Below, in pieces: positions 1 through 64,000 of a stretch of 64,000 nucleotides of DNA (positions are counted from its first letter, which is position 1; the number at the start of each line of letters is the position of its first letter). The stretch comes from Podarcis melisellensis (taxonomy: Eukaryota), in the NCBI GenBank assembly GCA_964234715.1, contig OZ174275.1. One strand, given 5' to 3'. Under the pieces are notes generated by a model, which had not been told where the DNA came from, made no database searches, and saw nothing but the letters and a program-made list of their open reading frames with translations. Both the position numbers and the translations under genes were made by a program.

Positions 1-181
1 AGGTAAATGGTATTTCCATGCGCTGCTTGGGTTTGCCAGAAGCGACTTAGTCATGCTGGCCACATGACCCGGAAGCTTTATGCGGGCTCCCTCGGCCAAT
101 AAAATGAAATGAGTGCTGCAACTCCAGAGTCAGCCATGACTGGACCTAATGGTCAGGGGTCCCTTTATTTTTACCTTTACG
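1..181 (+). mobile_element. Sauria SINE, 3' part (cut by window edge)
   Basis: Core CCAGAAGCGACTTAGTCATGCTGGCCACATGACCCGGAAG...TAATGGTCAGGGGTCCCTTTA with an ACCTTT-type tail; similar to six other copies in the window. Confidence 0.9.
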
Positions 182-2098
182 TTTACTCAAAGGTAACATA
201 TATTGGTATGTCTACATGGCATTGTTCATCAATGCCATGTTTAAAAATGCACAGACGTGTAAAGCACAGCACCTTGGCCAGATCCAAAATGCAGCTTTCA
301 GCAAAATCCAGTGTTTCAAACTCATCTCATGTTCCTGAGCACTCTTCAACAGCTGCAATGTTTTAAACCAGAGATGGCGACATTTCAGTGGTGGGTGGAG
401 TGAGCCTGCATATTAAGCCCTTTGCATCTTTCAAGATGAATGTCAGTGTTTAAATATAAGATTATGACAGAAAGCGAAAAGAAAAAAAATTCTTTGCAAA
501 TGTAGTAATGTCTATTTCTAAGTCTGTATATATGCAATTATGGAACTAATCTCCTGCTCAAAAAATACCACCAGATGGTAATTTATAGAAAAATTGTGCT
601 ATTTTTTTCCATTTCTCCTCAACACATTATGAAGGAAAATAGTATTATGTGAATCCAGCAGATACAAGACAAATCTGCAAGTATAACATTCTTCTCTTCC
701 AGCGAACATCCTGTGAATTCATAAATATTTACGTTTGGCAAGTTATAATTATGTTGCACGAAGGGGGGAGGGAGAAAAAAGCAGGGTGTATACACAGAAG
801 TGTACAAAAAGAACATTCATAAATTGCAAATGAGCATTGTTCTGAAAAGCATACCTACTGTGTTCTATGTAGCCTTATGCCAAACTGTAGGACAGTTCTT
901 TTCACTTATCACAAATTTGGTTAAAAATGTATATGTTAATTTGACAAAGGCACAAAAAGACTACTATCGATTGCTTATTACAGATGCTGTTATTAGTCTT
1001 AAATTATTATGTATAAACTCAGTGTTTTATGTATTTGCTATGCACAGAAAGGCGCTTGTACCGCTACGAGGATAATCCTCTTTAAGAAACTGACAAACAC
1101 AATTACAAAAGTACTGCAAAATGTGTATTTTCAGTACAGACAATTACTTTAAACACTACAGTTAAATATATTTCAACAGCTTCCTTCTACTATTTGGTCT
1201 GGTGTATCAATTTGTATTTTCATGGGCTGGTTTTTGTATTAATAAATGTCAATAGAAGGAATCTTAACTCTAGAGCTAAAACTACGAAGAGAGCAATTAC
1301 TATATTAAATTTGTCGAATGTTGTATCTGAAGAATTTCAGCCACTGAGGTTCCATTTTATTTTTTTTAAAAAAGGAAAGCACTCTTCTGCACCTGTATAG
1401 ATGCTTTATGAAGTGGAAGTTGCAAAGGATATTATTCTGCAGTACTGTATCATTTAGGAACAGAAGAAGCAACTTGAGTCTGAATCAAACCATTGGTTCA
1501 TCTCACTTACACTTATCTGCAGCAAATGGCAGCTCTATACAGAATTTCAGGTAGAGATCTTCCCAGTGCTACCGCCCCTCCCAAATGCCAGAGATTAATT
1601 AGTGTATTAAGTAATTAAAATACAATACCCAATATTGTATATTCGAAATACAACATTCCTATTCCAAATGCTTTTACATTTTCAAATTATGACTCCTTGT
1701 TATATCGTGTTTGCCCCTCCTGTGGACAACAAACGTGAGGAAGCTTGTTTTGTCCTACAGTTTTATGATATGCCAAGATCACTAGATAGGGAAAAAAAGA
1801 ATGCTATACATTTATTTCCAGTTCCATTTCGCCTGCTTTTAACACCCCAAATTCTCCTTAGAGGCAATCTCTCTCTATGTGGGTTTTGAAAGCAGTTTGC
1901 TACACAGGTATGCTTATACAGCGCTACATATAGAAACATCTTAAATATTCTAATCTCCGCTGTTGACAGCACTTGTGCAGAAATGACCTACAATCATCTG
2001 ATCAACTTTCAGAATTACTTACTAGGTATAATCAAATATATTCTCATCTCTTATTTGAACAAATCATAGAGAAATTGAATACATTTTTTATGAACACT

Positions 2099-2278
2099 NN
2101 NNNNNNNNNNNNNNNNNNNNNNNNNNNNNNNNNNNNNNNNNNNNNNNNNNNNNNNNNNNNNNNNNNNNNNNNNNNNNNNNNNNNNNNNNNNNNNNNNNNN
2201 NNNNNNNNNNNNNNNNNNNNNNNNNNNNNNNNNNNNNNNNNNNNNNNNNNNNNNNNNNNNNNNNNNNNNNNNNNNNNN
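2099..2278. other. N gap (180 nt)
   Basis: Run of N. Confidence 1.
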
Positions 2279-2877
2279 GGGGAAAAAATCTATGCTGGTG
2301 TGTGTGTGTGTGTGTAAGAAAGCCACCTTCCAAAATATGAAGTACACTCAAATTTTATTTTGGGAAATAAATAAATGCTTTCATGGAAATGTTAATCATG
2401 TCAGCCTTAGCAATTTGTAACAGCTTTTAACTTGTGTCCTGTGGCCAAAGAAACCCATACACTCATGAAAACCAGTTCCTAATGTGTGTGGCAGTGGTGG
2501 GGGCTGCAGCTGCTGGGCTGCAGCTGCTGCAGGTCTGGCCTTCCATTAGGCAGTGACAATTGTCTCAGGTGCCGGAGAAATGCCTCCACCAGCAGACTAG
2601 CTGTGGTGTGTGGCTCTCCTGTGTACTTGCCCCACCCACTTGCCTCATTCTGGGGGAAATGGTTCTTCCTCAGAGTGAGGCATTGTGCTTTAGGTGGCCT
2701 AAGAAGATGCTTGCCTTACCACTACATCTCCCCTGTGGCTAGCAGCAGCAGCAGCAACAACAACAACAAGCACTCACACTTTACATTGTGGGTGCCCTTT
2801 GCAAGATTGTGCATGGTGCTACAGTTTCCACAGAACTTACTGGCAATCAGGGACTGGTCTGCCTCTCAGTGTTAATT

Positions 2878-3614
2878 TTTGGAGGTTCACGCCCAACTTC
2901 AGTAGTCAAGTTTCATTGCTGGGAGGTGGGGCCAGTCCCATATATATAAGGCGGTGGAGCTGACAGTATCCAGGCGGTCAGCTTAGGAGATTCACCCTCC
3001 TTACGCTCCCTTAGTTTAATGTTTTCTTGTTTGCAGGATAACTTTTTCTTCCTTTTTAGCGGGAGCAGCTACGGTCTATGACTGGTTGCTGTTGAAGGAC
3101 CGGGAATAAATTTTTCCTGCATTGGCAGGTTTTGTCTTCCATAGCAATTCGTCACAACTTTAGTGGTTTATGGCCTTGGGTGGAATCCTTTAGTCTTTTC
3201 TTCCCTATAATGGGGGGTGGGGGTGACTCACCCCCCTGTGATGGCGATTCCAGGGTCTCCTCTTAAAAGGGGTTATATAATGGGTGTCACTGGCCATACA
3301 CTGAAAGGTTGTCAGTGAACTACCCTGCGTGTGGGGATATGGGCTTGGCTGCCTGCTACACTTATGTCTCGCAGAGCACCCCCATATCCCATTTACCCTG
3401 ATGAGCCCCAGTTCCCCCCAGCTGGGGGGCTGGGAGGGATACATGCCCAAGGCCTAAGCTAAGGTCTTCCTATATTCGGAAGTTTAATAAAGTTGTGGCC
3501 TAATTTTAATTCCATATAACCTTGTCAGAGTCTTTATTCTTTCCTTATGATCCCTGGGGGCTAGGGCTGTCACTGCCTGGTCACGCAACAACAACAGCAA
3601 CAACAGCAACAACA
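2878..3614 (+). mobile_element. Unclassified ORF-less, highly self-complementary element (LTR-like or DIRS/Ngaro-like terminal repeat, or non-autonomous retroelement) with CAA/CAG tail
   Basis: GC-richer block flanked by GTTAATT direct repeats (2871-2877 / 3615-3621); TATATATAA near 2941-2949; AATAAA 3486-3491; ends GGTCACG followed by (CAA/CAG)n; several nested inverted repeats. Confidence 0.55.
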
Positions 3615-6600
3615 GTTAATTGAACAAAACTAAAAAGCTCAAAGTAACTTCAAACTTTTAACTAAATTTAAAAGAGAATGTCCAGCTACTGTGGAAGAAC
3701 AGTCCAAAAGCTCTTTTTAACCACTTTTCCCAGAATGCCTTGCTCTGAGAAACGACCCCCCCTTCCTCACAGCACAAAGAGGGGTGGATAAAGTGTCACC
3801 ACCACATTAGTAGTGACAAAACATATTAAAAGTAATTAGGGAAAAGGAGGGGCAGCAAGAAGGAGGAGGGGACAGCAGTAGCCAAGCTGCTAGCCTTGAG
3901 CCTCTCGCGCTGTGGCAATTGTTTCTCATGACCCAGCCCCTAGTGTCATGATTAAACTACATTTGTACTTTAAAACATGAATTTAGTAAGTTGGGAACCT
4001 AACAAGCTGACACACTAGGACCAACCTGGATATTTGGCATCCTAGTATGTTACAGTTTATTAGAGGTATATATGCTTATGATATAACCATACATCATGAT
4101 TTTAAAAACCTCTTTATTCTATACTATCCTTTTATTTTTAAAGATTAAGTAAGCTGTATTTCTAACCCAAGTGGATTAAGAAACCCTTATTCAGCCTTGA
4201 AACCACATCAAGATGGCCAGGGCAGAACAGCTACATTTGTGTGTGTGAATGGGCTTTGCTTACAGTGGGCTAAGAAGGTGTGGCCTTGCAAATGACCACA
4301 CAGGCAATCTGGACTTTTGCTACTTTACTATGTTACAAACTTTGGACCTACCCAAAGAGAGCATGTTCCCATGCATGTGGAAAGGACAATATTGAGAGAA
4401 AGGTCGATTTTGGTTATGCTACTTTTGCAATCTAGTGGCGTTCTAGATCCTGTTCAATAGGACAGTGCTTCATCCTATGTATATACAAAGGGCGTTTTTA
4501 TATCAGTGCAAATTGGGGAAAGCCAATTTGGGCAGAGAAGGTCTAGTGGAACTGAGAAGACCAATTGGGAAAAGAATTACGATTCACAAAAAGGATACAA
4601 TTCAGAGAAGTCTTAATTCAGGAAAAATCCAAGGAGACACATATCAGCAGCATTCATCTTTCCCCTGTTTCTCCTTGTTACAGGATCCTTAGCCCAGGTC
4701 CTTGGTATGTGTGTGAGAGAGTATATGCCATCCTTTCTATGAAAGGATTAGGGTTAGTGTGTTAAGCAGAGTTATTCCTTCAATCTATCCACCCATTCCT
4801 AGGGCTCTGCTCTTCAGGAGGAGGAGAAAAGTCCTGACTGTGTAATACCGATTTTTAAGAAACAAAGTTTGAACTTTACTTTTTGGTCTGATTGTTTATC
4901 CTGGTATCCATTTGCAAAGAAAGATCCATGTGCTGTGTGTTTGGGGCCCAATCAACCTTGGCATACACAGCAAGGCTGTCGTTTAAAGTTCACAATCCGG
5001 TTCCTCCCCAGTCTGGGTCAACAGCACTCAAGAAGCCTTTCAGGCAGCTTGAGGGGTTGGAGTGGGAAGCAGAGGGCAGGAACGCCATAGTGTGCACATG
5101 GAACATCTCATCCCAGTCCTTTCCTCTCTGTTTACAACAATCCAAAACATATTTTGTCTAAATTAACCAGCTGCAGTTTAGGTCTTCAGTGCTTACTGTG
5201 TGGCCTTGTTGTAACACGCTGACTCAAAGAACAACACACACATTTTCTCTAAGATGTGCCACCAGATGATTACTGCTATTTTGAAGAAGCTGTTTCAAGT
5301 TTCTGTGTTGGTTATTCTTTCCTTCCTTCTTTCTTTTATGTTGCAGCATATCAGTGGTTGGAATACAGTTTCTTAAAATAGGGCACTTCGCCACGGGAGA
5401 AAGTTCAGAATATTGTAACACCGCAATCTGTCTGAAAGTAGTTGGTACGGAATGGCATGGACAACACTAAGACAAATGGCAGGGAATTTGAACAGATTGT
5501 GGCAGTGTGGCAAAGTGTCTTGCAAGGTCTGGCAATGGATATCTACCACATGAGCATACCTGCCAACTGTCCCATTTTGAGTAGGACACCCAAGAATTGC
5601 AGGAGCCATTCTGGCTTCTAATTGAATCCCAGGATGTTCCGTTTGGGCTCCCGTGAGAGCAGGTTGACTGAATGGGGGACTGAATTTTTGAAGGTATGCC
5701 TGAAATTCAAAGTTTGGGAAGCTGAAGTTTAAAAGGATTGAGTGGCAAGCAGAGGTAAAATCCCAATGTTGATGTTCTGTTGTGCCACACTAAATTGTTA
5801 ACCGAAGTGCTATGGAAGTCCACACTGGACAGAAATGTGTGAATGGATGCAGAATTCAAATTGAGCCTGCATAATCCAATATTCTTAGATTGTGTCCACT
5901 CAATTGCTGCAGGGTGCCGATTAAACATTTTGGTGTATAATTTTGATTATAGATGCCTTTGGTATGTACACCTGAACATCCCTGTGCAAAGGTTGTAATC
6001 ACCATGTGTAGGTCAAAGATAGTGTTAGTAGATATGGAGTGAGCTGCAAGGGGAAATGAGAGATGGCAAAACTGCCTTTGGCAGAAGAAACTGAATGTTG
6101 TAAACCCTTCAAAACTCTTTGAAAATGGTTGTTCCCCTGACGTGTTTCCCGATTTCAAGTTTGTGTTTCGCCTCCCCTCTTCATTCAAGGCAAAAGTGCT
6201 ATGTGCAGAACTTTGGATTCATTCTTGGGATTTATCCTGAATCTGTCAATTTTGCTTTCTCCCAGTTTCTCATTTCCCCTAGTCTATATTGCCATAATTT
6301 CACAGCAGTTTGTGATTATTATTATCTTTTAAGTCTTCATGATCATCTCCTCTACATATTAGTCTGAATTTCTCCCAATATGCAAATCTTTGTACGCAAT
6401 TTTGCATAATATACACATTTTTGTAGAGCAGTTTTGCCCAATACAATGCTTTTTTGCATGTTGCTTTCACTAATATATGCAATTTTATGCACAGTTTACC
6501 ACAGAATGTGTATTTTTGTACGTGCAACTTAACTAGAGAATGTTACAGATAGGCAGCCGTGTTGGTCTGCCATAGTCAAAACAAAAAAAATTCCTTCCAG

Positions 6601-6641
6601 TAGCACCTTAAATGTATAATGAGATAAGAATCCAATGTATA

Positions 6642-6869
6642 ATAATGAGATAAGAATCCAATGTCTTTGTTCAGACCAGGTCTCTCCATGGTTTTAAGTT
6701 TGGTAATAAATTGCAATTCAGCAGCTTCTCTTTCCAGTCTATTTCTGAAATTCCTTTGTAGTAAAACAGCTACTTTGAGATCTTGTATAGAATGTCCTGG
6801 GAGATTGAAGTGTTCTCCTACTGGTTTCTCTGTCTTGTGATTCCTGATGTCAGATTTATGTCCGTTTAT
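6642..6869 (-). pseudogene. Penelope GIY-YIG endonuclease C-terminal fragment
   Basis: Manual minus-strand translation INGHKSDIRNHKTEKPVGEHFNLPGHSIQDLKVAVLLQRNFRNRLEREAAELQFITKLKTMERPGLNKDIGFLSHY; the H..H..HFN.PGH..E..E..I..GLN pattern is typical of vertebrate PLE endonucleases; not in the ORF track because it lacks a start codon. Confidence 0.88.
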
Positions 6870-7092
6870 TTAAGAATCCAAAGACATTGGATTCTTATCT
6901 CATTATACATGACAAAGCCATTTTTCACCTTCTCACCCCTTGCTTTTTCCTGTAAGACCTATTGCAGTCGTTAAGAGTCGTCAACAGGCTCATCACAGCT
7001 ATCTGCCAATCACCCATTCCCACCATCCTTCTGAGTAATACCCCTCCCCACCTTCTCACTATATAGAAGGGTCTGGAAACTTCTGTTTCAGT

Positions 7093-7130
7093 GTATCTGA
7101 AGAAGTGTGCGTGCACACGAAAGCTCATAC
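7093..7130 (+). ncRNA. Minimal type I hammerhead ribozyme in the Penelope pseudo-LTR
   Basis: GTAT-CTGAAGA-A-GTGTGC(GT)GCACAC-GAAA-GC-TC-ATAC: CUGANGA core, stem II, GAAA, palindromic AGCT stem III, UC cleavage site, GUAU/AUAC stem I. Confidence 0.8.
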
Positions 7131-7391
7131 CAAGAACTAACTTAGTTGGTCTTTAAGGTGCTACTGGAAGGAATTTTTTTTTGTTTTAACTAGAGAATGA
7201 CATTGTAAAATTCAAAGAAATGTGGATTTCAATTGATGACTGTGTTTCGGTTTGTGTACTGTTTCAGAAAGTGTGGATGAGGTAGGTTCACATTTAAATG
7301 CAAGCTAAATTGAATCTGTCCATCATCCATATCCTGAAGCCATCTGATACAGTGTGGGGAATTAAGAAAGATAGATCACAGTAGATCAGAG

Positions 7392-7455
7392 TCCTATGCA
7401 TTGCAGGGGCTTGGACTAGATGACCGCTTTGGGTACCTTTGAATGCTATGGTTCT
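7392..7455 (+). mobile_element. CR1 LINE 3' tail fragment
   Basis: GCATTGCAGGGGCTTGGACTAGATGACC...TATGGTTCT resembles the CR1 terminal stem-loop/ATTCT motif. Confidence 0.6.
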
Positions 7456-7896
7456 AAGGGGATCAAGCAAAGCCTCTGGGCTACACTGAATTTCCCCCTC
7501 CCATCCCCAGATACATCCAGTGGTCCTAGTGAACCATTTAAGTGATTCCAGCTTCTGTTATCCATTCTGGAGATTCAGTTGAGTAGAAATTTTATTCTTT
7601 AGGCAGAAGGATTTCACTCTGCCAAAATTCAATGAAATACAATGCAGGTGTGACTGAAGAATTCAGTCTTTGTAAATTCCATATGAACTTACCGGATTTC
7701 CTTCTCATCTGATTTTTAACTTCTCTCAATGCTGGGACACGGTTTAAAAAATGAATCAAAAATACGCTAAAATTCTGAGAAAACAAATGTGTTCAAAATA
7801 TGTGTTTAACTGCGTATTGAAATCTGATTTATTTATTTATCAGTGCAGATCATTTTAGGCAAGTTAGGGCCTAAAATGTGAGATAGAACTGATTTA

Positions 7897-8133
7897 TGTT
7901 AAGTTGTGGGTGAACATATCAGACGACACAGCAATTCTTCAAACAGCTCTTGTTTATTCACAGAACTGAACTGAAGGGTTCAGTCAGCCTGCTTATATAG
8001 AGCTCCAGTACAACGTTACTGTAACAACTTTCTATAACTATCCAATCACTGAACGTCACTTTCAATCCCTTATTTGCATAACTATCTACAGTATCCCCCT
8101 GCTGGCCCAGGGTGAGAACTTCAGTACATAACA
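7897..8133 (-). mobile_element. Solo LTR (237 bp; Gypsy/BEL-like) with 5-bp TSD
   Basis: Termini TGTTA...TAACA; TSD ATTTA at 7892-7896 and 8134-8138; on the minus strand, octamer ATGCAAAT, then TATATAA, then AATAAA in the expected order. Confidence 0.85.
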
Positions 8134-9133
8134 ATTTATGAATGAACACGGGCAAAAGTAATGCAGATACCACATAGATTTCTTTGCCCATCCCTAGGAG
8201 AATCCATCTATGGCATCACAAAGTGAGTCAGAGGAACAGGCTGTCCTTAGGGGACAATGGGAAGGAAATGAAATGCGGAGGTGATGTAGCAGGAACAAGA
8301 AACAGCTCTTTGAATGCTGCAGACCTGCAAACCAGGTTCTCCATTCTAGAAGGTGGTCCCTAGGATCTTAATCTGACCACACCAATTGTACAAAAGACAA
8401 AAGCTTTCTGCTGACCAGAAGTCCGCACCCTAGATTAATAATAAAGCTAGCTGTCATGCCAAGAACAAGGTCCTTGTAATGTTTCTACAATGTTGGAAAG
8501 TATAGTAAATCATCTGAATCTGTTTACAGGAACAGAATTATATCTTTGTTAATAGAGTGATCGGTGTTCCATCCTTATTAAGATGTTTTCTGGCACAACA
8601 CTACTGTATGCGATCACCCTTCCTGAGTTCTTTAAAAACTTTGCAAATACGCCAACATACAAGCACCCATTAATGTGCCCATTGTCCAGTCTAAACAGAA
8701 CACCATGCAACCCATCACAGCTTCTCTAGGAGCCAGTTCTATATGTTATAGCTGCCATGCATCACCACATGCAGCAGTTGCACAATGTAGAGCAGCCTGC
8801 TGTGTAAATCAAACACAACTTGTGGAAATCTTCCATGTCACCCCTAGGCTTGAATGCCATGGTGATGTTTCTGAATGTGAATATATTTGAAAAAAATAGT
8901 ATTTACCTGTTGTGTAACTATCTTAGGTAGGATCCATATGAATAGTAAGTATGAATTAAAATGAATAAATTCTTGGAATTTATGATGAAGTGAACCATGG
9001 AAGGGCTACGATGCATTTGCTGCAAGAGACAAAAAAGGACAAATCCTTAACCTTTGATGGGGGGAATATGATCAGAATGTTATTAACAGGGATTGCAGGC
9101 GCTGGATGGGATCCATGGCAGACAAGCATTTCA

Positions 9134-9619
9134 TATCAGGCTTGAGGAATCTTCTCCCGCCCCCTGTTGGCACCAAGAGGCAGGGACGAAACAAGAAAGT
9201 TATTACGTGTGATTTATTCAGTCATCACAGTAAAAGTCAAAGACTTCCGGTCATTCCTCCATTATGGAGTTGCTCACAGTGAACTCCTCCCCCTTCCCTC
9301 TCTAGCAACAACACCTGCTTCTACGATGTCTGTCAGTGAACAATTGTCTCTGTGCTCTTTGTTCTAGCGAACACCGCGTTTTGGGAGAAGGGGGGTTGGG
9401 TACGCTGTCCAGTGACATGTCAGCTAGCTGTTCTGTCTCCCCTCCTCCTCCGCCTCCTCCTCCTAACACAGCTTAACTCTGCTGTTCACCTGCCTCTGAG
9501 CTGCTATCTTCCTCAAAGCCCTGCTGTAATTCGAGACTGCCTTCTTCTTCCCTGGAAGCTACAGGAAAAGGGGAGTGGGCCTTCACCATTCCTCCTCCTC
9601 TTCAATACAATCCCTGACA
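9134..9619 (-). mobile_element. Solo LTR (486 bp; Gypsy-like) with 5-bp TSD
   Basis: Termini T(A)TCAGG...CCTGACA (one substitution from TGTCAGG); TSD TTTCA at 9129-9133 and 9620-9624; minus-strand AATAAA at 9213-9218; purine-rich U3-like region on the minus strand. Confidence 0.8.
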
Positions 9620-10669
9620 TTTCAGGACCAACATCAGTTACCACACTATATATATTTCTTGTAGGAATCCACTGGTTCTTGTTCAGTATGCTGTTGAGCA
9701 CAACAGCCCATCGTTCTAGGGTGCATCCAACAATGTCAGGTTTGCGATGACAAAGCAGTTGATCCCAACAATTAGAGGTGTTGGGTAAATACTGCTGAGA
9801 TGACTTGATGGGGAGAAATTTGTGAAATTGTCCTAGCTTGAATTCTCAAAACTTAAAGCAAAACAGCTAGTTAACCTAACAAGAGATACTCTTGAATTAG
9901 TGGGCTTCAGAAACAATGTGTAGAAGAAGAATTGCATTTAGTAAGGTGAAATTTAACAGCATGGCCTTAAGATTATGTAACTGATCGTTTAATACAGAAA
10001 TGGGAAAAGATTCAACATTTTGAAAATAGGGTTTTTTAAAAAATCAATTCTAAATTTTGAAGCACTGTGAAATTTAATTTCAGTGGATCCTTCTTTTGGA
10101 GCATCAGACCATGGGACTGGGGCCCATGATTTGAGCATGCAGGAAAGGAGAAGTCACAATGGGGCCCCAAGTAAAAGAAAGTTTGGGAAAGCCATAATCC
10201 TGGTGATTGTGGAAATAAAGCACTTTCTGAATTGTTAGCAGAATTATGGGATGCAAAGAGAAAGTTAGGAAATAGGAGAGAAAGGTAGACAATGATGAGA
10301 TAGCAGTCGCTACAAGACCATTGGTGTCAATCCTTGGTACTCAACAGTAATGAGAAATGGCATTGACGAGAAATGGCAACACATTATGATAAGGGCGCAT
10401 CCATACACTGCAGGAATTCAGTCAGGTACCTCTTCCCCTGAGACAACCTCATCCTCAGCTCAATAATCTCATGCTCTACATGTGTTCATCCCCTGTGAGT
10501 TTGGAGCACAGCAGAGACTAATTGAGGCTGAAATAGAGGCTGCCAGTGTTGTACTGGGTGCCCATTTTCCCACAGAAGAATTCTTGGAACCTGCAGGGTC
10601 TCCCACCCACCTGCTGAAATTAGTCTTGAAAGACATATTCTGTTGTAGCCAATATAATAGTTTGGGGTG

Positions 10670-10784
10670 TATGCCCTGTTTAGGGAAGTTTTTAATGTTT
10701 GATGTTTTATTGTGTTTTTAATATCCTGTTGTAAGCTGCCCAGAGTGGCTGGGGAGGCCTGATCAGATGGGCGGGGTATAAGTA

Positions 10785-10842
<58 letters not shown>

Positions 10843-10843
10843 T
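10670..10843 (+). mobile_element. L2 LINE 3' end with (TAT)n tail
   Basis: TGTAAGCTGCCCAGAGTGGCTGGGG...AGATGGGCGGGGTATAAGTAA followed by about 18 TAT units. Confidence 0.7.
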
Positions 10844-11145
10844 ATGTGGGTGCCCATAATAGTTTCTTAAGTTTACTAACGTGTCCATGGGTCCAAAAAG
10901 GCTGGCGACCCCTGGTCTGAAATGGCCACCACACTCTGAGATTATGCACAGGCCATATTGAGTTCCTAATACCTATGATTAGGAACTTATGTGTGGACTG
11001 AACTGCTCTACTTGTCCTGGATAAAGAAGCATTTGGGCAAATTTATGTTCACTTACTGTAAAACCTACATTGAGTCATGCTGATCGGCTACATTCTGAAC
11101 AGATGTCCATGAAGAGACATAGCCCATGGAATCTGTGTTCCATTT

Positions 11146-11405
11146 GACACCAGTGTCGTGTAGTGGTTAAGAGCGGTGGACTCATAATCTGGTGAACTGG
11201 GTTCACTTCCCCGCTCCTCCACATGCAGCTGCTGGGTGACCTTGGGTTAGTCACACTTCTCTGAAGTCTCTCAGCCTCACTCACCTCACAGAGTGTTTGC
11301 TGTGGGGGAAAGGAAGGGAAAGGAGATTGTTAGCCGCTTTGAGACTCCTTAGGGTAGTGATAAAGCGGGATATCAAATTCAAACTCCTCCTCCTCTTCTT
11401 CTTCT
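11146..11405 (+). mobile_element. tRNA-derived SINE with L2-like tail (Squam3-like), near full length
   Basis: Pol III A box (GTGTAGTGG) and B box (GGGTTCACTTCC); core TGGGTGACCTTGGG; tail TTAGCCGCTTTGAGACTCCTT...AAAGCGGGATATC plus (CTC/CTT)n. Confidence 0.85.
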
Positions 11406-11726
11406 ATACTGTATCTTCAGAGTGATCCCCCAAAAAAGGATGGGGTTTCAGGATCATTGCACAAAAGAATATACAGAAAGGACGTTTTTCACATATGATC
11501 TGCAACTGCCCATTGCCCTTAGTTTTTAGTTTTCAAAAATGATTACATTATGCACCTCCAAAATCCTTGCAGAGCTAAGTGTGATGCAGTTTGGCAGGCT
11601 CCAAACTTCAGCTACAAATGGCGTGTATTTGTAAGCTTTGGTGTGTCTCTTCTGCAACATTTCCATTCTTCACACTCCTCCGCTGGCATCGTCCTGCCTG
11701 ACAGTCAAATCAACTGTCACAGAAAG

Positions 11727-11977
11727 NNNNNNNNNNNNNNNNNNNNNNNNNNNNNNNNNNNNNNNNNNNNNNNNNNNNNNNNNNNNNNNNNNNNNNNNNN
11801 NNNNNNNNNNNNNNNNNNNNNNNNNNNNNNNNNNNNNNNNNNNNNNNNNNNNNNNNNNNNNNNNNNNNNNNNNNNNNNNNNNNNNNNNNNNNNNNNNNNN
11901 NNNNNNNNNNNNNNNNNNNNNNNNNNNNNNNNNNNNNNNNNNNNNNNNNNNNNNNNNNNNNNNNNNNNNNNNNNNNN
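11727..11977. other. N gap (251 nt)
   Basis: Run of N. Confidence 1.
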
Positions 11978-12854
11978 ATATTACTCGGTGTGCATATGCT
12001 GAAGTCATTAGGTTTTACACTGTGCTCAAATGATAGCGGGTTTCATATTCCCATTGAGTCGCTTTCAGTAGTCAATGCTTCTGGGTCAAGTCGCCTGACA
12101 TGGGGGTGATGCGTCTCAATACAGGGGATGAGAAAACTTCTTTAAGCAGCTTTGCACAATGACAAGTGCACTTCCCTCCACAGCTTTATTATGCAATATA
12201 AGCATCGGGTCATAGAACAGTCCGCAGTGTAGGGATCAAATAGAACTAAACTAAAAAAAAAAAAAAGATTTAAGGCTAAATTAGGTGATTTAAACATTTT
12301 CCTTTAAGCTTATACAAAATCCCCTAGCTATAAAATCCTGCATAATGCTCTCCTGGATTTATATGTAGTTGGCATATAAATTTTAACTACTTCAGAGCTG
12401 GCACTAGCTTTTAAGTGGAGAAGCTGCGTTAGTTGCTCAGGCAAACAGCTCAGGTGGCTCTGATTTAGTTAATTAACCTTCGTCAGCCAAATAAAAGAAA
12501 AGGGGGAGGGGATGAGGAAAGGCCCCTAAAACATTGCAAGTTCCCAAATAGATGGCTTAAAGTTTGCCTATTACTTGGCATGCGTCAAGCTAAATAAATT
12601 CGATAGCATAAGGGCGAGCAGTTAAAAACTAGAGATAAAGCCAATGAATTGGCTTGTAACTCACCCCAGATACTATTAAAAAAAGAAGGAGCCAGATATT
12701 CTCATATCCTATCCATTATTCAAGCAGCTTCTTCTGTTCCTGGGTGTCAGATGGGGAACTGATGAGTGTGTTCTGGTGAAGACAGTAAGCGGATGTTAAC
12801 TTCCCACTGAGAGAATTTCTCCAGGTCGTATAGAAAACGTTCTACTAATCATCC

Positions 12855-13125
12855 NNNNNNNNNNNNNNNNNNNNNNNNNNNNNNNNNNNNNNNNNNNNNN
12901 NNNNNNNNNNNNNNNNNNNNNNNNNNNNNNNNNNNNNNNNNNNNNNNNNNNNNNNNNNNNNNNNNNNNNNNNNNNNNNNNNNNNNNNNNNNNNNNNNNNN
13001 NNNNNNNNNNNNNNNNNNNNNNNNNNNNNNNNNNNNNNNNNNNNNNNNNNNNNNNNNNNNNNNNNNNNNNNNNNNNNNNNNNNNNNNNNNNNNNNNNNNN
13101 NNNNNNNNNNNNNNNNNNNNNNNNN
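12855..13125. other. N gap (271 nt)
   Basis: Run of N. Confidence 1.
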
Positions 13126-14659
13126 AATTTAACATTTCTCTTCTACCTTCTTTCCTAAGGGTGTCTTGTGATTTGTTATTCCAGTGCTGTGGCAACACTT
13201 AGTTACATACTGTAAATTGCCATGTTGCGGAATCGCCCAAAGTTTTTTAAATATAGGATTTAAAAAAAAAATGTGTGTCTTTATCTACTCCATCTATCCC
13301 AAAAGATAACAGAGTTAAATTGATTTCAAAAGAATAGTCAGCTGTTTCTACTGAATAAAAGAGCACAGTCAGGTGTATTTTACCCTTATTTTTATTTTTG
13401 AAAGAGTTACTAGAAGGCCAATCTGACACATAAGGGAGCCCACACAAAAATAAAAGAGTCATCCTGATAGATTCCTGAGACACAATTGCCTATTAATTTC
13501 AACACTGCATATTTTAATACATATTCACTTTCCACATGTCAATGTCATTAAATGATGGAGTGTCCATCTAGCAACGCTTGTTTGTATCCACAAACAATTT
13601 CAAGTGGTAAAGAAAAGGATGTGCTAGCTTGCTCCATTGATTAAACAAAGTACCTGGGCCCCATCACTTATCCCATTCCCTTTGATTAATTATTTTATAG
13701 GTTCAATTTCGCTATGATTTTGGATTAAAATTAATGATCAGGTGGTGCCAGGAGATAAGTGGAAAGCAATGGCAGAAGGGTCAAAGCTGGCTTTTAGCTT
13801 AATATTTTGCACATGAAGCTCCTCAATACAATATTTTGGCGATACTCTTATTTCCTTAATAGTGCTAATCTAATTACTGTAGTATGTAAAAACAGACAAA
13901 GGAGGTGTACAGTTATGATTTATGAAGAGGCGCATTGACCTTTTCTAGTTTAAATACCTTTGTTGGTGTCACTGGTGCAATCAAATTCTATTGGAACTGA
14001 TGACAAGCACTGCTGGCATTTATATTTTCAATAAATAATGGAATAACCCAAACAATTTATTTGGAAATAATGTCTTGGGAGAAGGCTGATAATGCTCTCG
14101 CCCTTTAAATCTTGTTTTTCTTTTTCTTTTTAAAGCCTTCCATTCTTGTGACTTGTGTTCTGGATTCCTTTAGTTTTTAGTGGGCAAAAATCTATAAACC
14201 ACTTACTCTGCTTTCAGAACCTAACAGGGAGAGCAGCCACTTGGGGGAGAGATTTGGAGTAGAGAAATGAGGAAAGAACGAGCTAAACGATCTTCCCTTT
14301 ATTCTGTACCTACCCAAGTGGATTTTCATTTAAAAGCAAATAATGTCGAAGCTACTTTGCACATGTGTGTGATACATGTAGCTAAGTCTTTAGAATGTAG
14401 AACCCTCCACTCTACATAAACTCAAAGTCTTTTTCAGGGAAACGGTACCCCATATAGAATGTTGACTAACTGTTAGGTAGGAGGAGGAAGAAAGAAAACT
14501 GGGGAGGAGAGGTAGAGTGGAATGACATTTTGTTACAGATCTCACTTGTGAATTTTGAATTGGCAAAGAATTATTCCATGGAGATCTGCAGATTCAGAAT
14601 GAGAAGATACAAATAAACTGCAAGATTCCTGCTGTGTATTTTGTCTATACCTAGTCAGT

Positions 14660-15060
14660 ATAAAGGAAGACTGATCACCGAAGAATTGATGCTTTTGAAT
14701 TATGGTGCTGGAGGAGACTCTTGAGAGTCCCATGGACTGCAAGAAGATCAAACCTATCCATTCTGAAGGAAATCAACCCTGAGTGCTCACGGGAAGGACA
14801 GATCGTGAAGTTGAGGCTCCAATACTTTGGCCACCTCATGAGAAAAGAAGACTCCCTGGAAAAGACCCTGATGTTGGGAAAGATGGAGGGCACAAGGAGA
14901 AGGGGACGACAGAGGACGAGATGGTTGAACAGTGTTCTCAAAGCTACCAACATGAGTTTGAGGAAACCACGGGAGGCAGTGGAAGACAGGAGTGCCTGGC
15001 GTGCTCTGGTCCATGGGGTCAGGAAGGGTCGGACACGGCTAAACGACTAAACAACAACAA
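14660..15060 (+). mobile_element. Bov-B (RTE clade) LINE, 5'-truncated 3' fragment
   Basis: ORF 14721-15050 RVPWTARRSNLSILKEINPECS...LQYFGHLMR...EKTLMLGKMEGTRRRGRQRTRWL...WRALVHGV is the RTE RT C-terminus; (CAA)n tail. Confidence 0.95.
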
Positions 15061-15935
15061 GTAATATAAAGCACCATTTAGAAACAGGTGATAAACTGAT
15101 TTCAGTAGTTTTATGATTACATTGGGCATGCTTTTAGTGAGAAGATGACTGTCTTGCTTATGCACTTGTCCAAGGGCCAAATCTGTGTTCTGCTGGCTGT
15201 GTTTCTTTTTGCTGGCTCTTTTAATACTGCTTTCATCAGAGCCCACTTCTGTTTTTTTAACCTGTGTGCTCTCTGTAATCCATATCTCACAGAAGGCCAT
15301 ATATTTAAATTAAAACTCTTTATTAATCTAATTGATTGTATGAAATGCATATGTAAGAGGATTGTGTTTTTGTTTTTTAAAAACCCTCTCAGACACCGTG
15401 GTTCGATATCTATCGTGAAATATTAAAAGCAACTTGTGGAAAACTGGAAAGCAGATGACACTTTGGGACTGGAGGAAAAGTAGATTTTAAAGTAACATGG
15501 GCACACAATTATTGCAATCTGTCATTAAGTGGCTCTAATGTGTGCCTACCATTTCACAGGAAGTTTTGAATTTGTATCAAAACTAGTGGGGGTGGGATTT
15601 AGGGAAGTAGATTCTTCAAGAACTCAAAACTTTTGCTATTAATCAGACAAGAAAGTGGCTAAAAAAATCCCCCTTTCTTATTAATACTAGTTTCCAGGAC
15701 TCTCCAGTGAAGTCAGATGTTAGTATATTCTGGGAAGCACTTCACAGAACACATACTTAGAATTATGGAATTGGTTACCCCAAAAAAGAATAACTTCCAC
15801 CAGTTTGTATGGCTTTAAAAGAGGGTTGTACATATTCAACGTTATTATCATTTGATTAATTTATTGATCTCTTTTGCAAGGCCATTTAAAATCATACAAT
15901 AGAAAGAACTAAAGATAGGTTTTTAAATAATGTAA

Positions 15936-15936
<1 letters not shown>

Positions 15937-15982
<46 letters not shown>
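15937..15982 (+). repeat. (TAA)n microsatellite
   Basis: About 15 tandem TAA units. Confidence 0.95.
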
Positions 15983-15983
<1 letters not shown>

Positions 15984-17245
15984 TAAAACTTGGTTTGAAA
16001 GCAAACAAGCATTCATGACAGAGGGACCCAGTATTTTATCTCTGAAAAAGATATTATTTTACCCCAACTAAAAAAGCTGGACTGTTTTGAGACTCTGATG
16101 TGGTGAAAAGGGGGGATAGGAGTTTTTAAAATAAACAAATAAACAAAATATTCTGCAATTGTTTCAGGCGACTACAAATAGTAGATATCCCACTGCTTTC
16201 ACTAGGTTTGATTATGCCCATTTTATTTATGGTTTAAGTACTGTGAGGCAATGATGTGCATTGAATACAAAATAAATGGAAGAATGAACATCACTGAGAA
16301 ATTTAAAATGTTCAGGATTACATAGGAACAATTTTTTGGTGGAGGAATGGTAGTTTGGAAAAATCAACATTACAGAGCTGTTTCTCTTTTCCAATATATA
16401 ATTAAAAACTGGTCCACTTAGAAAGTGACCAGTTGTTATTAGAATAATCACGGATCATTGTCAGTGATAGAGGGCCAGACATTATTCTACTAATAGACTG
16501 TGTGAAGCCACTATTGAAATTTTGGGTAGTAATCTACAACCACAGAGTAATGTGCTTACTGAGTAACATACAGGCTCAAACATTTCTTGGAAGAGTGATG
16601 AATTTGCAAAACCTTTTTGCTCACTCACTGTTTTTCAACAGCATCAGTTGCTTCTAACTCATGAGTTGAAAAATTACTCCTAACAGCATCCAGTTTATTT
16701 GTTGGTTGCCTTCGTTTTGGTTCCTTGCCACTACTGAATGCTAGCTGGCATTCTGACAAACTATTTTCAGTAAGTTATACTTCATGTGATGTTAATGTGG
16801 GTTTGTTTATTCATATTTATCAAGGGGATCACAATTTGTTGAAACAATTGGTTCCAGGAATAAGCTTTCATGATCTCCTTGGAAGAACGTTTGGCAACCT
16901 CATCCCATTTAGAAAAAAAGAAACTTTTTTAAAAAAACACTTTTTTAAAAAAGAAAAGCTCCAATAAGCCATTTCCATGCTTTGTCAACACTCCTCTTAA
17001 TGGATCGATTTACATAGGCCCATATGCCCACATCTTCTTCTCAAGCTCTGAAGTACATGAAAAGAAAGGAGTAGAGTTACAGCTGGCCTTGAATGATGAG
17101 TTGCACACTGGAATATGAGTATGTATTGACATGCTGCATCCCCAGCTAACCAGCATATGGGCTGGATTTATGAACCTCTTGCTGGCTCAGATTGAAATAC
17201 TTATTGATATTGTGCCCATAGGAAATACTGGTTCAATGGGTATAA

Positions 17246-17722
17246 ATGATGGCCACTGGTTCCATCACCTCCTGGCAAATAGAAGGGGAAGAAATGGAGG
17301 CAGTGAGAGGTTTTACTTTCTTGGGCTCCATGATCACTGCAGATGGTGACAGCAGTCATGAAATTAAAAGACGCCTGCTCCTTGGGAGAAAAGCGATGAC
17401 AAATCTAGCCAGCATCTTAAAAAGCAGAGACATCACTTTGCCGACAAAGGTCTGTATAGTTAAAGCTATGGTTTTCCCAGTAGTGATGTATGGAAGTGAG
17501 AGCTGGACCATAAAGAAGGCTGATCGCCGAAGAATTGATGCTTTTGAATTATGGTGCTGGAGGAGACTCTTGAGAGTCCCATGGACTGCAAGAAGATCAA
17601 ACCTATCCATTCTGAAGGAAGCTGCGGGAGGCAGTGGAAGATAGGAGTGCCAGGTGTGCTCTGGTCCATGGGATCATGAAGAGTCAGACACTACTAAACG
17701 ACTAAACAACAACAACAACAAC
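17246..17722 (+). mobile_element. Bov-B LINE 3' fragment with ~194-bp internal deletion
   Basis: ORF MATGSITSWQIEGEEMEAV..FTFLGS..EIKRRLLLGRKAM..YGSESWTIKK..; at 17620/17621 it jumps from CTGAAGGAA to GCTGCGGGAGG relative to the other two copies; (CAA)n tail. Confidence 0.95.
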
Positions 17723-17737
17723 CATCCATTAGCAGAC

Positions 17738-17766
17738 TGTGTTTGTGTGTGTGTGTGTGTGTGTGT
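17738..17766 (+). repeat. (TG)n microsatellite
   Basis: Tandem TG. Confidence 0.9.
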
Positions 17767-19213
17767 AAACCTTGATTGACATATAGCATCAATAACTAAA
17801 ACACATTCAGTCATACATAGGAGTCTGTGAACCTTTCTAAAGATTAGGGATTTTACACTGGCAAAGATCTGATGCCTTTCTAACTGTCCAATTTGACCAC
17901 TGTAAAGCTTTTTACATAGAGCTGTTCTTGAAGAGTGCTCGGGAACTTCAGGAAGTACAAGCTGTATCAGAATATCATTTGTTGGAAAGAGGATCTAGGA
18001 TTTGACCCATAACTGAAAGGAACTGTACTGGCTACCAATTGAGGCCAAGCATAATGTTACACTCAACTAGGGATGTATGAACCAGACTTTTTCTGATCTG
18101 TGTCACTTTTGAATGTGTTCAGCCATTAGTCCCATCCATCCTGCTTCCTCATTAATTTTTTAAGATGTTATTTTAAGGTGAACTTTTTTTCTCTGTGGGG
18201 AAAGTTCTGATTCCTGTCTAATTTGTTTCTAGGCAGAATTCCTGGGACCAGCTTGATCAAGGATCGTCCAGGAAAAACACTTGGGGGACTATATGCATAG
18301 CCTGATGTCAGCAAATCTGAATTCATCTTCCAGTCAATATGATAACATTTCTAAAGACTCTCATACTTCCATTTCAAAACAAGGAGTTAAGAATGGGCAA
18401 AACATTAAAGAGTTATTGTTAACATCCTATTGGGGGTGAGGGCAGCCTGGGAGGTTCACAATGCACACTTCTGAATTCAAGATATAAAACAAGGGCATGT
18501 TTCTTGTGACTCTGTATACTGTCCAAGCAACCTTATTTGCTTCTCATATTTTTTTGGGGGGGAGGCCACAAAAACAGCTGCTTGTCAAGGGTGCAAGAGA
18601 CCTTAGGTACACTTCTAAGCCCAACATATTAGATTTGTAGCTCCTAATCATCTTACTTTTAATGGTTTCTTTCAATGTTTCCTTGCTTTGTCATCTCAAA
18701 CATTCTTCACAGAGCACTGCCCAAATAAATTCTATAACTTCCTGCGGTGACTTCAGACTATTTGAAAATTATATTAGCCCTCAAGTATCTAAAAATTCTA
18801 ATAAAGATTCTCTGATGTGTCATTTTATTTTCTCAGATATACACCCTAGTGTCCCGTCAATTTTAAAACTCTCCTGTGTTTAAAATAGCCAGTTTTAAAT
18901 GTCACGTTTCTTTGTTTTCATATCTGTACAACAGACAATAGTTGTATTCAAGTAACAAATAAGGTCTACACATATTTTCTAATTCCACTCCACTTCTCTG
19001 ATATTTCCCCCTTTATATCTACAATCTGCTTTTTATTTCGTGATAATGACAGATCATTATTAGAAAAGCATCAAGATATGCTGCTCCATGTTCTGGAATT
19101 GAATTAATTTGGAGCCTATTCCATTTTTGCATAATGATAAAGCTGTTCACTCACTTTTCTGCATTTCCATTGTCCAAGTATTTCCAAGCAAAGAAGGGAA
19201 CGCATATAGTTTT

Positions 19214-19404
19214 AAATAGGTACTGCTCTGGCAGAAAGGTAAACGGTGTTTCCGTGCGCTGCTCTGGTTCGCCAGAAGTGGCTTAGTCATTCTGGCCCCA
19301 TGACCTGGAAGCTGTATGTCGGCTCCCTCGGCCAATAAAGCGAGATGAGCACTGCAACCCTCGTCATCCATGACTGTACATAATGGTCAGGGGTCCCTTT
19401 ACCT
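19214..19404 (+). mobile_element. Sauria SINE, 5'-truncated
   Basis: AAATAGGTAC...CCAGAAGTGGCTTAGTCAT...TAATGGTCAGGGGTCCCTTTACCT. Confidence 0.9.
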
Positions 19405-19726
19405 AATTATAATTATGGGGTACATCCAGTAACTTTCTGGAGACTGTCATATGCAAACACTTTAATGAAATCACATGCTTGTTACTATTCTGTTATAGCA
19501 AGCTTTACCAAGTATTCAATATTGTGGTATATTTAATCAAACAATTTTTTAAATGTGTTTAGAAACTCAGTAATGACTATTAAAGCTGAACAGTAGCTAA
19601 TAAAATTAACTATAATAGTGACAACAATACTCTGTAATTAGTGGAGTGAGCAAAAATGCCACAACAGCTTAAAGTCACATGTTTTATTACTTCTGAGGTC
19701 TGTTTCCAGTTGTTCTCTTTCCATTA

Positions 19727-19736
19727 ATTATTATTA

Positions 19737-19770
<34 letters not shown>
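19727..19770 (+). repeat. (TAT)n microsatellite
   Basis: Tandem TAT with one interruption. Confidence 0.9.
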
Positions 19771-19772
<2 letters not shown>

Positions 19773-20280
19773 AATTCTGGGATCTCACATGTATTTCTCT
19801 AACAAGCTGGAATAGCTGCAAGAGATTACATCGCATTCTTTCCACTTGAGGAGCTGCAAAGAGTATGCACACATGAACTTCTGAATATCTGAAACATGCC
19901 TATGTTATGTAGCTTTTCAACAACTCAAAGTGAGTTTCTTTATTCCATTTCATCCAGTATTAAGACAGTGGTGGCAATCATAAACAACACAAACTGATAT
20001 AGCCAGAAACATTTTTATTTTCAAAGTACTCCCTCCCCGAGTTTTTGTATAGGATGATGAATTTTGCACAAGCAACTTTGCACAATAACCAATGGAAAGT
20101 TGGGATATTGAATAAGTAAGCATGAAATCTCCATCCACAAGCAGAATGGACACCATTGGTGGAACAGGCTCCTACTCCCACTGCCACCCTAAGTCTTCTT
20201 TAGGGGATCCTCCAGAACATTTTCTTTGGGTGGTATGGGGCTGCCACATTGTATGTGAATAAGCATTTCACATTGCATAA

Positions 20281-20631
20281 AAAGGTAAAGGTAAAGGACC
20301 CCTGACAGTTAAGTACAGTCGCAAATGACTCTGGGGTTACGGCGCTCATCTCACTTTACTGGCGAAGGGAGCCGACGTTTGTCCGCAGTTTTTTCTGGGT
20401 CATGTGGCCAGCATGACTAAGCTGCTTCTGGCAAAACCAGAGCAGCGCATGGAAACGCCGTTTATCTTCCTGCTGGAGCGGTACCTATTTATCTACTTGC
20501 ACTTTGACGTGCTTTCGAACTGCTAGGTTGGCAGGAGCTGGAACCGAGCAACGGGAGCTCACCCCGTTGTGGGGATTCGAACCGCCGACCTTCTGATCGG
20601 CAAGCCCTAGGCTCTGCGGTTTAGACCACAG
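20281..20631 (-). mobile_element. Sauria SINE, near full length
   Basis: Starts AAAGGTAAAGGTAAAGGACCCC (reverse complement of the tail); contains the B box as reverse complement GGATTCGAACC; many CpGs retained, so relatively young. Confidence 0.93.
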
Positions 20632-22104
20632 AATAGTTGTGTGCAATTACTGGCATGATCACTTTGACAAAGGCAGGCAGAATGGCAATCAAGTGGGAGA
20701 AGAAGAATCAGCTTCTACTGCATCACATTATCAGAGACTGAGACGGTTATGAGTGGGAAAGCCTGTATATTTCGGCACAGTGATGAGTAGTTGCCTCGGT
20801 GCAGAAATATTCCCCTAATAGGTATGACAAAGCACCAGTACCATACTAGCATTTTTTGTATTTCCACTTCAAACAGTAAATCCGACTGAATTTACCTAAT
20901 ACTTCAATAATCCAATTATAACACTTTACTAGCACAAACCATCAGCACATAAGCCCCAGAGTCTTTTAAATTAGGACTGTGTCGAGCTGCTCACCAAAGA
21001 TTCACTTCAAACTCTGACAGGGGACAAGTTCCCCAAAGTTCAGGGAGGTTTCATTCTTCGATTCATTGCCACGCTATCCATCTAGCAAGAATTACTTCGT
21101 CGACGTGACTTAACAAGAGTGGCCCAGTGAATCTCAGAGAAATCCCGCCAGGACTGCTGTAACTTACCAAAAGCCGGTGAAAACATGCAAGAGTACATTT
21201 CACTTTCGGTTCTAAGTGGTTTACTTCTTCTTTTCTTGACACAGAAACTTAGCAGTAATAGCAAATTTGAAGATCGACATCCAAAATGTAATGACAACAG
21301 CCTATTTGTGCTAAACATGGTGTGATCTAAAACACAAATAGCCAGCGTTATTCAATTCAGCATGATTTAGTGTGCGTAAGCAGGGCTTCATTTATCTTTG
21401 CACGGTCATATGACTGCCTTTTACTCCCTTCAACCATAAATCTACACTTGATGATGGCAGTTCTTGCATATCAATCTACCTCCATTTTTTTCTACGTGTA
21501 GTATTTATTTAATGGATCAAGGGGACTATCCTTCAAGGAAAATGGGATATTTTATTCACAATTAGGTCATTAATATGTCAGTAAAGTAACTTTCCATCAA
21601 AGAATGGGAAAATAAATCTTAAATGAGATTTACATTTATACGGACCTGTTAATAAGGAACAGCTCTCTGCTTTTTCTTTTTTAAAATTACCTTGGTTTCA
21701 GCCTTATCCTCAGCAAAGTATTTTGCCCCCCACACCATTAATCTTCAGGGGAGAAGTTGTGCATTACTCTGAATGCAGTGATAGCTCTTTGATAAATTTA
21801 GGAGGGCATGATAGAAGTTCAAGAATTTTGAATGGAGGACAAGGGACACAGTGCACTTAAAGTACATATTGTTTTTTGTTTGTTTGTTTAAAAATGTGTG
21901 CATGTTTTCTCCTTGCACTTTAGCCAAAAAAGGCTCCCAGAGCAGATTATAGTTCAGTAAAAACAAGACTGTCATTGTCTTCAGGCTTACAGTCAGGTAC
22001 CAGCTCCTACCTACAAGTTCTTCTAATAGCCAGCTGGGGTGGAAATGGTTAAAATCAAAAGTTGCAGGTCTTCCAACTGCACCAAGGGTGTGGTGGCTGC
22101 ATCC

Positions 22105-22150
22105 CTTCTCTTCTCTTCTCTTCTCTTCTCTTCTCTTCTCTTCTCTTCTC
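22105..22150 (+). repeat. (TCTTC)n pentanucleotide microsatellite
   Basis: Tandem TTCTC units. Confidence 0.95.
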
Positions 22151-22353
22151 TTCTCTCCTCTCCTCTCCTCTGCTACAGCTTCAGCTGTAAATTTGAAATA
22201 AACATGCTATACAGGCCAATCATATACTTTTCCTTAGGGTGTCCCTATTTTCATTGGAGAAATGTTGGAAGATATGGAGTTATTTGACCCCTGAGCTGTC
22301 TGAAGGCAATCCTGTATAGGAAAGAGTTTTTTTTTAAAAAAAATGTTTATTAT

Positions 22354-22656
22354 GGAGTGAGCTCCCATTGCTCTGTCCCAGCTCCTGCCAATCCAGCTAT
22401 TCAAAAGCACGCCAGTGCAAGTAGAGAAATAGGTACCGGTGCAGGTAAATAGCATTTCCGTGCGCTCTGGCTTCTGTCGCGGTGTCCTGTTGCACCAGAA
22501 GCAGTTTAGTCGTGCTGGACACATAACCCAGAAAGCTGTCTGTGGACAAACACCAGCCCCCTCAGCCTGAAAAGTGAGATGAGTGCCACAACCCCATAGT
22601 TGCCTTTGACGGGAGTTAACCATCCAGGGGTCCTTTACCTACCTACCTACCTTTAC
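22354..22656 (+). mobile_element. Sauria SINE (longer subfamily), 5'-truncated
   Basis: GTGAGCTCCCATTGCTCTGTCCCAGCTCCTGCCAA...CCAGGGGTCCTTTACCTACCTACCTACCTTTAC. Confidence 0.9.
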
Positions 22657-23388
22657 TGTTTACTGCTTACATGATACAGAAGTTAAGATAGGTACTTTAG
22701 GTTAACTATTTCTATGTGTATGTCTATAATATAAATATATATATGCTAATGGCTATCAATCTACTCAAAGGTTCAGGCATTACACAAGGCATATTAAATG
22801 TTTTGAAAATGTGTGCCTTCAATGACCCCCTAGGGACAGTAGATGTCACTTCATTTAATTCGCATTGGCATGGCATATACAACTCAGTTTAGATGGGGGG
22901 AAATTCCTCTGTTACTGTGGCCTAATTACATTATCAGATATTAAGTAGAAACCATAAACCACAAGATGGGAATTAAACCTTCAGTGGTTACTTTTAAAGT
23001 TTTGTTTGCACTGGTGCCAGATACCAATCATGAAACGAGATACCACAAAAATATCTGAACACCGAAACCTCTTGCAATAAATTAAAGAAGAAAAGCCCAG
23101 CAATATGCTCAGGTAAATTTTAGTGCCTCGAAACAAAGTAAAAAATAGGCACACGAATGCTGCCACACCAGCAAAAGTGAGTGAGTTGAATGTCAAGGCT
23201 CACTGGATTAAGGAGGCAGAGCCCACAAAAAAATAAGAACGCTCTGTTGATCTGAGGTGCACAGCTATTATTAAATGTGCAAATCACCTGCTGCCAAGCA
23301 ATGCACTCATAACTAACCCCCACTGATCAACAAAAGCCAGAGTAAAGCTATGCTGTAAATCAGAGAGCAGAAAAATAATCTACATGTG

Positions 23389-23713
23389 CAGGGCCAGATT
23401 TTGGTTTGATGAGGCCCTAAGCTATTGAAGGTAATGGGGCCCTTTATATGTCCAGCTGTCCTTTGTCAACAACAAATTGTCACTGTTTTTTGTGTTGAAT
23501 ATATGCTATATGGTAATTTATGGACCTAATAGGTATCTAAAGCCATTTGCCACTGTTGCTGTATGTAGGTTTTATTTTATTTGTTTTTTCCCCCTTATAT
23601 TTTGGAAATAGACATTCAGTGTTGTTGTTTTTCATATAAAATTTTTTGGGGCCCCCCAAGAGAGTGGGGCTCTAAGCTATAGTTTGTTTAGCTTATACGT
23701 AAATCCGGCACTG
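23389..23713 (+). mobile_element. hAT-type MITE (325 bp), internally deleted copy of the 32854-33346 element
   Basis: TIRs CAGGGCCAGATTT / AAATCCGGCACTG; perfect 8-bp TSD TACATGTG (23381-23388 / 23714-23721). Confidence 0.92.
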
Positions 23714-23841
23714 TACATGTGGAAATATTAAGCCACATACCTTAGGTGAAAGCACTCATTATATGCTTAATATGGTCACAGAACTAAACATGCAGAATAC
23801 TTTCTGGAAAACAGATTCACATTTTCAAGATGGGTAACAAA

Positions 23842-24162
23842 AAGGGCTCAGCAACCTTTTCCAGCAGGGGGCCGGTCCACTGTCCCTCAGAGCTTGTGGA
23901 GGGCCCGACTATATTTTGAAAAAAAATAAATGAACAAATTCCTATGTCCCACAAATAACCCAGACATGCATTTTAAATAAAAGCACACATTCTACTCATG
24001 TAAAAACACCAGGCAGGCCCCACCAATAACCAAGATGCATTTTAAAGAAAAGGACACCTTCTACTCATGTAAAAACATGCTGATTCCCGGACTGTCAACG
24101 GGCTGGATTTAGAAGGCAACTGGGCTGCATCTGGTTCCTGAGCCTTAGGTTGCCTACCCATG
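23842..24162 (+). mobile_element. hAT-Charlie-like MITE with internal ~60-70 bp tandem duplication
   Basis: Ends AGGGCTCAGCAACC / GGTTGCCTACCCATG; near-TSD GGTAACA(A/T); unit AATAACC..ATGCATTTTAAA..CTACTCATGTAAAAACA present twice. Confidence 0.75.
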
Positions 24163-26203
24163 GGTAACATGGACAACAAATCCACAGAGATAACTTATTT
24201 AGCTTTGCCTGTCTTTCTTTGAAACAGACTGGATCTGATACAGATTAGATTGCTTCTGGATGCTACAGATACAGATACTAGATGAATCTTGTGGTTCCTG
24301 CACACCCCTCTTAAATGAGGAATGCTATAATCAGAGTCACTAGAGTTACCGTATGTGACAATTACAACAGGCCACTTCATATCAAATTATTTCTCCTAGG
24401 TTGCAGTTTGTCCAAATCCCTTGTAAAATCCCAAACTCAATTCCACTAATTCTTTGTAGCAAAATAGCCATTTTGATTTTTTTTTTTAATCTTTGCCAAC
24501 TCAGACTATTTGTTTCTATGGAATACAGATTCCCAAAGAATGCAATGACTCGGTTGACACATTGCTTAAACCATGGTTTTGCATCACATGAACATACCTC
24601 ATGTTCATAAAATTCCTCCATACCCCAAATCCTGCAAATTCCTAACCAATTATCACTGAGGTTGGTGCTAGTTTGCTGTGTATGTGGGAAGAAATTGTGT
24701 GTCAAAAGTGTGCATAGTGTGCAAAATTCCATAGAAAAAAATGAGTTTATTAGGAGCAATGTAGCAAAATTGCATACGTATTTTTGTGCAAACTTCTTTT
24801 AAAAATTGCAAACGGATGTGGGTGAATTAAACTTAAGACTGAAGGAATGAGGAAATGAGAGAAACTGACAGAGACAGATTTGCCCATCCTATTGAAATTA
24901 TTTGCAAAGAACTGAATGTGATCACTGAACTCTAGTGATTCAGGTACCATTGCTGTAATCCAAATTTAAACTGTGTTAGGTTCTAAAATTTAAACACATG
25001 GCAGCTAGCTACATAGGAAATAAGCAGCTTCTCAATTGCTTAAGTTTCTAACAGGCAAAAGGCTAAGCAATGAGGAAAGTCTAAATCAGTTTTAAAGATC
25101 TGTCTCTGCTAACAAAACCACAATCTTGAGCATCATTTTGAAAGCAAATGGGGCCCTTGAATGTTTTATTTAAGGTGCATTGTTTTAGTGGAGAACCTGG
25201 CAGGCACCAGCTTTCCCTTAGCCACCTCCTTAGATTTATAAATGGCATTTATAGCATGCAGTGTCCTCTTATAGATTAAATTAATGTTATTGTAAAGAGG
25301 TTTAATACTCAAGGATATTTATGAGTCATGTTGAGAAAGAAGCTGTACTCAGTTATGATGATTAATATAATTTCCCCAAGTTCTCATGGATGAAATTGCC
25401 ACCATGTGCATATTTTCAGCAGAAAACAGATAACCATAATTCTCAAAAAAGGCAGCCATGATTGTGTTACTGATGCACCATTTGGAATTAGCAAATTACT
25501 TCTGGAATGGATAAAATATTTTCCTAGATATCATATTCTGCTCTCTGTGCATTCAAAATGTTCCCATGCAGGCAATTTGTATTTCTCTCTATTTTTCCTT
25601 CTTCTGTGTGTGCATGAAATCATATGTTTCTTTCTTTTAGTTGCTGCAAATACCAAGAAAGTAGCCCCTGAAGTCCATACTTCATAATACTGGGGATTTA
25701 GATAGCTGAAATATGATGTTCCGAAACAATATCTGACTATGGCAGGAGTTCGTAGGTTTTGAAGGTCGGAGAAGGTTACATTAAATCTTTGCTTTTTACC
25801 TATTGAAGTTCAGCCATCACTTAGAATAATATATACAAACATACAGTCAGTATCCAACCTATTTGAGGCATCATCATTTATTTAATTAGACTCAAACGAT
25901 GTGACAATTAGTTTAACAAATACAGCTCAAAGCTGTAATTTGTCTTTTCAAATTTCAGCTAACCCACTTGTATTGTCAGAGCTTGAATCTGAAGGCTACA
26001 TAAAAGACAGAGCAAAATAACACAGAATTTGATCCTGAACCCAAGTGAAATAACTGAGAAAGCAAGGTTTTCAGGGTATGCATTTTATTAGACTTCATGT
26101 GCCTTACATTTCTTTGCTTTTTTTTTTACAATGGTACATTTCCAAGGACCTTCATACAAATCCTTGCTATTTAGGCCAGTTTCTGTGTTGTAGCTTGGGA
26201 AGT

Positions 26204-26471
26204 GTAAAGGTAAAGGGACCCCTGACCATTAGGTCCAGTCATGGACGACTCTGGGGTTGCAGTGCTCATATCGCTTTACTGGTTGAGAGAGCCGGCATAC
26301 AGCTTCCGGGTCATGTGGCCGGCATGAGTAAGCCACTTCTGGAGAACCAGAACAGCGCATGGAAACGCCATTTACCTTCCCGCTGGTGTGGTACCTATTT
26401 ATCTACTTGCACTGCGTGCTTTCAAACTGCTAGGTTGGCAGGCTCAGGGACCGAGCAATGGGAGCTCACCC
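26204..26471 (-). mobile_element. Sauria SINE, 5'-truncated
   Basis: GTAAAGGTAAAGGGACCCCTGACCATTAGG...GGAGCTCACCC. Confidence 0.9.
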
Positions 26472-27293
26472 TTGCCCTGAAACATTTTCCATCCGTATCT
26501 GCTGCATTGACAAGGGTGCTATTTAGAAAGTCCAGGAAGGGGGTCATTGTCCTTTTCCCAACATGTGTTTCAGGCCCCATATGATTCTTTCTCAGACATA
26601 CTCATATTCAGAGCTGGCCCACCCTTGGGATGAGGTGAAGCAGCTGCCTCAGGTAGCGGAAGTCAAAGAGGTGGCTCTCCCATAGGCACACACAAACACC
26701 CCGCCAGCAGCAGAAAAGTGGCACTACCAACAGTTCTGGTTTCTACCAAGATCTCACCTATTTGGCTTCCCAGTTAAGGGCAACAGTGCAGAGGCAAGGC
26801 AGAACACCACGGCTCCACGTGCTCCTAGCACACTGTTTTCTAATTTATCCAGCACGTAAACCTTGCCTTCACAAATATGGAGGCAGAGAGCCAGTGTGGT
26901 GTAGTTGCTGTTTACCTGCAACCAGGTCTCCTGGTTGCAGGGCTCAGATTCAGCTAAATCACAAATAACCCCAGATTTCGGGGGCATGATTTGACATGGC
27001 TCTCCCATCAATCTCAGAATGAGAATTCTGGTCTGCATTTGTGCAGAGGTATGTGGCTGCCAAAGCATATATGGACCCTTTAAGGATTTCAGACAGCTCT
27101 CTGGGGGGGGGGGGTTGTCTAGGGCTTGTCACATTTGTGGGGATGAGACCTTGCCAGATTTCTTAAACCTTCAAATGACTCTGGTTCTCTGCTGAGATGT
27201 CTTCCCAAGTTCATTTTTCATGGTTCACTGGGAGTTGGCCAGGGTCCTGATCTGTAGTGCCATGCCTGGAGCTGAGCTGACTTGAACTGAGCT

Positions 27294-27420
27294 AGGGCTG
27301 TGATACACCTGGAATTTCCTGGACATAGCCAGGATATGTCTGTTGAAAATGGTGTCTGGGCAGAATTTCTGAAAATTGGGTAAAATTTCCTGGAAAACCT
27401 GGGCATATGGCAGCCCATGT
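27294..27420. mobile_element. Short MITE-like remnant (AGGG(C/T)TG...TATGGCAGCCC ends)
   Basis: 3' end ATATGGCAGCCC shared with the element at 54692-54926. Confidence 0.45.
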
Positions 27421-27544
27421 CAGAAGTGTTCTTTTTTTGTGGGTGATTTTCTGAAAAGATAGCTTTAAAGTTTGTGGGGCAATATGCCACATAGAGGGGA
27501 CAGTGATCACTAACACAAGCACACAAAGAAGATGGTAAGATCAA

Positions 27545-27660
27545 TGGGTGGTATTCAAATCTGTTTCACTATGAGTAAACCTATTGAAATTAACGGACCT
27601 ACTTAGTTATGTTCATTAATTTTGGTGTGTCTACTCTATTAAACTTGGTTGTATATCCCA
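27545..27660. mobile_element. Degenerate palindromic (foldback) MITE-like element
   Basis: Arms TGGGTGGTATTCAA..GAGTAAACCTATTGAAATTAACGGAC and GTTCATTAATTTTGGTGTGTCTACTC..TTGTATATCCCA are imperfect reverse complements. Confidence 0.55.
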
Positions 27661-28206
27661 AAATGTATTGGAAAGTGCCAAAGTAGGAGGCAAATGGTAG
27701 AGATGAGGCTACATAAACTAGAATATGTTCCTGCTTGCTGCAGAATCACATCCACCTTGGATACTAAGTCCACAACTCCTTGTTGTCATTGAAGGTGAAG
27801 CAGAGGAGATTCCAGAGGCCCACATATTTCAGAGGACTCCTGTTTGTCTATGAATCCACCATGGCAAAGAAGAGAGAGAACTTTTTCCTGTTGAATCAAG
27901 CTTCATTTCTCTATGCACCAAACTTTGTTTGTTACCATTTCTATCTGCAGTAGTGCAGCCAGTGAGAAGCAAAAAGTCTGCAGAAGTTCCTTCCTTCCTT
28001 TCTTTTTAAGCCCCTTTATGTTTCCCACCCATCTCACTGGAGTCCTTGTATGCAAAAAGTGCTGTGGACATTATTGCTGTTCAAAAGCTGTGTCAGGAGA
28101 CCAAGCTAGCAGCTCACTGAGCATTCATCTTGTCTTCCCTAGGAGTTGAAATTCTCTCAGAGGTCTAACTATTTTATATAATATAAATATAAATTCAAAT
28201 TTATTA

Positions 28207-28841
28207 AATTTGTATAAATTTTTATTAAAATTTTTCCATAAAAAACAATAAACAAATCCATTTATATATCACATATTTTGCCTTATTTGGACCTCCCCCA
28301 ACTTTTCTGACAATCGTTCGTATTTCAAATCTTCTCTTCACATTCCTTGGTTTTATATTGCCATTAAATATTGTATTTCTATCCTTACTTGCCTTTTGAC
28401 AATACTCCTTCTATTTTCACAAAGCTTCTTTAAAACACGCTAGCGTTGTACTGTCCTCACATATACTTTCCAAATACTCTGTAAATTTCCCCCAGTCCTC
28501 AATAAAATTCTGGTCCTTTTGGTATCTAATTTTCCCTGTTAATTTGTCTAACTCTGCGTAATCTATTAATTTTAACCTCCATTCCTCCAAGGTCGGAACC
28601 TCTTCTTGTTTCCACCTTTGGGCTAGCAGTGTCCTTGCTGCAACAATAGCATATTGAAACAGTTTACAATCTCTCCTACTGATCTCCGTTCTTGTTATTC
28701 CCAAAAGGAAGGTTTCTGGTTTTTTAGCAAAGCTATATTTTAGCATTTTCTTTAATTCATTGTATATCGTCTCCCAGAACCCCCTTACTTTTTTACAGTC
28801 CCACCACATGTGCATAAATGTACCCTCCTTCTCCTTGGAAG
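28207..28841 (-). mobile_element. L1/Tx1-type LINE 3' fragment (ORF2 C-terminus plus 3' UTR) with 18-bp TSD
   Basis: Frame KEKEGTFMHMWWDCKKVRGFW..PETFLLG..AARTLLAQRWK..W..KL..W.KF..YL (stop at 28417) resembles the L1 ORF2 CCHC/zf-RVT region; direct repeat ATAAATTCAAATTTATTA at 28189-28206 and 28842-28859. Confidence 0.85.
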
Positions 28842-29427
28842 ATAAATTCAAATTTATTAGAGAAATGTCACATATATGTGAGAAAATATTGAAAACAGAA
28901 GAGACAGAAACATATTCACCTTTGGAATGCATCATTCGCTCAGTTCTGTCTCTCTCCAACTTTTGCTCCCTTCCTCAGATGCCATTACGTAAATGCTCTC
29001 ATCCCCATACATGTGACAAGCCTTAAGCCTGGATGGGCATTTAGCTCAGACTTGTAACTGACTTCTGCTGCTCCTGTTCCTGCACTGTAGCAGCAAACAA
29101 TACATAATGCCTTCTCCTCAGCCTTGCAAAATCTAGTTATAGCACATAATGATCTCTTCTGATGGGATGCTCTGTTGGGATTAAAATTATGAATCTCTCT
29201 CTAAAGTAATTCTAGAGTTTTAGTTGGGGCTATATCTAAATAAGGCCTTCCTTCCTTAGACTCCATCAAAGCACTGGAAATTGTGCTAACATTCATAAGA
29301 ATGTTCTCTTTTGTTTGTATGGCCTTAATATATAATATCTTCATTAGTAATCACCATGAACTATTGATACCAATTAACCCAATACCTTTGAAAAGGGTTA
29401 ATCACAAGCATGATATACTAAGGACTG

Positions 29428-29675
29428 NNNNNNNNNNNNNNNNNNNNNNNNNNNNNNNNNNNNNNNNNNNNNNNNNNNNNNNNNNNNNNNNNNNNNNNNN
29501 NNNNNNNNNNNNNNNNNNNNNNNNNNNNNNNNNNNNNNNNNNNNNNNNNNNNNNNNNNNNNNNNNNNNNNNNNNNNNNNNNNNNNNNNNNNNNNNNNNNN
29601 NNNNNNNNNNNNNNNNNNNNNNNNNNNNNNNNNNNNNNNNNNNNNNNNNNNNNNNNNNNNNNNNNNNNNNNNNNN
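29428..29675. other. N gap (248 nt)
   Basis: Run of N. Confidence 1.
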
Positions 29676-30689
29676 TGGTCTCATATTTTCTCTGTGTTAT
29701 GTTGGATGCATTTTTAACTTCATTTCAAAATAAAATTCCATGATATAGGAATGGGGGGTGGGGTGGAATTAAAGGCAAATGCGTCATTGCTTTTATCACC
29801 TCTCTGCCACTATGGACCTTTTTCATCCAGGATTTCCAAGCTACTTTCTCCTTAATTGTAGTTCTTGTCAACTACCATTAGATGTGAGCAACATAAAGAC
29901 TTAAAGACATACCCTCTGGATAAAACAACAACCAAAAAGAATACGAAGCAAAAGAAGTTCACAGTTTTTCAGTGTGGACAGAATTAATCACACTTAATAA
30001 TTATGCAAAGTGATAACACTTATTATAAGATCATATAAACACGGTTAAATGAACAGTGGCAGTAACCTTTAAGAAGGAAAACAAAATTTGCCCACCCAAA
30101 ATGATGCAGAGCTAAGTGTTTCATTGGCAAGGCATTCTGAGGTGTGACAGCTTTCGAACCACTTCATCAAATTAATATTTCAACATGTCTGTTTTCTTTA
30201 TTTTCTTCAGCCTACCAGCCTACTGCACAACTTGTGGGAATAAAGCCCCCTGATTTCTGAGTGTCAACAACTGCTTTGTGTGCCATAAAAGGCACAAATG
30301 TTAATAACAACAACAACAATAACAGCAACAACAACAATAATGATTCTAGAATGGTGCTCTTCATAGAAAGAATTTGTACTGCTTTGCAGGACAAGAAATG
30401 GCTCTGCACCTAGAGCAAGCAATAGAAAAAGGATGGGGACCTTCAACAAGTTGCCCCCCAAGTCCAGCTTATCCTCTCTTGTCTCAGTTCCATGTTGTTG
30501 TTTTTCCTGTCCACACCTGCACTGATGGTGCTTCCATTTCCTTCCTTCCTGCATAGTCAGATTTTTTTTTAAAAAAATTATTATTATTTGCTGCAAGAGA
30601 AAAGTCAGAAGCAGCAGTGGAAAAACTTGGATTTTACAGTGGTGACCACATTACGATGAACCGCTTCCTAACTTAAATTTATTAGAACA

Positions 30690-30865
30690 TTTATTTTATT
30701 TTTTTATTTTGTTTATCTCTCACTTTCCCTCCAAGAAGTTCAAGGAGCTGTACATGGTTCCTCTTCATCCCCATTTCATCTGCACAACAACCCTGTGAGG
30801 TAGGTTAAGGTGAGAGTTTGTAATTGACCAAGGCCATCTTGAGCTTCTTGACTGAGTGGAGATAC
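30690..30865 (-). mobile_element. Old tRNA/CORE-type SINE fragment (MIR/Squam3-like)
   Basis: CCCCATTTCATCTGCACAACAACCCTGTGAGGTAGGTTAAGG..CCAAGGCCA is the reverse complement of the SINE core; T-rich tail on the left. Confidence 0.65.
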
Positions 30866-30931
30866 TTGCTTATGTTACAAGAGCTGCATTTACCATTGGC
30901 AGAAGTTTAGAGTAAGTAAAGTACAAATGAG

Positions 30932-31128
30932 CCTTGGCAGTAATGGCTACAGAATGGGGTTTAGACCAGGGAGACCTGGGTTCATAGCCCTATTCAACCA
31001 TGAACTGAGTCACTGATCTCCCTGTCAAGCATAACTTACTAGGCTCTGCAAGGATAAGGTGTGTGTGTGTACTATTATAGTGTTCTGAGCCCCTTGGAGG
31101 AACTGCAAAGTTTAAATGTAATAAATTA
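30932..31128 (+). mobile_element. Degenerate tRNA-derived SINE
   Basis: TAGACCAGGGAGACCTGGGTTCA (B-box region); tail TGAGCCCCTTGGAGGAA...AAATGTAATAAA. Confidence 0.5.
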
Positions 31129-32853
31129 ATTGAAATAAGAAGAATGCTGAGGTAAAATGGAAGTTCAACATGTGCATAAATGAAAACCATGGGTGTGGCT
31201 TTTTTGCCGCCATTTTGGCCTGCTCTGAGAGTTTGAGCCTTCTTTCCATTGAGAGAGCCTTGGTGGTGTTTCTCCCATTTTGTCTTAGCTGCATTGTTTG
31301 GGATCATTAAACGTATGAGGGGGTCAGATATCTATATTTTACCTTTTCTGTCAAATATTTACATGTCATCCTGAGGACCTCACCAAGGAGTTGTTGTGAT
31401 TGCTTGCCAAGAAGTATCAAGGCTCAGTATAATTGTTAGCGTTTAAAGGTTTTCCTGTTTATTTCTGCCAATATATGGCATAAACACTGTCAGTTCTGTG
31501 TAAACTCCGCAGCATGTATTATTTTCAAAGACGATAGTCAAGTAAAGCCCTAGTATTGTTGAAAACTATATTTTCAGCCAAGCCTTTGTGGTTAGTAATG
31601 CCATGTGTGAAAAATCAAGCAACTGCCTTACCATGCAGCAACTTAGCTAACTAATTAGGAATTATCCATAAAAAGCTTGGACTAGTTAGAGGCCTAGCAT
31701 GAGGACAAATTAAACAAAACCAAATACAAACCAGGGCAACTTTAACAGAAAAAAAACAACAAGAAACCCTTCAGACTAAATTAAGCAATGCAACCATAGA
31801 ATGAAATATATATCATATAAATACCAAACATGCACAGTATCATAAAATGTAAGCCACCATTCTGGGGACAGGATTTTGAGCGATGTTCAAAAAAATTTTC
31901 ATTAAAGCATCCATTTGTTTTGTCATTCGAGAACTATTTAGTCACATTACTTTCCCTGTGGAATTTTTTTCCAGATGCCAATTGACACAGTCAGAAAATT
32001 CATTCCAACTCAAGATAAATCCCTAATTCCTCTGCCAGGAATTTCTCTTGCTAAAGACAATTATTGGTCTAGAGGGGGCTCTTCCTTCCTTCTAGAAATG
32101 TAGTTCCTTCTAAGAATCCAATGTAAAATTAAATACTTCATTAAACTGACAATCTGCTGAGCCCTTCTCTAGTGTTTTTGTTGCTGTAAAGCTAACCTAA
32201 CGGGCACCGTAAACTTTTGGGATGCAAAGGTGAATGAATCATTCAGATGGATAATTTAGAGGGTGGGCTCAGTTAAAAATCAATGGGGATTTTCCTATTG
32301 ACTTCAATAGGTGAGGGACTGCATGCAGAGAGAGTGAACCGTATCATTTTAGGCTTTCTGTTTTATAGGCCGAAGATGCACTGGCTCCAGTGATATTTCC
32401 CTCCCCACCCATCACTAGCAAATGCCTCAACTTGTAGTTTGCCTCCATTTGCTGTGGGGATGGAGAATAACAGTTCCCATCTGACGGAAGGCATTTCTGG
32501 TTAGTGACTGGGATGACCTGTGAGCGTATATAATATAACTGAAGTTGTGGTATAGTTGCCAGCTGTTTGGCCAGTCACTAAAGGGTTTTAGGGACATTCT
32601 TGACAACTGAAGAGCTGTCAGGAGAGGTTTCAGAGAACCTCCCTACCATGGGAAAATAACGCATGATAGAACCCCTGGGGCTGCATGGGCTGCCCCTCCA
32701 CCACCAGCCACACTCTCCATTACCGCTACACGGACTGGCCGTGCCACCAGTGATATTCAGTGTGTGTAAGAAGGGTTCTTACACTGATTGACTGATGATT
32801 TAATTTCTATACCATCTAATATATTTAAAACATCTCTGAATATATTTAGAATA

Positions 32854-33346
32854 CAGGGCCGGATTTAGGTTTGATGAGGCCCTAAGCTACTAAAGGTAAT
32901 GGGGCCCTTTATATGTCCAGCTGTCCTTTGTCAACAACAAATTGTCGCTGTTTTTTGTGTTGAATATATGCTATATGGTAATTTATGGACCTAATAGATA
33001 TCTAAAGCCATTTGCACATAAAAAATATGTATTTTATCAAAGTAATTGTTGAACTGAAATACAATTAAGAAGAAATATATTAATAGTGAAATACAACCCT
33101 ATATATAGAAATGAGCAAACCAGTGATATTTTAGGGAGCAGGCTAGCAGGCAGGGCCCATTATTTACATCATCAGAGCCTACACAACACAAAACACTGTT
33201 GCTGTAAGTAGGTTTTATTTTATTTGTTTTTATATTATATTTTGGAAATGTACACCCAGTTCCCCCCCCTCTAATTTTTTTTGGGGGGCCCAAGAGAGTG
33301 GGGTCCAAACTATAGCTTGTCTAGCTTATACGTAAATCCAGCACTG
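32854..33346 (+). mobile_element. hAT-type MITE (493 bp)
   Basis: TIRs CAGGGCCGGATTTA / TAAATCCAGCACTG; perfect 8-bp TSD TTAGAATA (32846-32853 / 33347-33354); highly similar to 23389-23713. Confidence 0.93.
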
Positions 33347-33744
33347 TTAGAATATCTCTGAAGTGACAATCAAACAAAAACACAGTTACTTATAAAAACA
33401 TTATATTAATGCAAAGTTGAACGTGATTGTTAATCACCCCATTACTGAAGCTTTTAGATAACTCAAGTTTTTAGATAACAACCAAGAACCTCCTCCTTGG
33501 TCCACTGGTAAAAGTGGTGAGATTGACAAGTACCAGGGACAATGCCATGCTCTTGCCATATCTGGTATCACCAGCAAAGGAACCAGCCTGGGTTCCTTGC
33601 TCTGAGCCTGCTGATGATCAGCTGACCACTGAACCAGAGGCTGGTAGGTAGGATGTTAAGTATAATCGCTTAATTGACTCTGAAATGGGAATGTTTGTGT
33701 GTATTGGTGAAAGGGTATATATTCTAAATGTGATACACATTTAC

Positions 33745-33777
33745 AAATAAAATAAAATAAAATAAAATAAAATAAAA
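33745..33777 (+). repeat. (AATAA)n microsatellite
   Basis: Tandem AAATA units. Confidence 0.9.
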
Positions 33778-36700
33778 GGAAGGCTTCAGTGCTAAAACTG
33801 CTAATATTTTAATGTATTGTATTGCACCGAAAATCGTGCATAAGCCTGAGACACTTGCTACTATTTAATATTGCTGTTGGAGTGATCTGTTTTTATACAG
33901 CTAAGACACATAGTCCACAAATGCAACGCTGACATATACCCAGATGTTTGATTGATGATTTGCTATCTGATCAATAAAAAGTTATGACTGGCTTTTTAAA
34001 AAAAATGAAAGAAAACAAAGAAGAAATTAAAACAACTTAGTGGTTATACTATCACTGTGTTTACATCTTCATTTGGATTTCAAGGACGAGTTTGTAACTT
34101 TCCAAAATTGGTTTGGTAAGCTATAAATTACTTCAGGGATCAGGATTATCAGCGTTTCAAATTTCCTCTGCTGAAAAACTTCAAATACTCTGGAGTTTAT
34201 ATGCAGTGAAATAAATTGCATTCAAGTAAGGGCTGTTTCACACAGGAAAAAGCCAACTTCCATGGGACCATTTGTCCCCTGCGAAGGGGAGGCAATACAT
34301 GTGGTTTTCACGTGGGGGGGGGAGCAAATTCTAAGATGGGCTTAGCATTAAAGATAAGGTGGCCAAAGGTTTCTACTTTTTCTTTAAAAAGGAAAGCTTT
34401 GCCACCACTTAAAATGGCTGCTACTAGTCTGCCCTCGGATAGAGTTGGACAAAGCAACCCAATTTCAAACAGTTTCTGTTTCACTGGGACTGAATAATAG
34501 CCTGATTCTGTCCCATGACGTGTGGATTCTTTAAAGAAGGTTCATGCCCACATTTTGTTCATGCTTTTCCATGAAATGCACACTCGATTGGCTTTTTCAC
34601 TCTTATCCAATCCAACAAGAGTGTTTGGGCTGAATGGTGTCTTTCTTCATCTTCTTTTTACCGGTTGTATTAGAAGCATCAGCAACAGAAAGTCTGGAAC
34701 CAGGAACAGAATAAGGTGGGGCAGTTGACACTGTGAATGTGCCTGGAGAATGCTGTAAGTTATTTACTTGTAACTTTTGTTGTTGGCTTTGTACCTATAC
34801 CATTAGTTGAATGTTTTACTTTCCATATCTGATTTTGTATTATCCATGCACACATGCATAACAAGTCGTTTATGTGTCCTCTTTCATTTTTAATAATACT
34901 TTATTAAAGCTTTTCATAATACAATAAGATAAAAGAAACTAATATAATCAAAAACAGAGAGATAAAGAAAAAAAAGGAAGAGTTCTCCCTCAAAGGTAAC
35001 TCTTAACCCTTGTCACCCACAGAAAATGGTGGACCCTCCCAGCTCTCACCTGGGAGCTTTCCTTTATTCTTCCCATCTCTCACCCTGGGAGACCTTCATT
35101 TCCCTACCTCTCACTCAGGGTCCTTCCACCACCTTTCAGATCTAAAGACAATATTTAAATTTTGGGATTTGTGCATAGTAACTATTTGTGTTTTTCCTCC
35201 CTTTACCTATTTCATAAAAGGCAACTCTGTTAAACAACAAAGAACACACACACACACATTCTTCTGCCATCTAACAATGCTAATAAATGAGCACAAATAC
35301 CAAGATCTAACATTAAGAGTTTAATTGCTTCGAAGAAGAGGGATCTCTTGTCAAATTCTAGTGGAAAACAAATATAATCGGCAGCTTTCAAAGTGTGTTT
35401 GACATTGAGGAAGAAGGGAAAACAACATGGAAAAAGCAAAGAAACACACATCGACGGTCTGTCAAAAATTTTTGTTAGACATGATGCTATTATCAAGGCA
35501 CATCAGGATGAAATAAAGTGACCTAGCTGACCACAGGCTTACAAATGCCTTGGGAAGGCAAGGAAAAAACGGTGAATCAAAAGGTAGCTTTGTTGCGTGT
35601 CCCCCCCCCCCCGGCCGTCTTATTGACAGCAATGACAATGGTCCCAGGATGCACCATTATCTATGACCAGCAAGCGGACATCAAATGCTAGGGAGCTGTC
35701 TCTGTCAGAATAGAAAATGCTGCTCAAAATATACAGGGCTTGTTACATTTTGTTCAGCTAGGGTTTGTCAAAAGCCAGGGTCATACTGAGCATGCACTGC
35801 CCTGGAGGGCTTTTATTTCTTTTTTTAAGAGAGAGAGAAAAGGAAGAAGACAAGATGCACTTGAGTCTTCTCTGCTTGTTTCTCCTGGACTGGAGGCTTT
35901 GAGTCTGCGGGTGACCAAAATGTTTGGGAAATCAAAGAACAGCTTAGAAATATATATGAGAGGTTGCATATATGAGCGAGAGAATGGGCAACTCAGTAGG
36001 GTCATGCTATTTGAAACAAAGAAGTGTGGATCTTTAATTCCATATTTAGATGTCTTTTCTAGTGAAGCACTCAGCAGATTTGTAATACACACAGGTATTG
36101 CTGCTGCAAAACTGGCTTTATACTAGATAGCAAATATAGCAAAAAGCACATTCTCTTCAAATACCTGTAGTTCTTATGGCTAATTGGGGGGTTAAATATG
36201 CATATTTCAAGACTGTCTTTTGTAAGCGTGTTCACATGGACGCACGTATTTAAATATTAACTCAAACCTCTTCCAAATATACAAGGTATTTTTGTTGTTG
36301 GTGGTGGAAGATTGTGTATTTTCTGAGTGGAAGATCTGCTAGTCTCAGATTAGTGAAAGATGAAGGATATAAATTTTATAGGCCAAAGGTTCTTTCTTTG
36401 GAGTGCTTCAGTCAGTCCAGCATTTGATGAGATTGGTGATTGATGACTTTTCTGGAGGGACAGAATGAGGGTGTTTGGTGGGAAATTGTAATGCAATATT
36501 ACCCAACTTGTCTACTTTCTTGTGCAGCCACAGTGGTAGAAGCAGTATCCCTTTGGGCAACTGCTGGCCACCAGTCTCCACTTCTAGTCTCCAAAGCATG
36601 CAGCAGTACTATACAATTAAATATGGTGTCATGCAAAAGAGTAGATCTAGGGGAAGGGATAAAGGCAGTGGAGGCTTCTGAACTTCTTCAGGAGCCCCTA

Positions 36701-39700
36701 TCACTACCATAAACTCACATAGGGTGTTTCTGGGAGCAGGAATCAGAAGAGCCTCTGCCTTAATAAGCTCCCATGCCCCTGGAATTTTTGCTCTCATTCA
36801 TCTAATTCACCCTGATAATTGATGAAATGTTCCTCTATATGCACTGCCTATGGATCCAGGTGGGGGTGCTAAGTTGTGGGTGTGTCTTGATTTACCAGAA
36901 GCATCTGACCAGGTGGGTCCAAGTGGGTTGCTATTGCTTATACCATCTCACCCCTCCCAGTAAGCAACTGTGATCCACCTGCCAGGAAACTAGTATAGCA
37001 ACCGACCCAGCAAACAGACATGGTAGCCTATGTCTGTCTCCTTCAATTATATTTACTATTTTATGGGAATAATATACTACTTTTAAAAGTCAACATATGT
37101 GAAACATCCAAACATTCACAAAGCTGCAGTCCTATACACACTTAAGACATTTTTGCATTTACCATATATGGTGGTTTAACTGCTGTTTTTTTCAGATTTT
37201 TTTTCGCATGCCACAAGCATCATCGGTATTCAGCTAGCATTCCAGAATAATGCACTCAAGAAAGACCTTTTCTGTCTATTTCAAAAAATGGATCCTCAAT
37301 ATTTTCATTTGTGTGGCATGTGTACAAGCACAGTTCTGATTTCTGTGTGGAGGGATTGGTGGTTAATGGACATGGCTTGGGAGACTTCTGTGCCACTTCC
37401 TTCTCAGTTTGTGAGCTCAGTTCAGAAGACAGATATGCAAGACAGGGACAATGATACTGGGTCAAAGTGTTGCCCAGAGCAGCAATAACTAGCTGCAGAC
37501 AAAACTTCATCACAATAACCAGGTTCATCATAGCTCAGGCTGACATGTAGTTCCTCTTTTAATCTCCTATATTCCCACAAGATTAACATTCAAGAAACTA
37601 GGCATTGAATACAAAGTAAAGAAAAAAGGCATGGAATGGCTATTCCCATGCATATGCTCATAATTACAACATCTACTGGCTGGAGGAACAGGAGGATGCA
37701 TAAAGGGTCTGATTATAGCCACAGAACTTTTGTTAGTTTGAGCATAACCCACCACTAGCGTGGAAAGGAAAACGGCACTCACTCACTAATAACAGCAGCA
37801 TATGACCAAAGAAGCAGCCAGCCAGCTACTAATTCACTTTTTAAAACATTGGATCAAACAGCAACTATACCAATTCAAATTGCATGTGTGTAAAGGTCCT
37901 TACTTAGAGAGTTTGCCCCACTGAATTCAATGGGGGATTACTTCCACATAACATATATAGGATTGCATTGTACAAGGAGTAGCTACGTGACTGTGTTATC
38001 CTGCAGAATGAAAATGTTTTGTTCTACTTCCTATGACAGAAGGCATTGTTGGGATCTCCAGCAGAAAAAAAAATTTGCAATTGACCTACTATCCTATTTA
38101 ATAGCAAATAACAGGTTTATCTGGAAAATATCAATACAAAAACATGTGCCATCGGCTGCCATTATTATGAAGCACAGGGATGATCAACGTGAACTTGGGG
38201 AAAGTAGCCCACAGCTGAATCATAGATGATGATATTAAATAATAAGATCCAGAAGAAGAATACAATGGCACTGTAGTTATTTTGTTCCCTTTAAGAGATG
38301 TTCCAAGTTGTATTGGTGATCCTATATTAATTTTATATAATTGTTACCAAAACCCAAGTATTCTCTGCTGGAATTAATGACAGCTAAGTACCTGCAGATC
38401 TTTTAAAAAGAGCGACCACGAATGGAAAGGAGCCAGCATTAAAAGAGAGTATTGATTTGCTGTGACTGATGAGAATGAGTTAAATGATTGACTATGAAGT
38501 GTGAATTCAGATTTACTGTGAATGCAATTTGTTGCAAATGGAACTGAATGTGCATTACCATGACTGAGTGCAACTAGGTATCATTATGAGACACTGAACG
38601 AATGCGAGTGAATAGCCCCGATTATCTCCCTCGTAATCTATAAATAAACTGAATTGCAGAAAGTTTTGAAAAATGTATTTAATAAGGAATTTCCACTGCT
38701 TGAATAAATGTGCAGAGGCCTGACATTTAGATCTAAAGAAAAATGTATCATTTTACTTAAACATTTGTCTTATGGGAGAGCATATCTGATAGGATATGGT
38801 TGTATCGGAAAGCATATTTGATAAGAATCAAACATGTCTAACATTAGAACATATTTATATTTAAAATATATTTGCAACTATAACATGTTTTTTTATACAG
38901 TGCTCCCCCCACTGCTATTTTTAAAAGGCTCAGGGTGGCTTCAAGTTGAATTAAACACTCAATAACAAAATATAATTGTCAAAAAGATAAGTTCACAGCT
39001 AAACCATACACATTTGCTTTGGAAAGCATTTCATATTTAATTATAGCATTTAAAGACAGCTATAATAATACCATCTTGATAAAGGAATCAAGGGATTTGA
39101 GTGTGTGTGTGTGTGTGTGTAGTAATAGACAAAAGTGTTAGCTTTGAACCGGAGAGGCCTGCTCAGCTATAAATCTCAGCCTAACTTGCCTTGCTGGATT
39201 GTTTTAGGGTAAAATGGGACAACCACTTGCATGCTGTCCTAAACTCTTCGGATGAAGGGCAGGATACCATGGTAACACATTTAATTTTAATTCCTTTCTT
39301 TTCCCTTCAGTGCCAGTCACCTGAGAGGCATGGAGGACATCCATATCACAAGCCAGGGCCCATCCTTATAGTTGAATGCATGCAGAGGGCAGTACAAGAT
39401 AACAGGCTTCAGTACGCACTGTTGTGTGCTATGCAGTTTGATAACACAAAAAAGAGCACACAGTGGAGCCCCTCCCTCCTTTCCTATGTTCTAAAATGCC
39501 TCTCCCCGAATCTGTAGAACCAAGGATCCATTAAGTTCAGCATCCTGTTTATCACAGATGCTTCCAGGAAGTTCACCAGCACAGACCAGCCCTACCATTA
39601 GCAGAGTGAGTGAGTGGCTGCCTGCAGCTGAGGACAGATATCACGACAGGAAAGCAAACCATTACTGTGTAATTGATTACCATTGTGATTTCCTGGCTCA

Positions 39701-39761
39701 GGTGCCAGCTTGGGCTCTATCTACCTTGACATGTGTGCGACTTGGGGACAATGCAACCGAC

Positions 39762-40060
39762 TGAAGATTCAGGGCAGACAAAAGAAAGTACTCCTTCACA
39801 TAGTGCATGGAATAAACCATGGAATAAACTTCTGCAAAATGTAATAGTGGTCACCAACTTGTATGACTTTAAAAGAAGAATAGGCTTCTTTTAAAGCTAC
39901 CAGGGGCTGTTATGGTGACAAAGTTTTTCCTCCACTATGGAGGGCAGTATGCCTCTGAATGTCAGGTGCTAGGAATTGCAAGTGGGGAAAGTGCTGTTGT
40001 GTCCTCTAGTATGTTGGAACAGAAGGGACTTTGGCCTCATCCAGCTGGACTCTTCTAATG
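39762..40060 (+). mobile_element. CR1 LINE 3' fragment (ORF2 end plus 3' UTR), degenerate
   Basis: AGATTCAGGGCAGACAAAAGAAAGTACTCCTTCACA...ACCAACTTGTATGACTTTAAAAGA reads as RFR.DKRKY.FT...TNL..FKR; 3' UTR matches fragments at 45510, 51540 and 60800. Confidence 0.7.
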
Positions 40061-40066
40061 TACATG

Positions 40067-40442
40067 CACAGGTGGCGCTGTGGTCTAAACCACTGAGCCT
40101 CTTGGGCTTGCCAATCAGAAGGTCGGCAGTTCGAATCTGCACAACAGGGTGAGCTCCTGTTGCTCTGTCCCAGCTTCTGCGAACCTTGCTGTTCAAAAGC
40201 ACGCCAGTTCAAGTAGATAAATAGGTACCGCTGCAGTGGGAAGGTAAACGCCATTTCTGTGCGCTCTGGCACTCGTCACAGTCCTCTGTATGCCAGAAGC
40301 AGTTTAGTCATGCTGGCCACATGACCCAGAAAGCTGTCTGTGGACAAACGCCTGCTCCCTCAGCCTGAAGTAAGATGAGCACCACACCTCATAGTCACCT
40401 TTGACTGGACCTAACTACCCAGGGGTCCTTTACCTTTATCTT
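40067..40442 (+). mobile_element. Sauria SINE, full length (longer subfamily)
   Basis: A box GGTGGCGCTGTGG, B box AGTTCGAATC, core, and ACCTTT tail; probable TSD TACATG (40061-40066 / 40443-40448). Confidence 0.93.
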
Positions 40443-40583
40443 TACATGGCTTTGCCAACTTCTGCTCTTATGTAGCTATTCCTGAGTTTTCTCAGACAAA
40501 GCAAAGCCCCACCCACCTTTGCCTTGTTAGAAAATGTCCCTCCTTGAATGTAATAGAGTCTTACAGTTTCCCATTTCTTTCAG

Positions 40584-40621
40584 GTTTACCTAGATCTGAT
40601 GTACAAAACCCGTTTGATCTG
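40584..40621 (+). other. Candidate 38-nt internal exon of an unidentified host gene
   Basis: Acceptor TTTCCCATTTCTTTCAG, donor CTG|GTAAGC; two open frames ((G)LPRSDVQNPFDL or VYLDLMYKTRLI); no homology recognised. Confidence 0.3.
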
Positions 40622-41369
40622 GTAAGCATTTGAACTGCATGTCATGTTGAGAGAGGACAGAGCTTTCCTGTTCACAGCAAAGCACAGAAAAAGGATAGTC
40701 ACTGAATGGAATGATTACGGCCTGCTCATAACAGCCAAACACAATATGACATTCGTAAGTAGTCGTACTGCCTCAGTAAAACCAGGTTGTCTGTTCACCT
40801 TTCATTATAGCACAAATATTTAACATAGCTTTAGGTTATCCAGCTTTATTTAGTCGATGACAGAAAGACTTTTTTCCTCCTTTTTTTCCTGTTGTGGATC
40901 AAGGCAACCGCCTCCAGAATTGATCTCATTAGCAAAGTTTCTAAAGGAAAGGAGATTAGGGGAAATCACTGATTTTCCTGACTCACACTGGTATTTCAGT
41001 GGCAGGGAATTCAGAGTTTCATCCTCCTCCTAGGCATTGGTTTCAGTTCACATTTTTTTACTATTGTTCAACCCTTAGGTAATCCTAAAGACAAGGGATA
41101 AGTGACCTCTCTCTCTTTTATATATTCATATTCAGAGTAGCCACCTCCAGGCTGTTGCTCTATTTCAAGCTTTCCGTGTGACCGTCATAAAATGAGTTCA
41201 TGGAAAAGAGCCAGAATCACTCCTTAGGAACATCATGGTGGTCCTGGTTTAAAACAACAATGTGAATCCATGGAGGGAAATTTGATGTTTTATGGCTTTA
41301 TCCTTTGCATTTCAAAATTCTTTAAAGGTGAAGTCCATTCATTTTCACCATAGGGCCCTCCTGCTCGCT

Positions 41370-41840
41370 TGTGGAGCCCTGAAAAACAGAGACAGAGAAT
41401 GAATGGAATGAAATTATGGGCTTCCTTTGTTAGGCGGAGATTGCTGTTTGTATGTGGGCGGAAATGGCATTGGGCAGGATCAACATAAATGGAGGGTATA
41501 AGGGGCCTGAAGGGAGGATTGACCATGACACCCCCAAGCTTGACATATCTGCCTGGTAGGAATCTGCACCCTGGTCCTGCAGTGAGACCTTGCTTGCTTG
41601 GCTTGCACCACGGGAAGGTGCAACACTGGCTGACTCTCACAGAACAGGTTTGGAGGGGGGTCCAAACCCGGCAGATCCATGCCATCAACATGGGGCTTGT
41701 GGAATGATGAACTGATCCTTGGACCCAATGCCATGCCAACCCTTTCCCTGCCTACTGCTGTCAATAAAGATTTGGCCTGCTTTCCCCCCCCCCCATCGGC
41801 ATTGTACCGTCTTGTTATTTTGCTGCTCCGATAGGTCACA
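41370..41840 (+). mobile_element. Unclassified ORF-less, highly self-complementary LTR-like element
   Basis: TATAA 41497-41501; AATAAAGATTTGGCC from 41763; ends GGTCACA; at least six nested inverted repeats; 5' boundary uncertain; no TSD found. Confidence 0.5.
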
Positions 41841-42943
41841 TAATGTGCCTGCCTGGGCATACAAAATTTTATAAACGAACTGTGTTCTTAAACCAGCATT
41901 GGTAAGTAACATTTGTGTGAATGGCATCTGGCACTGAATGGCTGGAATGTTCCAATGTCACAGAGTGTGTGACAAGGGTCTTGGTAGAAAAAGGCCTTAG
42001 ATGCTTTGGTGGCAGAAAGGGGCAGTGCCAGTGAATTGAACTGGGATCTTTAGAACCAGAGTTCTAAGTTACAAATCATGTTTTAAAGAACATCGGAATC
42101 TAGGCCAGGATTGTCTATGCTGACTGGCAGTAGCGGAGGGACTTGAGAACTGCATGGACAGTGATGCAAGGAAGAGGCAATTGGCAAAAAATGTTTCCCA
42201 CTCTTTCCTTCCACAAGTAGGAATATCCACTGGATCTTGGCGCCTTCTGTGAAGAGGAGTGCAAGTCTTGATGCAACCCCAAAGATTAATTTCCTATATT
42301 CCACAGACTTTTTGCAGTGACATCTGTTTGTTACCAATCAACTGAGCAATTTAAATGGCATTTTGACAGACCAACAAAAATGCAAATCGGACAGGATGTG
42401 TTAGGATGTGGACATGTGAAAGCATCCTTAGATGATTCATATATATATATATTAACAAATATGTTTTTATCTTCCCATCCCAAGGCTTTGGGGAGTAGGT
42501 GAAGAGAGACTGAGCACTTTCTTACCTTGTTTGTTCATTTCTAGCCAGCAGACTACTTTTCCAGCCCCTGAGATTTGAGAATAACTGAAGACAATTGCTC
42601 CGAAATAGGAGAACTGGCACAATAAGAACATACGGATTGGAGCACGTTGTTCAATTTGTGTATTTCTGTATCTAGTGAGTTGCATCCTAAAAGGCTGTAA
42701 GAGATAATGCAACCCAAACAACATATTCAGAATGCAGACCATTGAAACGAAAGCTAAAGTGAGTGATGCTTTTGGAAAACATTTTCTGTGGTGCTACAAT
42801 GTCTCACCTTCCTCTTTTTGGCACATTTTTAAAAAGATACTGGTAATAATAACATTGAGTTTTTGAATGAATTTCCCTTCTTAATGTGATACATTTTAAA
42901 CACCAGTTATTTTTAGGTCAATTCAAGGTGTTATTACTTGCTT

Positions 42944-43698
42944 GTTGTTGTTTAGTCGTTTAGTCGTGTCCGACTCTTCGTGACCCCATGGACCAAAGAA
43001 CGCCAGGCACCTCTGTCCTCTACTGCCTCCCGCAGTTTGGTCAGACTCATGCTGGTAGCCTCGAAAACACTATCCAACCATCTCGTCCTCTGTCGCCCCC
43101 TTCTCCTTGTGCCCTCCATCTTTCCCAACATCAGGGTCTTCTCCAGGGAGTCTTCTCTTCTCATGAGGTGGCCAAAGTATTGGAGCCTCAGCTTCACAAT
43201 CTGTCCTTCCAGTGAGCACTCAGGGTTGATTTCCTTCAGTATGGATAGGTTTGATCTTCTTGCAGTCCATGGGACTCTCAAGAGTCTCCTCCAGCACCAT
43301 AATTCAAAAGCATCAATTCTTCGGCGATCAGCCTTCTTTATGGTCCAGCTCTCACTTCCATACATCACTACTGGGAAAACCATAGCTTTAACTATACGAA
43401 CCTTTGTTGGCAAGGTGATGTCTCTACTTCTCAAGATGCTGTCTAGGCCTGTCATTGCCCTTCTCCCAAGAAGCAGGCGTCTTTTAATTTCGTGGCTGCT
43501 GTCACCATCTGCAGTGATCATTGAGCCCAAGAAAGTAAAATCTCTCACTACCTCCATTTCTTCCCCTTCTATTTGCCAGGAGGTGATGGGACCAGTGGCC
43601 ATGATCTTCGTTTTTTTGATGTTGAGCTTCAGACCATATTTTGCGCTCTCCTCTTTCACCCTCATTAAAAGGTTCTTTAATTCCTCCTCACTTTCTGC
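42944..43698 (-). mobile_element. Bov-B LINE 3' fragment with uninterrupted 237-codon RT C-terminal frame and 13-bp TSD
   Basis: ORF 42952-43665 ..KEESAKYGLKLNIKKTKIMA..FTFLGS..YGSESWT..YFGHLMRR..WRSLVHGVTKSRTRLND; (CAA)n tail; TSD TTATTACTTGCTT at 42931-42943 and 43710-43722. Confidence 0.96.
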
Positions 43699-45507
43699 TT
43701 ACAACTTGCTTATTACTTGCTTACAACTCCCTAAAGAATTTGAGACAGGATTATTTGAGAAACAAGCTCTCCCCTGCCCAGTCATTATGTTCAGTGCTAG
43801 TGGCCCTCCTCCTCCTACTCATAGGAGCTCCTACTATTCACCTTGGATTTACTATCAGTACAGGTTTCCGTGCTGTGGCCCCTTTAATGTATTAATTTGC
43901 TACCATCTGAAATAAGGAGTGCTCCAGAACACATACTCTTTCAGATGAATGCTTGTGCCCTTTTTACTTACCCAGGTCTTTTCCAATTGATCATCTTTTG
44001 CTATTTTACTGTTACGTTAGCATTTTTAGTCTCAATGTATACACAGTTTAGCTGCTACTTTTTTCTTTTATAATGTGAGAAGTTCATAAATCTTTTTTAT
44101 AATAAATAATAAAAGTTATGATTAGCAGACATAAAACACTAATAGCCCCCAAATGCCCACGTAAGTAAACAAGCTTAGTCCTGTGCTGTAAGTGTATGTG
44201 TGTGTGTGTTGTGGATGTGTGTGTTGTGGAAGGCTAATGCTGTGTGAACAGATGAACTATAAATAAAATATAATTCATTTATTACGCTAACAATAATTTT
44301 ATAATTGAGAGGGCTTTCTCAACAGTTGTGGCCAACTGTAACGGAAATGGTGTGTGTGTGTTTATGTGTGTGTTTGTGATTCCCTAATGGTTCAATCATT
44401 GTTCTCTCCAGGTTAGAATCCATGCAACTTTTTGAAAGTATACTTTTCTCACATGTCATCTATAAGGGGAGAAAAACCCTGGAATGTCAGGTTGTCCTAT
44501 TTGTGTAATTATATAATTTTGAGTGTTCCCTTTAAGGCTGTTATGGGAAACTTTCCTCCTCTCTTTCAGTGTTAGGTCTCAAAGTCACTAGAGTCAGAAT
44601 AGTTCATTTATACTTCAGAATGTTGGCCAGACAATGGCCCCAGGGTTACAAAGTGTATTATGGCAGAACAGAAACACAATTTTCTGGCTTCTGTTCTCTA
44701 ATTCATTTAATTAGGGGTTTTCTTCATTCTTCTGGGTTTGTCCTTTCACATTTAGGAAGTTTCTCTCCATAAAATACATCTCTATTCTCCCAAAGAAACA
44801 GAGATACATTTGTTGGAGGCATATATTATTGGACTTTTCCGTCTTGATTCCAAAATGTCACAAAATACTTTGCCCAAGGTTAACAGAGAGATTACTTTTG
44901 CCCATTAGTCCAGCCTACAGAAATGCACATAATCAATGCCTATAAGACTCTGATCATAGTTCTGTTTATTTTTATGAAGCACGAATATGCTCAAAAAGAA
45001 AATGCAAAATGAATGTAGATGTCACCAGGGAACTGCCTGAATTATATGATTTCCCAAGCTTTCTGTACTATGTTAAACTCAAAATAACATGGAAGAAATG
45101 TGCATGTCCTTCGTGGGGGGTGGGGGTCAAAATACAATTACTGTAGTCCATAAACTATATGGCTAGGCCTGGCTCATTCATTTTGAGTGGAGGGAGTAGG
45201 CCTACAGTTTTAAAAGGGATGAGTTAGGGTTAGAGTTAGAGGTGGTAGGAATGCCCATCATTACAGGTGACTAACTATTCAGTACAATCAATAGTTGTAC
45301 ACCTTACATAAGACCAACATTTTCTGTAGGCTCTGCCTCCTGATCTGTCCCCAAGCTCTGCAAGTTGTAGATATTCACCCTCCACCAAATTTAATGGAGC
45401 TTGGAAGAAACAGGGGAGCCAAAGGCACACCAAAATCCCCATACCATCAGGAACTGTTAGTATTTCGGTGTAGATTGGACTGTTCCATGGTGGAAAAGGC
45501 TATCATT

Positions 45508-45637
45508 GGCTAGTTGCTGGAAACCACAAGAGGGGACAGGGCTATTATGCTAAAGTCCTTCCCATAGGCATCTTGCTGACCTCTGTGAGAGCAGGACACG
45601 CCATTGGCCTGATCCAGTAGGACTCTTATGTTCTTAC
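45508..45637 (+). mobile_element. CR1 3' UTR fragment
   Basis: CCCATAGGCATCT..CTGTGAGAGCAGGA..TTGGCCTGATCCAGTAGGACTCTTATGTTCTTA. Confidence 0.6.
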
Positions 45638-48600
45638 TGTTTTCCAAAGGACCAAATGCACTAGGGCTGTATTCTTCTTTTCATATATCCATGCAACATC
45701 ACAAATAGAGACGCACAATTAGAGAAGCACTTCCATCATCCCTGGCTAGCAGGCCCAGTGGTCAGGAATGGTGGGACACAAGGTTGAGAAACACTGGATC
45801 AAATCATTAAACAGTGGTTTAATGTCCTGGTTTGTAAATAAACTCTGTTGAACAACCCATAGCTTCTCATCTTGAATTGTAACAAGAAGCCAACTACTTG
45901 CAACTCATGAACAAAAGACAATGGGAGGAGCATCAGAAGTGGACTATTTACATTTAATTTATATTAATGGGCTTCTGAAGCTAAACCTTTCTTCTCCTCC
46001 CTTTTCTTCCTTTTTTGGCTGATATGAATTTCCTTCTATGGTAAAGTGAGGGGAATGTAAACTGCCTTTTGTATGCACATTACCTTTTGCCTGCATGCAG
46101 ACTGGATTTTCTGGATCGTCGTCTAAATTGTAGGTTTGATGGAGAAAAGCCACTCAAGAAATACACATACAAAATCTCCAATAATTCCAATGTTAGTGCA
46201 AGATTTGAATAAAGTATGATTAGCACATTATTTGGGCTGCAATGTGCATAGGGGGGAGATAGATATTGCAGAGGAAGTAGCCATCTCTAGAGCCAGCCCT
46301 AAAAACAATTCATTAATTGGATGCTACAATTAAGCTTAAATAAATGTTTTAAATACTATTTTATAGGGTGAATCTGAAAAGTCTACTGAGTGTGGGTTAG
46401 ATTGAAAACCCTCTTTCTGATCCTTGTCGGTGTGGCCCATGGAAATGCATGAATGCAGGTAGTCAATGAAGTAGCTTTCCCCCATGAGCTTGTCTCAGGT
46501 GCCCTTGGGGAGAGAAGTATGAATTCATTACCAAATCTGAGCTTCATCACATTCATCTGCTGTTACTTGGGTCCCGCCACCAAGACAGCCAAGTGATTCA
46601 AGCCTTTTAACTAGAGACATATAGAATTCCAAAGCCACAGTTGCTATTGCAAAGCAAGCTAATCAAGATCTCCTGTAACCTTATTTCTATTCTGTCAAGG
46701 AGAATGCCTCACTTTACCATTATAAACTTACAACAAAAATGTGACAATTTAACATAAAGTGATTTTTTTTTATCTTGTAGTGTATATCTTAATAAAGTAT
46801 TATGCACCCAGAGTCTGACTGAGACAGATTCTGATTACCTGTCCGTGTAGAAACAGACTGCTTTCGAAAATTATTTGGAGTCCTCTGCTATTGTACCTGT
46901 CAGATTCTTTTAATTAAAAATGTATTGATGCATGACTAAATTGCACGCAGTGAAAAACAGGTCCATTTTAGTTCTACAGCCATAATAAACATGTAACCCA
47001 ATGAAGGGAGACCATACAGTTACAATGGGAAAGGCATGGCAGGGAGTGAAAGTGTACTTTTCCAGGTCAACCATATGCAAAGTGTGATGGACCCAGTTGA
47101 AGCAAATCAATGTGGTCTCCATGGGTGCAAATTAATGCATTAATTTACACTGAATAGTTTTTAATGAAGTTGTTTGACTGATGTCAACAACAACAACAAC
47201 AAAAGGGTAGGGAAAACATCAAAAGGGAGAGCAAAAGAGGGTCAGATTTGTATAATATTTGCATACGCCATAAAATATTTGCACATGTCATAAAAGAATC
47301 CTGGGAAATGTTACATAATTTGCCAAATACATTGGCTTCTTGAAACACCACGATTAGCTATTCACAGGAAGAGCATCCATATTCCATCTCTGGAACATGG
47401 AAAATATATAATGTTATCCATCTTGCCATTTTCCCTCTCAATGTTCTAAGATGTTAGTAATGCTCAAACATATTTTGCAGCAACGCATTTGCCTGCTATT
47501 CATGATAGGTGATGCTTACACTTGACTAGCAGAAATGGAGCAGCAACTGTCAAGATGTCAGTGTTAAAATTAATATTAAAATCATATTGTATGTGTGTGT
47601 ATTCCTCACCCCACTCAATTCTATATATTTAAATATATAATGCACTAACCAAACGCTGGTGTGTGGAATGGATGTGCAAATAGCCTAAAAATAAATGACT
47701 GGCTTTTGATTTCAGTGTTAAGCTAAGCACATAAGCCAAAAAGCCATTAAAGTACATTATATCTTCGTTCAAAAATGTAAGGTCATAGAACCATCTCTTT
47801 GAGCATGTCACTTATAATAACTCATTACTTTCTGGAGCTTACTGCATGGAGCTATCGCTAAACAAATCAAGCAAATATATGTGGGTCATTCTCTGAGCAA
47901 AAGACAAATGTGACCTAAAAAGTGACACTCTTGAATTTATTTATTTTTTTTACCCTAAAGATATTCTGCTGGTCCCCAAGGACAGGAGGTTTCAGGTAGG
48001 CAAAACCAGTATCTTTTGTCTGTTGGTCCAAATAAAATAATGATTATTCTTTGTATTTCCTGTGCACATAAAATGAAAAGTCAATCCAATTATGCTCTGC
48101 AGAAGCTGATTTCACACTAAGATTGCAAAGTCCCATGTATGTTCAAGTTGGATCTTTCTACAAAAAGATGAAATACTTTCACCTTATCTTACTCTTTGTT
48201 TATTTGGCTTCCTAGGTTGCAGGAAAACTTTTTGTGTAGCTATAACAGTGTACCAGGCCGTCTAATAGTTTTTGAGTACATATAATCTCCTTATCTTGTA
48301 TCCTCCCATTAGCCAAGGCCCTTGTGACTTTGTCATGCGGGAAATGGCAACTGGGAAACGTCACTGCCCCCTACAGGCTAGTTGTGTCATTTATGCAGCT
48401 CTCCAATGATAATTTGCACTTTCTAATGAACTTGGACGTTTTCCAACTTTGATTTGGTGACGAGCCAGGGGAGACCTGATTTGATACCACATTTGGCTTG
48501 GGAGCCAAATCTCTTTTCATTTAGTTGGGATGCCAAATTTCATTTGGTGCCAAGCTTGATTTGTTTTCACAGATATTGTTGCCTTGTCACACTGATTGAC

Positions 48601-49301
48601 TCTATCTCCTTGCCCTTTGGATTATTTACATTTGCTCCCCCCTCTCCACTGATCTCATTCATCTTCTGCTTCATCAGCTCCACCTGCCTCTTTCCACCAC
48701 AATTTCTCTTCTCCTTTCTTTTGAATTAATACACGCTTGATCCATTGTCTGATCCCAGCATATGTTCACCACAACCTGTTTTAGCCCATGTAATTAGCTG
48801 GACTTGGCAGACCAAATGCCCTCATTGTACTTCTCAAGAATATCATCCATTCACATCTTTCTTATGGTGCTGTACCTGGTTTTTCACCTTTCTGAATGCT
48901 TTCTACCTGGTTGAAGGCACCGAGATTTCATGCTCCTTGAAAAGGCCTAAGGTGTCCCAAACCTAATTAAAACTATACTTTCCTTTCCAAATTTGAGTTA
49001 CCTTTTGAGTATGAAACATATAAGCTAATGATAAAGCTTTCATAAAATTTTAATTTCTTTTTGTGCACCATCTTTTGATGATTCCATGAAAGGTGGCATA
49101 AAAATAGTTTTAATCATAAATAATAATAAGCAGTGTATCTGAGTGTATATATATAATATTTGAGAAGGGAGAGGAATTAGATGATCCCTACTTGGACTAA
49201 CGTGCAGATGAGATGTGCATCTACCATGGAATTTGCAATCCTGTCGGATTCCACACCAAGGCAATGTGAAGTCTGACCCCTTACACTCCTTACTTGAAGC
49301 G

Positions 49302-49794
49302 TATTGTGGATTGGCTGCATACAGAAGAGTGGGGGGCAGCAGCTGGTGAACCCCCAGGAGAATCCTCAGAGAATGAAGGTGTTGGGACGACGATGTGTGG
49401 TCAGAGGGAGAAGAAGAGGCTGGAGAAGAGGCAGACCAAGAGGCAGTGAAGAAGTAGGCTGCTGAAGAATCCAGGGGGTCTCCCCCTCCTGCTGTGGCCA
49501 GCTCCCCTCTTCCCTGGTCTCCCAGAACACGATAGAAATGAAGAGGCTGGAGCAATGAGATGCACAGTGACAGAGCTTTAGGTTGCTGGGGAAGGAAACA
49601 GGAATGGAGCCTTAGAGAGCGGTGGGAAGGCGAGGACCTTCAGTCCTCGCAACTGCCTCATTGGGGCAAGACTTACTGGGTAGAGCTGTTGTGAACACTA
49701 GGCCAGCACTGTTTGGGTTTCGTTCAATCAAGAGTTAATTTCACTGGCACTGGGGTTTTTATTGCTGGCCTACTCTCAACTCTGGCTACTGACT
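49302..49794 (+). mobile_element. Degenerate solo LTR (Gypsy-like)
   Basis: Purine-rich 5' half as in the 9134-9619 LTR; ends T(A)TTGTGG...CTGAC; eroded poly(A) signal AATCAA; flanks AGCG/AGCA may be an eroded TSD. Confidence 0.5.
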
Positions 49795-50165
49795 AGCAAC
49801 TATTGAGCATGGCTACTGCCACTCATGTTGAAAATGTTGTCGCAATTCCCTCTGGGAGTGACAGGACATGACACACATCATCCCTGAAAGTGATGGCACA
49901 TCATCATGTCTCATTGTTCTCATCATCATGACCCACTGTCTCATAGTGCTATAGCCACACATCCACTGTGTGTGGCATAGGAGCAGTGCTTGCAAACCAC
50001 TCCAGGTGGCTAGTCCCATAAAGAACTAAGACCACCTCAACAAATACTTGTTTATTAGGGTTACTTTCCTTCCCAAAAAACCCCCCACATGGAATGGATT
50101 TATCAGCAAGCACACATAAAAGAGAGATGAACCATTCAATCTATTAAATCTTCTCTCTCTCTGCA

Positions 50166-50230
<65 letters not shown>
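50166..50230 (+). repeat. Compound (TG)n(AG)n microsatellite
   Basis: About 10 TG units followed by about 22 AG units. Confidence 0.95.
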
Positions 50231-50233
<3 letters not shown>

Positions 50234-51537
50234 AAGGGAAACCTGGGAAGGATATTTGAAATCTAAATAACTCTTTTTACCAAGCTGAGATGAAAGACAA
50301 AACTGCTAAATGTCAATTGATGTTGAAGGAAATTTTAAAGACCACTCCTTACAATAAAAATACAAATAAGATCAGCAGGAGGGCAGCACTTTCTACTAGT
50401 GAAAAAAATCTATAATAACAGAATCACTTCGCAAGAAGCTGACATGCACTTACTCCAATATATTCTCAGACTTTAAAAAAATAAATGAGTGGTAGGATGT
50501 CTAATCTTGTTTAGATAGTCATTATAAAATGAAAAGTTGAAGGCGAAAGTTGGTGCACGAGTGTTTGTGTGTCTAATCCAGAAATGCAGTTTTATAAAAT
50601 AGCAAATCAATGGGCTATGCCCTGCAGGTCTTCTCTCATGTTCATTTTACCATTTTGTCTTGTTCATACAGTTTGTCTTGCATATGATAGGTCTGAGCAC
50701 TGTATTAGAAATTATAAGGGATAGATTTGACGTATGGGAAGACTTGCGTGAACCCAGTGCACATGTTGAATGAGACCTAGTGGCCATGGGAGAGGCATCA
50801 TTTCTTTAAAATGCATAACTGTTAGGAGCTCAGTTATTAACTAGTTAGGAATCAATCCTTGCCTTTGAGCAATTGGGTTCCCTTTAGCACATAGCTGAGT
50901 ATACAGACCAGGAACCACAAGCACAGTGGTAAATTTGATCACCTTGTTGTTACAGGTTCCTCCTTTTAGTGTCTGTCTTCATTTACTCCAAAATGTGGTA
51001 AGCCCACCCGATTCCCTTTGCCCCCACAAAACATATTTGAGGGGGCCAGGGATTCCCAAAGTGGATGCACATTGCCATACAAATAGTGTGCATGTGCCAT
51101 GTCTCACAATTGATGATGTGGGGAGGAGCTTATCTGCCCACCCATATTTTATTCAAGTTGGCACCCCTGATACCTTCATAGCCCATCTCCCCAGCTTCCC
51201 ACACATTAATTAAATCCCTGGGGAAGACATGATGTAACTCATGAAAAAGCATTGGGCCTTTTTCAGATGAGGAAGTGGGAGGAACTTGAGGCAGCGGCAG
51301 AGTTACAGAGAAATGTTCAACTGAATGAAACACACACACATGCATCTTGTCTACCTTGCAACGGTGAAGGAATATCAATCCTGCACTCACTGAAATGATG
51401 AAGAAATCCTAATAAAATTCTAAAGCACGTTTAGAATGAGGAAGAAAAACAGGTCCTCTTTTGCAGGGGAAGAGAACTTTTGAGAAACCAGAGGACAAGT
51501 TTCACCATCATCATGATCATCACAATCAACCTTACAC

Positions 51538-51760
51538 ATGGAATGGCTATTCATAGCTACCAGTAGGATGACTATAACTCCACTGTCAGAGGCAGTATGG
51601 ATGTGACAACCAGTTTCTGGGAACTGATGGTGGGAAGAGTGCTGTTGTGCTCAGGTTGTGGGCTTTCCCTGGGCATCTGGGTGGCCAGTGTGAGAACAGG
51701 ATTGTGAACTAAGTGAACCTTTGATCTGATCTGACTGGACTCTTCTTACATGTCCTTATG
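51538..51760 (+). mobile_element. CR1 3' UTR fragment
   Basis: CTCCACTGTCAGAGGCAGTATG..AGTGCTGTTGTGCTC..GTGAGAACAGGA..CTCTTCTTACATGTCCTTATG; matches the 39930-40060 segment. Confidence 0.6.
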
Positions 51761-52836
51761 AAATGGCAGGTTGCGGTCCTAAAAGCAATTAGGAGGCACT
51801 GTGCTGTTGCGCTGCCGTACTCTGCTCTGCCACAGCTATGCACATAAATCATATCCATTGAAATCAATGCAAAACACTTCAAATTGGACAAGTTTAGGAT
51901 CTTTGTATAAGACAACAATTTATGTCATAGGTTGAATCATATAACAGTGGCACATAGAGTTTATCATAGTCACATAGTTTTTATGAGTTCATACCTTAGA
52001 GGCAAAGAAGGGTTTTTTTTTATTAACACATGTTCCTACCTAATTGACCATTTGGGAAGAGGGAGGGAGAAATGGCTGTGATTTACGTAGCTTAAGAAAT
52101 GTCTTAGAGCACCTCAGCCAGTCTGGTGTTCCCACAGTGACAGATGAGCAAATGCCCATGGGTGTTGACAGCATGGTATTTATGGTATTTCCTTCTGAGA
52201 CAATTAACTAACATATGCCAAGACCATAGGGATTATCTTTGAGCTACACAGTATGTAACTTTATCTGAAGAGAAATATAATATTTTATAAGTTTGACAAA
52301 CCATAAGAAAGATTAAATTGATTCATTCATTTTAATAATGTGGTTAGGGTTGTTGTTGTTGTTTTTCCTGCCTTCTCAATAATATTTTCTCTTTGGCCTA
52401 AATAAAACACTCCATATGCTACATTGCAAGCATCCCCCCTAAAGTATTACATATTTATTTAACAATGTCACATGTCAGTGACTGAGCTTGCATGAGGTTT
52501 ACCGTTATCTAGTACGATTGGCTGCATGTGCACCTACGTCCCACTCTTATGAACACATATAGATAATCTAAATCCTACTGACTTCAGTTAGATTTGAGAA
52601 GGTCTAATAGTGTGTGGCAGTACAGGGTGTCACAGAAAGAATGTAGTTGGTCAAGGGAGCTATGGACCCAAAAAAGTTGAAAACCTCTGGCGTGTGGGAA
52701 TGCTGGTTGGACTGCGGAGGACAAACATGAATGTGGAGCCAAACTTATTTATATTTATGATAAATACATTAAAAACAATGAAGAGAATAGCTTCAAGGGT
52801 GGGTCTGGCAGAAAGTGTCCCTGCAAGAGGGGATAA

Positions 52837-52995
52837 GTAAAGGTAAAGGACCCCTGGACAATTAAGTCCAGTCAAAGGCGACTATGGGGTTGTGGCACTC
52901 ATCTCGCTTTCAGGCTGAGGGAGCTTGCGTTTGTCTACAGACAGGTTTCCAGATCATGTGGCCACCATGACTAAACTGCTTCTGGCACAACGGAC
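52837..52995 (-). mobile_element. Sauria SINE 3' fragment (longer subfamily)
   Basis: GTAAAGGTAAAGGACCCCTGGACAATTAAGTCCAGTCAAAGG...ATGACTAAACTGCTTCTGG. Confidence 0.9.
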
Positions 52996-54691
52996 CCACG
53001 GATTCTGAGGGCAATCTTTTACTTAAGACTTTCTGCTAATCAAAAATAATTCAGTTAAAACAAAGTTAATTTTCCTCCAGTGCTAATAATAGTGAATAGT
53101 GCATGGTGCATGAAGAGAAAGGGGGGGGGGAGAGATTCTTGATGTATCATGGAATATTTTCAAAGAGCATGCTCAGAAAAAGTGATCGTTGGCCCCAAAT
53201 AACAATGGACAAATATGTTGTGCATGGTATGTTTTAACCGGCGCCTGAAAAACCCTGAATTATCATTATTATATAACATGAACTAACGATGGGAAGCTCT
53301 AGAGAGGACATTAGGTGAAATTATAGATGAACTCTTTGGCAACTAATAGATCCTTAATGGCTTTCCAAAACAGCCTATAATCTCTTGTGATGCTGTCTCT
53401 AGAGGGTTCTCTTGATATATTATGTAATAATTGTAGTCTTGGTTTGTATGTGTGTGTGTATAAATATTACAGTCACACACACACATGTATCTATATCAGT
53501 GTGTGTGTGTGTATACACAGTTCACAAATTAAATGTAAAGCAACTGGGGTCTTTGTTTTTTTGGTCCATGGAATCCTACTAGTGCATAGGATTCAATGAG
53601 ATCCTGGGCATTATGTCACAGGAATTGAAAGCCATTTCCACAATTGGAAATTGATAGAAGCAAAAGAGAACTGGTTGCTCTCCTTTATTATTAGAGGGCA
53701 TCTCTTAGATCTATTTAACTATCCCAACTTCTTACAAGTCCTACAGAAGCAAACCCACAGGGGGGGGGGGAATCCCCTCTCTTTTCCCTTTTATTCTTTT
53801 TCTATGACGTTCTGTGAAAGTCAAAAACTGGTTCAATGCTCTGTGGTTTTTTTATGATACCCCCAAATGTATTCTTTTACTGGATTGATGCTGGCATGCA
53901 TCCTGCCTGTTTCTGCTGTTGAATTATGTGCTCCAGTTGAACTTTCAAGAGCAGGGCACCTTGAAGGTTCAAGCCCCACCTTGGCTGAAAATGACAGGAG
54001 CCTTGTTGGGATTGCACTCATATTTCCTTGATGCAACTGATAATCTGAGCAGCTAAAGAGATGTCCACAGGGCCTCCTCACATGCAGGTGAGAAGAACAG
54101 AATTTATTTCAGTAGAAACCCAGTGGACCCAGGATACAAACCGGCTGAAACATTTTGCAAAGACTTTTGATGGGTATGATGTGGCAAATCAGCTGTAAAT
54201 GGACTACCCTGTTTTATTTATTTTTTCCTGTCAAAGCAGTTTCCGTCCTCCAGGGGAGTGGTGTGGGCCTCTAACCCTTTCCCTCACGTGAAGCAGATTT
54301 AGGGGAGTGGCTGTGAAGCCTTGGGGCAACCCAGAACTATGGTGAAGAATGAAGCACAAGAGGTGGAGGGGCATCACACAGGGCACCACTGAAATTTGAG
54401 ACCCCAAGATCTGCCACTGTCCCCCACAGTGTTCCCCTGATCTAAACTGCCCTCTGTGAGACAGCCATTAGCCAACTGGGGGAAAATATAGAGAGAACTG
54501 CATCATCCTGCATGTTTCCTGGGGGGGGGGATGGAGACTAAGAATAGATTTTTGGCATAAGGGTAAATGCTTAGACAATTCCTCCCTCAGGATCACTGCT
54601 TTGAATTGTAGAAATCAAATGAGATTTGGCATACATTCCTGTTGTGTCTGATTTGACCCTGTTATGGGCCACCAGAAACATCTCCTGAATC

Positions 54692-54926
54692 TAGGGTTGC
54701 CATAGTTCAAGAAGTAAAAATCCAGGCACAAAACTATTGAGCTTTTTTTAAAAAAAAATCTCCCAAAAACTCATTGAGGTTTTTTGGGAAATGAACCTCA
54801 ATGTTGTTGAGTTCAAACATACATTTCCTGGTCCTGTTGGCCAAAACCTGGATATTTTACTGATTTTTTAAAATTCCCTCCAGATGCTAAATTTTTCGTT
54901 TGAATCCAGGACATATGGCAGCCCTA
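54692..54926. mobile_element. MITE with TAGGGTTGCCATA / TATGGCAGCCCTA terminal inverted repeats (hAT-Tip100-like)
   Basis: 13-bp TIRs with one mismatch; TSD not clearly preserved. Confidence 0.65.
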
Positions 54927-55222
54927 CCTTCTTCAAAATGAATGATTGCATTCATAACAAACTTGTTTATATCACACATACACACTCCACAAAAGATCAA
55001 AACTTTAAAAATCACCTTCAACTATATATTGTGAATATCAGGAACTCTTCCAACAGGAAAAACTAACACAGTTTCCAATACTGTGATTTTTAAGATGAGT
55101 GCAATTACATAAATATTGTTGTAATTAGTGATTACCTCATGCATTAAAAGAAAAGGTTGGTGTTAACATGCAAGACACAGCAGAGTGATATCAATACTCA
55201 TTTTACTGTTCAGATTTTTTCT

Positions 55223-55387
55223 NNNNNNNNNNNNNNNNNNNNNNNNNNNNNNNNNNNNNNNNNNNNNNNNNNNNNNNNNNNNNNNNNNNNNNNNNNNNNN
55301 NNNNNNNNNNNNNNNNNNNNNNNNNNNNNNNNNNNNNNNNNNNNNNNNNNNNNNNNNNNNNNNNNNNNNNNNNNNNNNNNNNNNNNN
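55223..55387. other. N gap (165 nt)
   Basis: Run of N. Confidence 1.
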
Positions 55388-56444
55388 TATTTAAGAGCGA
55401 AGGATGCATAATTCACTATGGAAGAGCTGTCAGATTTGAGAATACCTTTAAATTATCAAAACTTAGCAACGCTAGTCAGTTATAATTATAATGGAAATGT
55501 AGTTTTCTGTCAATGTTATCACAGCAAACATCTCTCAAGGAACAATTTCCTGTGTTAAAATATTTTGTCAAAGTGACTTTTGATTCCAAAGGGATACAGA
55601 TTATCTAGTTTTATACCTGCATATTTCCCTCACAAATTAAATATAACAGCTTACACTGAACAAAGCGGTAAGTACAAAAACATTAATAAAATCCCCTTTG
55701 GAAACCAGATTGTTACCTTGAAAGAATGGGTTGTCATCAGCTCCCCAGGACAGATAAAGCGATGCAGAAAAATATATTGTTTCTGTTATACAACATGACA
55801 AGACAGCTTTCCATCAGACTTCCAATTACATGATAGAAACAAATGTTCAGGCATGAGAAGAGCTCTTTGCTGGAGGTGAGCACACTGTACAGGAAAGCAA
55901 CTTATGGCCTCCATTTATCAGCTTCTTTTGGGCTACAAATGGGAGAATTTAGTTCGATCTGCATCTTAAAAGTGAAGCGACCTAAGTTGCTCTTTCTAGA
56001 CTATTACAGAGATTGGAACACAGTGAATTTCCTTCTACCCTAAAACTGTGCAATTCAGTTCTTAGCTGAAAGGAAAATTACCCAGATGCATAAAAATGTA
56101 TATTTTTTGGAATGAAATATATTTAGAAATGGATGCATCAAGGCAAAATATTAAATGAATATCTATTTAAATTATTTGGCTAGATGGTATTTAATATATA
56201 TATATTGCGGGTTAATGTGAAAATTGGATGGAATGGATTTATTTATTCTTTATTTATTTGTTTTATATACCACTTTCCTCCATAGATCTCAGGGCAGTTC
56301 TGAATGAACACATATGAAATTGAGTCAGATTGGAAATAGGCTGGCCTGTCCATCCCTTGCTAAAAGTGCCTAAGAAGGATGTACTGCTTCTCTCTCAAGA
56401 TACCCATATGGAGGGCACTATGTTAACTTCTTCCATGTGGGAAA

Positions 56445-56525
56445 AGTATCATAGTTCAGTGGTAGAGCATCTGCATAGCATGCAGAAGATCTCAGGTTCC
56501 AAACTTGGCAACTCTGGTTAAGAGG
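56445..56525 (+). mobile_element. tRNA-derived SINE head (not a functional tRNA)
   Basis: CATAGTTCAGTGGTAGAGCATCTGCATAGCATGCAGAAGATCTCAGGTTCCAA: A box, anticodon-like arm and degenerate B box; no acceptor stem. Confidence 0.6.
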
Positions 56526-58230
56526 ACCAGGGGTGCTTCTAGATGACCTGCTTATTGTGCATCCGCCCTGTTTTGTTTGCAGGAGATTAGAAGAAATTGC
56601 CTGTTTAGGGAGCGTGCCTTCTGATTTGCTTGTGAGACAGTGAGATGACATTGCATCAAAGCACATGTCATCACACACGCACACCCTCCACCCATTCCTT
56701 AATGCAAAAAGTCTGATCTTTGGGAAATGGGCTTGTTGTACAAGACCTCCCAACCTTCTGTAATTGTGCAACCTGAATTTGCTGGCATGTGGCTGAATCC
56801 AACCCCAAAATAGCAGCAGGCTAGAAGTGCCCATGGTAACAGATAATGGGAACGCCCATTGCTTTGGAAAGTATGTCACACTGGGCTAAATAGTTTGACC
56901 TGATACAAAGCAGTTTCCTATATTCAGAGTTGGCTGCAGCAGCAAGAGAGGAAAGGGGCAGGAACAGGAATGGAAAGACAGATGGCTAAATCAACCCACA
57001 TGAATATTCCACGGCAGTCACAGGCTCATAGCATGGATGACGAATGCATACCGAGTCCTCTTTTCCTTTCTGTATCCTCTTTCTTTGCTCATAGTCACTT
57101 CCCTAAACCTACTAGATTATTAGCAAACAGACAAGCAACAGATCCATATCAGAAAACATCAATTTCTGGTTTCTGTGGCTGCTGCCTCTACTGCACGATG
57201 TAGCATTGCATAACATAATACAAATTAAGTAGCTAAATTGGTTTCATATCATCTGATTTTCTGGCAGGCTTTACAGTGTTAAGTATTTACTAAAAAGGCA
57301 ATTGGGATGCACAGAGCATACTGAATTATAATTTATTAACACATCGACAGTAGTTGCACATATTATCTTCCACGACCTCACCTGTGATTTTTTTTCTGGG
57401 TTAAATCCAGTCCTTTCCCAGTAGTGCATCAAGTTCTGGAATAGACAGAAGCTGCTTTGCTAGGCAAACGTCCAGGCTAATGATTTTACCTTTATTCTCC
57501 CCTCTCCTTCAGTTAATGCACCAACATAATTGCTCAAATGGAGTTTTAAAATTAAGGCTATAAATAAAAAAATTGGGTTTTGCAGGGCATCACACGATGG
57601 ACTTCTAATGAGTCAACAAAAACGGCAAGTTTCTCCTCTCTCAAACTCCACATGTAGGCAATTTACTAATAATGAATAATAAATATATTTTAATAGTTGC
57701 TGTGCTTCTTGTGTCACATATTTGATTTATAGCCAGCAAGGGAGTCCTTTTTCTCAGGTCACCAGTTGCTTTGGGGAGGCAGGGGGCAAGAGGTACCAAT
57801 GAGGAGCCACCACAAAGAAAAATGTCGGAAATGTAACTGAATAGTTTTTTCCCCTGAATAAGCAATTTCTTCTTCTAATATTGTCTATTTCAAAGATGAA
57901 CTAGTAGCAATAAACAGTTTTTGCAATATCTAGTATATTTTCAATTGCATAATTGCAATTACCAATGCTAAGTCTAAAGCAATGTTTATAAAAACCACAT
58001 CTCTGAAATGCTCCTGTTTTACAGTTTAGAGCAGCAGGATCCAAAGACAGAAGTTAAAAAAAAAATACTCTTCATTTCTGCCTTGTGCATTCCTTTAACA
58101 ATGTGTGGTATCAACATATTGTAGTGATGATCCCATTGCTTCTAAGCTTCATTAACTTATGTAGGAGAGTTATGCACACTGTCAAATCAGGTGAAATCAG
58201 GAGGCTCAGTTGTTCTTCATGTTACTTCTA

Positions 58231-58358
58231 TCATGGGGTAGCCAACCTCTCTCCAGATATTGTTGGACACCAATGCCCATCGGACCCAGCCAGCATGGCC
58301 AATGGCCAGAGATTATGAGCATTGTAGTCCAGCAATACCCTGGTTGACTTCTCCCTGG
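58231..58358. mobile_element. Short hAT-like MITE remnant (URR1-like)
   Basis: CATGGGGTAGCCAACC..CTCCAGATATTGTTGGAC..CCCATC..GATTATGAGCATTGTAGTCC..GGTTGACTTCTCCCTG; similar remnants near 45730, 60300 and 63150. Confidence 0.55.
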
Positions 58359-60799
58359 CTTAGGGCTTCACCTGTCAGTCTTCTCACATATGCATCACAA
58401 CATTCAATATCAGTTAGGCAACATCAGTGGGTTGTATCTAACAAATTACCCCATTAGCATAAGGACTTTGGCTTGTACAACAAGACTGGCTCTCCTTGCT
58501 TCCTTCCCAAAACTGCTCCAGAGGGTTTGAGGAAAACCCAGAGAGCTGGGTATGGGTACATGGGTAGGGAGGAGATGGAGAGGAAGTCTCATTGTACAGG
58601 TGGAAGTCCTTGTGCTAGTGAGACAACTTGGGGTGTTGTCTCCTCCCAGTAATTAAGTACATGTAAGTATAACCGGATGAAGAATCAGAAGGGGGAAGGA
58701 TCATTTGTTGCCACTGAAAAAGATCAAAGCAATTTGAATGTTTCCCTTTATGACAAAAAGAGTTATGATAAGATTAGTGAAATGTCTCTGGGGAGCTTTG
58801 TACATCCCTAAAATTGTACCCCAAAGTGAAATTTGTGCATTGTTCCTTAGGTGAATTTTGAGGGTCGCTAAATATTTTGCATAAAACGAGGAAGATTTGT
58901 CATGAGGACACCACATACCTTTCAGATAGAGATACATGGACAATCCTAACAACAAACCAGCTGGCTGTGGTCCTAAACAATTTTCAGTAAAAATATATAC
59001 CACAGAAATCAGTGGAAATTCATTCCATGTACATGTATGTATATTTGGGAAGACCAGCTTATGTACCGATATACCTACTTTAACTTCCACAATGCAAAGA
59101 TTACCTCAAAGTGCTCAGAAAACTTTGACTGCATACAAAGCAGAATTATCTGGCTCTGGCTCACCAGCTATAAAAATGTCATTTTCTTCCCATAGTAAGC
59201 ATGTGGTACTACTGCTGCAACAGTAACTTTGGCACAGCCAAATAGTGCTGGTAAGAGTGACCAATGTCCCAACAATGCAAATGACGCAGCAACGTGGCTG
59301 GGGTCACAGCAGATGTCCACACACTGACATTTAGACTTGTTTTGTGGTCCTTGCAGTAGCTACAAAACACAGCTTGATCACAGCATCAGGCAATTGGTTT
59401 AAAAACAACTAAAATGAGAAACTCTGGCATATATTTCAGTGGTGGTTTGCTGACCTTGTCAATTCTGCATTTCCCCCTGGTAACAGTGACAAGGTAGGGA
59501 ACAAAGGTTGCCAAGCTGTGTATATTGCAGTTCTATTCTGGGGTGGGTGTAGATCATGGAATTGAAATTTGCATAGCTGGATATATGACTGCAGCCATTC
59601 TAATAGTTATTACTGCTTAAACATGAGGTGTCTGAATCAACTCCATTAGTGTATTTCTGAATTGGGCATCTAGGATAGCTGTATTTTCTTTTCTCCACAC
59701 CCCGTCTCATTTCAAAGTGTATTTATAATACAGCCTAAAAGTTTCTCAGGCCTGTTTCTTCGTCTAACACTCTAAAATTCGATTAATGGAGACATTCTAG
59801 CACTTACGTCAAGTTATGTTGCACATAAATGGGGATAAAAGGATTACTAGGCTATAAATCAATTGATATATTCGGAGGATATAAATCTCAAGGACATGGG
59901 GTTTCAATGTTAATGGAAATGCAGGATTTCATTGGCTAATCACAATTTAAATTCTATGCCACTACATCACTGAAGTTTTGAGGTTTTCCTCATAAAATAC
60001 AGTTATGCTAACGAATAAAAAGCCATATATTACATACATATTGTCCCATGTATATTAGTCCCATTATTATAACTGAGGCTAATCTGGTGTAATTGCTAGT
60101 ACTCCAGTTTAACTGCTGTCTGAGTGTGTTTATATCAGTATAATAAACTAGTAGGTCTGCAAGATTTAATCAATTATTTGCCACAATCAATCAACTATAT
60201 CTTTAATCAGAGCCTATACATTGAGCTTCAGCTAATTGGTGGACTGGCAAGAAAGGAAAGACTAGAACAGTTGTAGAAGTCAACGTGATGCTTTAAAAAT
60301 GTTTTTGGACTCCAGTTCTCATTAGCTCTCATCTGCATGGGATGATGGGAGCTGTAGTCCACCATGGAAGTCACCATGTTGGCTATCCATGTTTTAGGAT
60401 GAGGGTATGTAAGAAGATTGCTCCCCTGAAAGTCCCATAAAAGCACTGGTTACAGCTTCCTGACCAGAATAATAAATTCCAGAACATAATTTGCCTTTGA
60501 GGGTGAGGTGATGGCATTTTACCTTACAATGGGAAAGACTCTAAAAATCAAAAGTGGACCATAAAATGGCCTGGCATTGCCCAGACTACCATTGGATGCT
60601 CAAACTTATAGGGGAGAAATAGTGTGATGGAGTAAGGTGACAAGCAGGAGACAGGAGAAGTTCAGAGACAGACCCATGAGGGCAGGAATAGCTTACAAGG
60701 AAGAGGTAACATACAGAGCAAAGAAAACAGAGAGATAGCTAGATAGCCAGATAGATGGACAGTAGAAGCACTAAGGGGACAGAAAAAGGAGAGTAACAG

Positions 60800-61005
60800 A
60801 GAGCATCTTGTTTTCACAGGAGCCAACTAGATGCTTATGGAAGTCCACAAGCAGGATTTGAGAACAACAGCACCCTTCCCCAAATGTGATTCCCAGCACC
60901 ATTTTTTGAGATTTACTATGCCCATTGGTGGACATAGTCATCACAGCCAGTAGTCTTATCCTCCACGAATTTGTCCAGTCTTCTTTAAGGCCACCCAAGC
61001 TGATT
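60800..61005 (-). mobile_element. CR1 3' fragment, possibly nested in a degenerate LTR-like sequence (~60620-61390)
   Basis: Reverse complement of CR1 ORF end/3' UTR: AGCATCTTGTTTTCACAG..AGATGCTTATGG..TCCTCCACGAATTTGTCCAGTCTTCTTTAAGGCCACCCAAG. Confidence 0.55.
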
Positions 61006-62736
61006 CCCCTCACTACAACTTTCAGGAAGAATGGAGGAGGTAGCAGAAGAAGGAAGGTCTGAGACAGACAAATCTAGTGGGCTGGGAACCAGACCCATGC
61101 AGTTCCTACAGCAGCAGTTTTATGAGAATCTAAGAGCAGGCACAATTACTAGTACCGGCACATACAAGGAATGAATGGCAGGCCCCTCCTCACAGAGATG
61201 GGGAGCTGATAGGCCCTCTTCCTTGAGAAAGTTGGAGAAGAGGACTGACTCAAGGGCCTTGAGTGGCACCATGCAGACTACAGAAACTTGAGACAGAAGC
61301 TTCTGAGGAAACAAGTCATCCCTCAGCCTCACTCACTCTATTGAATAACAAACCATTATACAGGTCTCGTCCAGGAACTGTATTTCAGGAAACTAACCTT
61401 CCCCAGTATGGTCCACAACATGGATAAAGGATCCTATGTATGTTTTGTTTTCTGTGCTTCTATTCTGACTCTTATGGAGTGTCTAGGGCTCAGGAGTCCC
61501 TGATGCATAGCAATTTGTAAGCAGCTCAGAAGCCTACATGTTTAAAAAATAAACTAGAAAATGCAATAAATAAATTAAAGCATTATTTTTTAAAAAATAA
61601 AAAATATAGAACTGGCAGCCTTGTATTCAGCATTGCTCAGGAATTCTGAGAAACAAAAAAACCCACTTTTTTTTAAAAAAATCAGTGGTTAAAATCACTA
61701 TAGTTTTGAAAAATTTCAGCCCAACATCTTGATTGAAAATGGCATCCAAATGTAGCCCAAAACCTGCTCCTTGATCTCAGGAACCATATCTTAATATCTT
61801 AAGAGTTGTCCAAATACACAGCAAACAAACAGCTTTCGGGTTTTAATGAGTTAGTCAAAGCAAATAATTAGGATTTGCCATTTTGGTTTCAACAGGATAA
61901 CATTTGCAGAGCTCCAAGTGTCTAAACTGAAATGGATTGCGGATTACATTGTCGCAAAGTTATCTTAAAGGGACTGTCCACAGAACTGGAGAGCAGGGCA
62001 GAGTGAGTATAATAAAGAGCAACTGAAGTGTGTGTTATCTCCTGGCTTTCTTTGACCCAGTGAATTCATTCTAATTGTTGTAAAAATGCCAATCAGAGAA
62101 TATGGGAGTTGTTGATTATGCTAGATAAAGCAGGGGGGAAATGAATAACAGTTTATGCCCAAAGGGTCAGCTGTGAGTGCAATAACATTTCCCCCCGATG
62201 TAAGTAAAACCGAAAATGTCAAGTACTGTTAAGTGGCACGACTTGTGAAACACAATCAGCTTTTTCCTATATGAATACTGTAATGGGCATTTAGCTGGAG
62301 ACTGTTTCATTTACTATTAAGGTGAAAAATTGCTTTCAACATGCTTCAAAGCTTTTGCTTTGTTCAAAGGAGGCTGCATTGTATGCCCCCCCTCCAAGTA
62401 CTGTTCTACAGCCGACAAAGAGTCTTGCAGGTTACATGATGTACACCAAGATACTCTATTTGAAATAATGGGAGTAAGCTGAGAAGACATGCCCCTTAGC
62501 CACTGGAACAGGATGTGGGGAGCTGGCATAGCAAGATATTAAATCATGCTTTCTTTTGTCCTTGCCAATTATGTTTTATGCCGGCGTTTAATATATCACC
62601 CAACTGCATTGCGTTGTGGTCTCAATTTGTGCTGCCTAACCATAGTCCCATCCCTCTGATGTCATCTTGGTCATTGGCTGGGAGCCACAGTGACCATGAA
62701 AACCAAGGCTTACCACGAAATAAAATGACAGGGGAT

Positions 62737-62761
62737 ACACACACACACACACACACACACA
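62737..62761 (+). repeat. (CA)n microsatellite
   Basis: Tandem CA. Confidence 0.95.
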
Positions 62762-64000
62762 GATGAAATGATTAATTTTAAACCAAGTTAAATAAAATAC
62801 TTCAATGAAAGACTAGAGGTCATTTCCAACTGTTACTTCATAGTGTATTCTGGCAGAAAGCCAGTGAGGCAGAAGAGGAGAAACCCTGTAATGAAAAAGT
62901 TTTGAATAAAACATTAATTTTTTTCCCCTACAGCCCAGCATTTAGAAGGAGCCTAGTATTGCCTGACAATGCTGGAATCTTCTCAAGAGCAAAGCCCTAC
63001 TCCTTTTAGCAAGCAGGCAATGGAAAGCAACACCTTTTCACATCTGATTTGTTGGGAACAGATGGGCAAAACCTGGATGCTTGCAATAACTGAAAAGGAT
63101 TTTGGATCGCCCCTGCCCAATCACAGCCTTATTCATTCATGCTAGGACTTATGGGAATTGTAGTCCAACACATTCAGAGAGCACCGGATTGGCAAAGGCT
63201 GCCATTCACAGTCTATGAACATCGTGAGAGGCCGCTGGGCAGTCTTAACTACTGTGGAGACTTCTGTTTTTCTTCTGAAACACAATCCTTTATCATGTTT
63301 TAATTAATTACAAAAGTTAAAAATTAAATCTTTCTTCTGTCCTTCAGAATAATCCCCCAGATCAGTTTTTTTGTCCATATTAATGGAGAACACATTCCCA
63401 GTAAGATTTAATTTCAAACTTTCATAATTATGGTTAAAATTAAATATTACTGTGGGCTGTATTACACATTAGCAGGAATGAAAGCCAGCCTAGGAGGATT
63501 ATCAAACAGGACCCTAGTATGATTCCCCTTTTTTTTTCTTTTGTAATTAATTAAAATCTTGGGATAGCAATCTTGTTTGGGGGTGAAAGGGTCCTCATTA
63601 ACAAAAAGACCCCCAAAGTATTTTTTATTGTTTAAGAGGGCCTGCTGAGCTGCAAAGTATACTCTAGGAAACCCTTAAAATATATCACAAAGAAGGTATA
63701 GCTAGCTTTCAGCTTGTTCAGCTCTGGCAGGAAGAAGATAAAAATACTACAGGACAGGTGTGTTCCTTATATATGCATGTCATGGATTTATTGCATATCC
63801 CCAAAGGCAATTATCTCTCCCTTTAAATTAGAGTGGCCAGATGCAAATGTGGTCAGAGCTCTTACGCATTTAATAATTATGTCAAAGTAGAGATTTCAGC
63901 GGGTGCAGCCTGCATGGTTTGGGCATCCATCTGCCTGGGGTGACAATGAAGGAGTGCACCTTTGGGGTGAAGTCAAACTATTGGAAGGTTGCAGTACCTG

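Follow-up and report, generated by a model that had tools for sequence, protein, structure and literature searches.

A strongly folded non-coding stretch with a (CAA)n-type tail in Podarcis melisellensis, tentatively read as an RNA copied by RTE/Bov-B-type LINE machinery

A non-coding stretch of the 64-kb window, the whole piece of Podarcis melisellensis DNA that was analysed, contains a predicted 349-nt RNA domain that exceeds every other tiled window of its length in stability and lies upstream of a perfectly periodic (CAA)n-type tail. Our preferred reading, held tentatively and at a little under an even chance, is that the stretch derives from a + strand RNA copied by RTE/Bov-B-type LINE machinery, either an unclassified non-autonomous retroposon or the 3' UTR of a 5'-truncated LINE. 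The element as delimited by an initial annotation, whose quoted strings were all found at their positions, has the following features.

2878-3585, + strand: body as delimited by the initial annotation, without an ORF and with several runs of at least four T
2941-2949, + strand: TATA-like box TATATATAA, called from sequence and preceded by a G-rich box (2920-2933)
3079-3085 with 3577-3583: complementary pair TGACTGG / CTGGTCA, 7 bp with 2 G-U
3103-3110 with 3533-3540: complementary pair GGAATAAA / TTTATTCT
3105-3110, + strand: first AATAAA, called from sequence, with a U/GU-rich stretch (3128-3140) downstream
3151-3499, + strand: core structured domain (predicted), 349 nt, closed and multibranched, z -6.33, top window of the 64 kb
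3153-3162 with 3488-3497: complementary pair CACAACTTTA / TAAAGTTGTG
3172-3180 with 3446-3454: complementary pair GGCCTTGGG / CCCAAGGCC
3299-3317, 3334-3390 and 3407-3434: three local hairpins, positions as in the initial annotation
3486-3491, + strand: second AATAAA, its last four bases inside the predicted closing helix of the core
3586-3614, + strand: 3' microsatellite tail (CAACAACAG)3, Tandem Repeats Finder period 9, 3.0 copies, 100% matches

In the predicted fold, the core is closed by an interrupted stem of about 35 bp (3151-3190 / 3435-3499). Enclosed by it are a G-rich hairpin (3212-3236), a subdomain of three hairpins (3251-3400) and the 3407-3434 hairpin, and a side hairpin stands at 3466-3482. 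Its folding energy is -159.2 kcal/mol, and none of 100 dinucleotide shuffles was equally stable, while the background of 38 genomic 350-nt windows from the same 64 kb had a mean z of -0.35 (sd 1.3) and a minimum of -3.3. Among 608 tiled 349-nt windows covering the 64 kb, the core ranked first in stability on raw energy and again after GC regression, where its residual was -5.1 sd and that of the runner-up -4.2 sd. Because local 150-nt windows within the core are unremarkable (z -0.2 to -1.8), the excess needs the four long-range closing helices, namely 3151-3162/3488-3499, 3164-3170/3455-3461, 3172-3181/3445-3454 and 3185-3190/3435-3440. Pair probabilities of the core helices and inner hairpins were 0.93-1.0 in the contexts 2878-3615, 2972-3584 and 2650-3850, and that of the stem 3407-3434 was 0.70. 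In a separate run, z was -6.5 on the + strand versus -4.8 on the - strand, and the core fold holds 15 G-U pairs on the + strand versus 2 on the - strand, which agrees with the stronger + strand z and is partly explained by the G+T richness of that strand. The excess of RNA-type structure over dinucleotide shuffles that had been proposed is therefore present and somewhat stronger on the + strand, and the core, as modelled, is a real and unusual fold. It may serve RNA stability, reverse-transcriptase recognition or poly(A) site control.

The runner-up in the same scan (-4.2 sd) is at 58442-58630, where 54-nt inverted arms, 74% complementary, stand 81 nt apart. The third most over-stable window (-3.5 sd), at 26850-27200, carries a perfect 12-bp palindromic hairpin at 26915-26941.

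The initial annotation had described the 3' part of the element as a nested rod of about 500 nt that buries its own poly(A) signal. The 505 nt from 3079 to 3583 have a folding energy of -195.5 kcal/mol (z -3.85 on the + strand, -2.56 on the - strand), the whole of the excess being located in the core. When the core was held fixed and the outer arms alone were shuffled, z was +0.8 for 3079-3583, -1.2 for 2972-3584 and -0.9 for 2878-3584; the outer helices are thus at chance level, since arms-only shuffles match them. The outermost pair, 3079-3085/3577-3583, had a probability of 0.0, and 3102-3110/3533-3541 one of 0.2-0.6. The 500-nt rod is accordingly not upheld: nested architecture persists as the closed multibranch domain of the 349-nt core, but the rod shape and its outer helices do not, indicating that much of a rod traced by eye can be chance and that the core alone survives the arms-only shuffle. 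A reading of the two arms as a decayed long inverted repeat or duplication was rejected as well (z 1.5).

The buried poly(A) signal is borne out in part. Four of the six nucleotides of AATAAA 3486-3491 lie in the predicted closing helix, but the burial is partial and depends on context: the helix over the signal has a probability of 0.98 in long contexts and 0.28 when the RNA ends at 3513. In that shorter context (2972-3513), the value of 0.28 applies to 3151-3162/3488-3499, and 3164-3170/3455-3461 has 0.63. A CA at 3512-3513 and a U-rich stretch (3521-3545) follow the signal; position 3513 is a plausible cleavage site, and burial of the signal is thus a context-dependent prediction. Within the element, structure is weakest in the 85 nt immediately preceding the tail (3500-3584).

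The putative TATA-like box may act in Pol II transcription, as may the AATAAA signals, or these motifs may have arisen by chance. A start site predicted from the box would be near 2972; further TATA-like strings at 3206-3211 and 3274-3281 mean that the motif is not unique here. As the initial annotation had stated, the element has no ORF, the longest on either strand being at most 81 aa, and protein word searches returned no match for the 81-aa ORF from inside 2878-3584 or for the flank ORF 2486-2872.

The body terminates in GGTCACG, directly before the tail of 29 nt (about 10 units). The limits of the putative inserted unit are less sharp on the 5' side, where the following features are relevant together with the candidate flanking duplication.

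2440-2742, + strand: upstream part of the GC-rich block, 52-57% GC, T>A skew, hairpin-dense
2661-2712 with 3708-3757, no strand assigned: flanking inverted repeat, about 71% identity over 52 nt
2743-2769, + strand: microsatellite (CAG)4(CAA)5, internal or upstream, in the same orientation as the 3' tail
2770-2877, + strand: stretch between the upstream microsatellite and 2878, supplying the 5' strand of the hairpin 2850-2939
2850-2939, + strand: hairpin (predicted), 22-bp stem (11+11 bp), ending just before the TATA-like box and crossing 2878
2871-2877, no strand assigned: GTTAATT, candidate 5' target-site duplication copy, exact 7/7 match
3615-3621, no strand assigned: GTTAATT, candidate 3' target-site duplication copy, directly adjoining the tail

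The flanking GTTAATT repeats reported initially are present and exact, but their status as a target-site duplication is doubtful. Random 7-mers of the window recur 300-1000 nt upstream at 6.9% of places, and more often with a variable offset; 7-8-mer repeats were likewise found at arbitrary distances from control tails in the window, and GTTAAT is present also at 2391-2396. Because of this chance recurrence of about 7%, the 7-bp repeat is weak evidence and not significant alone.

The 5' end at 2878 proposed in the initial annotation is also doubtful, as the hairpin 2850-2939 straddles it. This hairpin has -41.3 kcal/mol (z -4.52; 0 of 200 shuffles equally stable) on the + strand and only -28.4 kcal/mol on the minus strand, windows as stable occur at only about 5-6 loci per strand in 64 kb, and the fold of 2848-2941 has 9 G-U pairs. 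With 2770-2877 added, the arms-only test was significant (z -2.9, 0 of 40 shuffles), and this stretch probably belongs to the unit. The 5' end is probably to be sought upstream of 2878, at about 2770, immediately behind (CAG)4(CAA)5, or even near 2440. With about five such tracts per 64 kb per strand, one within 850 nt is expected by chance at p ~0.07.

Composition sets off a block from about 2440 to about 3590, with 48-57% GC and T over A in surroundings of about 39% GC, and the shift is abrupt right at the tail. On the + strand, the 94-nt windows with the highest stability in the 64 kb cluster at 2449-2629 and reach -47 kcal/mol. Segment 2440-2742 showed no similarity to the 3' part of the block; it may represent an older tailed unit in its own right or else the 5' portion of a single composite unit. 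On the evidence of a single copy, it is equally good to suppose that a unit 2770-3585 landed within the (CAA)n tail of an older unit (about 2440-2742) or immediately behind that tail, since priming on a (CAA)n target would place a microsatellite on both sides of the insert. The two CAG/CAA tracts were also considered as polyQ-coding and this was rejected: they share a frame, but a stop stands directly before 2743 and many lie between them. The flanking inverted repeat scored 18 locally versus a shuffle maximum of 15, its left arm being a small palindrome (2641-2682), and its arms are probably two old opposite-orientation copies of another repeat, outside the element. The GC-rich block upstream of the element also contains a tandem GGGCTGCAGCTGCT x2 at 2501-2529, and a run of N at 2099-2278 ends about 160 nt before the block.

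In the preferred reading, a + strand RNA would have been inserted as a non-coding DNA copy via target-primed reverse transcription by RTE/Bov-B-type LINE machinery; both the strand and the mechanism are inferred. The source would either belong to an unclassified family of non-autonomous retroposons or be the long structured 3' UTR of a 5'-truncated LINE, and the RNA's 3' end would be the (CAACAACAG)3 tail. Reptile Bov-B LINEs end in (CAA)2-6 (PMC13295347), and most target-site duplications of the RTE clade measure 7-15 bp (PMC6007223). The tail is of the reptile Bov-B type, is perfectly periodic and adjoins the 7/7 direct repeat, whose 7 bp fall within the RTE range, at its lower bound. Moreover, ORFs, terminal repeats, TG..CA ends and a second copy in the window are all absent, the core is the top window (z -6.3) with the + strand folding better than the -, and the block differs in composition from its flanks, as expected of an inserted sequence.

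Other observations stand against the LINE reading. In reptile Bov-B, the duplication begins with A and follows a Tn-TA target (PMC13295347), whereas the candidate duplication here starts with G, no T-run lies about 10 nt upstream and the Tn-TA signature is absent. The 7-bp repeat is near chance, and the proposed 5' end is spanned by a significant hairpin. Typical Bov-B tails are shorter than the roughly 10 units here, T is abundant on the + strand, and with one copy seen in 64 kb mobility as a family is unproven. The Bov-B 3' end is not shared, whereas known RTE-dependent SINEs do share it.

This last point could be followed within the window. At 17600-17721 there is what we take to be a Bov-B-like 3' terminus (...GGTCCATGGG...ACGACTAAA) followed by (CAA)5, the tail occupying 17707-17721; the ORF upstream of it (17246-17644) has no Pfam domain. 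In an alignment of the element with this 3' end (17520-17735), similarity was confined to the (CAA)n tail, and no 3' motif was shared with the other (CAA)n-tailed sequences in the window. The suggestion of mobilisation by a LINE is thus supported by a tail of Bov-B type and a non-coding body, but not by a shared Bov-B 3' end. A minus-strand element with a short A tail is less likely: the tail would comprise just three A's, AATAAA is lacking close to that end, and the fold is weaker.

Two more sequences with (CAA)n-type tails were noted, at 30220-30340 and 47100-47202, neither of which resembles the element; the former has a hairpin TGTGCC...GGCACA just before its TAA/CAA tail, as in stem-loop-plus-repeat LINE 3' ends.

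Searches for copies and known families were negative throughout the window. No second copy of the element was found in the 64 kb at word size 7, Rfam gave no match at the gathering score in 64 kb and only noise at E up to 10, and ten long ORFs scanned at other places in the window, between 9 kb and 57 kb, had no Pfam domain. No tRNA-, 7SL- or 5S-derived head was detected by ARAGORN or Rfam; the body has a lone B-box-like string (2884-2894), and its runs of at least four T would stop Pol III. Elsewhere, ARAGORN reported an unusually long, 96-nt tRNA-Ala(AGC)-like sequence at 56444-56539, which may be a SINE head or a pseudogene. A hammerhead core comprises CUGAUGA, helix II, GAAA and a cleavage triplet. 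Although the string CTGATGAG occurs at 3399-3406, the 3407-3434 helix is not followed by GAAA and no ribozyme family was found at E up to 10; a hammerhead, retrozyme or Penelope pseudo-LTR was accordingly rejected.

Some of the same observations would fit a resident host sequence that is not mobile, that is, a GC-rich, hairpin-rich non-coding segment such as part of an lncRNA or a regulatory region, with two CAR microsatellites by chance. We regard this as somewhat unlikely, and as the first alternative to be weighed. It would account for the single copy in the window, the near-chance direct repeat, the hairpin across the supposed boundary and a GC-rich block wider than the delimited element, and strong folds do occur elsewhere in the window (-4.2 sd at 58451, -3.5 sd at 26851). 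It explains less readily why a perfectly periodic tail adjoins an exact 7-bp repeat, why composition shifts abruptly at the tail, and why (CAA)n is the tail type of this genome's Bov-B (PMC13295347).

A solo LTR of an ERV or LTR retrotransposon, with a TATA box in U3 and a structured R-U5 carrying AATAAA, is an improbable alternative. The putative TATA-like box, the two AATAAA with U-rich downstream stretches, the length of about 700 bp and the strongly structured segment are in keeping with an LTR, and such units are common in this genome, a putative one lying at 41370-41840. The termini are the main obstacle: TG..CA ends are absent, as the initial annotation had observed, the ends set by the direct repeat being TTTGG...AACA(G), and alternative TG/CA choices leave no flanking duplication. 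Moreover, at 7 bp the repeat exceeds the 4-6 bp typical of LTR integrases, a 29-nt microsatellite tail lies between body and repeat, no PBS-like or polypurine sequence stands alongside, and the 64 kb hold no partner LTR. Similarity to the putative LTR at 41370-41840 is at chance, with 9% of shuffles scoring as high, the best local match being 21 nt around AATAAAG..TGGCCT.

It is very unlikely that the core 3151-3499 alone is a small nested DNA element of fold-back or MITE-like type, bounded by imperfect terminal inverted repeats some 40 bp long, its structure residing at the DNA level. The two sides of its closing stem do amount to inverted arms about 40 nt long that are roughly 80% identical (3151-3190 / 3435-3499), and both strands fold far better than shuffles (z -6.5 and -4.8), but no flanking duplication of 3151-3499 was found for any common superfamily, and a large share of the stability is owed to internal hairpins and to the 15 G-U pairs exclusive to the + strand. 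The terminal repeat of a DIRS/Ngaro tyrosine-recombinase retroelement, offered as an alternative in the initial annotation, is hardly credible, as only the absence of TG..CA ends and of an ORF speaks for it, whereas the 64 kb hold no second terminal or internal complementary copy, a limited check of ten long ORFs found no recombinase or RT domain, and such elements are without the microsatellite tail present here.

The preferred LINE reading invites comparison with known systems. Like the RTE/Bov-B-dependent squamate retroposons (Bov-B LINE, Sauria SINE) and the ruminant Bov-A2/Bov-tA, the element has a (CAA)n-type tail, a short repeat in the RTE range and a non-coding body. It differs from Bov-B-dependent retroposons in having no shared 3'-terminal sequence and no tRNA or Pol III head, and its body has at least twice the length of Bov-B-dependent SINEs; Sauria SINEs end in (ACCTTT)n, in contrast to the (CAA)n-type tail here. 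Unlike Bov-B itself, its candidate duplication is without the A start and the Tn-TA signature (PMC13295347).

Pol II retroposons mobilised by LINEs (hominid SVA and non-L1 LINE retrocopies) are likewise ORF-less, several hundred bases long, equipped with a LINE-type tail and too rich in T-runs for Pol III. SVA, however, is assembled from known modules and carries a poly(A) tail, whereas the element has no recognisable module and its family is unproven. With the R/U5 region of retroviral LTRs (the HIV-1 poly(A) hairpin and the HTLV-1/BLV Rex-responsive stem), the element has in common an AAUAAA predicted to lie partly in a stable helix downstream of a TATA-like box, but LTR termini, the duplication length and a partner LTR are missing. 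The comparison is an analogy; retroviral R regions fold around their poly(A) signal. In the 3' UTR of stringent-type LINEs, such as eel UnaL2 with its 3' stem-loop and repeat tail, structured RNA is also found near a repeat tail, but the strong domain of the element ends about 86 nt upstream of the tail, and 3500-3584 is its least structured part.

There is a slim prospect that the stretch represents a new lizard family of Pol II-transcribed, ORF-less retroposons with their own TATA and poly(A) signals, in which a conserved 349-nt domain would gate the AAUAAA and Bov-B would copy the RNA via the (CAA)n tail alone. Such a family, if true, would be a reptile counterpart of SVA-type hitch-hikers and would imply relaxed template choice by an RTE-clade LINE. 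If the element is single copy, it would be merely structured intergenic or intronic DNA, of little interest. If copies in the genome confirm a tailed family, it would be a non-SINE passenger of an RTE-clade LINE without that LINE's 3' end. It would then offer a large and well-defined RNA domain for covariation testing and would bear on the template strictness of Bov-B, an open point in PMC13295347.

Follow-up and report, generated by a model that had tools for sequence, protein, structure and literature searches.

What occupies positions 41370-41840 of the 64,000-nucleotide stretch of DNA analysed here (the window), which looks like part of a squamate reptile genome? A sequence-only reading had seen in it a set of nested inverted repeats forming a rod, had grouped it with a second region of the window at 2878-3614 (element 1 below, the present locus being element 2), and had singled it out as the best candidate for something undescribed. 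The answer that emerges is an ordinary one, namely a decayed solo LTR or, failing that, an interspersed repeat of some other ordinary sort, and in either case a kind that is already well known: the locus shows no excess folding, some of its stems are broken among related copies, it has no match in Rfam and it is covered by almost no RNA. The supposed undescribed element is thus returned to routine repeat annotation, with its borders corrected to about 41409-41859.

A dispersed repeat unit with corrected borders

At about 41409-41859 the window carries a member of a dispersed repeat family. From three DNA runs (X1, X5 and X20, carrying three organism labels) and one bulk RNA run, contigs were mapped onto positions 39800-43800, and in all three DNA runs the summed contig depth over the unit was about 70-400 times that of its single-copy flanks. 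Across three bins spanning 41408-41809 the depth in X1 climbed from 5' to 3', from 2,844 through 7,661 to 15,583, and the profile over the unit in X5 and X20 was the same. Single-copy depth was found at 40470-41407 and 41944-42881 (about 35-54 in X1, two small blips apart), and the bin 41274-41407 was likewise at single-copy level, with 43.3 in X1, 15.9 in X5 and 105.7 in X20. The blips, at 42078-42211 (537 in X1) and 42346-42479 (140) against about 35-44 around them, are probably short old repeat fragments in otherwise single-copy DNA.

The borders follow from contig depth together with the ends of paralogue contigs. Several of these (n=5) start within 41409-41412, and two extend 116 and 69 letters past the 5' border without a match to the window; these unaligned overhangs indicate that 41409 is a genuine border of similarity. 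On the 3' side one paralogue contig ends at 41841 and another at 41859, both running on unaligned, and the likeliest end of the unit is 41859, within a range from 41840 to about 41863. The earlier borders of 41370-41840 were therefore misplaced: the unit, which we read as a solo LTR of 451 bp with TG...CA termini on the plus strand, starts at 41409 and probably ends at 41859, with 41840 as a possible alternative, and positions 41370-41408 belong to the single-copy flank.

Paralogue contigs are 80-90% alike to the unit, with about 12-17% other letters in 11 contigs, which we summarise as a difference of about 15%. By summed word depth, a measure that does not equal copy number, the family comprises roughly a hundred copies or more in this genome and its close relatives; within the 64 kb, blastn (word size 7) found no second copy of either element. 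G+C content is 52% over a stretch of about 470 nt, and the CpG observed/expected ratio of the unit, 0.22, equals that of the flanks. In each of X1, X5 and X20 both junctions are spanned by near-identical contigs, so that the insertion is present at the orthologous site in all three organisms and is older than their split. If squamates are taken to substitute at 0.0013 per site per Myr, the value adopted in PMC13295347, a pairwise divergence of about 15% would place the age of the family very roughly at 50-100 Myr. Depth in the one bulk RNA run was at most 1 read across the unit, which amounts to almost no transcripts.

Anatomy of a likely solo LTR

We consider it likely, from its anatomy, that the stretch of about 41409-41859 is an old, decayed solo LTR of an LTR retroelement, whose parent may have been either an endogenous retrovirus or an element of the Ty3/gypsy type, since the observed anatomy fits both alike. 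The unit opens with TG (41409-41410, at the border given by the paralogue contigs) and closes with CA at 41858-41859, a further CA being present at 41839-41840; for the 41859 end, the complementarity of the termini is limited to these 2 bp (TG/CA). Its sole TATAA, at 41497-41501, is a candidate TATA box, and some copies of the family, in which 41487 is joined to 41580, lack 41488-41579 and hence the region of this candidate box. A single AATAAA at 41763, about 97 nt before the 3' end, lies in a putative poly(A) signal box, AATAAAGATTTGGCCT (41763-41778), which is common to element 1 (3486-3501). It is followed 40-65 nt behind by a GT-rich stretch (41800-41829, 65-70% G+T) that is a candidate downstream polyadenylation element and has its equivalent in element 1 at 3520-3559. 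The last 11 letters of the unit, CTGCCTGGGCA (41849-41859), end in CA, are also found in element 1 (3573-3583) and are a candidate integrase recognition end. The conserved motifs of LTRs, in retroviruses as well as in animal Metaviridae, are TG...CA, AATAAA and a GT-rich stretch downstream of it, the TATA box being less conserved (PMC3601003), and the agreement of the unit's TG...CA, TATAA, AATAAA and GT-rich stretch with this set is what argues for the LTR reading. Since the DNA on either side is single-copy, the unit has no internal provirus sequence next to it.

A target-site duplication of 4-6 bp is absent, as seen when ATGGAA (41403-41408) is set against TACAAA (41860-41865) or TAATGT (41841-41846), and the alternative ends 41838, 41840, 41859 and 41863 gave no match either. 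This absence weakens the LTR assignment, and loss of the duplication by decay or by recombination between different proviruses is possible. A different pair of termini, TGTGACC at 41177-41183 with GGTCACA at 41834-41840, was considered and rejected, since 41177-41408 is single-copy and inverted repeats of 7 letters at such a distance are expected by chance.

Several searches for coding or related sequences were negative within their scope. A protein-word search for relatives of the 149-codon ORF on the minus strand at 41290-41739 gave one candidate and nothing significant, and a Pfam comparison of the window's ten longest ORFs, among them this one and two over 42952-43915, gave no family and revealed no retroviral gene fragment. 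Neither an exact 21-mer, sought in metagenome contigs, nor the two-motif pattern described below, sought with a gap of variable length in viral and metagenome contigs, led to a paralogue or a full-length element; these collections probably hold no DNA of the organism, and the results carry no information on rarity. A scan for bacterial promoters and terminators found nothing, which is irrelevant for an element of this kind.

If the unit is a solo LTR, its history would be the usual one: a provirus would have integrated at this site, and its two LTRs would later have recombined so that one LTR remained. Such an LTR would bring its own promoter (TATA) and its own poly(A) signal (AATAAA with the GT-rich element), and its TG...CA ends would be the ones recognised by the integrase. 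The copy would then have decayed, with its CpG ratio of 0.22, its distance of about 15% from its paralogues, a target-site duplication presumably gone and no sign of transcription.

A 3' module shared with element 1

The sequence-only reading had placed the two elements in one class conserved in structure and in 3' motifs. The part of this proposal that concerns the motifs is probably right, two of them being common to both elements, while the part that concerns structure did not hold; its members are most plausibly LTRs of related retroelements, which are of a known kind. It had also noted little other primary similarity between the elements, and we confirm this: outside the two motifs, alignment is at chance level. 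The best local alignment of elements 1 and 2 scores 13 against 12.2 +/- 1.4 for shuffles, blastn (word size 7) finds no match between them, and the 70 nt between the two motifs as well as the 120 nt upstream of AATAAA align only at the level of chance.

The 64 kb contain exactly two occurrences of the first shared motif, AATAAAGNNNTGGCC, at 3486 and at 41763, both without a mismatch, where 0.55 occurrences would be expected with one mismatch allowed. The second, CTGCCTGGNCA, has exactly two matches in the window (3573-3583 and 41849-41859; 0.16 expected). Both lie on the plus strand in identical order, 87 nt apart in element 1 and 86 nt apart in element 2, and the second is terminal in each case, abutting a (CAA)n/(CAG)n run in element 1 and coinciding with the end of the furthest-reaching paralogue contig in element 2. 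Together they delimit the 3' part of element 1 at 3486-3583 (plus strand). The motifs were chosen after the fact, and by a rough estimate a match of 10 of 11 letters on the same diagonal and at the terminus has a chance probability of order 1e-3, so that coincidence is unlikely. The motif pair originally pointed out, AATAAAG(n)3TGGCC (41763-41777) followed by GGTCAC (41834-41839), is indeed present, but GGTCAC is not equally spaced, its distance from the preceding AATAAAG being 71 nt in element 2 and 93 nt in element 1.

Two LTR-like elements that otherwise cannot be aligned thus have in common a poly(A) box and, at a fixed distance from it, a terminal 11-mer. Element 1 (about 2870-3583) is accordingly best viewed as a second LTR, from a related lineage, and the poly(A) box at a fixed distance from the putative integrase-recognition end would correspond to a U5 of constant length in both elements. 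The shared module, AATAAAGNTNTGGCCT-N(60-85)-CTGCCTGGNCA, may be useful for grouping, by sequence search, the LTR families of one retroelement lineage in this genome.

With regard to the limits of element 1, candidates for its 5' border are the TG at 2870 and position 2770, directly after a (CAG)4(CAA)5 run, and those for its 3' end are 3583-3587. A similar (CAA)n/(CAG)n run stands past its 3' end, and element 1 may have inserted into a microsatellite or into a Bov-B-type tail.

Other interspersed repeats and the surrounding sequence

A second explanation, which we regard as unlikely though by no means negligible, is that the unit is not an LTR and represents instead the conserved 3' region of a non-LTR retrotransposon or its SINE-like passenger, or some non-autonomous, unclassified element. 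The growth of depth from 5' to 3' is the behaviour of 5'-truncated LINE families, but the 5' border at 41409-41412 is common to several paralogue contigs, which is not expected from random 5' truncation. Immediately after element 1 comes a (CAA)n-type run, and tails of this type are those of Bov-B LINEs in reptiles (PMC13295347); against this, (CAA)n is also found upstream of element 1 (2755-2769) and may be an array predating its insertion, and element 2 itself has neither a microsatellite nor an A-rich tail. The absence of a target-site duplication, a terminal inverted repeat limited to TG/CA and the restriction of the likeness between elements 1 and 2 to a 3' module, as in LINE/SINE partners, would suit this explanation, whereas the joint presence of TATAA, AATAAA, a GT-rich stretch and TG...CA corresponds to the LTR set (PMC3601003). 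The solo LTR therefore remains our preferred reading of the unit.

Elsewhere in the window there are sequences that resemble repeats of these other kinds. One is 42942-43700 on the minus strand, which terminates in ...GACTAAACGACTAAACAACAACAA and whose summed depth runs into the millions; it has the appearance of a Bov-B-like LINE 3' end with a (CAA)n tail. In reptiles, Bov-B LINEs have (CAA)n at their ends and are confined to squamates (PMC13295347), which would agree with the squamate look of the window. Two long overlapping ORFs on opposite strands lie in this region, at 42980-43915 on the plus strand (311 aa) and at 42952-43665 on the minus strand (237 aa), and neither has a Pfam match. 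A tRNA-headed SINE-like repeat (GGTGGCGCTGTGGTCTAAACCACTGAGCC...) is present at 40071-40440 and at 22357-22571, with a summed contig depth of millions and abundant RNA reads, and its contigs show 80-95% likeness on both strands. Many contigs join the 3' end of this SINE-like repeat at 40437 straight to the (TTG)n end at 42942, and these joins probably reflect other genomic sites at which such elements adjoin Bov-B-type (CAA)n tails. Stretches of N, 1,115 letters altogether, interrupt the window at five places, 2099-2278, 11727-11977, 12855-13125, 29428-29675 and 55223-55387.

Folding and stem conservation

The proposal that the unit belongs to an undescribed class of rod-folding RNAs (retrozyme-, viroid- or ribozyme-like, possibly circular), in which structure and not sequence is conserved, is very improbable in the light of its folding and of its variation among copies. 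The stems on which it was built are real, since all seven of the complementary pairs listed earlier, including an 11-bp perfect inverted repeat, are found exactly where they had been placed; these inverted repeats are not above chance, however, and the locus has no genuine rod-like structure. The minimum free energy (MFE) of 41370-41840 is -147.4 kcal/mol against -159.8 +/- 5.9 in 100 dinucleotide-preserving shuffles (z +2.08), every one of which folds at least as well. Compared with shuffles, the minus strand of the same stretch gives z +0.32 and the corrected unit 41409-41859 gives z +1.20, and against a genomic background regressed on G+C (128 windows of 471 nt each, non-overlapping, from the same 64 kb) the MFE residual has z +0.58. 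Folding is thus at or below chance level on both strands, with both choices of borders and also relative to the genomic background. Complementary pairs of 7-mers number 14 in the element, compared with 11.3 +/- 4.4 in dinucleotide shuffles (149 of 500 reach 14) and 14.7 +/- 12.7 in the background windows, and the 11-bp perfect inverted repeat is matched in 27 of the 500 shuffles and in 15 of the 128 background windows (12%). Nested inverted repeats picked by hand from a stretch of 470 nt with 52% G+C are to be expected by chance, and should be read with that caution.

The two elements had been described as having the same rod-like architecture, and here they part company. At 3075-3585, element 1 does fold better than its shuffles (MFE -196.1 against -170.4 +/- 6.7, z -3.85, no shuffle as good), which would favour a structured class, whereas element 2 shows no excess folding at all. 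The excess in element 1 is due at least partly to local G/C-rich palindromes, for example GGGGGGTGGGGGTGACTCACCCCCC and CCCCCCAGCTGGGGGG.

Variation among family copies agrees with the folding energies. The outermost arm of the supposed rod, GGAGC at 41373-41377, sits in the unique flank and hence outside the mobile unit. At 41620 the letter in most family contigs is T (in X1, 62 contigs and 5,205 of a depth of 5,443), so that the central C41606-G41620 pair of the hairpin TTGCACC/GGTGCAA is broken, and the best-supported differences include no change at 41606 that would compensate. The copies that join 41487 to 41580 have, through this 92-nt deletion, lost the arm ATCTGCC (41547-41553) and kept its partner GGCAGAT. 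In contig differences, which make for a limited test, the stems are therefore neither conserved nor compensated among copies.

Comparison with Rfam, whose ribozyme models had been suggested earlier as a check, gave no match to a ribozyme or any other RNA family. At gathering score the whole window has 0 matches, and at E<=1 the region 41200-42000 has only a chance match to a lncRNA, with 15 bits against a gathering score of 50. At the same E<=1, element 1 has nothing except a chance match of 16 bits outside 3075-3585, and a candidate minimal hammerhead at 7093-7130 has no match (6900-7350), although stems as short as these may escape the models. A still bolder version, in which transcripts of both families would fold into rods and be processed as a new non-coding, possibly circular retroelement RNA, with AATAAAG..TGGCCT and CTGCCTGGNCA as the processing signals, is hardly credible.

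Comparison with known systems

Retrozymes and viroid-like circular RNAs resemble the unit in being non-coding, a few hundred nucleotides long and repeated in the genome, but the unit differs from them in that it has no ribozyme motif, no excess base pairing, no conserved stems and no transcripts. Among LTR retroelements, the anatomy that we see does not separate the LTRs of animal Ty3/gypsy elements (Metaviridae) from retroviral ones, and nothing in it is specific for Metaviridae.

The LTRs of endogenous retroviruses (ERVs) differ from the unit in some respects. The unit is without a detectable target-site duplication and its inverted termini measure 2 bp. Its 5' end, TGAAATTAT, matches the gammaretroviral 5' motif TGWAGNMRR only in part, and its 3' end, ...GGGCA, is not NNYNACA, a motif that the alternative end ...GGTCACA at 41840 does match (PMC3601003). 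The putative R, from the TATA to the poly(A) site, would be about 260 nt, which is long and well above the 70 bp of ERV gammaretroviruses (PMC3601003).

The likeness to the solo LTRs of vertebrate ERVs extends over most of the layout. The unit shares with them the TG...CA termini, an AATAAA followed by a GT-rich stretch and a length of about 450 bp, and, at the level of the family, many dispersed copies with discrete borders, no adjacent internal sequence, and a U3 that is more variable than R-U5, with which the rise in depth towards the 3' part agrees; a candidate TATA box can be set beside theirs. By layout, the LTRs of class I (gamma/epsilon-like) ERVs come nearest: the position of AATAAA, about 97 nt from the end of the unit, would fit a short R tail followed by a U5 some 75 nt long, the arrangement of murine leukaemia virus.
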